Below are positions 1-39,167 of a DNA stretch of 39,167 nucleotides, piece after piece. The DNA lies in NCBI GenBank assembly GCA_029856155.1, contig JAHQWL010000049.1:1-39167 (forward strand), given 5' to 3'. Origin of the DNA: Promethearchaeia archaeon. Lineage in GTDB: Archaea > Asgardarchaeota > Lokiarchaeia > Sigyniarchaeales > SOKP01. Numbering within the stretch: the stretch's first letter is position 1; each line of letters begins with the position of its first letter. A program made the translations under genes and the position numbers. Below the pieces are notes generated by a model. The model saw nothing but the letters and a program-made list of their open reading frames with translations. It made no database searches and was not told the origin of the DNA.

Positions 1-1
1 A

Positions 2-2107
2 TTAAAAAACGGTAATAATGTGACTACATTTGATTTCCAATTAAGAATAATCTATGCAAATAGCAGCCTCATATCTATAACTAATCCTGGAGGTCAATTA
101 TCTGCTAAAGATAATTTTTACGAAACATTCATTGAAAGCAATATTAATATTGAATTTAATACAACAGATGCTCATTTTGGAACTATTATTCAAATTGCAC
201 CAGGAGTATCTTATACTATTTATTATACCAATATTGATACATTGCAAAGCGGAACCTTGATAAACACAATATCCGAAACAGTCTTACATTCTGGATCTTT
301 AAACATTTCCCAATTACCGGTCGGTAATTATTCATTTTCTATTATAGTGGCAAAAAATGGTAATAATGTGACATCGGTGAATTTTCTATTAAGAATCGTA
401 GATAAATATGAGACAAGAATTTTTGTTTATAAACCTAATGAGGTAAAGGCTGGACTGCCGTTCACAATACTTATCAGGGCGGAATATTTTGATGGTTTTG
501 ATTGGTTACCCATAGATGGATCAAATATGACTGTGATTCTATATTATAATAGTGGAAGTGGCGATTTCTATGATTATTATACTAATAGTACAGGAGAAAA
601 AGCTATTTTAATACCTACATATAGTGATACTTTAACGTTGAATATAACAATTCAATTAATTAGTGCTTATTATCACCAAGGATATACAACTGATGTTTCA
701 GACATTGACATTATTCCCATACCAGTAGGTTTTAGTTTTAAAGATATTTTGCCATACTTAATAATTGCGGGGATAGCTATTGCTGCTGTAGGAGGTTCAG
801 TTGGTATTTATCGGGGTGTAGTAGTGCCCAAAAAGCGTGAGAAATCACGTATTCTTACTGAAGTTAAAACCATTTTTGATGATGCAATCAATTTAGAACA
901 TGTTCTAGTATTATACAAGGGAACTGGCACGTGTATTTTTTTCAAATCATTCGGTTCTGAACAAGTTGATCCCGAGTTAATTTCGGGATTTATTTCAGCA
1001 ATAAGCAGTTTTGGTAAGGACTTAGTAAGCCAAGAAGAATTGAATGAAATATCTTATGGTGATAAAATGTTGCTCCTTTCAGACGGAGAAAACATTAGAG
1101 TCGCTTTAGTATTAGGTAAAAAAGCGTCACTCATTCTACGCAGAAATTTGATGGAATTCATACATATTTTTGAGAAAACTTATGCCAATGAGCTACCTAA
1201 TTGGAGAGGTCAACTAAACATATTTAGAGATGCTGGTACTATTATCGATGATGTATTAAATACTTCAATTATTTTACCACATGAAATTAGTTATGAAATT
1301 TCTAGTGCTAAAACACTAAAGAAGCCCCAATCTAGAGATGTTTTAAAAATCGCAAATAATCTAATGAAAGATTCGGAAAGGAATTTCTTCTTTATTGCTA
1401 CATTATTAAAAGAGACTACTGAAAAAACAGGTAAAGAAACAGCAGAGATTTTCATGGGAATCAAAGAATTAAGAGATAAGAAAATTTTAATGCCAATAGA
1501 AATTGCAGCTATTGAAACTCCACCAATTTCTCAACAAGAATTAAACCTTATTAACCAGAAAGTCACAGGATTGGTTAATTTATCACCTGAAGACAGACAA
1601 AAGTTGGTTAATGATCTTGCTCAAATGGGTCCTGCAGAAAGAGAAGCATACTTTGTGAGTTTGAGTGAACAACATGAAATTGTTTCTGCGCCGATTGAAT
1701 CACAACCGGAAGCTGCTGAAATAATAAACATAAAAGGAGCTAAAAAAGAAATTAAAATCTTAAAAAAGAATGCATTGAAGGCAAAGAAAGAGAATGATTA
1801 TGATACTTCAATAAAAATTTTCCATAATGCGGTAAAAATTGCAACAACTTGGGAATTAGCAAATGAGTCCCTAATATTAGATGATCTAATACGTATGACT
1901 AAAATCGAAGATCTTAACATTAAATTAAAAGCACTTGAAAAAGAAGCAAAATTAGCTGCTAAACAAGAACAATATAATGAAGCTGCGCAGAAATATAAAA
2001 TATCTTCAAAAATTGCATCGGAAATCTTTAAGTTAGGCGTAGATGATATGACGAAGGAAGTTAAGAGATTAACAAATAAAGCAAAAGAATTTGAAAAGCT
2101 AATATAA
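2..2107 (+). CDS. 5'-truncated single-pass membrane protein: extracellular beta-rich repeats, TM helix, cytoplasmic longin/roadblock-like domain, winged-helix-like region, C-terminal MIT/TPR-like helices
   Basis: Frame is open from base 2 (LKNGNNVTTF), so the GTG at 20 is probably internal. N-terminal part is rich in N/T/S/Y and NxS/T sequons; hydrophobic YLIIAGIAIAAVGGSVGIY is followed by KKREK; HVLVLYKGTGTCIF...DPELISGFISAISSFGKDL is typical of Asgard longin-like domains. Confidence 0.7.
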   Translation, partial: LKNGNNVTTFDFQLRIIYANSSLISITNPGGQLSAKDNFYETFIESNINIEFNTTDAHFGTIIQIAPGVSYTIYYTNIDTLQSGTLINTISETVLHSGSLNISQLPVGNYSFSIIVAKNGNNVTSVNFLLRIVDKYETRIFVYKPNEVKAGLPFTILIRAEYFDGFDWLPIDGSNMTVILYYNSGSGDFYDYYTNSTGEKAILIPTYSDTLTLNITIQLISAYYHQGYTTDVSDIDIIPIPVGFSFKDILPYLIIAGIAIAAVGGSVGIYRGVVVPKKREKSRILTEVKTIFDDAINLEHVLVLYKGTGTCIFFKSFGSEQVDPELISGFISAISSFGKDLVSQEELNEISYGDKMLLLSDGENIRVALVLGKKASLILRRNLMEFIHIFEKTYANELPNWRGQLNIFRDAGTIIDDVLNTSIILPHEISYEISSAKTLKKPQSRDVLKIANNLMKDSERNFFFIATLLKETTEKTGKETAEIFMGIKELRDKKILMPIEIAAIETPPISQQELNLINQKVTGLVNLSPEDRQKLVNDLAQMGPAEREAYFVSLSEQHEIVSAPIESQPEAAEIINIKGAKKEIKILKKNALKAKKENDYDTSIKIFHNAVKIATTWELANESLILDDLIRMTKIEDLNIKLKALEKEAKLAAKQEQYNEAAQKYKISSKIASEIFKLGVDDMTKEVKRLTNKAKEFEKLI

Positions 2108-2111
2108 TTAA

Positions 2112-2126
2112 TTTTTTTTTTTTTTT
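2112..2126 (+). terminator. T15 tract, putative archaeal oligo(U) terminator
   Basis: 15 consecutive T four bases after the stop at 2107. Confidence 0.55.
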
Positions 2127-2250
2127 CTTTAATTAAGATTCTCAGTACTTATATTCATAATTTCTTAAATAAATTAGGGTAGATCTTAAAAATAGTCAAT
2201 ACATTTATATCTATAATAGTAAGTAATAATATTTAGAGAATTTCAATAAT

Positions 2251-2775
2251 GTGATTTTTAAAATGTTCACTGGATTCATTAAGAAACGAAAAGTAAAAAA
2301 GGAAAAGGACGTAAAAGAGATTAACACTTCAGATAGTTTAGTTGAAAACACTATTATACAAAAAGAAGATACGATTATTGAGCCTGTAGAGAAAATATCT
2401 CAGAGAATAACAAATGATAAGAAACCTATAGTAGATTATCAAGAGATACAAAGAATACAAGATAAAGTTAAACTGAAAGGAAATATTAGAGAACAAGATC
2501 AAAAAACTAGTTTATTTTCATCCGATTTCAATCACGATGAATCTCTGATAGTCCCATTAAAAATTAAAGAAAAAATCGAAAGAATTATTTTAAAGATTCT
2601 ATATGATCAAAAAGCAGTAAAATCCTTAAAAGAATTAACTGAAAAAGCCTTAGACAGAGCAGCTAAAGAGAGAATCACGATTTCTGAAAAGTCTATAAAT
2701 TTGATAATTCTTCAAATAAATAAAGATGAAAAGATTCAATTCACTCAAAAAGATGGCTGGAAAATAAGAATTTAA
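2251..2775 (+). CDS. hypothetical protein with probable C-terminal winged-helix domain
   Basis: 174-aa ORF with charged low-complexity N-half. C-terminal IERIILKIL...SLKEL...SINLIILQINKDEKIQFTQKDGWKI fits three helices plus a beta-wing. Start may be the ATG at 2263. Confidence 0.55.
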   Translation: MIFKMFTGFIKKRKVKKEKDVKEINTSDSLVENTIIQKEDTIIEPVEKISQRITNDKKPIVDYQEIQRIQDKVKLKGNIREQDQKTSLFSSDFNHDESLIVPLKIKEKIERIILKILYDQKAVKSLKELTEKALDRAAKERITISEKSINLIILQINKDEKIQFTQKDGWKIRI

Positions 2776-2812
2776 TTTTAATTTGGGATTCTAACAATTT
2801 TTAGTTTTTTAA

Positions 2813-4078
2813 CTAGTCAGTTATACCATTTTCAGTTATAGAGAAGATAGCATCCGCTTCTGGTAGATGTGGAGCATCAACAATTTTAGCGATTCTCTGC
2901 TCTCCTTTACCCTTCCTTAAATAAACTCTAATTGTAGAACCATGTGCTACAATATTACCCCCAGCGGCTTGTATTGGGTTTCCATAAAAAACATCCGGCT
3001 TAGATTGAACTTGATTAGTCACAACGACTGCCAAATTTGGATATATATCACATAATCTTAATAAATCATGCAAATGGGCATTAATTGTCTGCTGACGATT
3101 TGCTAAAGTACCACGTCCTATATACTCACTTCGAAAGTGTCCAATTAAAGAATCAACTACAATTAATTTGATATTTCTTTCTTTAATTATATTTGCAGCT
3201 TCTTTAATCAGGAGAATTTGGTGATCGCTATTATATGCACGGCCAAAAATAATATTTTTCAACACTTTTTTATGGTCCATATCTAAACCTTCAGCCATCT
3301 GGATAATTCTTTCTGGTCTAAATGTACCTTCCGTGTCTATATATAAAGCATTTCCTTCAATTCCCCCATTCTCCTCGGACATCTGAACATTTACGCATAA
3401 TTGATGCATTATTTGAGTTTTTCCGGTTCTAAATTCTCCAAAAAACTCTATCACACTACCAGTTTCAACACCACCACCTAAGGAGTCATCTAATTCTTGA
3501 CTACCCGTTGTTATTCGAGCGATATTTTTTCTGTGTTCCCATACATCTTCTGCGGATTTAAAACCAATATTTAATTGTTCCATACTCGATTTAATTAATT
3601 TTTCAGTTGTTTTTTCTCCTAAGCCGCTTTCTTCCTGTATAATTTTGGGTGGGGTAAATGCTATTGATTCTAAACTAGAAAATCCTGCTTTTATTAATTT
3701 GTTTAATGTAGCTTCTCCTACACCGGGAAGCTTTTTTACGGCGTCGACACATTCTTTTATACTTTCTATATTACTTAGATCATCTTCCCCATCTAATTCT
3801 AAATCATCTTCTAATTGATTTTCAGCCTCAATTTTATTAACTTGATTATCAATTCCCTCAAATGCTTCAATCAATTCTACCTCATCATCATAATCATCAT
3901 TATTTAATTCAATGTTTTCATCTAATTCGTTATCGTTATCATCTTTTTCAAATAAAGCAAAATTTAAATGTTCTTTATAGATTTTCCCTTTTGTATGATT
4001 ACGTTTGCATTCTTTGCAAAAATAAGGATTACCCATTTCAAAACCATTATTTTCTTCAATTTCTGTTGCCTTAGCCAT
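2813..4078 (-). CDS. radA: DNA repair and recombination protein RadA with N-terminal extension
   Basis: HhH domain (LPGVGEAT), FxxA polymerisation motif (GFKSA), Walker A GEFRTGKTQ, YIDTEGTFRPERI, Walker B LIVVDS, VVVTNQV. Confidence 0.95.
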   Translation of the reverse strand: MAKATEIEENNGFEMGNPYFCKECKRNHTKGKIYKEHLNFALFEKDDNDNELDENIELNNDDYDDEVELIEAFEGIDNQVNKIEAENQLEDDLELDGEDDLSNIESIKECVDAVKKLPGVGEATLNKLIKAGFSSLESIAFTPPKIIQEESGLGEKTTEKLIKSSMEQLNIGFKSAEDVWEHRKNIARITTGSQELDDSLGGGVETGSVIEFFGEFRTGKTQIMHQLCVNVQMSEENGGIEGNALYIDTEGTFRPERIIQMAEGLDMDHKKVLKNIIFGRAYNSDHQILLIKEAANIIKERNIKLIVVDSLIGHFRSEYIGRGTLANRQQTINAHLHDLLRLCDIYPNLAVVVTNQVQSKPDVFYGNPIQAAGGNIVAHGSTIRVYLRKGKGEQRIAKIVDAPHLPEADAIFSITENGITD

Positions 4079-4339
4079 ATAAGATCATCAAAATAAGTGT
4101 AATTTTTATAGATACTATTTATTATGCATAGTTGGATGCATCCTTATTTTAACTAAAATAGAGTTCTAATTTTCAAATTTTCTTTTAGTGATGAAAAAGC
4201 AAGGAACGACAAAATTCTATAATTTTTAACTGTGCTAATAATTTCTTTATCTCTATGGTTAATAAATAAAATAATATATACATGAATAGATTATATAAAG
4301 TTATTATCAAAATCACTAAATTATACTGGATGAAATCTT

Positions 4340-5578
4340 ATGAAAATAGAAGTAGAATTTGAATGTTATCCAGAAATAAGTAATTCAATGGTAGAAGATT
4401 CTATTAATCTTATTAAGAAGAATAAAGAGAATTGGGATCCTCCTTTTTTCTTTGACACGAAGTCTTATATAGATCTACCAAAACTTCAAAAAATTACAGA
4501 ACAATTTATTACTGATAAGCTTAAAAATATTATAGTTTTAGGTACAGGAGGTTCAATTCAGACTTTACTTGCTTTAAAACATTTAGCGAAAAGAAAAATA
4601 TTTCCTGTTACTAGTTCCAGAGTTGTAGAATTAAAGGGATGTTTAGATAAAACATCTCCAGAAGATTCAATTGTAATTCCAATATCGAGAGGAGGGGAAA
4701 CCTTAGATATTAATTCAACAATTGGAACTTTTCTTAAGTTGGGCTACAAATTTATAGGTCTCTCTTCCATGGGCACTATGAACACAATTCTTAAAAAAAT
4801 AGATTGTCCTATATTAGATGTACCTAATCTTTCTGGACGATATGCTGGGTCTGTTACTAATGTTGGAATTGTTCCAGCATATATAGCTGGCATTGATGTT
4901 AAAGAATTTTTAAAAGGATTAGAAAATAGTTATGAAATGTTTTCAAAATGCGAAAAACAACCATCCATAGAACTTGCAACATTTCTGTTTAACTTATATA
5001 AAAAAGGTTATAATGTGGTTTTTTCAATGCCGTATTCAAAAAACCTTGAGGGATCTGTTGGATTATGGGTTCAAGGATTATCGGAAAGCACAGGTAAAGA
5101 TGAAAAAGGAATGATTGGTACTTATCAATCTGCTCCAATTTGCCAACATTCTGTTTTAGAATATCTATTAGGAGGAACCAAAGGAATCGTCATACCTACA
5201 TTATGGACAATTGATAATGAAGATCCTGACATTTTCTTAAATTCCTCTATTACGTATGTAGATGGTCAGAGTGCTCAAACCATTGTTGACTATCAAGCGA
5301 ATGCAACATTCCAGGCTTTAATTCAACAACAAGTACCATCAGCTAAAATTTCAATTGGAAACCCATCGGAGAGTAATATTGGACATCTTGTGGCGTTTAT
5401 ATTATCATCTATTTATTATCTTTGTTTACTACTTAATGTAAATTGGGCAAATAATCCTAAAGTTATCATCGGTAAAAAAATTTGTAATGAAGCTCTTAAA
5501 GAAAGAATTTCTCCAGCCCAAGGGAAAAAAATCAGAAAAGAAATTGCACGAGAAAAGTTCAGGGTGTTTTTTAATTAA
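4340..5578 (+). CDS. pgi: glucose-6-phosphate isomerase-like SIS-domain protein
   Basis: LGTGGS, ISRGGET, GRY, QGLSESTGK (catalytic Glu), QHS (His) and PKVIIGKK (Lys) match PGI motifs, though divergent. Confidence 0.75.
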   Translation: MKIEVEFECYPEISNSMVEDSINLIKKNKENWDPPFFFDTKSYIDLPKLQKITEQFITDKLKNIIVLGTGGSIQTLLALKHLAKRKIFPVTSSRVVELKGCLDKTSPEDSIVIPISRGGETLDINSTIGTFLKLGYKFIGLSSMGTMNTILKKIDCPILDVPNLSGRYAGSVTNVGIVPAYIAGIDVKEFLKGLENSYEMFSKCEKQPSIELATFLFNLYKKGYNVVFSMPYSKNLEGSVGLWVQGLSESTGKDEKGMIGTYQSAPICQHSVLEYLLGGTKGIVIPTLWTIDNEDPDIFLNSSITYVDGQSAQTIVDYQANATFQALIQQQVPSAKISIGNPSESNIGHLVAFILSSIYYLCLLLNVNWANNPKVIIGKKICNEALKERISPAQGKKIRKEIAREKFRVFFN

Positions 5579-5790
5579 GCTAGTAATATTAATTTCACAT
5601 TTTAATTTTAGGTTAAGAGGTAAAAAGATTTGCTTGAATAAAAGTAGCAGAGATTTTTGATACAATTTAGTAAAATAATTTTCGCAAATAGTCTTAAAAT
5701 GACAATTATAACTTTTTATTAATTAAAATAGATAAAATTTATATTATAGGTTAAAAAAGCGTTAAAATGTCTACTTCTGCAAAAAAATAA

Positions 5791-6876
5791 TTAAAAGATA
5801 AAAATGATGATTGCTATTGCTACTAAACAGCCTAATATCGAAGATCCATAGGTCATTAGATGATTACCTACTCTGAAATTAACATGGATTATTTTAAAGT
5901 CAATATCAATAGTAAAAATGTTTTCATTAGTTATTAAATGACCATATAGAATTAAAGGAGTTAAATACCTCACATATAATCTTTTCCAGAACATTATTGA
6001 AAACATTACTATAATTGAGAAAAACGTGATTTCTAATAGATCTGCTTTTTTAACACGAAAAATGAGATATCCAAGGAAAATTATTAAAAACAAACCTAAT
6101 TTAACAAAGATTGATATTTCATTTAAACCTTGGATATTGGAACCCGAAAGCCATCCCACATAAAGATCTAAATAATTTGGTAAATATAATAATGGAGAAA
6201 TTAGAAAAATTAAAATTGGTGTTCCGAGGAAAATTATAAATTTCTTCATCTCTTTCCAATCTTTTTCCAATAAAAATTTAATGAAGAAATATGGGGCAGC
6301 GGGTAATGTAAACCATTTTGTACACATTGTGAGCCCTGAAAATAAATAAAATTTTGATTTATTTTCATCTAAAAAATAAAATAATGAAAGTGTCAAAAAA
6401 ATATAAAAAAAGGAATCCGTAATATGATACCCGCAATTTATTGGACTAAAAACATTGTTTAAAATGATAAAAGGATTAATTAGAAATACTCCAAAAATTA
6501 GAATGATATTGGGAATATTATATTTTTTAAGAATAAAATAATATGAAAGAGATACTAAAAATTCTAAAAGAAAAGCATAAAAAGCAAAAAATTCTAGACT
6601 ACCAAAAGATATGAATTTAAAGAAGACTAATAAATATAATGTTAAAGGTGGATATTCTAGCTTAGTAGGACTCCAAACCCATTCTCCAGTAAACATAGTA
6701 TTTGTCGTATTAAAATTAATTCTTAAATCGCCCCAAGAAACACTTGGATCTAGATGAATTATGTAATAATAAATTAACATAAATATTCTAATCGCAATAC
6801 CGATTGTAATTAACAAGAGCCCTATTACACGTGTATTTTTAATTTTCCACAGCGTTTCATTATTATTATCTTTCAA
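5791..6876 (-). CDS. polytopic GT-C fold glycosyltransferase (GT87/PIG-M-like)
   Basis: About 10 TM segments; acidic residue after TM1 (WGD), EYPPL motif, INP, and a TKWF motif like the K-x-Y/F-P of GT-C enzymes. Confidence 0.65.
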   Translation of the reverse strand: MKDNNNETLWKIKNTRVIGLLLITIGIAIRIFMLIYYYIIHLDPSVSWGDLRINFNTTNTMFTGEWVWSPTKLEYPPLTLYLLVFFKFISFGSLEFFAFYAFLLEFLVSLSYYFILKKYNIPNIILIFGVFLINPFIILNNVFSPINCGYHITDSFFYIFLTLSLFYFLDENKSKFYLFSGLTMCTKWFTLPAAPYFFIKFLLEKDWKEMKKFIIFLGTPILIFLISPLLYLPNYLDLYVGWLSGSNIQGLNEISIFVKLGLFLIIFLGYLIFRVKKADLLEITFFSIIVMFSIMFWKRLYVRYLTPLILYGHLITNENIFTIDIDFKIIHVNFRVGNHLMTYGSSILGCLVAIAIIIFIF

Positions 6877-7012
6877 TATTATTTACACTTACCTGTGTTT
6901 TAACTAAAAATATAAATTTTCAAAAGATTCATTAAATTAAAATTTACTTATAGACTCAATTACATATTTAAATAAAATAAAATATCGATTTGGATAATAT
7001 AGAAAAAGGGTA

Positions 7013-7741
7013 TTGATTGAGAAAAAAATAGAATTAAGCATTATAGTTCCTGCTTATAATGAAGAATATAGGATTCCTCATTTTTTGAAAAAATTGATTA
7101 GTTTTGCTATTATTAATTTAAAGAATTATGAAATCATAATAGTTAATGATGGATCAATTGATAATACTAAAAAGATTGTGGCTAATTTAATAAATAATTA
7201 TAAAAACATAAAACTCATTAGTTACGATGAAAATAGAGGAAAGGGGTATGCTATACTTCAAGGCATACTAAATTCTACAGGTGACTTTATCCTTTTTATG
7301 GATGCAGATGGTTCAACAACTCCAGAGGAAATTCTCAATATGCTTCAAATTCGTAAAAAATATGATCCTGATATTATAATTGGGACTAGAATTGCTAAGG
7401 AGTCTACTATTACTATTCCTCAACCCATTAGTAGAAAAATATTAAGTAAATTTTTTAATATATATTCAAATCTATTGTTTAAACTAAAATTAGATGATTT
7501 ATTATGCGGATTTAAAGGATTTAATAGACATGTAGCACTACAAATATTCAAAGATTTAATATCATATAGATGGGAATTTGATGTTGAAATTTTGTATAAA
7601 GCAAGAAAAAAAAATTTTTCAATTAATCAAGTTCCAATAAGATGGAAGCATAAAGAAGGGTCAAAAATTAAAAAAATTGACCCGCTTTTTATTCTTTTAA
7701 ATTTACTTAAGTTAAAATTAAAGCTTCAAAGAAAAATATGA
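7013..7741 (+). CDS. GT2 polyprenyl/dolichyl-phosphate hexosyltransferase (Alg5/DPM1-like)
   Basis: SIIVPAYNEE, VNDGSID, NRGKG, FMDADGS, CGFK, WEFDVEIL, VPIRW, GSK. Confidence 0.85.
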   Translation: MIEKKIELSIIVPAYNEEYRIPHFLKKLISFAIINLKNYEIIIVNDGSIDNTKKIVANLINNYKNIKLISYDENRGKGYAILQGILNSTGDFILFMDADGSTTPEEILNMLQIRKKYDPDIIIGTRIAKESTITIPQPISRKILSKFFNIYSNLLFKLKLDDLLCGFKGFNRHVALQIFKDLISYRWEFDVEILYKARKKNFSINQVPIRWKHKEGSKIKKIDPLFILLNLLKLKLKLQRKI

Positions 7742-7745
7742 AAAC

Positions 7746-8771
7746 TCAATTTAAAACGTCAATATCCTCTACTTTTTTAATATGAAATGTTTTAAATTTA
7801 AAATTTATTGAAATTGTTGAAATACCTCCATAAATAAAAACGTAAACTATCCGAAGAATATGGTCTAATATAAAAATGGATAAAATAATCTCATAAGAGG
7901 GAAAAACAGGATAAAAAATTGAAATTAAAGTAGCTCCAGTAATTTCAGATACACCCCAACCTCCTGGAGTTATAGGTATTGTTTTTGTAAAAAATGTTAT
8001 GATTTGGGCTAAAATAATTATAAAAAAATTGATTTTATAACCAACTAAATAAAATAAAATTACTAATGTCAAGGATTCGAAAAACCAAGTAGGAATATTC
8101 AGGAGAAATACCCAAATTATCCGTTTAGTATCTTTTCGGAAATCTTTCAATCCTTCAACAAATCTATTTATAAACTTTTCTATGAATTTCTTTAATTTAG
8201 TAGAAAATTTTTCCAGTACACGTAATACCCATTCAGTTTTAAAAAACAGAAGCAATAATAAAAGAAATCCAAATAGTAATATTAAAGCACCAATGCCAAC
8301 AAATAAGTTTAAATTTAATTGAGTTGAGTATGAAAAATCAGATATATAAATTAAAACCAAAGTAAAACAAGTTATAGAAAAGAGAATTATTAAATCTATA
8401 AACCGTTCTATTAATACAGCACAGAAACATTTACTAAAAGGAAAAGAAAATTCTTTTTGGTGAATATACTCCATTTTTGCAATATCTCCAATCTTTGCGG
8501 GAGTTAACTCATTTATAGCCCAACCAGCCCCAATCGCACCATAAATTGTTAAATAACTGGGATTAATATTTATTCCCTTAAATATTAATTTCAACTTGTA
8601 TGTACGGAAAATGAATGCAGCTGTATATGTTGCACAGAATAAAATAATACCTGCTAAAGATATTCTTTTCAAATTTACAAAAATATTTTGATAATCTACA
8701 AAAATTATCATTAAGAAAATAATAAGAATCGTGCAACATCCAATTATGATACGTTTTGTTTTTAATTCCAT
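7746..8771 (-). CDS. lysylphosphatidylglycerol-synthase TM (UPF0104) flippase-like membrane protein
   Basis: Polytopic; NELTPAKIGD, ERFID and PITPGGWGVSE motifs. Confidence 0.8.
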   Translation of the reverse strand: MELKTKRIIIGCCTILIIFLMIIFVDYQNIFVNLKRISLAGIILFCATYTAAFIFRTYKLKLIFKGININPSYLTIYGAIGAGWAINELTPAKIGDIAKMEYIHQKEFSFPFSKCFCAVLIERFIDLIILFSITCFTLVLIYISDFSYSTQLNLNLFVGIGALILLFGFLLLLLLFFKTEWVLRVLEKFSTKLKKFIEKFINRFVEGLKDFRKDTKRIIWVFLLNIPTWFFESLTLVILFYLVGYKINFFIIILAQIITFFTKTIPITPGGWGVSEITGATLISIFYPVFPSYEIILSIFILDHILRIVYVFIYGGISTISINFKFKTFHIKKVEDIDVLN

Positions 8772-8949
8772 GTTGAGAAATCAGAATTAAAAATATTAAA
8801 TAAATTTATATATTCTTTAAAGGTAAATTTTATCTTTACATGAAATTAATCAATTTTTAGCAAGAAAACTAGAATAAATTTTATTTTGTTAAGAATAATT
8901 AATATCTATATACGTCTAATTTCTTTAAACCAATTTAGTATCAAATATA

Positions 8950-10212
8950 ATGAAAAAAGTAGAGTTAATGGCTCCCGCTCGGAACTTTAAGGCAATAAAG
9001 GCTGCTTCAAAATATGCAGATTCAGTTTATTTTGGTATTGAAAAATATAACATGAGGATGCGTTCAGAAAATATCTTATTAGAAAATTTAGATAAGATTT
9101 TAACCTATTGTAATAAAAATGAATTGAAAGCGTATTTAACATTGAATATTTTAATCTATGACAATGAGTTAAACGATCTTAGGAATTTAATAGAAAAAGC
9201 TAAAAATTCTGGTATTAATGCTGTGATAGTCCATGATCTTGCTGCGATCCAAATAGCTATAGATTTAAATATACCTTTTCATGTTTCCACTCAATGTAAT
9301 GTATCTAATTCTTTGACTGCAAGGTTTTACGAGGATTTGGGAGCAGATAGGATAATTTTAGCAAGGGAACTATCCTTAGAAAAAATTAAAGAGATAAAAC
9401 GAAATCTTATAAATGCAGAAATTGAGGTATTTGTTCATGGAGCAATGTGTGCCTCAATCAGTGGAAGATGTTATTTTTCTCAAGACATCTGTGGAACAGC
9501 TGAAAAATCAGCCAATAGAGGTAGTTGCGAGCAACCTTGTAGAAGAAGGTGGTGGGTTCGTGAAGAATCTGGGAATGAATATATTTATGATGGTGTAAGA
9601 TTTATGAATTCAAGAGACCTATGCACCATTGCGTATGTTCCTAAATTAATTGAAGCTAATATCGATGCTTTTAAAATAGAAGGGCGGATGCGTCATCCAC
9701 ATTATGTAGAAATTGTTTCTAAAACTTATCGAGAAGCTATCGATGCTTATTATGATGGAACATTTTCAAAAAAGAAGGCAGGAAAATGGGTAACTGAATT
9801 AAAGAAAGTATATAATAGAGGTTTCACACCAGGTTTTTATTTTAACAGAATGACAGAAAAAGATCATCAACATAAATCACCAACAAATTTATCTCATTAT
9901 AGATATATAAAAGTCGGACAGATTGAAAAATACGAAAAAAAACCTAATCTTACTACAGTTTCGTTGGATAATGGATATATCTCGGTAAATGACGATATAA
10001 TAATCATGGCTAAAGATACTGATACTTATATTCATCAAAAAGTTGAAAAAATTATGTATCATGGAAAAATGGTTAATAAATCCCCAAGGGGTATGAAAAA
10101 GAAAGAAGTAATTGTTGAATTTGAAGTAATTGATAACGTTATTGGAAATGGAAAAGATAAAGTTTATGTATTTACTGACAAAACGTACTACAAAAAGAAA
10201 TATTCATTATGA
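8950..10212 (+). CDS. U32 family protein (TrhP/RlhA/UbiU-like Fe-S hydroxylation protein)
   Basis: ELMAPA, HVSTQ, ILARELS, EVFVHGAMCASISGRC, NRGSCEQPCR, FKIEGR. Confidence 0.9.
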   Translation: MKKVELMAPARNFKAIKAASKYADSVYFGIEKYNMRMRSENILLENLDKILTYCNKNELKAYLTLNILIYDNELNDLRNLIEKAKNSGINAVIVHDLAAIQIAIDLNIPFHVSTQCNVSNSLTARFYEDLGADRIILARELSLEKIKEIKRNLINAEIEVFVHGAMCASISGRCYFSQDICGTAEKSANRGSCEQPCRRRWWVREESGNEYIYDGVRFMNSRDLCTIAYVPKLIEANIDAFKIEGRMRHPHYVEIVSKTYREAIDAYYDGTFSKKKAGKWVTELKKVYNRGFTPGFYFNRMTEKDHQHKSPTNLSHYRYIKVGQIEKYEKKPNLTTVSLDNGYISVNDDIIIMAKDTDTYIHQKVEKIMYHGKMVNKSPRGMKKKEVIVEFEVIDNVIGNGKDKVYVFTDKTYYKKKYSL

Positions 10213-10261
10213 TTTGTTCATATTATTTCAAGTAAGAACTCAATTAATATAGGTTTTTTTT

Positions 10262-11179
10262 ATGGAAAAAGGTAAAAAGAAAATTGTTGAGTCGATTCCT
10301 AATTATAGCGAAGGCCAGAGCAGCGAAAAAATTGATATAATTGTTTCTGAGATAAAAAATACTCCTAATACTCGTATTGTAGATGTTGAATATGATTCTG
10401 ATTATAATAGAGCTGTCATCACTTTTGTTGGAACTCCTGAAGCTGTTTTAAAAGCAAATATCGATGCTGCTAAAAAAGCTATTGAATTAATTGATATGAA
10501 TGCACATAAAGGCCAACATCCTCGAATTGGCGCTGTTGATGTAGTTCCTTTTGTACCAGCACAAAATGTTACAATGGAAGAATGTATAGAATTATCAGTA
10601 AAGTTTGCTGAAACCATGGCAAAAGAAGGAATACCTGTGTACCTGTATGAAGAATCTGCTAAGAAAATGGAGAGAAAAAATATTGATAATATTCGTAAGG
10701 GAGAATATGAAAAACTTAAAGAAGCTATCAAAACGGATCCAGAGCGGCAACCTGATTTTGGTCCATCTGAGTTTCATCCTACTGCAGGTGCATTAATAAC
10801 GGGAGCAAGAAATCCATTAATAAGCTTTAATATTAATTTAGGCACTAAAGATGTTACAATTGCGAGAAAAGTTGCCAAGTTTATTCATTTACGTTCTGGT
10901 GGACTGGTAAATATAAAAGCGATGGGTACAGAACTGGCAAATCGAGAATATGTACAAGTTGGAATTTCAAATATTAATTATAGAAAAACTCCATTATATA
11001 GACAAATGGAATTAGTAAAAATAGAGGCTGCTCGTTATGGAGTATCAATAATAGGTTCTGAGTTAGTAGGGGTATTACCACTAGGTGCGGTTCTGAACTC
11101 ATTAGAATATTACTTGCAACTTGATAAACCAGATAAACTAGAAGAAAAACATTTATTAGAATATTATTTTGATTTTTAA
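10262..11179 (+). CDS. ftcD: glutamate formimidoyltransferase (FTCD N-terminal domain only)
   Basis: ESIPNYSEG, DYNRAVIT, HKGQHPRIGAVDVVPFVP, PVYLYE, IRKGEYE, PDFGP, GAR, SELVG. Confidence 0.92.
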   Translation: MEKGKKKIVESIPNYSEGQSSEKIDIIVSEIKNTPNTRIVDVEYDSDYNRAVITFVGTPEAVLKANIDAAKKAIELIDMNAHKGQHPRIGAVDVVPFVPAQNVTMEECIELSVKFAETMAKEGIPVYLYEESAKKMERKNIDNIRKGEYEKLKEAIKTDPERQPDFGPSEFHPTAGALITGARNPLISFNINLGTKDVTIARKVAKFIHLRSGGLVNIKAMGTELANREYVQVGISNINYRKTPLYRQMELVKIEAARYGVSIIGSELVGVLPLGAVLNSLEYYLQLDKPDKLEEKHLLEYYFDF

Positions 11180-11183
11180 GAAA

Positions 11184-12509
11184 TTAAGATGAAAAATCAT
11201 TGTCAACTACTATTTTTCCATTTTTTATTACTTTTAATGCTAAGTTTACACCAAAATGATAAGGTAAGAATTGGTGATTAGGTACATCTAAAACTATTAA
11301 ATCTGCTTTTTTTCCAATTTCAAGACTCCCTATCTCATCTTGTCTTTGAACTGCACATGCGCTATTAATCGTTGCTGCTGTGAGTGCTTCTGCTGGTGAG
11401 AGCTTCATATGATAGCAAGCTAAAGCAATTATCATTTGCATCGATTCTGTCCAGCAATTTGGATTAAGATCAGTTGCTAAAGCAATAGGTATTCCTAATT
11501 CTATCATTTTTCTTGCGGGTGCATAGTTATCTAACATTAAACAAAATGGTGTTCCTGGCAAGAGGGTAGCGATAACTCCCGCTTCTGCCATAGCTTTTAA
11601 ACCTTCATCATTAGATTTAAGTAAATGGCCTGTTTGAATTGCCTTTATTTCAGAAGCTAATAATGCACCATTCGTATCCACAATCTCGTCAATATGAATC
11701 TGAGGTTTTAAGCCGTATCTAATAGCTGTTTTCAATATTTTTTTTGTTTGTTTTCTTGTAAAAATCCCTTCTTCACAAAACACATCACAATATTCAGCAA
11801 GATTTTCTTTTGCAATTTTAGGAATCATTTCTGAGATAATTAGTCTTACATACTCATCCGATTTATTTTTATATTCCGGAGGTATTGCGTGTGCCCCCAA
11901 AAAGGTTGGAATTATATCTAATGGGTGCTGTTCATTTAAAATTTCTATAGCTCTTAATTGTTTAATTTCACTTTCAGTAGTTAACCCATAACCAGATTTC
12001 GCTTCTACTGTAGTTGTCCCGTATAACATCATTCTATCTAAGATTTTCTTACCATTTTCAACTAACTTTTCTAATGGTGCTTGTCTAGTTTCGTAGACAG
12101 TTTTTAAAATTCCTCCTCCTGCTTTTAAAATTTCAATATAAGTCTTTCCCTCAAGTTTCATTGATAATTCATTTTCTCGCGTACCATCAAAAATGATGTG
12201 AGTATGTGGGTCAATAAATCCGGGAATAACCAGCTTATTTGTGGCATCTATTTTAGTAGGAATTTTTCCAAATTCAAATTTTGATATTAATTCATCAGTT
12301 GTACCTATAAAAATAATTCTATCATCCTTAATTGCTACTGCACCATCACTAATATTCGCTAATTTAGACATATCTCCGCCTAATCTTGGAGCGCCATATT
12401 TTGTGTTCATAGTAACAAGTTCATTGCAATGATATACAACTAAATCTGGATCAACACTTGTATAAACTTCTTTTTTTGAATACGTCGATGCTACAAACAG
12501 TTTGATCAA
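11184..12509 (-). CDS. hutI: imidazolonepropionase
   Basis: PGFIDPHTH, GGGILKTV, EAKSGYGL, FLGAHA, DVFCE, ALATDLNP. Confidence 0.95.
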   Translation of the reverse strand: MIKLFVASTYSKKEVYTSVDPDLVVYHCNELVTMNTKYGAPRLGGDMSKLANISDGAVAIKDDRIIFIGTTDELISKFEFGKIPTKIDATNKLVIPGFIDPHTHIIFDGTRENELSMKLEGKTYIEILKAGGGILKTVYETRQAPLEKLVENGKKILDRMMLYGTTTVEAKSGYGLTTESEIKQLRAIEILNEQHPLDIIPTFLGAHAIPPEYKNKSDEYVRLIISEMIPKIAKENLAEYCDVFCEEGIFTRKQTKKILKTAIRYGLKPQIHIDEIVDTNGALLASEIKAIQTGHLLKSNDEGLKAMAEAGVIATLLPGTPFCLMLDNYAPARKMIELGIPIALATDLNPNCWTESMQMIIALACYHMKLSPAEALTAATINSACAVQRQDEIGSLEIGKKADLIVLDVPNHQFLPYHFGVNLALKVIKNGKIVVDNDFSS

Positions 12510-12513
12510 TCTC

Positions 12514-14028
12514 TTATATTTTTTGTGAGATTTTTAATAATTTATTACTTTTGATTATATCTAATGCGGAGTTAATGTATTCGGATAAAATAGTATCTTC
12601 ATTGATATGAGGTATTTGAGTTCGTACATATTTATGACATTCTTCTAGAATTATGCTAGATTTCAATGGTCTCCTAAAATCAAATGCTTGAGCAGCACAT
12701 AAAAGTTCAATTGCAAGTATTTTTTCTAAATTAATTAATATTTTAAAAGCTTTTCTTGCACTTATTGGTGCCATACTTACATGATCTTCTTGTCCTCCTC
12801 CCGTAGGAATACTATCAGCACTTGCTGGAAAGCAAAGTGATTTATTTTCACTAACTAGAGCTGCTGATGTATACTGTGTCATCATAAATCCTGAGTTCAA
12901 ACCAGCTTTCTCAATTAAATTTGAAGGTAACCCCCATTTTCCTTCTAGTAATAAGAAAATTCGTCGATCAGAAATATTACCCAATTCTGATGCTGCTAAG
13001 GAGATATAATCTAAAGGAAGAGCAAGGGGTTGGCCATGAAAGTTTCCCCCACTATAAGATTCCTCTGCACTAAAAATAATCGGATTATCTGTAATAGAAT
13101 TGAGCTCACATTCTAATTTTTCATTCAAATGTAATAAGGCAGCTCTAGAAGCTCCATGGACTTGTGGGATACATCTAATAGAATAAGGGTCTTGAACACG
13201 TTCACAATCTTCATGAGATTTTACAAGTTGGGAATTCTCCAGAAATTTTCTAATTCTTTCTGCAACAAATATAGCCCCCTTATGGGGTCGTAATTTTATT
13301 AATTTCTCTACAAAAGGTTGAGGTGAACCTAAATAACCTTCAAGGGTTAAAGCACTAATAAGATCAGCATGATCTAGACAATTTAAAAATTTTTCAGATA
13401 TTTTTGTCCCATATGCGGTAATAAATTGTGTACCATTAATTAAAGCTAAGCCCTCCTTTGCATGAAGCTTTAGAGGATTCATCTTTTGTTCGGTTAATAT
13501 TTTCTCAGTTGGTGTATAATTTTTGCCATCTTGGGTTAAAAATCCTAATCCAATTAATGGTAAAAATAAATGAGCTAACGGTGCTAAATCTCCGGATGCC
13601 CCCACTGAACCCTGCTTAGGAACTAATGGGATAAAATTATTCTTAATATGCCAACAAATTCTTTCTACTACTGCAAGAGAAATTCCAGAATATCCCATAC
13701 ATAACACATGAACTTTAAGTATTAACATCAGTTTTGAAATTTCAGATTCTATAGGTGATCCAACTCCTACACTATGGCTTTTAAGAAGATTTTCCTGTAA
13801 TTTTCCTGTTTCTTCTTTTGATATCCTAGTTGTACATAGAGGTCCAAATCCCGTATTGATACTATAAACTAATTTTTCTCCATTAGCTATTGATTGAACA
13901 GCATTGTAATTTTGAAGAATTCTATTTTTCACGTCATCAGTTAGAATTCCTTCAATAAATCCTCTTGATATTTCTAAAGCTTTTCCTACAGTTAATTTAT
14001 CTACTCCATATCTAAAATTATTGTTCAC
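12514..14028 (-). CDS. hutH: histidine ammonia-lyase
   Basis: YSINTGFG, MIO-forming GSVGASGDLAPL, KEGLALING, QDPYSIRC, GGNFHGQP, QEDHVSM. Confidence 0.96.
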   Translation of the reverse strand: MNNNFRYGVDKLTVGKALEISRGFIEGILTDDVKNRILQNYNAVQSIANGEKLVYSINTGFGPLCTTRISKEETGKLQENLLKSHSVGVGSPIESEISKLMLILKVHVLCMGYSGISLAVVERICWHIKNNFIPLVPKQGSVGASGDLAPLAHLFLPLIGLGFLTQDGKNYTPTEKILTEQKMNPLKLHAKEGLALINGTQFITAYGTKISEKFLNCLDHADLISALTLEGYLGSPQPFVEKLIKLRPHKGAIFVAERIRKFLENSQLVKSHEDCERVQDPYSIRCIPQVHGASRAALLHLNEKLECELNSITDNPIIFSAEESYSGGNFHGQPLALPLDYISLAASELGNISDRRIFLLLEGKWGLPSNLIEKAGLNSGFMMTQYTSAALVSENKSLCFPASADSIPTGGGQEDHVSMAPISARKAFKILINLEKILAIELLCAAQAFDFRRPLKSSIILEECHKYVRTQIPHINEDTILSEYINSALDIIKSNKLLKISQKI

Positions 14029-14059
14029 TATGATTCACTTTCTAATTTTAATAATCGAT

Positions 14060-16105
14060 TTATTTCTTATTTGAGTTTTTTAAATAAGTATCAATAATAT
14101 TGTCTAAATATTTATCATCTGCTATAAAAGGTAAAGTTAAATGCCCCCTGTTTTCATTTTCATTATTCCAAGTATAAGCAGTTTTAAAGGCATGTGTATT
14201 TCTTGCCCAGCTTCTTCTTGCTATACCTCCCATTACATCCCATTCTATAGCTGTTTTGATAATTTTATCAACTTTTTCAGAACCATCTAAAACTAATCCA
14301 AAACCACCATTAAAACATTTTCCAATACCAACCCCACCTCCATTTGATAGAACTACGTAGGTCATACCACGAATTGCATTTCCAGTAAAGCAGTGGACGG
14401 CCATTTCTGCCATTATGTTACTTCCATCTCGAATATTTGATGTTTCTCTGAATGGGGAATCTGTTCCAGAGACATCATGATGATCTCTTCCTAACATTAT
14501 TGGTCCGATTTCTTCTTTCCTGACTAAGTTATTAAATTTTAAAGCAATATCTATTCTTTCTTTAGCATCAGCGTATAATATTCTGGCTTTTGTACCTACT
14601 ACTAAATTATTCTTTTTTGCATCTCTTATCCATATATAATTATCTCTATCTTGAGCACTTCTTTCTGGATTAATAGAATTCATTGCGACTTGATCAGTTT
14701 TATCTAAATCTTGATCTCTTCCAGAAAGACATATCCATCTAAATGGTCCGTAACCATAATCAAAACATATAGGTCCCATTATATCTTCCACATAAGATGG
14801 AAAAATAAATCCTTCGGCAGGATTATTCTTAATTTTAGCAATTTCGTCTACTCCCGCATCAAAAACAGCTTTCATAAAAGAATTACCATAATCCCAAAAA
14901 TAGGTCCCTCTTTTTGTCATAATTTTTATGAATTTAAATTGTTCTTTCAATGATTCATCAACTAACTGCTTGAATCCTTGAATGTTAGTTTTTATTAACT
15001 CTCTGCCTTCCTTAAAACTAATTTGAAATGGAGTATACCCTCCATCATAAACCGCATGACAAGAAGTTTGGTCCGAAGCCAGTTCTACTTTAATATCATT
15101 TTCAACAACATATTTCCATAAATCAACAATATTTCCATGGTATGCTATAGATAAAGGTCTTTTTGTTTTCCTAGCATTTTTAACCCATTCAAAAATTTCT
15201 TTTAGATCATCAGAAATTTGGGAAACCCATCCTTGTTCATACCTAGTCTTTATTCTTGATTCATCAACTTCAGCAATAACTCCAATTCCTCCAGTTATTT
15301 CAACGGCTTTTGCTTGTGCTCCACTCATTCCACCAAGTCCTGATGAGATATACAAAATTCCTTTTAAATCTTTATCTTGTGGAATTTTGAGATATAATCT
15401 TCCTGCATTTAACAATGTAATATATGTTCCATGAATAATTCCTTGAGGTCCAATATACATCCATCCACCTGCTGTCATTTGACCATAATTAGCTACACCC
15501 ATAGCGGCAGCTGTAGCAAAATCGTCTTGATTGTCGAACATGCCAACCATTAATCCATTTGTAGAGACTACTCTTGGAGCATTAGGTGAGGTAGGGAAAA
15601 GCCCAACTGGATGACCGGATGCTATTACTAGTGTTTGAATTTCAGTTAATTGTTCTAAATACATTTTTACTAATCGGTATTGCATCCAATTTTGAAAAAC
15701 TTGCCCAGTTTCACCATATGTTGTTAATTCATATGGATAAAGGGCAACATCAAAATCAAGGTTATTATCAATCATTACTTGTAGAGCTTTTCCTTCAATT
15801 GTTCTTCCATTATATTCAAAAATTGATTTTGCTTTAATATTTCCTTCAGGTCTATATCTATACCCATATATTCTTCCTCTCAATACTAATTCCTCTAAGA
15901 ATTCAGGAGCCAATTCATTATGGAGATGAGGAGGTATATACCTTAACGCATTTTGTAGAGCTAATTTTGTTTGAGCAGGGGTCAAATTATAACCTCTAGA
16001 TGGTGCTCTTCTTATATTATCAATAAATTTAGGATAATGTGGTAGCTCATCTGGTAATTTGATTTTCATAGCTTTTGAAATATCCATAGTTTTATCTAAC
16101 TCCAT
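14060..16105 (-). CDS. hutU: urocanate hydratase, long (about 680 aa) form
   Basis: GQMTAGGWMYIGPQGI, GLGGMSGAQ, SDQTSCH, WDYGN, GPFRW, GRDHHD, SPFRET, GGGVG. Confidence 0.96.
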   Translation of the reverse strand: MELDKTMDISKAMKIKLPDELPHYPKFIDNIRRAPSRGYNLTPAQTKLALQNALRYIPPHLHNELAPEFLEELVLRGRIYGYRYRPEGNIKAKSIFEYNGRTIEGKALQVMIDNNLDFDVALYPYELTTYGETGQVFQNWMQYRLVKMYLEQLTEIQTLVIASGHPVGLFPTSPNAPRVVSTNGLMVGMFDNQDDFATAAAMGVANYGQMTAGGWMYIGPQGIIHGTYITLLNAGRLYLKIPQDKDLKGILYISSGLGGMSGAQAKAVEITGGIGVIAEVDESRIKTRYEQGWVSQISDDLKEIFEWVKNARKTKRPLSIAYHGNIVDLWKYVVENDIKVELASDQTSCHAVYDGGYTPFQISFKEGRELIKTNIQGFKQLVDESLKEQFKFIKIMTKRGTYFWDYGNSFMKAVFDAGVDEIAKIKNNPAEGFIFPSYVEDIMGPICFDYGYGPFRWICLSGRDQDLDKTDQVAMNSINPERSAQDRDNYIWIRDAKKNNLVVGTKARILYADAKERIDIALKFNNLVRKEEIGPIMLGRDHHDVSGTDSPFRETSNIRDGSNIMAEMAVHCFTGNAIRGMTYVVLSNGGGVGIGKCFNGGFGLVLDGSEKVDKIIKTAIEWDVMGGIARRSWARNTHAFKTAYTWNNENENRGHLTLPFIADDKYLDNIIDTYLKNSNKK

Positions 16106-16227
16106 TTAATATATAAATCATATTATTTTATGGTTACTACTTACTAAAACAAATTTCATAAGATGATTTGATATTGATTGAGAATGTTTTTTAATAAATT
16201 AAAAAGAAGGATTTTTGAGAGAAATAA

Positions 16228-17961
16228 TTATTTATGAATTTTGATCCCTCTGAGTTCTAATTTATGTAAAAAATCTAAATATCCTTTCAGATTGTTCTTT
16301 TCTATATTTAAATATTGGAGAAAAGGTAAAGATTCTAGCGATTCTGGCAATTCAGTCAAATAATTAGATCTTAGAAAAAGGTATTTTAATGTCTTAAGCC
16401 TTCCTATAGATTCAGGAAGATTTGATAATTTATTGTTTCCTAAATATAAATATTTTAAAGATTTTAATGAACCAACTGATTCCGGAATCATTTCTAATTC
16501 GTTATAATATAAGTATAGATGTTTGAGAGAAGTAAGAGAACCTATTGTTTCTGGAATTGAACTTAAAACGTTTTTCCCTAAATCCAACACTTCGAGTGTG
16601 GTAAGGAAACCTAATGATTTAGGAATCATTTTTAATTTATTAAAGCCAAGAATTAGAGTTTTTAGTATAGGAAGTGAACCAATTGTTTGTGGGATCATTT
16701 CTAGCTTATTTGTCGAAACATCTAATTCTAGGAGTGAAGTCAATGACCCTATTGATTCTGGAAGTTTTTTTAATTGGTTCTTACTTAGATCCAATATTTC
16801 AAGAGAAGAGAGAGATCCAATACTTTCTGGTAAATTCTCTAATTGATTATCATATAAATTTAATTCTCTTAGAGATTTTAAAAATCCAATTGAATTAGGT
16901 AATTCTATTAGTCTATTAATATTAAGCTTTAATGTTTCAAGTTTACTAAGATTACCAATTGAATCTGGAATATTTATTAAATTATTACGCCCGCATCTTA
17001 ATATATTAAGTGATGAAAGCTTACCAATCGATTCTGGTATCATATTTAAATTATTATCCGATATTTCAAGCCTTAATAATGATTTAAGAGACCCTATTGA
17101 ATCGGGAAGTTTAACTAACTTATTACTTGAAACACTTAGATTTTCAAGAGAAACCAATGAGCCGATACTCTCGGGAAGATGAGTTAAATGGTTTGAAGTT
17201 AGACCGAGATAAATTAAATTTTTTAATTCCCCTATAGATTTTGATAATTTATCCAAATTATTTCCTTTTAAAAAAAGAGAAGTTAAGGATGATAGATTAC
17301 CTATTGCTTCGGGAAGATTAGTTATGTTATTATTTCTTAAATTTAATCTTTTAAGTGAAATTAGTTGATTAATTGAATCTGGAAGCTTTATTAATTTATT
17401 GTTTCCTAGGAAAAGAATTTCCAATGAATTCAACATTCCTATTGTTTGAGGTAATTCGTTAATTTTATTGCCACTTAAATCTAAAGTTTTTAATTTTTGC
17501 ATCTGACCAATTGAATTAGGAATATTTTTTAATTTATTTTCACTTAAATCTAAAATTTCCAAAGATGAGAGAGAACCAACTGTTTCTGGTAAGAAGACTA
17601 ATTGGTTCGTCTCTAAATGCAGTTCTTTAAGTGAAGAAAGTAAAGTAATTAAGTCTGGTAATTCTACTAAATGATTTTCACTTAAATCTAAAATCTCAAG
17701 GTGAAGCAGAGAAAATAGCTCTTCAGCAACTGACGTTAAATTATTACCTCTAAAATATAACTCTTTAAGCAAAGAAAATAATCCAATTTCTTTTGGAATT
17801 TCTGATAAACCACATGAATATAGACTTAATCCTGTGATATGCCCGCTTTCTACATAATATCCTAGTGAATACCGTTCTATCTTCGAGATTTCTAAGATTG
17901 ATTCTCCAATTTGATTTTTTAATATTTGCAATGCTTCTAATTCATTTTCTGAAATTGTCAT
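16228..17961 (-). CDS. leucine-rich repeat protein, about 22-23 repeats of 23 aa
   Basis: Regular LxxLxLxxNxLxxLPxSIGxLx repeats after a short N-cap; no other domain seen. Confidence 0.93.
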   Translation of the reverse strand: MTISENELEALQILKNQIGESILEISKIERYSLGYYVESGHITGLSLYSCGLSEIPKEIGLFSLLKELYFRGNNLTSVAEELFSLLHLEILDLSENHLVELPDLITLLSSLKELHLETNQLVFLPETVGSLSSLEILDLSENKLKNIPNSIGQMQKLKTLDLSGNKINELPQTIGMLNSLEILFLGNNKLIKLPDSINQLISLKRLNLRNNNITNLPEAIGNLSSLTSLFLKGNNLDKLSKSIGELKNLIYLGLTSNHLTHLPESIGSLVSLENLSVSSNKLVKLPDSIGSLKSLLRLEISDNNLNMIPESIGKLSSLNILRCGRNNLINIPDSIGNLSKLETLKLNINRLIELPNSIGFLKSLRELNLYDNQLENLPESIGSLSSLEILDLSKNQLKKLPESIGSLTSLLELDVSTNKLEMIPQTIGSLPILKTLILGFNKLKMIPKSLGFLTTLEVLDLGKNVLSSIPETIGSLTSLKHLYLYYNELEMIPESVGSLKSLKYLYLGNNKLSNLPESIGRLKTLKYLFLRSNYLTELPESLESLPFLQYLNIEKNNLKGYLDFLHKLELRGIKIHK

Positions 17962-18126
17962 TTTTTTTTTAACTTCAATAGTATTTTAGAATAATTATCA
18001 CTTATACTTTAAAAATTAATATAATCTGGTAATATTTATGTTTAATAATTTACAAACTTAATTACTATAAGAATATATTTAAAATAGAGCATAGAATAAA
18101 ATAAAGAAAATAAATTAGGTTTAGAT

Positions 18127-19326
18127 TTAAAAATCTATATCTTTTCCTTCATAAGCATATTGGTATAAACGTATCACATCTTCTTTATTAGGAATTCTAG
18201 GAGCCATAACTCCTGAAGGATCTTGATAAAAGAGACTAACTAAATTAGTAATATTATTATCAAAATCATCTTTAGAAATTCCCAAATCTTTAAGATTAGA
18301 AATAAAATCTACTTCTTTCTGAAGTTCTTTTATTTTTTCAACAACTTTATAAGCAGCTTTCTTATTATCATCATCCCAATTTGCCCATCCTAATTTTTTT
18401 GCTAGTTCAGAATATAATATAATTGATTCATTTGTTTCACCTGGAGCATTTAAACAATATTGGGTGATATATCGAAGAAAGAGACCTACTGAACCACCAT
18501 GTGGAGTATGGAAGATCGCTCCCCAACTATGCCCCATTGCATGAGCTAAATGAGCTTGGGAATTTCCAAAAGCCAATCCTGCCATAGTTGCTGCTTGATG
18601 TAAATAATCTCTTGCTTCTTTATTAGTTCCATCCTTATAAGCAATTGGTAAGTATTTAAAAACAAGTTCAATTGCCTTTAAACCCATAGCATTACTAAAC
18701 TCGTTTCTCCAACTCGAAATATATGCCTCTACAGAATGGCATAATGCATCAAAAGCAGTATCCGCTGTTAGTTTAGGAGACATTCCCATAGGAAAAACCG
18801 GATCAACTATAGCATAAGTTGGGACTAATATCATATGAGTTAATGACATCTTCCTCCAAGCGTTATTTTGAAGCCTAGAAATTACAGCTGCCCAGGTTAC
18901 TTCTGAACCTGTTCCTGAAGTGGTCGGAATTGCCACCAATTTTGCTTTATTTGCAAAATCATATAATTGTTCGTTAAAAGGATCCAAATTATTAAGTGTG
19001 TATTCAGGATACTCATACATTACCCAAATGCACTTGGCAGTATCAATAACAGAGCCTCCTCCTAGAGCAATAATTAAATCTGGGGCATATTTATTGCAGT
19101 ATTCTTTTCCCTTCATTACATCTTCTTCGTGAGGATCTGGTACTATATCTTTAAATACATTATAATCTTTTCCAAATTTTTCAAGTTTATTCGTTAGAAT
19201 CTTTAAATAGCCCAAATCTTCAATGATATTATCAGTAACGATGAAGCATTTTTGTCCTTTTATCCTTTCTAAAAAATCTAAAGCATCTTCACCATATATT
19301 ATATTTTGGCAATAGAAGTGCCACAT
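18127..19326 (-). CDS. iron-containing alcohol dehydrogenase
   Basis: ALGGGSVID, PTTSGTGSE, DALCH, HAMGH, PHG. Start moved to ATG 19326 because the track's GTG at 19338 lies inside an AGGTGA SD motif 8 nt upstream. Confidence 0.9.
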   Translation of the reverse strand: MWHFYCQNIIYGEDALDFLERIKGQKCFIVTDNIIEDLGYLKILTNKLEKFGKDYNVFKDIVPDPHEEDVMKGKEYCNKYAPDLIIALGGGSVIDTAKCIWVMYEYPEYTLNNLDPFNEQLYDFANKAKLVAIPTTSGTGSEVTWAAVISRLQNNAWRKMSLTHMILVPTYAIVDPVFPMGMSPKLTADTAFDALCHSVEAYISSWRNEFSNAMGLKAIELVFKYLPIAYKDGTNKEARDYLHQAATMAGLAFGNSQAHLAHAMGHSWGAIFHTPHGGSVGLFLRYITQYCLNAPGETNESIILYSELAKKLGWANWDDDNKKAAYKVVEKIKELQKEVDFISNLKDLGISKDDFDNNITNLVSLFYQDPSGVMAPRIPNKEDVIRLYQYAYEGKDIDF

Positions 19327-19497
19327 ACCTTTTTTCACCTTTAATTTTTATATTGAGATAAGTAATTTTTATATATTCTGATAGTAATACTTAGAGTTTT
19401 ATTAAATTTAATATTCAAATTAAAATTCAATGAACTATTTTATTAGACATAAGTTACATTTCACTATAATTAGGATATTAGGAAGGATGATAGGAAT

Positions 19498-19905
19498 ATG
19501 ATAGAATCAGAAAAAGATAATTTATTTATACTATTTCAACAAACTATTGAAGCTGTAATAAAGGAAAAGGAAGAAAATCCCAAGAATGAAAAATTAATAA
19601 AAAAATTTAAAGCAAGAGTGATCATTGGCCTACAAATTGAAGAAGATTATTATTTTTGGATAAATTTAGTTGCCAATAATGGAAATTATTCCCTAGGAAA
19701 GGGAAAATTGGATGAGTTTGATTTAGAATTAAGAGCGGATCCTGAGGATTTAGTCTTTTTTGTAAACGGAGAGAATTCAGTAATTAATATGGTACTAAAA
19801 AAGAATCGATTTGGATTTAAGAAATTAAGATTCTCAAAAGGGTCAACTGGTAAACGCAACTTCGGAATTTTGTTAAAGCTTTCTAAAATTCTCGTTTTAG
19901 ATTGA
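19498..19905 (+). CDS. putative SCP2-like lipid-binding domain protein
   Basis: 135 aa; pattern WINLVANNGNYSLGKGKLDEFDLELRADPEDLVFFVNGENSVINMV resembles the SCP2 fold. Confidence 0.5.
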   Translation: MIESEKDNLFILFQQTIEAVIKEKEENPKNEKLIKKFKARVIIGLQIEEDYYFWINLVANNGNYSLGKGKLDEFDLELRADPEDLVFFVNGENSVINMVLKKNRFGFKKLRFSKGSTGKRNFGILLKLSKILVLD

Positions 19906-19924
19906 AGTACTTTTATAGAATGGG

Positions 19925-20554
19925 TTAATATTTTTTATAAATCTGGTTATTCTTAAAGGTAAAATAGAACTCTGAAACATTTATTTCTCTTTTTTTTTTA
20001 TCAATTTGGAAAAGTTTTATAATAATATCCTTAACGTTATTATCAATATATAATTCAATAAAGGAAGGAATTTTACTTGCTACAAATGACCACGCACCGG
20101 TCACACTTCCGGGATTTATTAATAGAATCCCTTCTCTTGTTAAAAAGACTTCCTCTTTATGGGTGTGTCCAGAAACTAATATATTATATCCTTTCTCTTG
20201 AGCAAGAATCTCTAATTGATCATGATCTCCTCGAGGACTTATCTGTGATCCATGAGTTAGACCTAATATTACTTTCTTATTATCTTCAAAAGAAATATCT
20301 AATTTTTGGTAAATAGGTGAATCACGATTCCCATAATAATAATCCATATTTCCAATTACTTTAAATAGAGTTCCCATGGTTTTTAGGTTTAAAAAATCAA
20401 TTAAATTAGGGAAATTAATTATATCCCCAGTAAAAAAAGTGTAATCAAAAAGCTCTGATTCTGTTATTTCATTTATTTTATCATATATTTGCTTAGGTAT
20501 GTCTTTTGCGCGATTGGGTACATGTGAATCTCCTATGCATAATATTCGAACCAT
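19925..20554 (-). CDS. Vps29/YfcE-family metallophosphoesterase
   Basis: IGDSHVPNRA, TGD, GNMD, THG, SGHTH, INPGSVTGAW, PSF. Confidence 0.85.
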   Translation of the reverse strand: MVRILCIGDSHVPNRAKDIPKQIYDKINEITESELFDYTFFTGDIINFPNLIDFLNLKTMGTLFKVIGNMDYYYGNRDSPIYQKLDISFEDNKKVILGLTHGSQISPRGDHDQLEILAQEKGYNILVSGHTHKEEVFLTREGILLINPGSVTGAWSFVASKIPSFIELYIDNNVKDIIIKLFQIDKKKREINVSEFYFTFKNNQIYKKY

Positions 20555-20562
20555 GATATAAT

Positions 20563-22041
20563 TTAGCTTTTGTTTTTATTCTTTGAATCTTGTACTAGTA
20601 TCCAAAAATTCTTAATCATATCTTCTAAACTTGGATAATTTGGAATATTATGTTCACTTAATAATCGTGAAACTTTACGGATTTCTCTAACTTCTCCAAT
20701 CAACCAGAAGAATATCGGTTTAGAATGATGATTTATATGATCAATCATATTTTCATAATTATTAATTGCTCGAAAGCGACTTGAACAAAACATCATATTA
20801 AGAACACCTTCAATCTTATCATCGTTTAATAAAAGGTCGTATACAGAATTCACAAGCTCACCAGGGTTCATGTTAGTCATCATCGCTTTTTCCATTGCGG
20901 GCCAAATATCTACAAGTGCAAATCTATTTGGCGGCATCCATTCTGGAAATACTTCAACAAGTTTAGTATATATACTCTCATCTAAATTAGGGAATTTTAA
21001 ACCATATTCAACAATAAGATCGGCAGAAATTGTTCCTGCTCCTCCTGAACCAGCAACTAGTGCGACATTACCTTGTTTTGGCATTATTATTTTTTCTCGG
21101 TATAGCATTGAAAATGTTCGAGCAAATTGAAAGAGTTCAAAGAAATTTCTCGCTTGAATTACACCAGATTGTTTTATTATTGCTTTGATTAATTGTGAAT
21201 TTTCTGCTAGTGATCCAGTATGACTTAAAGAAGCTTTTTGACCCTGTGAAGTTAATCCCCCTTTCACAAGAATAATTGTTTTGTTTGGTATTTTTCTCGC
21301 TTTCTTACATAATTCGATAAATTTTCTTGGATCCTTAAATGATTCAAGATACACAGCTATAACATTTACAGTTGGATCGTCAATAAAGTATTCTAAAAAT
21401 TCAATTTCGCTTAAATCCATTTTGTTTCCTATTGAACACGAATATCTAATACCTAAGTCTGGATATTTCTCCATCATATACATCAAATATCCCCCATTTA
21501 ACATCCCTGACTGACTGATTATAGCAATATTACCAGTTCTATATTTGTAAAAAACACCAAAACTTGTAAAAAATCCGCCTTTATCATTAGGTTCTGCATC
21601 ACTATCTCCATCAATCCGAGTAAGGCCCATACAATTTGGTCCCATAATTCGGATTTTCGAAAAATTATCAGTAATTTTTAGTATCTGGTCTCTTAACTCT
21701 AGACCCTTTGCACCTACTTCTTCAAATCCTGAGGCTTCAATAATAGCACCTTTAATCCCTTTCTGGATACATTCATTTAGTATATGCGGTATTTTACGAT
21801 TTGGAACATAAAATACAGCTAAATCTACCTTTTCTTCAATATCTAAAACTGACTTCTTAAATTCTAATCCAAATACCTCTCCCTCTGAAGTAGGATTTAT
21901 TGGATAAATTTTACCTTTAAAGTTGTTTGTAACAAGATTTTCTAATATTCGATGCCCGCCTTTCATTGGGTTTTTTGAAGCGCCAATTACTGCCACAGAC
22001 TTTGGATTTAAAAATAGCTCAATAATTTTATTTTCTGTCAA
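20563..22041 (-). CDS. acyl/acetate-CoA ligase (ADP-forming) alpha subunit
   Basis: NPKSVAVIGAS, YPINP, GPNCMG, ISQSG, SIGNKMD, YLES, phospho-His SHTGSLA, SGGAG. Confidence 0.88.
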   Translation of the reverse strand: MTENKIIELFLNPKSVAVIGASKNPMKGGHRILENLVTNNFKGKIYPINPTSEGEVFGLEFKKSVLDIEEKVDLAVFYVPNRKIPHILNECIQKGIKGAIIEASGFEEVGAKGLELRDQILKITDNFSKIRIMGPNCMGLTRIDGDSDAEPNDKGGFFTSFGVFYKYRTGNIAIISQSGMLNGGYLMYMMEKYPDLGIRYSCSIGNKMDLSEIEFLEYFIDDPTVNVIAVYLESFKDPRKFIELCKKARKIPNKTIILVKGGLTSQGQKASLSHTGSLAENSQLIKAIIKQSGVIQARNFFELFQFARTFSMLYREKIIMPKQGNVALVAGSGGAGTISADLIVEYGLKFPNLDESIYTKLVEVFPEWMPPNRFALVDIWPAMEKAMMTNMNPGELVNSVYDLLLNDDKIEGVLNMMFCSSRFRAINNYENMIDHINHHSKPIFFWLIGEVREIRKVSRLLSEHNIPNYPSLEDMIKNFWILVQDSKNKNKS

Positions 22042-22074
22042 CTTTATACCTATCTATATTTAAACTTCGTTCAA

Positions 22075-23178
22075 TTAATATTTTGTATATACTTTTTGAA
22101 CAAATTGATATAATTTCTTGGCGTTTTCATTGCTCTTAAAATGATCTATAACGGGAGCTAAAAATTGGTTAATATATTTAACAACGGCATGTTTTAAATC
22201 AGGAGGATTCAACATACCTTCTGAATAATCTCTTTCCAACTCCTCATAGGAATTATATTTAATATTTCCTCCGTATTTTTCAGGTCGTTCAATTTTAAAG
22301 ACATCAATAAGTTCAAATATGATATATTTGCAATATTCTAAAATCGGATTTTCTTCAGTTTGTTTAGGTGGACAATATGCTTTATTTATCTTACGTTTTA
22401 CATCAGTAGGTGTATCTAACATGAATATTGATGAATCAGGGTCAGATTTAGACATTTTAAGATCTATGGTTCTATCTATACCAGATAAATCTGTAGCGGG
22501 GGGCTTTAAACCCATTAACATATGATGATGGATTGCAGCTGGTTTTGGTTTATTCAACTTCTTTGCCACCTCTCTTGCCAACATATTTACCTTTCTTTGA
22601 TCCATTCCAAGCTGACATATATCTGCTGGAAGATAAAAAATATCTGCTGTTTGCATCAGGGGGTATAATATTTGAGAAGCGTATAATTTATCAGATTCAC
22701 TTCTTCCCATTATCTGAGTGCATCTTTTAACTCGTTTTAAAGTTGTTTCTATCCCTATTTTTAGTACTAATTCCCAATATTCAGGATTTTTTACTAAATC
22801 TGAAGCATATATAAATTCTACTTTAGTTAAATCCATACCAGATACTTTCCATAGTTCAATGAAAAAATCTCCAACTCTTTTGATTATTTCTAAATTTCCA
22901 CCAAATTTTTTGTTCGCTGCTGCATGCCAATCTGCTATTAGAAATTTGAATCTAATTCCCGTTCTTGTTATTTTATTCACATTTATAGCTCTTAAAAGTC
23001 CTTGAGCAATATGAATATTACCAGAAGGCTCAAAACCATCATAAGCATATACTTTTTCGTTATGTTCTGTTTTCCATTGGATCATTTCTCTTAATTCATC
23101 TAATGTGATAATTTCTTCTCCAACTTCTTTTAATAAAGCAATTTTTTCATCTAAAGTCAAAGACATATTATCATTCAC
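22075..23178 (-). CDS. tyrS: tyrosyl-tRNA synthetase (archaeal/eukaryotic type)
   Basis: YDGFEPSG, HIAQ (HIGH), IADWHA, YPLMQ, LGMDQRK, KMSKS. Confidence 0.95.
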   Translation of the reverse strand: MNDNMSLTLDEKIALLKEVGEEIITLDELREMIQWKTEHNEKVYAYDGFEPSGNIHIAQGLLRAINVNKITRTGIRFKFLIADWHAAANKKFGGNLEIIKRVGDFFIELWKVSGMDLTKVEFIYASDLVKNPEYWELVLKIGIETTLKRVKRCTQIMGRSESDKLYASQILYPLMQTADIFYLPADICQLGMDQRKVNMLAREVAKKLNKPKPAAIHHHMLMGLKPPATDLSGIDRTIDLKMSKSDPDSSIFMLDTPTDVKRKINKAYCPPKQTEENPILEYCKYIIFELIDVFKIERPEKYGGNIKYNSYEELERDYSEGMLNPPDLKHAVVKYINQFLAPVIDHFKSNENAKKLYQFVQKVYTKY

Positions 23179-23327
23179 TAAACATTTTATAAATTAGTAA
23201 ATTATTTGATTGATAAAACCTTTACGGAATTTAGAAATTCATTAGTAATCTTTAATATTTTATTATCGGATATGAAATTTAGATTATATATGCAATTTTC
23301 AAGATTGAATATTTGTAGAATTAGTTA

Positions 23328-23858
23328 CTAATTTTTTTTTCGATAGAGAAATCCTGGAAGCCATAAAATCATACCAAATAAGGCTCCTAATAAAAAAGTA
23401 ATTGAATCCCCCCACAGAAAAATTTTATAAATAATAGTTATAATAAGAACCATAATTCCAATTAGAAATCTTAATGGATGTTTAAATCGACTATTTGTAA
23501 CTTGATGAAATAAATAAAAAAATAATATAATTGCATGACCACTAAACGGAATACTTATAATATATCGAATGAAAGAAAAGAAACCAACGATTATACATTC
23601 AATAAACAATAATATATATGTTTTTCGCTCTTTTTTCTCATTCCAGAGCCAAATTACCTCACCTATTAAAATCCCATAAGGAACAAAAATTGAAATCATA
23701 TATAATGGGGGGGTAGAGATATTTAATGTCTCGGTAGCAGTATTAACTAAAGGATAACCTCTAATAGAGAAGAATATTACTGAAAGAATAACAATTATCA
23801 ATCCAGTTCCATAGATAATAATTAGTTCCTTCGTTGAAGTGACCGTTTTAATTATCAT
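23328..23858 (-). CDS. hypothetical membrane protein (about 5-6 TM)
   Basis: 176-aa hydrophobic ORF containing PFSGH, weakly like the PAP2 PSGH motif. Confidence 0.6.
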   Translation of the reverse strand: MIIKTVTSTKELIIIYGTGLIIVILSVIFFSIRGYPLVNTATETLNISTPPLYMISIFVPYGILIGEVIWLWNEKKERKTYILLFIECIIVGFFSFIRYIISIPFSGHAIILFFYLFHQVTNSRFKHPLRFLIGIMVLIITIIYKIFLWGDSITFLLGALFGMILWLPGFLYRKKN

Positions 23859-23941
23859 AATCTTTAGAATGTATTATCATTTAAATTTACAAAATTTAAA
23901 GCGATAATAAATAAGATAATCAATAAAAATTTAAGGAATAC

Positions 23942-26635
23942 TTATTTTTGTTGTTGCTCAATTGCAGCTTGAGCTGCTGCAATTATAGCTACGGGAATTC
24001 TATATGGAGAACAAGAAACATAATTTAAACCGATAGTATGTGCAAACTTTATTGAACTTGGGTCTCCTCCATGCTCACCACATATACCTAATTTCAAATC
24101 TGGTCTAGTCTTTCTTCCTAATTCAATAGCTATTTTCATTAACTTTCCAACACCATCTTGATCGAGAATTTCAAAGGGATTATTCTCTAAAATATCCTTG
24201 TTTAAATAAATAGGGAGAAATTTACCTTCGGCGTCATCGCGAGAGAAACCATAAGTCATCTGTGTTAAATCATTTGTGCCGAACGAAAAGAATTCCGCTT
24301 CAATTGCGATTTCATCCGCTGTTAAAGCTGCTCTGGGGATTTCGATCATCGTCCCGAATTTGTATTCTAAGTCTACGTTCGAATCCTTGATAATCTCTTC
24401 GGCAATCTCAAGAAGCTGCGATTTAACCAATTGCAACTCTGAAAGCATTCCAACAAGAGGAATCATGACCTCAGGTATTACTTCAATGCCTTGTTGTTTG
24501 AGTTCACAAGCTGCTTCGAAAATAGCTCTCACCTGCATCTCGTTGATTTCTGGCCATACAATTCCTAATCTACAGCCTCTCAGGCCCATCATGGGGTTCT
24601 CTTCAGAGAGAGACCTGATCAGGCTAATAACTTTACTCTTTTTCTTAATTTCAGCATCAAGTGGACTTGTACCTAATAATGTATTAGATAAGGCATTTGT
24701 CATTTTGAGTTCTTGGCTTTCTAACATAACAGTAGATAACTCCGGTAAAAACTCATGCAAAGGCGGGTCTAGCAATCGTATTGTTACAGGTTTCCCTTCC
24801 ATAATTTTAAAAATTTCATAAAAATCACCCCTCTGCATTGGAAGTAGCTTATTTAATGCCTCCTGTCGTTCTTCTGTTTTTCTTGCCATAATCATATTCT
24901 GAACAATGGGCAGACGAGAAATGTCCATGAACATATGCTCTGTTCTTGTAAGTCCAATTCCTTCAGCTCCAAATTCTATTGCTTTTCGGGCATCAGTAGG
25001 GGTATCAGCATTAGCCCTCACACCCAAAGTCTTTATCTCATCTGCTATTTTTAATAATTCAAGGAACTCTCCTCTAATTTCAGGCTCAATTAAGGGAACT
25101 TTTCCCTCGATAACCCTGCCTGTTGTTCCATCTATTGTAATCCAAGTTCCTTCGCTAACGACCATTTCATCAACTCGAAATTGCCTATTTTCTTCGTCAA
25201 TTTCAACATCTTGAGCTCCTACAACAGCAGGTTTGCCCATTCCTCTCGCAACTACTGCTGCATGTGAAGTTTTTCCACCAAATTGAGTCAATACACCACT
25301 TGAAGCATAAAGCCCATGTACATCTTCAGGTTTTGTTTGAGGACGTACTAAGATAATTTCTTTTTCGCCTTGATTTGCTAATTCTTCTGCTCTATCGGAG
25401 TCAAAAATTGCTTTTCCAGAAACCGCTCCCGGAGATGCATTAATTCCATGAGCTAAAACATGTACAATGGAATTCTCATCAATACTTTTAAATAATAATT
25501 TAGCAACCTTGTTAGGATCAATACTCATTATTGCCTCTTCTTTTGTAATGGAACCTTCTTTGACCATGTCAACAGCAATTTTGACTGCTGCTGATGGCGT
25601 TCTTTTCCCATTTCGTGTTTGTAGTATGTTTAATTTCCCATCTTCAATAGTAAATTCAATATCTTGCATATCTCTATAATGATTTTCCAGTTTATCCATT
25701 GTCTCCAATAATTCTTTATATATTTCTGGAAATTCTTCCCCTAATGTTTCTAATTTTTTAGGAGTTCTTATCCCAGCAACTACATCTTCTCCTTGTGCAT
25801 TTGTTAAGTATTCACCGAATTTTGTGTTATCTCCTGTAGATGGATCTCTTGTAAAGGCGACTCCTGTAGCAGAATTCCAACCTTTATTTCCAAATACCAT
25901 TGCTTGGATATTCACAGCTGTACCAAAATCAGGGATATTGTTAATTTTTCTATAAGTAATAGCTCTTCTGTTATTCCAAGATTTAAATACAGCTTCAATT
26001 GCTAAAAATAATTGTGTAGATGGATCTTGCGGAAAAGGAGACCCAATCTCTTTCTCATATAGAGCTTTATAATCAGCAATAACTTTTTGTAAATCATTTG
26101 CTTCTAAATCTGTATCCTGAGCATTTCGGTCTATAGCTCTTTTATATTTATCTAAAATCCTCTCGAATTTTGCATCTCCAATTCCCATACAAACATCTCC
26201 GAACATTTGTAGAAATCTCCTCCATGAATCATAAGCAAATCTCGGATTGTCTGTTTGTTTAGCTAATCCTAAGACACTCTCATCATTTAAACCCAGATTG
26301 AGCACTGTATCCATCATTCCTGGCATACTTATGGGTGCTCCAGATCGAACACTAACAAGTAAGGGATTATTTTTATCGCCAAACTTCTTACCAGTAATTT
26401 TTTCAAGCATTTTTAAATGCTCAATTACTTTTGGCCTTAAATCTTTCATTATTTTTTCTGGGTTTCCAAAATAAAGTAAACACGCCTCGGTTGTTATTGT
26501 GAAACCGGGGGGAATATTAAGACCTAAATTAGTCATTTCAGCTAAATTAGCACCCTTTCCACCAAGGAGATTCTTTAAATTCTTATTGCCTTCACTAAAA
26601 TCATAGACAAATTTTTTATTTTCAGTGGTTGTCAT
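23942..26635 (-). CDS. ppdK: pyruvate, phosphate dikinase
   Basis: LLGGKGANLAEM, PLLVSVRSGA, MPGMMDTVLNLG, AQGEDVVAGIRTP, GGKTSHAAVVAR, TNDLTQ, GICGEHGG. Confidence 0.97.
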   Translation of the reverse strand: MTTTENKKFVYDFSEGNKNLKNLLGGKGANLAEMTNLGLNIPPGFTITTEACLLYFGNPEKIMKDLRPKVIEHLKMLEKITGKKFGDKNNPLLVSVRSGAPISMPGMMDTVLNLGLNDESVLGLAKQTDNPRFAYDSWRRFLQMFGDVCMGIGDAKFERILDKYKRAIDRNAQDTDLEANDLQKVIADYKALYEKEIGSPFPQDPSTQLFLAIEAVFKSWNNRRAITYRKINNIPDFGTAVNIQAMVFGNKGWNSATGVAFTRDPSTGDNTKFGEYLTNAQGEDVVAGIRTPKKLETLGEEFPEIYKELLETMDKLENHYRDMQDIEFTIEDGKLNILQTRNGKRTPSAAVKIAVDMVKEGSITKEEAIMSIDPNKVAKLLFKSIDENSIVHVLAHGINASPGAVSGKAIFDSDRAEELANQGEKEIILVRPQTKPEDVHGLYASSGVLTQFGGKTSHAAVVARGMGKPAVVGAQDVEIDEENRQFRVDEMVVSEGTWITIDGTTGRVIEGKVPLIEPEIRGEFLELLKIADEIKTLGVRANADTPTDARKAIEFGAEGIGLTRTEHMFMDISRLPIVQNMIMARKTEERQEALNKLLPMQRGDFYEIFKIMEGKPVTIRLLDPPLHEFLPELSTVMLESQELKMTNALSNTLLGTSPLDAEIKKKSKVISLIRSLSEENPMMGLRGCRLGIVWPEINEMQVRAIFEAACELKQQGIEVIPEVMIPLVGMLSELQLVKSQLLEIAEEIIKDSNVDLEYKFGTMIEIPRAALTADEIAIEAEFFSFGTNDLTQMTYGFSRDDAEGKFLPIYLNKDILENNPFEILDQDGVGKLMKIAIELGRKTRPDLKLGICGEHGGDPSSIKFAHTIGLNYVSCSPYRIPVAIIAAAQAAIEQQQK

Positions 26636-26808
26636 GTTATTTTACCAAAATCTCTGTAATCAACACATTTAGATAAGATAAAAACAACAGTTTTAGTTTT
26701 TATAGTTTACCTAGATAACTTGTAAAACATTTATTATAATAGTAATTCCATAAAGGAAATAAAATTTTCGAAAAATAGAATTATATCATTGTACATATCA
26801 ATTACTTG

Positions 26809-27642
26809 TTATTTAAATTCTTTTAAAAGTTCCCAAATTCCATTTATAATGAAATCGGGTTTAAAATCACTATTTTTAATCGCATCCATGGTTATTTCAC
26901 CGGATAATACGCAACAAGTTGTTACTCCCGCTTCCTTTCCCATTTTTATATCAGTATAAAGACGATCTCCAAATATAATTGCATTTTTAGGAGAAGTACC
27001 TAATTCGTTCAACTTAAAAAGAAGCATTTCTTTATTTGGTTTTCCGAAAACGATCGGCATTCTCTCTGTGGCTTTGTAGAGAAGAGCAGCTATTCCTCCT
27101 GCATCGGGGATATATCCAGTTTCAGTAGGACATCTATTATCAAGATGGGTTGCGATATAAGGAAAATTTTCTTTTTGAAGTATATAAGCAGCTCTTACTA
27201 AACGATTATAAGTAAGCTCTTGATCAAAAGCAAGCACCAAAATTTGTGGTTCTTCTTCTGTTAATTCAAATCCTTCATTCCTAAATTCATTTTTAAGAGA
27301 TTGGGTTCCTAATAAGAATATTTTTTTATAGTTGTTTTTTTTTAGAAATTCTATTGTGGGGTGTTGTGATAAAATAAGATTATCTCGATTTATTTTTAGA
27401 TTATATTTATTTAATTTTTTCAGGTAATCTTCAGTTGATTTACTTGAATTATTTGAAAGAAAGAAAAATTTTTTCTCTTGTTTTTTCAAAAGTTCAATTA
27501 GCTCAGGAACACCTTTAAACAGTTTGTTTCCTAAGTAGAGTGTACCATCTAAATCAAAGAAATAGACTTGCTTGGTTGTTAATTCAAATAAATTATTGGT
27601 GATATTATCCATTATACTTTTTAAAAGCTTTTTAAGATTCAA
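26809..27642 (-). CDS. HAD-IIA (NagD-like) phosphatase
   Basis: FDLDGTLY, LSNNS, GKP, GDRLYTDI, VLSG. Confidence 0.9.
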   Translation of the reverse strand: MNLKKLLKSIMDNITNNLFELTTKQVYFFDLDGTLYLGNKLFKGVPELIELLKKQEKKFFFLSNNSSKSTEDYLKKLNKYNLKINRDNLILSQHPTIEFLKKNNYKKIFLLGTQSLKNEFRNEGFELTEEEPQILVLAFDQELTYNRLVRAAYILQKENFPYIATHLDNRCPTETGYIPDAGGIAALLYKATERMPIVFGKPNKEMLLFKLNELGTSPKNAIIFGDRLYTDIKMGKEAGVTTCCVLSGEITMDAIKNSDFKPDFIINGIWELLKEFK

Positions 27643-27677
27643 TAAAAAAGAAAAAAATAATAAAATTTCATTTTATT

Positions 27678-28100
27678 TTAGTAAAATTCAGTGTCTATCA
27701 TTGTGGTAGAAACTACAAGTTCTTGTGCAGCTCTTGTAGCTCTAAGAACTTTTGCCATATCGCCTTTAAGTTTAAACTTTCCAGCGAGTAAACCTCGTAT
27801 TGGATCTAATTCCTTTTTTAAGACTTGTACCCAAGCATCATAAGGTCCTGAATATACATATTCTGTCTCGACGTCCTCGCCTTTTTCAACTATTCTAGCT
27901 CCTGTACATTCTCCATGGTAAAGTCCTACAAACATTCTAATTTCATGGTCTAAATTCCCAGAAGGTTCTACAATGAAGAGAAAATCTCCTTCCCATCCAT
28001 CAGGTGGAAATCCATCTGGTCCGGCGGCATCTTTATAATTTGCATTATCATTAAGTGCCTTACAATACGCGTTAGCCCATTCTGGCGTTCCAAATTTCAT
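27678..28100 (-). CDS. SCP2 sterol/lipid-binding domain protein
   Basis: FGTPEW...LN, WEGD, LYHGEC, W..VLKKELDPIRGLLAGKFKLKGD. ATG 28100 follows a GAGTGA SD motif that contains the track's GTG. Confidence 0.85.
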   Translation of the reverse strand: MKFGTPEWANAYCKALNDNANYKDAAGPDGFPPDGWEGDFLFIVEPSGNLDHEIRMFVGLYHGECTGARIVEKGEDVETEYVYSGPYDAWVQVLKKELDPIRGLLAGKFKLKGDMAKVLRATRAAQELVVSTTMIDTEFY

Positions 28101-28245
28101 TTTTATCACTCTATTTTTTTTTTTTTAACTTTTGAATATTTTATTTATTTTAAATTTTAATTGATTTTTATAGGTAATCTATTTTTTAATCAGATGAGTA
28201 AAATAAAAAATGTTAAATTAAATTTATTTAGATTTTATATTCAAG

Positions 28246-29946
28246 TTATTTAATTTCTCCTCTTTCCTTCATTTTAGCGATTTCCTCGTCTCTAAGTTTT
28301 CGCTTAAAAATTTTCATAGCTAATGTTAATGGTAAAGTTTTCCGAAACTCAACATATTTTGGCACAGCATAGGGTGGAAATTTTTCTCTGCAGTACTCAA
28401 TAATTTCATCTGCAGTTGTTTGTTTAAATCCTGGATTTAATTGAATAAAAGCTTTTACTCGTTCACTTCCAGGACGTTCTGGATCTGGAAGCCCAATTAT
28501 AGCGACTTCATTAACCGCGGGATGTTCATATAAAAGATCTTCAAACACTCTAGAATATACTTTCATACCTGATACACTGATCATATCCTTAATTCGATCG
28601 ACTATATAGAAGTATCCATCCTCATCCATTTTACCAATATCTCCAGTTGCAATCCATCCATCTTCAGTTAATCCTTTACCCGGAGTGGGCCAATATCCTT
28701 TCATTAGTTGGGGACCTCGGACAAGTATTTCTCCAGGTTCTCCAAATGGAACCTCTTCCCCTGTTTCTGGTTCGACTATTTTAACATCAGTGTCAGGAAC
28801 CGGTACTCCAACACTTCTTTTAACTTCTGCCATAAATCCTGTAACTTTTGAAAGACCGGAAAGATTTAAATGAGTTACAGCTGATTCAGTCATCCCATAA
28901 CCCTCACCTAATGGTACTCCTGTTTTTTTCTCAAATTTCTCGGCGATTTCAGGAGGAAGTGCTGATGCAGCAGAATAATAAAAAATTGGCATCTTTGGCA
29001 TATCTCTCTCAGTAAGAATCATGTAATGAGTAGGAACCGCACAAACCATGAAGGGTCGATGTTTTTTTATAATTTCTAGGATTTTATTAATATCCCTTGG
29101 ATCAACCAAAAACATATTCATACCCATATAAATACCAGCGAACACCATCATATGTCCATATTGATGAAATATAGGAACACAAATTAATAAAGAAGCTTTT
29201 CCTTTTATTCCTGCTTCCAATGGTTTAATATACCACTGGAATGTCTGAATAACTGTTGTAGTAACATTAAAATGAGTTAACATTGTACCTTTTGGAACAC
29301 CCGTAGTACCTCCGGTAAAGGGTAATTCTGCAAGATCCTCTTTTGGATTAATCTGAACCTCAGGGGGATTTGGTTCATATTTATTCATTAAATCCTCGAA
29401 TTTAATACCCCCATAAGTTTCTTTTATCTCTGGGAATGAATAATCAGGGAAAATAGGAACAAGAGTATAAATCATTGTTTTGATACTTGTTTTTTCTTTT
29501 ATATCATTTACACGTTCAAGACGTCTATAGGAGCATATAACAGTTTCAGCTTTTGATTCTCCTAATTCATATAGTAAATCTGGAGATTTATGCAATATAC
29601 TGAGAGGAACATGAATCGCACCTAAACGTAAAATAGCAAAATCACTAATAATATATTGTGGACAATTTGGTAGAATTGTAGCAACTCTATCCCCCTTTTT
29701 CACACCTAAATCTGATAAAGCAGTCGCAAATTTATCTACTTGTAATTTTAATTCCTTGTATGTTATTACATCATCCATAAAACTAATCGCTTTACTATCA
29801 GGAAAGGTGGTTGCCGTATCTTCAAGAAATTTATATGCTGATATTTCGGGAAATGGTTCCATAGTCTCAGCTAGTTTAAAAGGTCCAAGTTTATAACTCT
29901 TTTTCCATGGTTTATCAGCATATGTTAACTTTTTTTCTTCAGTCAC
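28246..29946 (-). CDS. long-chain acyl-CoA ligase (AMP-forming)
   Basis: FTGGTTGVPKG, EGYGMTES, GEILVRGPQLMKGYW, TGDIG, IVDRIKDMI. Confidence 0.92.
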   Translation of the reverse strand: MTEEKKLTYADKPWKKSYKLGPFKLAETMEPFPEISAYKFLEDTATTFPDSKAISFMDDVITYKELKLQVDKFATALSDLGVKKGDRVATILPNCPQYIISDFAILRLGAIHVPLSILHKSPDLLYELGESKAETVICSYRRLERVNDIKEKTSIKTMIYTLVPIFPDYSFPEIKETYGGIKFEDLMNKYEPNPPEVQINPKEDLAELPFTGGTTGVPKGTMLTHFNVTTTVIQTFQWYIKPLEAGIKGKASLLICVPIFHQYGHMMVFAGIYMGMNMFLVDPRDINKILEIIKKHRPFMVCAVPTHYMILTERDMPKMPIFYYSAASALPPEIAEKFEKKTGVPLGEGYGMTESAVTHLNLSGLSKVTGFMAEVKRSVGVPVPDTDVKIVEPETGEEVPFGEPGEILVRGPQLMKGYWPTPGKGLTEDGWIATGDIGKMDEDGYFYIVDRIKDMISVSGMKVYSRVFEDLLYEHPAVNEVAIIGLPDPERPGSERVKAFIQLNPGFKQTTADEIIEYCREKFPPYAVPKYVEFRKTLPLTLAMKIFKRKLRDEEIAKMKERGEIK

Positions 29947-29986
29947 GATTTATTCGCCCTCATTTTAACGTGATTATTTTTATTAA

Positions 29987-31858
29987 TCAATATATTTCCT
30001 TAATCGTCCACTCCAATCCAAGCTCTTTTAATCTTTCTTGAGTGGGTTTACCAGTTTCCTTATCCCAACCACGATATTCATAATATGCATCTAAAAGCGG
30101 ATCTAAATTAACTGTTTGTCCTTTTGCGGGACCTTCGGGCATTGGTTCTTCCAAGAAACGAGCCGGAAGTGTATCATCATTTCTACTTAATCCTTCTCGT
30201 ACACTATAGACCCTAGCAAGGTTATATAATCTCTCTCCAGCTTTAGCAAAATCTTTGACAGTAAATTTATAACCTAATAATTTTTCAATTAGAGACGCCC
30301 AATCCTCTGAAGACAAAACCATACCCATAAATTTACAACCACCAATCGAGTCAAATACTCCAAAAGCATCTTCAAACTCTTTTACAACTCTAGTATCTTT
30401 AGGATTTTCATTAAGAATATCATCTACCATAGCATCTTCAACTATCATGAATGGCATTGATAAGAATGCCGGACCTTCAATAAATCCTGTAATATGACAT
30501 CCTCCCCGGTTAGCAGTGGCATATGCTAATCCAGATATCTTAGCTGCTCTACTATCATAAGCGGGAAGTTCTAGACCTTTAACTTGCATTGCGAATTTAA
30601 TAGAATCCTTTCCCAGTTTATTTGCCATATTTCTTGATCCTTCAGCTAATAAATTTCCAATTCCTTCTCTTTTGCTAATCTTAGAAATTAAATCAACCAC
30701 CAAATCGGCATTTCCAAAAGTAAACTCTAATCCATCTGTATCTTCTTTGGTTAAAATTCCTTTCTCATAGCATTCCATAGCAAAAGCTATTGTTCCTCCA
30801 GCTGAAATTACATCAAGACCGTATTCATTACAGAGAAAATGTGCCATAGTAATTGCTTCTAAGTCGTCAACACCACACATTGTTCCAAGAGCTCCTATAG
30901 ATTCATATTCGGGACCTTCTCCTGAACTTTTATATTTTCCTTCCTTGATTTCAACAATACGTCCACAGGCGACGGGACATGCAAAACAAGGTTTACGTCC
31001 TATGAGTATTGTTTCATTAATGGCTGTTCCATTTATCTTATCCATATTTGGAAAAACTCCAGTTTGGAAATTTCGCGTGGGTAATCCACCCTTAACACCA
31101 ACTAAATCAACCATAGTAGCTGTTCCAAACACTTCAAGAGTCATTTTTAATAAACTCTGATTCACCCAATCGTATCTCTGTTTTGCTTCAGCTTTGTATT
31201 CTTCTGGATTTGCAACTTCAATTTTAGCATTACCCTTTGCAGCTATAGCTTTCACTTTTTTAGATCCCATGACTGTACCCATCCCACATCTCCCAGCAGC
31301 TCTACCGTAATTTGGTTTATCACAATCATTCATAACTGCAGCGTACTTGACTAAATTCTCGCCCCCAATACCTATACAAGCCACATTAAACTTATCTCCT
31401 AGTTCTTCTTTAATAATCCTAGTTGTTTCTGAAGTATTTTTACCCCAAAGATGTGCAGCATCTTTAAGTTCTGCTTTTCCATCTTCAATAACAAGATAAA
31501 CTGGTTTTGGAGATATTCCTTCAAAAATAATACCATCAACACCAGATCTCTTAAGATCACGACCCCAAAAACCAGCAGAATTTGCCTCACCCCAAATACC
31601 TGTAAGTGGAGATTTTGCTACTACGCAATATCTTCCAGTACTGGGTGAGGGAGTTCCTGTTAATGGTCCAGTCATAACTATAAGTTTATTTTCGGGTCCT
31701 AATGGATCTATTCCTTTTGGTACTTCTTCTAGTAAATATTTTGTTGCTAATCCTGCTCCCCCTAAATATAATTTCAGGGTTTCTTCATCAGGAAATTCTT
31801 CACTAATTTTTCCACTAGTTAAATCCACTCTTAGAATCTTTCCCATATAACCGTAAAT
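29987..31858 (-). CDS. aor: tungsten aldehyde:ferredoxin oxidoreductase (AOR family)
   Basis: GKILRVDL, KSPLTG, GRCGMGTVMGSK, CFACPVACG, GPEYE, GLDVIS, NRGGCH. Start proposed at ATT 31858 (see findings); the track uses ATG 31846. Confidence 0.92.
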   Translation of the reverse strand: MYGYMGKILRVDLTSGKISEEFPDEETLKLYLGGAGLATKYLLEEVPKGIDPLGPENKLIVMTGPLTGTPSPSTGRYCVVAKSPLTGIWGEANSAGFWGRDLKRSGVDGIIFEGISPKPVYLVIEDGKAELKDAAHLWGKNTSETTRIIKEELGDKFNVACIGIGGENLVKYAAVMNDCDKPNYGRAAGRCGMGTVMGSKKVKAIAAKGNAKIEVANPEEYKAEAKQRYDWVNQSLLKMTLEVFGTATMVDLVGVKGGLPTRNFQTGVFPNMDKINGTAINETILIGRKPCFACPVACGRIVEIKEGKYKSSGEGPEYESIGALGTMCGVDDLEAITMAHFLCNEYGLDVISAGGTIAFAMECYEKGILTKEDTDGLEFTFGNADLVVDLISKISKREGIGNLLAEGSRNMANKLGKDSIKFAMQVKGLELPAYDSRAAKISGLAYATANRGGCHITGFIEGPAFLSMPFMIVEDAMVDDILNENPKDTRVVKEFEDAFGVFDSIGGCKFMGMVLSSEDWASLIEKLLGYKFTVKDFAKAGERLYNLARVYSVREGLSRNDDTLPARFLEEPMPEGPAKGQTVNLDPLLDAYYEYRGWDKETGKPTQERLKELGLEWTIKEIY

Positions 31859-31866
31859 TTTCTTTA

Positions 31867-31872
31867 CACCTC
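31867..31872 (-). promoter_or_regulatory. Shine-Dalgarno GAGGTG for aor
   Basis: GAGGTG lies 8 nt upstream of the in-frame ATT. Confidence 0.6.
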
Positions 31873-32080
31873 AATTTCAATTTTAACTTAATTTTCTATT
31901 TTTTTTAATTTAATTAAAAAATGCAATTAATTAATGTTATTCCCTTAATTATAAAATCATTTCTATTTTTCTTATGAACTATTTATTCCAGTTTGCTTTT
32001 AGAGATTAAACATCAGTTTATAAAAATGATTAAAAAGATTTGAAAAGAGGGAGAATATCTTCAAAAAAAATAAGTAAAAA

Positions 32081-33220
32081 TTATACTCCAATTCCAATTG
32101 TGTTACCAATACCTGCTATAATAATTTTACTGCCTTTATCTGTTCGTTTTCGGATAGCTGTTTTTATTTTTTCTACAAAATTTGCTACAGATTGAGTGAT
32201 TGGTCTTTTCATTGTTGTAATGGCATCTTCTAATGATTCTTTGCAAATGAGCGCATCAATCGGAATCGATCTTCCAGTTGAAGCTTCTTCAATAAAGTGT
32301 TTTTCAATTCCTATACCTCCTATAGCTGCGCCAACACCTATTGCTATTGAACCGGTTTTATCTCCGGTAAGCTTCAACCCAGCATCAATCATGATTATCC
32401 TTGAAATATTATCTCCATGCTGATCAATTAATTTCTTAATAGCTTTTCCTGGTTTTCCCACAGTTCCCCCCGGACCTTTAGCACGTACTACAAAAATAGT
32501 TCTATCCTCAAAATTTACTTCTTGGACAACAGTATCTCGTGTGATTTCATCAGCTTTAATATCACTATCTGTCACGGCTCTAATAAAACTGGCAGCGACT
32601 AATACACCGAGTCCGTCGCCAATTGGACTTCCTTCCGCAAAAGCTTTAGCAGCATGATAATAAGCTTTTGCCATACTCATAATTAATCCCAATTGGTATG
32701 ATATCTGAAGTAATAAAATCATTGATTTTGATTTTTTGCCTAATATAAGATAGTGTCGAATTAGTCTATAGATATAATCTATAGCCATGGTTGCTTCTAC
32801 TAAATTTTCCAAATTAGCTCTTTGAACAGTATCTGCATTTGGAGCTAATACTTCTACTTCCTCTTTATACCTATTGTCTCGAACATCCACTACGTGATCG
32901 AATTTAGGAATAATTCCATATGGATCAAGAGATACAGGACCAATAGTGACAAATGTCATAAAATCTTCAAGTTGGAGCATTAAATCTTTCTGTGTTATCT
33001 TTTTATCAGCAAATTCTTTAAAATTTGTAATCAAAATTTCTTTACATTCATCATTCCACTTTTTCAATTTTTCTAACGCAGTTTGAAGTTCTTTAGCTGC
33101 TTTCCATGCTTGTATTTTTTGTCCATAAAACATTGAAACAAATATAAGTACCAACCATAATAATGATATAATCAGAGAAACTGGATCTGTGCCCTGTGTT
33201 GTTTGATATATATTATTCAA
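32081..33220 (-). CDS. DUF1512 family archaeal membrane-anchored protein
   Basis: N-terminal TM; PVSLDPYGI, PIGDGLG, GPGGTVGKPG, IMIDAGLKL, GVGAAIGG, IIAGIGNTIG. Confidence 0.8.
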   Translation of the reverse strand: MNNIYQTTQGTDPVSLIISLLWLVLIFVSMFYGQKIQAWKAAKELQTALEKLKKWNDECKEILITNFKEFADKKITQKDLMLQLEDFMTFVTIGPVSLDPYGIIPKFDHVVDVRDNRYKEEVEVLAPNADTVQRANLENLVEATMAIDYIYRLIRHYLILGKKSKSMILLLQISYQLGLIMSMAKAYYHAAKAFAEGSPIGDGLGVLVAASFIRAVTDSDIKADEITRDTVVQEVNFEDRTIFVVRAKGPGGTVGKPGKAIKKLIDQHGDNISRIIMIDAGLKLTGDKTGSIAIGVGAAIGGIGIEKHFIEEASTGRSIPIDALICKESLEDAITTMKRPITQSVANFVEKIKTAIRKRTDKGSKIIIAGIGNTIGIGV

Positions 33221-33338
33221 CTCTTTTTTAAATTAGATAATGTTTGATATCTTTATTCTATTAAATTCTTATAATAAAAAAATTTATTTATTCTTTTCTA
33301 TTATAAAGCATAGGAAAGAAGATATTTGGACAATTGCT

Positions 33339-33773
33339 ATGATTGAAGAAGAAGACGACGAGGATATACTCAAAAAAGGAATTACTTTAAAAAGCGTTTT
33401 AAAAAACATTTTATTAGCCATATTAATCATTGTAGGATTAATGTTTATCTATTTAAATATTGGGGGAGATCAAGTCTCAAGTTGGTCAATTGGTTTTATC
33501 TTAATCTGTTTTGGGGCTACATTAATCCAAATCCAAAAAAGTCCCGCTGAACCTATTAGACAAACTTTAACAATTTTAATCTGTAAATTATGTGGAATTA
33601 CAAAAGTTAGAAATTATGAGAAAGGAGATTTTGTGTTTAAAAGGATAGATAAATGTGAAAAGTGCGAGGACCTTATGGAGATAAGACAAATATATTCAGT
33701 AAGATTAAAGAGTCCTACTGAAAAGAAGAAAGAAGACACAAGTAAGAAAGAAAATTTAAAAGGAAAAGAATAA
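33339..33773 (+). CDS. two-TM protein with C-terminal Zn-ribbon
   Basis: Two hydrophobic helices, then CKLC...RNYEKGDFVFK...CEKC. ATG 33339 preferred because 33240 leaves no room for divergent promoters. Confidence 0.7.
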   Translation: MIEEEDDEDILKKGITLKSVLKNILLAILIIVGLMFIYLNIGGDQVSSWSIGFILICFGATLIQIQKSPAEPIRQTLTILICKLCGITKVRNYEKGDFVFKRIDKCEKCEDLMEIRQIYSVRLKSPTEKKKEDTSKKENLKGKE

Positions 33774-33794
33774 ATTAAATTATTTTTTTTCTGA

Positions 33795-34256
33795 TTGGGG
33801 GTTTTTCAGATTCTAAAAAAAATTGGATTAGGGGGAACTTTCGATCATCTTCACGAGGGTCATAAATTTTTATTAAAAACAGCTTTATCCCTTTCTGAAT
33901 TTATAGAGATTGGATTAACATCTCAAGATTTATTAAAAAGTAAACAATATTCTTTAAAATTAGAAGATTACAAAACAAGAAAAGAGAATTTAATGACGTA
34001 TATTAATTCTTTTGCTGATTTAGAGCGAATTAATATTGTTGAAATAAAAAATTGGGCTGATATGGATAAATATGCTCAAGATCCAGAATACGAAGGATTA
34101 ATAGTCAGTCAAGAAACTTATGAAAATGCTTTAAAATTAAATGAGAATAGAGAGAAAAAAGGATTAAAACCCCTTATTCTAATCATTATTCCTTTACTAA
34201 AAGATAAAAACCAAAATAAAATTAGTTCTACATCTATTCGTGAAAAACTTCAATAG
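33795..34256 (+). CDS. coaD: archaeal-type phosphopantetheine adenylyltransferase
   Basis: GGTFDHLHEGH, IGLTS, IVSQET, ISSTSIR. True start may be ATT 33810. Confidence 0.9.
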   Translation: MGVFQILKKIGLGGTFDHLHEGHKFLLKTALSLSEFIEIGLTSQDLLKSKQYSLKLEDYKTRKENLMTYINSFADLERINIVEIKNWADMDKYAQDPEYEGLIVSQETYENALKLNENREKKGLKPLILIIIPLLKDKNQNKISSTSIREKLQ

Positions 34257-34348
34257 TAAAATTTTTTAGAATGTAATTATGTAATAAATTATTGTTTAAG
34301 TGAATTCTTGAGTGAAAAATTACGATTTTAAATAAATTTGGTATTCAA

Positions 34349-34411
34349 TTGAACTTAATTATTTTTCAAGATTCATTTCTATTTAATTTCTTTAATCCGC
34401 CAAGGGAATAA
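34349..34411 (+). CDS. candidate Phe-rich leader peptide MNLIIFQDSFLFNFFNPPRE
   Basis: TTG...TAA, 20 codons with 5 Phe (positions 6, 10, 12, 14, 15); upstream of pheST and overlapping a hairpin. Confidence 0.4.
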   Translation: MNLIIFQDSFLFNFFNPPRE

Positions 34412-34452
34412 GATTATTTAGCTGTAATTAAGCCCTTGGCTGCGGATTTTTT
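34394..34452 (+). terminator. GC-rich stem-loop with T-tract (terminator/attenuator-like)
   Basis: GCCAAGGG (34399-34406) pairs perfectly with CCCTTGGC (34433-34440); AATCC/GGATT extends the stem across a 3-nt bulge; ends in TTTTTT (34447-34452). Confidence 0.6.
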
Positions 34453-34616
34453 AGATTTTATTTTAATTGAGATCCAGAATTTTAATATTAAAGATAAAAG
34501 AAATTCTTTCTAATTCGAGATTAAGCGATTTAGAATGACTAAATCCACGAAAGATTTAAATACATTAGAGATTTTAAAAGATATAATAAAAAAGTAAAAA
34601 ATTTTAGCAAAAGCAT

Positions 34617-36152
34617 ATGACAATTAGACTTAAAAACCAAGTAATTGACATTTTAAAGGTATTAAAAAAAAAGAGTTCTGAAGTAATTGCAACAGATCTG
34701 GCAAAAGAATTGAAAATTGATTATATTGTACTTATGTCTGCAATTAATGATTTAATTGAGCATGATTTAGGAAGTTTCAGAGAAGAAGAGGTAAATCAGA
34801 TTTCATTAAATGAAGAAGGAATTAATTATTTAAAAAATGGACTTCCAGAACGTCAATTATTAAATATATTATTAGAAGACAATATTAAAGAATTAAATTT
34901 AGATGAATTCTTAAGAAAATCTCATTTAGATAGAAATATTTTTTATGTAGGTATTTCAAATTTAAAAAAGAAACGATGGATTGCGCAAAGTAAAGCTTCA
35001 GGAGAAAATAAAATATTTATTACTGCTGAAAATTTTCCTGAAACAGATTTTGAAAAATTTCTAAAAAAATTTAAAGAAAATTCTGTTATTGATCATTCTA
35101 CATTGTCTAAAAGTGAATTAAAACAATTGGATGTACTTAATAAAAGAAAGCTGGTTAAGAAAAATCATAGGACTGAAAGAATCATAAGTTTAACTGAAAA
35201 GGGTAAAAAAATTGACATCTCAAAAATTAAGGAATTAGAGCAAATTAGCAAAATTACTCCTGAGATGTTGATCTCCGGAACTTGGAAAAATTATGATTTA
35301 AAACCTTTTGATGTTACTAAACCAGGTCCATTATTAAAAGCAGGAAAATTGCATCCAATGATCAGATTAATTAATGAGATAAGAGAAATATTTATTTCAA
35401 TGGGATTTACTGAGATTAGAGGCCCGATAATCGAAAGTGCTTTTTATAATTTTGATGCTTTATTTCAACCCCAAGATCATCCGGCTCGAGAAATGCAAGA
35501 TACTTTCTATTTGAATAATCCTAAAGTTGCTAAATTGCCAGAAAGTGATAGGGTTCAAGCAGTTAAGGCAACACATGAGAATGGTGGGGATTCGGGGTCA
35601 CTTGGTTGGGGTTCTGAATGGGATGTTGAAATAGCAAAAAAAACAGTATTGAGAACTCATACTACAGCAACTACAATAAGAAGATTAGCAGAATTTTATA
35701 GAAATAAGGAAAAAGCACCAGTCAAAGTGTTCTGCATTGATAGAGTATTCAGAAATGAAAAAGTAGATAAATCACATTTAGCGGAGTTTACTCAAGTTGA
35801 AGGTATAGTTATTGATGATAATTTAACACTATGTGATTTAATTGGATTACTTAAAGAATTTTACAGAAAATTAGGATTTAAAAAGATTATAACAAGACCT
35901 GGATTTTTTCCGTATACTGAACCCAGTATGGAAGTTTCTGTATACTTTGATAAATTAGGTGAATGGCTAGAGTTTGGTGGCTCAGGAATCTTTAGACCTG
36001 AAGTTACATATCCTTGGGGGATTAAAGATCCAACTCGTGTTTTAGCATGGGGTCAAGGACTTGAGAGAATAGCTATGTTGTATTTTGATAGGAAGGATAT
36101 TAGAGATTTATATATTAACCCAATAAAATGGTTGAGGAATCAGTCATATTAA
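34617..36152 (+). CDS. pheS: phenylalanyl-tRNA synthetase alpha subunit (archaeal/eukaryotic long form)
   Basis: GLPERQL, GKLHP, NFDALFQPQDHPAREMQDTF, LRTHTT, RVFRNE, HLAEFTQVEG, FPYTEPS, GIFRPE, GLERIAM. Confidence 0.97.
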   Translation: MTIRLKNQVIDILKVLKKKSSEVIATDLAKELKIDYIVLMSAINDLIEHDLGSFREEEVNQISLNEEGINYLKNGLPERQLLNILLEDNIKELNLDEFLRKSHLDRNIFYVGISNLKKKRWIAQSKASGENKIFITAENFPETDFEKFLKKFKENSVIDHSTLSKSELKQLDVLNKRKLVKKNHRTERIISLTEKGKKIDISKIKELEQISKITPEMLISGTWKNYDLKPFDVTKPGPLLKAGKLHPMIRLINEIREIFISMGFTEIRGPIIESAFYNFDALFQPQDHPAREMQDTFYLNNPKVAKLPESDRVQAVKATHENGGDSGSLGWGSEWDVEIAKKTVLRTHTTATTIRRLAEFYRNKEKAPVKVFCIDRVFRNEKVDKSHLAEFTQVEGIVIDDNLTLCDLIGLLKEFYRKLGFKKIITRPGFFPYTEPSMEVSVYFDKLGEWLEFGGSGIFRPEVTYPWGIKDPTRVLAWGQGLERIAMLYFDRKDIRDLYINPIKWLRNQSY

Positions 36153-36170
36153 TAGGGAGGTTTTGAAAAA

Positions 36171-37847
36171 TTGCCAACATTAGAACTTAAACTTGATCGA
36201 TTAGAAAAACTAGTAGGAAAAAGATTAGATATTAAGGATTTAGAATATGATTTGCAATGGATTGGTTTAGATTTAGAAGATATAAATGAGGAAGAGCAAA
36301 AGATTAAAGTTGAATATAATCCAAATAGACCTGACTTTTCTAGTCCTGAAGGAATTGCCAGAGCTCTTCAGGGATTTTATGAAATTGAGTTAGGAATACC
36401 TTCTTTCGAAATTTCTCCTGGAGAAATAGTACTAAATGTAGATCCAATCGTTAATAAAGTTAGACCATATATAGTCTGTGGAGTAATTAGAGATATTGAT
36501 TTAGATGAAGATGAGGTTGCAACTTTGATGAATATCCAAGAACATTTACACTGGGCAGTTGGACGAGATAGAAAAAAAGTGGCAATAGGTGTTCATGATC
36601 TTGATAAAATTACACCTCCTTATCGATATACCGCAGTTAAACCAGATTCTGTAAGTTTCATTCCATTGCATGGTGATGGATATCCTATGAATTTAGAAGA
36701 AATTTTATTATTACATGAAAAAGGAATTGAATATGCTCATATTTTAGAAGGTAAAGAAGTTTACCCTATAATTTTTGATAATAATAATGAGGTTTTATCC
36801 TTTCCTCCAGTTATAAATGGAATATTGACAACAGTTACAGATGATACCAAAAATCTATTTTTAGATTTAACTGGAACAGATTTTAAAGCTGTTAATTTAG
36901 CTTTAAATATTCTATCAACAACTTTAGCAGATATGGGCGCTAAAATTGAAAGTGTTAAGGTAAATTATGAGAAAGGGAAGGAGATTATCACCCCCAATCT
37001 GAATCCTGAGAAGTGGGAGGTGGGGATTGATTACATTAACGATTATATAGGAATTAGTTTATCTCCAAAAGATATGATAAAATGTTTTAATAAAGTTAGA
37101 TTAGATGCTAAACAATCAAATAAGAAAAGATATTTAGATGTATGGGTACCAGCATTTAGAGGAGATATTATGCACGTTGTTGATTTTACCGAAGAATGCG
37201 CAATTGGATATGGATATGATAAACTACCTACAACCATTAGAGAAGGATGTATCGGAAAATATCATCCGATTCAATCTTTTTCGAATAAAATTCGGACTAT
37301 AATGATTGGAGCGGGATATTTAGAAGTCTTGAACTTTATTTTATCCAACTCTGAAAAGCTTTATAATTATATGAAACAAGAGTATGAAGAAACAAGTCAT
37401 GTACAGATTTCAAATCCTGTATCAAAAGAATATAATACAACAAGAACAGCTATATTACCTAAATTGCTGGAGACTCTGTCAAACAATAGATCTGAAGAAA
37501 AACCTATAAGAATTTTCGAAGTTGGGGATATTGTTTTGCTAGATAGTAGTAAAGAAACGGGGACAAGAAGAGAAATTCATGTCGCAGCAACAACATATCA
37601 TGAACATTCAGATTTCACAGAGATTAGATCTACTTTAGATTTTATTATAACTTCATTAGGGTGTTATGATGATTATGAAATTAAACCTGACAAAAATCCT
37701 ACTTATCTTGAAGGTAGATATGGGAGTGTTTATTTGAAAGGAAACAAAATTGGAGAGATCGGTGAAATACACCCAGAAGTTTTGTTAAATTTCAAATTAA
37801 AATTTCCTGTTGCAGCTTTAGAACTAAATTTAGAGTACTTATTTTAA
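36171..37847 (+). CDS. pheT: phenylalanyl-tRNA synthetase beta subunit (archaeal type)
   Basis: MPT start, NPNRPD, RKKVAIGVHD, SFPPVIN, RGDIMHVVDFTEE, SNP, IFEVGD, GEIHPEVL; TTG start with AGGGAGGT SD at 36154-36161. Confidence 0.96.
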   Translation: MPTLELKLDRLEKLVGKRLDIKDLEYDLQWIGLDLEDINEEEQKIKVEYNPNRPDFSSPEGIARALQGFYEIELGIPSFEISPGEIVLNVDPIVNKVRPYIVCGVIRDIDLDEDEVATLMNIQEHLHWAVGRDRKKVAIGVHDLDKITPPYRYTAVKPDSVSFIPLHGDGYPMNLEEILLLHEKGIEYAHILEGKEVYPIIFDNNNEVLSFPPVINGILTTVTDDTKNLFLDLTGTDFKAVNLALNILSTTLADMGAKIESVKVNYEKGKEIITPNLNPEKWEVGIDYINDYIGISLSPKDMIKCFNKVRLDAKQSNKKRYLDVWVPAFRGDIMHVVDFTEECAIGYGYDKLPTTIREGCIGKYHPIQSFSNKIRTIMIGAGYLEVLNFILSNSEKLYNYMKQEYEETSHVQISNPVSKEYNTTRTAILPKLLETLSNNRSEEKPIRIFEVGDIVLLDSSKETGTRREIHVAATTYHEHSDFTEIRSTLDFIITSLGCYDDYEIKPDKNPTYLEGRYGSVYLKGNKIGEIGEIHPEVLLNFKLKFPVAALELNLEYLF

Positions 37848-37895
37848 AAATATATATTTTTTTTTATTTCTAATTAATTGTGGTGGTGTTATTAT

Positions 37896-38174
37896 ATGAA
37901 AGAACGTAATGCCGTTAAAAAGGAAATAGAGTTATATAGGAAAGAAATTGATGAAATTGATAATCAAATGATTAACCTCTTAAATACAAGAGTAGAATTT
38001 GCCAAGAAAATCGGAAATCTTAAAAAATTAGTTGATATGGATGTATCTCAACCAAAAAGGGAAAAAGAAATCATTAAACGAATGAAAGATAAATCTATTT
38101 TACTAAATGAGGATACTATTGAAGCTATATGGAAAGAAATTATAAATGCTTGTAAATTTATCCAAAAAATATAA
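37896..38174 (+). CDS. monofunctional chorismate mutase, AroQ/type II
   Basis: YRKEIDEIDNQMINLLNTR, IGNLKK, PKREKEII. ATG 37896 follows a GGTGGTG SD-like motif. Confidence 0.85.
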   Translation: MKERNAVKKEIELYRKEIDEIDNQMINLLNTRVEFAKKIGNLKKLVDMDVSQPKREKEIIKRMKDKSILLNEDTIEAIWKEIINACKFIQKI

Positions 38175-38368
38175 GTTTAAGACAAATAAATCTTCTAAGA
38201 ATGAAGAATTGGATGACTAAAAAATCACAGACAATCTTATGATAATATATTACGCTAAAGTACAATATTGAGATCCTAATTTTAGAAACTTTTTTACTTT
38301 ACAAAAAATATACTAATATACTCTTTAATTTCTAATAATATTGAAATAATAATTACTCGAGTTAAGAA

Positions 38369-39088
38369 ATGCTTGGAAATAAGAGATATGATGGAAGAAA
38401 ATTTGATGAATTAAGGAAAATTACTATAAAGAGAAATTTCCTTAAATATCCTGAAGGTTCTGTTTTAATAACTCAGGGAAGTACAAAAGTAATTGTAACA
38501 GCCTCAGTTGTTGAGTCTGTTCCACGCTTTTTAGTCGATACGGGCACAGGATGGATTACCGCGGAATATTCGATGTTACCTAGAGCTACACAAGTTAGAA
38601 ACCAAAGGGAGCCTAATAGAGGCAGATCAGTTGAGATCCAACGATTAATTGGGAGATGCATACGAGCCGGTTTTAATTATGAAAAACTTGGTGAACGTAC
38701 TATAAAAATCGATTGCGATGTTATTCAAGCTGATGGAGGTACAAGATGTGCTTCAATTACGGGAGCGTTCATAGCAGTATTTGATGCTATTAATCATCTC
38801 TACAACCAACAACTTATCTATGACTTTCCAGATTATAAGGTAACAGCAGCAGTGTCTTTAGGTATAAAAAATAGCCAAATTCTATTAGATTTAGATTATA
38901 GTGAAGATTCAAAAGTAGATGTTGATTTCAATTTAATTATGAATGAAAATTCAGAAATTATTGAAATACAAGGGGCTGCTGAGGGTGCACCTTTTACTAA
39001 GAATAAATTAAGAGAAATTGTAGATTTAGGAGAAAAAGGCATTTTAGAATTGATTCAAATTCAAAAAAAGGTTTTAAATATAAAATAA
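38369..39088 (+). CDS. rph: ribonuclease PH (bacterial type)
   Basis: RYDGR, EGSVL, GWITAEYSMLPRAT, GRSVEIQRLIGR, IDCDVIQADGGTRCASITG, LDLDYSEDS, EIQGAAEG. Confidence 0.93.
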   Translation: MLGNKRYDGRKFDELRKITIKRNFLKYPEGSVLITQGSTKVIVTASVVESVPRFLVDTGTGWITAEYSMLPRATQVRNQREPNRGRSVEIQRLIGRCIRAGFNYEKLGERTIKIDCDVIQADGGTRCASITGAFIAVFDAINHLYNQQLIYDFPDYKVTAAVSLGIKNSQILLDLDYSEDSKVDVDFNLIMNENSEIIEIQGAAEGAPFTKNKLREIVDLGEKGILELIQIQKKVLNIK

Positions 39089-39125
39089 ACTCTTTTTTAA
39101 GCAAAGTTTTATAGTCAAAATGACG

Positions 39126-39167
39126 TCATAACTCCTTCTTTAAGGTTTTAAAATCTAAAGTATTAAT
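39126..39167 (-). CDS. possible 3' end of a gene entering from the right edge
   Basis: Longest minus-strand frame from the edge: ...INTLDFKTLKKEL-TGA; the other two stop within four codons. Confidence 0.3.
   Translation of the reverse strand: MNTLDFKTLKKEL

What the first reader, a model, noticed from the sequence alone, without database searches (positions are those of the whole stretch)
34349..34452. Candidate Phe-sensing leader-peptide attenuator upstream of pheS-pheT-chorismate mutase in an archaeon
Seen: the 360-bp coaD-pheS gap holds a TTG-started ORF MNLIIFQDSFLFNFFNPPRE* with four Phe codons in a six-codon stretch (FLFNFF). That stretch ends at 34393, exactly where the only strong GC-rich hairpin I found in an intergenic region begins (34394-34448); the stop codon is in the loop and a T6 tract ends the hairpin. 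Established: E. coli pheST (pheM) and pheA (pheL) are controlled by Phe-rich leaders with terminator hairpins, and TTG starts are common in this window. Inference: a ribosome stalled on Phe14/15 would mask the 5' arm and allow read-through, while completed translation would let the hairpin form and terminate. I know of no such pheST control described in Asgard archaea. Caveats: TTT codons are common by chance in T-rich DNA, the SD is weak, archaeal termination is not usually hairpin-dependent, and pheS may have its own TATA near 34555-34590.
Basis: partly seen in the sequence, partly recalled or inferred. Interest (0 to 1): 0.85.

Follow-up and report, generated by a model that had tools for sequence, protein, structure and literature searches.

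The report
Phenylalanine-sensing leader peptide before archaeal pheS
A tiny upstream gene packed with phenylalanine codons and ending inside a conserved RNA hairpin sits in front of the phenylalanyl-tRNA synthetase genes across a whole family of Lokiarchaeia; it looks like the ribosome-read amino-acid gauges of bacteria, and I found no published archaeal example.

Summary
The TTG ORF (34349-34411) and the hairpin (34394-34448, then T6) are as described.

The ORF is the 3' two-thirds of a conserved reading frame of about 29 codons (34322-34411). That frame is open in all 42 distinct relatives aligned and starts with ATG in 38. It carries five Phe positions (FFFxFF) kept in 29-42 of 42 sequences. 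This genome has ACG where relatives have ATG.

The hairpin core GCCAAGG/CCUUGGC is invariant, and its flanks and a second stem (P1) covary. A covariance model finds one copy per genome in 99 of 131 genomes of the family (11 genera) and none in 19 genomes of sister families. It lay directly upstream of pheS at every locus inspected.

The same genome also has a Trp-codon leader (WQWPWRWQ*) before a TrpB-like gene and a Leu-run leader (LLLLLLL*) before leuA. Both are conserved in relatives.

I therefore read the element as a ribosome-mediated Phe sensor for pheS-pheT-chorismate mutase. The output step is not settled. The U-tract after the hairpin is only partly conserved, and a strong BRE/TATA for pheS lies downstream of the hairpin.

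This scan noted the same class before on other Asgard DNA. I found no published archaeal case.

The parts
34257..34269 (+). Conserved T-rich box (AAAATTTTTTAG), about 35 nt before P1. It is a candidate BRE/TATA of the leader transcript, or else a leaky oligo-T terminator of the upstream gene.
   Evidence: The box is kept at a fixed distance from the leader in all orthologues. This holds where coaD ends 100-150 nt further upstream and where coaD is absent. Its promoter role is inferred. ATTTTTTA shows no positional peak before genes in this genome.
34301..34311 (+). P1 5' strand (UGAAUUCUUGA).
   Evidence: It pairs with 34366-75. 83% of cells are paired across 42 sequences. One pair changes U-A to G-C in 9 sequences, and the third copy of the motif near the pheS promoter does not change with it.
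34322..34411 (+). Conserved leader reading frame, about 29 codons. ACG replaces the family ATG at 34322 here.
   Evidence: Frame 0 is open in 30 of 30 sequences, against 2 and 1 of 30 for the other two frames. There are no indels over 90 nt within the genus and only whole-codon indels in more distant members. ATG is present in 38 of 42 and TTG in the remaining 4, this genome included.
34366..34375 (+). P1 3' strand (UCAAGAUUCA), which encodes the QDS codons.
34376..34393 (+). Phe-codon tract. It reads F L F N F F here; the family consensus is F F F x F F.
   Evidence: The five Phe positions are Phe in 33, 29, 31, 33 and 42 of 42 sequences. TTT and TTC interchange at these positions. The spacer codon between the two clusters varies at all three codon positions.
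34394..34448 (+). P2 hairpin. The 5' arm is the last five codons plus the stop. The core is GCCAAGGG (34399-406) paired with CCCUUGGC (34433-40).
   Evidence: The core is invariant in 42 of 42 sequences. Flanking pairs covary (A-U 16 / U-A 10; G-C 28 / G-U 10 / A-U 3). The G-U pairs fit only the + strand. Cells with changes on both sides number 36, against 21.9 +/- 3.0 in shuffles (0 of 500 shuffles reach it). 86% of cells are paired, against 33-51% when the partner is slid.
34447..34452 (+). T6 tract right after P2, a possible archaeal U-tract terminator.
   Evidence: It is present in this clade only. Across the family, a run of T5 or more within 13 nt occurs in 13 of 49 instances (baseline 9%), and T4 or more within 25 nt in 36 of 49 (baseline 38%).
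34507..34526 (+). Conserved block TTTCTAATTCGAGATTAAGC upstream of the pheS promoter. Its function is unknown; it may be a regulator site.
   Evidence: It is nearly invariant in the alignment. It forms a conserved inverted repeat with ATTAGAG after the TATA box.
34548..34562 (+). BRE/TATA-like pheS promoter (CGAAAG-A-TTTAAATA), 62 nt before the pheS ATG.
   Evidence: It is almost invariant. Variants are TTTATATA, TTTATAAA and TTTAAAAA, which are typical A/T swaps in a TATA box. TTTAAATA is the top 8-mer before genes in this genome and peaks 60-80 nt upstream of start codons.
34617..38174 (+). The putatively regulated genes: pheS (34617-36152), pheT (36171-37847) and chorismate mutase (37878-38174).
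   Evidence: Pfam matches tRNA-synt_2d, tRNA_synthFbeta/B5/B3_4 and CM_2.

Best explanation
The coaD-pheS spacer holds a cis-regulatory leader in which the ribosome senses the supply of charged tRNA-Phe.

Proposed mechanism:
1. A short transcript starts upstream of 34300. This is inferred from the conserved T-rich box at 34257-69.
2. It carries a small ORF of about 29 codons in the family. In this genome the ORF is about 20 codons from TTG 34349, because the ATG has become ACG.
3. The second half of the ORF holds a cluster of Phe codons (FFFxFF). Its last five codons and the stop form the 5' arm of a strong conserved hairpin (P2).
4. When Phe-tRNA is scarce, a ribosome stalls on the Phe codons. 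Its footprint then covers the 5' arm, which starts 0-6 nt after the last Phe codon, so P2 cannot form.
5. When Phe-tRNA is plentiful, the ribosome finishes and leaves, and P2 forms.
6. P2 formation lowers read-through into pheS-pheT-chorismate mutase. The most likely route is favoured termination or cleavage at the U-rich stretch after the hairpin. The pheS promoter at 34548-62 supplies basal expression of these essential genes.

Shown here: the conserved translatable frame, the conserved Phe codons, the conserved strand-specific hairpin, the strict pheS linkage across a family, and parallel cognate leaders for Trp and Leu. Inferred: translation, stalling, the transcript ends and the output step.
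For: (1) Coding signature. The frame is open in 30 of 30 genus sequences, against 2 and 1 of 30 for the other frames, with no indels over 90 nt although the N-terminal half is highly diverged. All 42 distinct sequences keep the frame; 38 start with ATG, and indels are whole codons.

(2) Phe codons. They are kept at five positions (29-42 of 42 sequences), with TTT/TTC interchange and a freely varying spacer codon. In ten other genera the peptides still end ...FFxFF(I/N)(L/P)PRE*.

(3) P2. The core is invariant and the flanks covary. G-U pairs fit only the + strand.

(4) Distribution. Model R1 finds one hit per genome in 99 of 131 family genomes across 11 genera, 0 of 14, 0 of 1 and 0 of 4 in sister families, and a single copy in this genome. 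pheS lies directly downstream wherever the contig allows. That covers 33 loci, 8 more, 18 of 20 loci from other genera by automatic check, and 6 of 7 metagenome contigs, the seventh ending before pheS. Several of these loci have no coaD upstream.

(5) Sister family. In the family with Promethearchaeum, coaD and pheS are only about 95 nt apart, where checked, and no leader is present.

(6) Rank in this genome. The element is first of 166 Phe-rich small ORFs for downstream structure.

(7) Cognate parallels in the same genome. The best Trp-run small ORF, MATVRNFGWQWPWRWQ*, lies before a TrpB-like enzyme (NF009057, 624 bits). It is conserved in 30 genomes with 3-5 Trp codons, its stop in a hairpin loop, and a T5-T7 tract after the stop in 28 of 30, at +31 nt in most. 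A Leu-run ORF tied for the top Leu score (four-way tie)...LLLLLLL*, lies 87 nt before leuA and is conserved in 10 genomes with a covarying hairpin.

(8) A weak SD is no objection. Only 36% of genes here have even a 4-mer SD.
Against: - A strongly conserved BRE/TATA for pheS lies downstream of the hairpin. pheS therefore need not depend on the leader transcript, and read-through from the leader is unproven.
- The U-tract after P2 is not conserved. A run of T5 or more occurs within 13 nt in only 13 of 49 instances, and some lineages have no T4 within 25 nt.
- Archaeal termination is U-tract and aCPSF1 driven, with no requirement for a hairpin (PMC8716108).
- No clear mutually exclusive antiterminator was found. 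There are only weak pairings between the pyrimidine-rich Phe tract and the purine-rich 5' arm.
- A ribosome at the stop codon also masks the 5' arm, so the discrimination has to be kinetic.
- Conservation of QDS and LPRE can be explained by P1 and P2 rather than by the peptide.
- In this genome the family ATG is lost (ACG), so translation must start at TTG or at a near-cognate codon.
- There are no expression data.
Confidence: 0.72

Rival explanations
1. An independent small gene. The 29-codon ORF encodes a functional micro-protein, or the roughly 150-nt transcript is a dual-function sRNA. It has its own promoter (34257-69) and a 3' stem-loop (P2) that stabilises or ends the transcript. It acts in trans, and its position next to pheS is only inherited gene order.
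For: A promoter-like box lies upstream, and a separate, strong pheS promoter lies downstream. P1 and P2 flank a U-rich linker, as in stable small RNAs. The C-terminal motif FFxLPRE* is conserved across genera. Bacterial attenuator RNAs and leader peptides can act in trans, as with rnTrpL/peTrpL (PMC7298713, PMC7968998).
Against: The N-terminal half is essentially unconstrained in sequence. The element was not seen away from pheS, with one model hit per genome in 99 genomes of 11 genera, even where the upstream neighbour changes. The matching Trp and Leu leaders before trpB-like and leuA genes show that the enriched amino acid tracks the downstream gene. A generic micro-protein would not predict that.
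Confidence: 0.13
2. A protein-binding RNA or DNA operator. The invariant GCCAAGG/CCUUGGC stem, or the repeated TCAAGAT motifs, is recognised by a regulator such as PheRS itself or a transcription factor. The open frame is secondary.
For: The 7-bp core never varies in 42 sequences, although PheS diverges to roughly 55-65% identity in other genera (local N-terminal tblastn matches). That is more constraint than pairing alone requires. TCAAGA(T) occurs three times: inverted at 34304-14, direct at 34366-72, and TTCGAGAT at 34514-21.
Against: This does not explain the open frame in all sequences, the conserved start codon, the whole-codon indels or the Phe codon pattern. The core is also constrained by the Pro-Arg codons. 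When the motif in P1 changes, its partner changes with it but the third copy does not, which fits RNA pairing better than a shared protein site. The hairpin does not resemble this genome's tRNA-Phe beyond a GCC start.
Confidence: 0.08
3. Terminator of coaD, or a chance ORF in T-rich DNA.
For: The hairpin plus T6 in this genome resembles a terminator. Phe-rich small ORFs are common here, at 177 in the genome.
Against: The element is kept where coaD is not the upstream gene. coaD has its own T6 just 6 nt after its stop. The frame, the start codon and the Phe codons are conserved over 11 genera.
Confidence: 0.02

Closest known systems
E. coli pheM-pheST and pheL-pheA leader-peptide transcription attenuators (from established knowledge; other bacterial examples appear in PMC2965389 and PMC1262725)
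   Same: A short ORF with a run of Phe codons lies immediately upstream of Phe-tRNA synthetase or Phe-biosynthesis genes. The regulatory codons sit just before a strong hairpin. The logic is that a stalled ribosome reshapes the leader RNA.
   Different: There is no sequence or model similarity, and Rfam gives no hit. The host is an Asgard archaeon with archaeal RNA polymerase. No clear 1:2/2:3/3:4 set of alternative stems was found. The stop codon lies inside the hairpin. The U-tract is not conserved. A separate gene promoter lies between the leader and pheS.
Bacterial trpL, leuL and hisL attenuators as a class (Rfam Trp_leader, Leu_leader, His_leader)
   Same: The same genome carries Trp-run and Leu-run leaders before a trpB-like gene and leuA. 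It therefore has a set of cognate leaders, as enterobacteria do.
   Different: The origin is independent. In the Trp leader a conserved T5-T7 tract lies about 20 nt after the hairpin rather than abutting it.
Sinorhizobium trpL attenuator with trans-acting rnTrpL / peTrpL (PMC7298713, PMC7968998)
   Same: The leader unit could end as a separate small RNA or peptide that has functions of its own.
   Different: There is no evidence here for trans action.
Polycysteine leaderless uORFs of mycobacteria (bioRxiv 10.1101/834739), and arrest peptides such as TnaC or eukaryotic conserved-peptide uORFs
   Same: These are small ORFs whose translation reports amino-acid status to downstream genes without a classical terminator switch. 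The conserved C-terminal peptide next to the stop codon is a shared feature.
   Different: Those systems act on translation, on Rho access, or sense the free amino acid through the nascent chain. Here the cognate codon runs (Phe, Trp, Leu) point to sensing of charged tRNA.

Membership tests
Leader-peptide (ribosome-mediated) transcription attenuator | A short ORF in the leader, enriched in codons of the amino acid related to the downstream genes | tested here: met
   FFFxFF is kept in 29-42 of 42 sequences. The frame is open in all, and ATG or TTG starts are present.
Leader-peptide (ribosome-mediated) transcription attenuator | The leader ORF lies on the same transcript as the regulated genes, downstream of their promoter | not testable with these tools
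   A promoter-like box lies upstream of the leader, but a strong BRE/TATA lies between the leader and pheS. Transcript maps are needed.
Leader-peptide (ribosome-mediated) transcription attenuator | A terminator (hairpin followed by a U-tract) after the ORF | tested here: inconclusive
   The hairpin is conserved everywhere. A run of T5 or more lies within 13 nt in only 13 of 49 instances; this is enriched over the 9% baseline but not universal.
Leader-peptide (ribosome-mediated) transcription attenuator | A mutually exclusive antiterminator structure selected by ribosome position | tested here: inconclusive
   Only weak conserved pairings of 6-7 bp were found, between the Phe tract and the 5' arm of P2. 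The direct-masking model does not need one.
Rfam leader families (Phe/Leu/Trp/His/Thr leaders) and T-box | A match to the curated covariance model | tested here: not met
   No match even at E <= 10 over 33700-35000. The element is analogous, not homologous.
Stand-alone small protein gene | Sequence constraint along the peptide, and occurrence independent of one neighbouring gene | tested here: not met
   The N-terminal half is unconstrained. The element is next to pheS at every locus inspected, with one model hit per genome.

The most novel reading that the evidence does not exclude
Lokiarchaeia of this family run a set of ribosome-mediated attenuators, with Phe, Trp and Leu leaders at least. 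These evolved independently of the bacterial ones and work with archaeal machinery (U-tract/aCPSF1-type termination or RNA processing). If so, regulatory use of transcription-translation coupling exists in the closest prokaryotic relatives of eukaryotes. The pheS version uses a two-promoter design: constitutive basal expression plus starvation-induced read-through.
Probability: 0.5. Interest if true: 0.9.

Novelty: new variant of a known kind. Interest (0 to 1): 0.8.

Why it matters
Leader-peptide attenuation is a textbook bacterial mechanism that depends on ribosomes following RNA polymerase closely. My literature searches found no archaeal example.

A conserved, family-wide Phe leader before pheST, with Trp and Leu counterparts in the same genome, would show three things. 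Asgard archaea gauge amino-acid supply through the ribosome. The device arose independently of bacteria. It must interface with an archaeal, eukaryote-like transcription apparatus.

It also gives concrete, testable elements for studying transcription-translation coupling and termination in this lineage. In addition, it flags unannotated small ORFs that genome annotation misses.

Tried and rejected
- **Rfam.** A scan of 33700-35000 at E <= 10 gave only noise.
- **Repeat or mobile element.** The hairpin is single-copy in the genome.
- **Minus-strand RNA.** Rejected, because the G-U pairs would become A-C mismatches.
- **coaD terminator.** Rejected.
- **tRNA-Phe acceptor-stem or T-box-like mimic.** This genome's tRNA-Phe starts GCCUCUG. 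It shares only GCC with the hairpin, and no CCA or UGGN logic fits.
- **RNAalifold.** On the whole spacer it recovers only the invariant P2 core. P1 and the P2 extensions had to be specified by hand.
- **Long-range pairing of the leader with the pheS 5' UTR.** No covariation was seen (alignments).
- **Sigma-70 and bacterial terminator scan.** Uninformative for an archaeon.
- **Metagenome pattern scan.** Filtering those 80 with model R1 left 7 true instances.
- **His-rich small ORF before hisIE.** It is not conserved in relatives, so it is not counted as support.
- **Other amino-acid-run small ORFs.** Most lie before unrelated genes.

Full report
**1. What is in the sequence**

The 360-nt spacer between a coaD-like cytidylyltransferase gene (33795-34256) and pheS (34617-36152) is followed by pheT and a type II chorismate mutase (Pfam).

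- A TTG-started ORF, MNLIIFQDSFLFNFFNPPRE*, spans 34349-34411.
- A hairpin spans 34394-34448. It consists of AAUCC/GGAUU plus GCCAAGGG/CCCUUGGC, with a UGC bulge.
- The stop codon lies in the apical part of the hairpin, and T6 is at 34447-52.

The fold of 141 nt gives -28.7 kcal/mol, z = -2.3. No Rfam family matches, and the hairpin is single-copy in the genome.

A Phe-rich small ORF is not remarkable on its own in this 30% G+C genome: 177 of 10,228 small intergenic ORFs have at least 4 Phe in 6 codons. Among those, this one ranks first of 166 for the stability of what follows it.

**2. Comparative evidence that the ORF is real**

The spacer is conserved at 68-84% identity in same-genus genomes. 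Alignment of 30 genus genomes, and then of 42 distinct sequences, gave the following.

- That frame is open in 30 of 30 sequences, while the other two frames are open in 2 and 1 of 30. There are no indels over 90 nt, although the first 15 codons are almost unconstrained in sequence.
- ATG stands at the same column in most sequences, and 38 of 42 have an in-frame ATG. The more divergent members differ by whole codons only.
- In this window the ATG column reads ACG (34322-24). The nearest relative also has ACG there, but has an ATG two codons upstream.
- TTG-only frames also occur in other members.

The consensus peptide is M-x8-L-(K/N)-x3-(F/Y)-QDSFFFxFF(I/N)LPR(E/D)*. The five Phe positions are Phe in 33, 29, 31, 33 and 42 of 42 sequences, with TTT/TTC interchange. 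The spacer codon between the two Phe clusters varies at all three codon positions.

Shine-Dalgarno use is low genome-wide, with 36% of genes having a 4-mer match. The weak SD is therefore no argument against translation.

**3. RNA structure**

The hairpin core GCCAAGG/CCUUGGC is invariant. Pairs flanking it covary: A-U 16 / U-A 10, and G-C 28 / G-U 10 / A-U 3. The many G-U pairs fit only the + strand.

A second helix, P1, pairs 34301-11 with 34366-75 (the QDS codons). One of its pairs switches U-A to G-C in 9 sequences.

Over both helices, 86% of cells pair, against 33-51% when the partner is slid. Cells with changes on both sides number 36, against 21.9 +/- 3.0 in shuffles (0 of 500 shuffles reach this; smaller set). 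These counts come from related sequences and few independent events, so I take them as moderate support.

RNAalifold alone recovers only the invariant core.

**4. Distribution and linkage**

A covariance model built from the alignment finds one hit per genome in 99 of 131 sampled genomes of the family, across 11 genera. It finds none in 14, 1 and 4 genomes of three sister families. It finds only the known copy in this genome.

- In the sister family that includes Promethearchaeum syntrophicum, coaD and pheS are about 95 nt apart where I checked, and no leader is present.
- pheS lay directly downstream wherever the contig allowed. The loci inspected were 33 genus loci, 8 divergent genus loci, 20 loci from ten other genera (18 confirmed by the automatic check), and 7 metagenome contigs, one of which ends before pheS.
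- This also holds where coaD is not the upstream gene.
- In other genera the N-terminus and the length vary (20-37 codons), but the peptides still end ...FFxFF(I/N)(L/P)PRE*.

**5. Independent support from the same genome**

I scanned all small ORFs upstream of genes for runs of one amino acid.

- **Trp.** The best Trp hit is MATVRNFGWQWPWRWQ* on contig C82, upstream of a TrpB-like PLP enzyme (NF009057, 624 bits). It is conserved in 30 genomes with 3-5 Trp codons, while the residues between them vary. Its stop codon lies in the loop of a covarying hairpin. A T5-T7 tract follows the stop in 28 of 30 genomes, at +31 nt in most.
- **Leu.** A Leu hit tied for the top score with three others...ELMSLLLLLLL*, lies 87 nt before leuA (HMGL-like plus LeuA_dimer). 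It is conserved in 10 genomes with a covarying GC hairpin right after the stop.
- **His.** A His-rich ORF before hisIE is not conserved and is not counted.

In all three solid cases a GC-rich hairpin begins within 0-15 nt of the last regulatory codon. That is inside the expected footprint of a ribosome stalled there (an inference from general knowledge of footprint size). The enriched amino acid tracks the downstream gene, and this is the key argument for a sensing leader over a generic small protein.

**6. What remains open**

The output step is not established.

- **U-tract.** The U-tract after P2 is enriched but not conserved. A run of T5 or more lies within 13 nt in 13 of 49 instances against a 9% baseline, and several lineages have none.
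- **Termination.** Archaeal terminators are U-tracts acting with aCPSF1, without a required hairpin (PMC8716108).
- **Downstream promoter.** An almost invariant BRE/TATA (CGAAAG-A-TTTAAATA, 34548-62) lies between the hairpin and pheS. It sits at the distance where TTTAAATA peaks before genes in this genome. Its variants are typical TATA A/T swaps. pheS therefore very probably has its own promoter.
- **Upstream box.** The conserved T-rich box at 34257-69 travels with the leader regardless of the upstream gene. It may be the leader's promoter.

I therefore favour a two-promoter design: basal expression from the pheS promoter, plus Phe-starvation-dependent read-through from the leader. Read-through is inferred, not shown.

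No convincing antiterminator was found; only weak pairings link the pyrimidine-rich Phe tract to the purine-rich 5' arm. The invariance of the hairpin core leaves room for a protein partner.

**7. Comparison and novelty**

Functionally this is closest to the E. coli pheM-pheST and pheL-pheA attenuators, but it is not homologous to them and differs in architecture. Four literature searches found leader-peptide attenuation only in bacteria.

Earlier notes of this scan report the same class on other Asgard genomes: a Phe leader before pheS, Trp leaders before trpB2, and other cognate mini-genes. They agree with what I found. I had found the Trp leader here before reading them, and I used one of them as a lead for the Leu and His checks.

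**Verdict.** The Phe-sensing leader reading is well supported, and the terminator mechanism is only partly supported. It is a new variant of a known kind of control, in a domain where I found no published example.

Noticed in passing
Same genome, contig C82, minus strand, about 108242-108292 (locus L298 about 2742-2792, minus): A 16-codon ORF, MATVRNFGWQWPWRWQ*, has four Trp codons and its stop in the loop of a small GC hairpin. T4/T6/T4 tracts, an AT-rich hairpin and a BRE/TATA-like box follow, upstream of a TrpB-like PLP enzyme (C82:106679-108094). It is conserved in 30 genomes of the genus, with 3-5 Trp codons and a T5-T7 tract after the stop in 28 of 30, at +31 nt in most.
   Followed up: partly
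Same genome, contig C26, minus strand, about 89532-89633: A 33-codon ORF ending ...ELMSLLLLLLL* lies 87 nt upstream of leuA (C26:87822-89444). A GC hairpin (GCCCU...AGGGC) with a T5 in its loop follows. It is conserved in 10 genus genomes in two subclades (LLLLLLL* or LxLLLL*), with covariation in the hairpin.
   Followed up: partly
Same genome, contig C66, spacer 23464-23842, minus strand: A His-rich small ORF (...NHIMHHFPTHK*) lies 86 nt upstream of hisIE (PRA-CH + PRA-PH). The region has no conserved counterpart in the other 53 genus genomes, so it may be chance.
   Followed up: partly
Same genome, contig C26, spacer 185426-185648, minus strand: An Ile-rich small ORF (MKMISFIRNEIKIIIINLIIINFSFL) ends 2 nt before a branched-chain amino-acid ABC permease gene (BPD_transp_2). 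It could be a leader, or a miscalled N-terminus.
   Followed up: no
window 34507-34600: The region around the pheS promoter is more conserved than the PheS protein. An inverted repeat, TTCTAAT (34508-14) and ATTAGAG (34565-71), brackets the BRE/TATA, and a third copy of the TCAAGAT-like motif (TTCGAGAT) lies at 34514-21. This may be a regulator binding site.
   Followed up: partly
Same-genus genomes G003, G005, G007, G013, G014, G016, G049, G062, G063: Neither PheS (N-terminal 261 aa, E <= 1e-20) nor the leader model was found in these nine genomes. Several of them are 95-100% complete. The locus may be unassembled or withheld, or these genomes may carry a divergent PheRS.
   Followed up: no
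Locus L298 about 2593-2650, minus strand (just before the TrpB-like start): A conserved hairpin, CACACATC...GGTGTG, contains the SD-like GGTG and is followed by a 6-codon mini-ORF (MNINGN*) that overlaps the TrpB-like start. This may be a second, translational layer of control.
   Followed up: no
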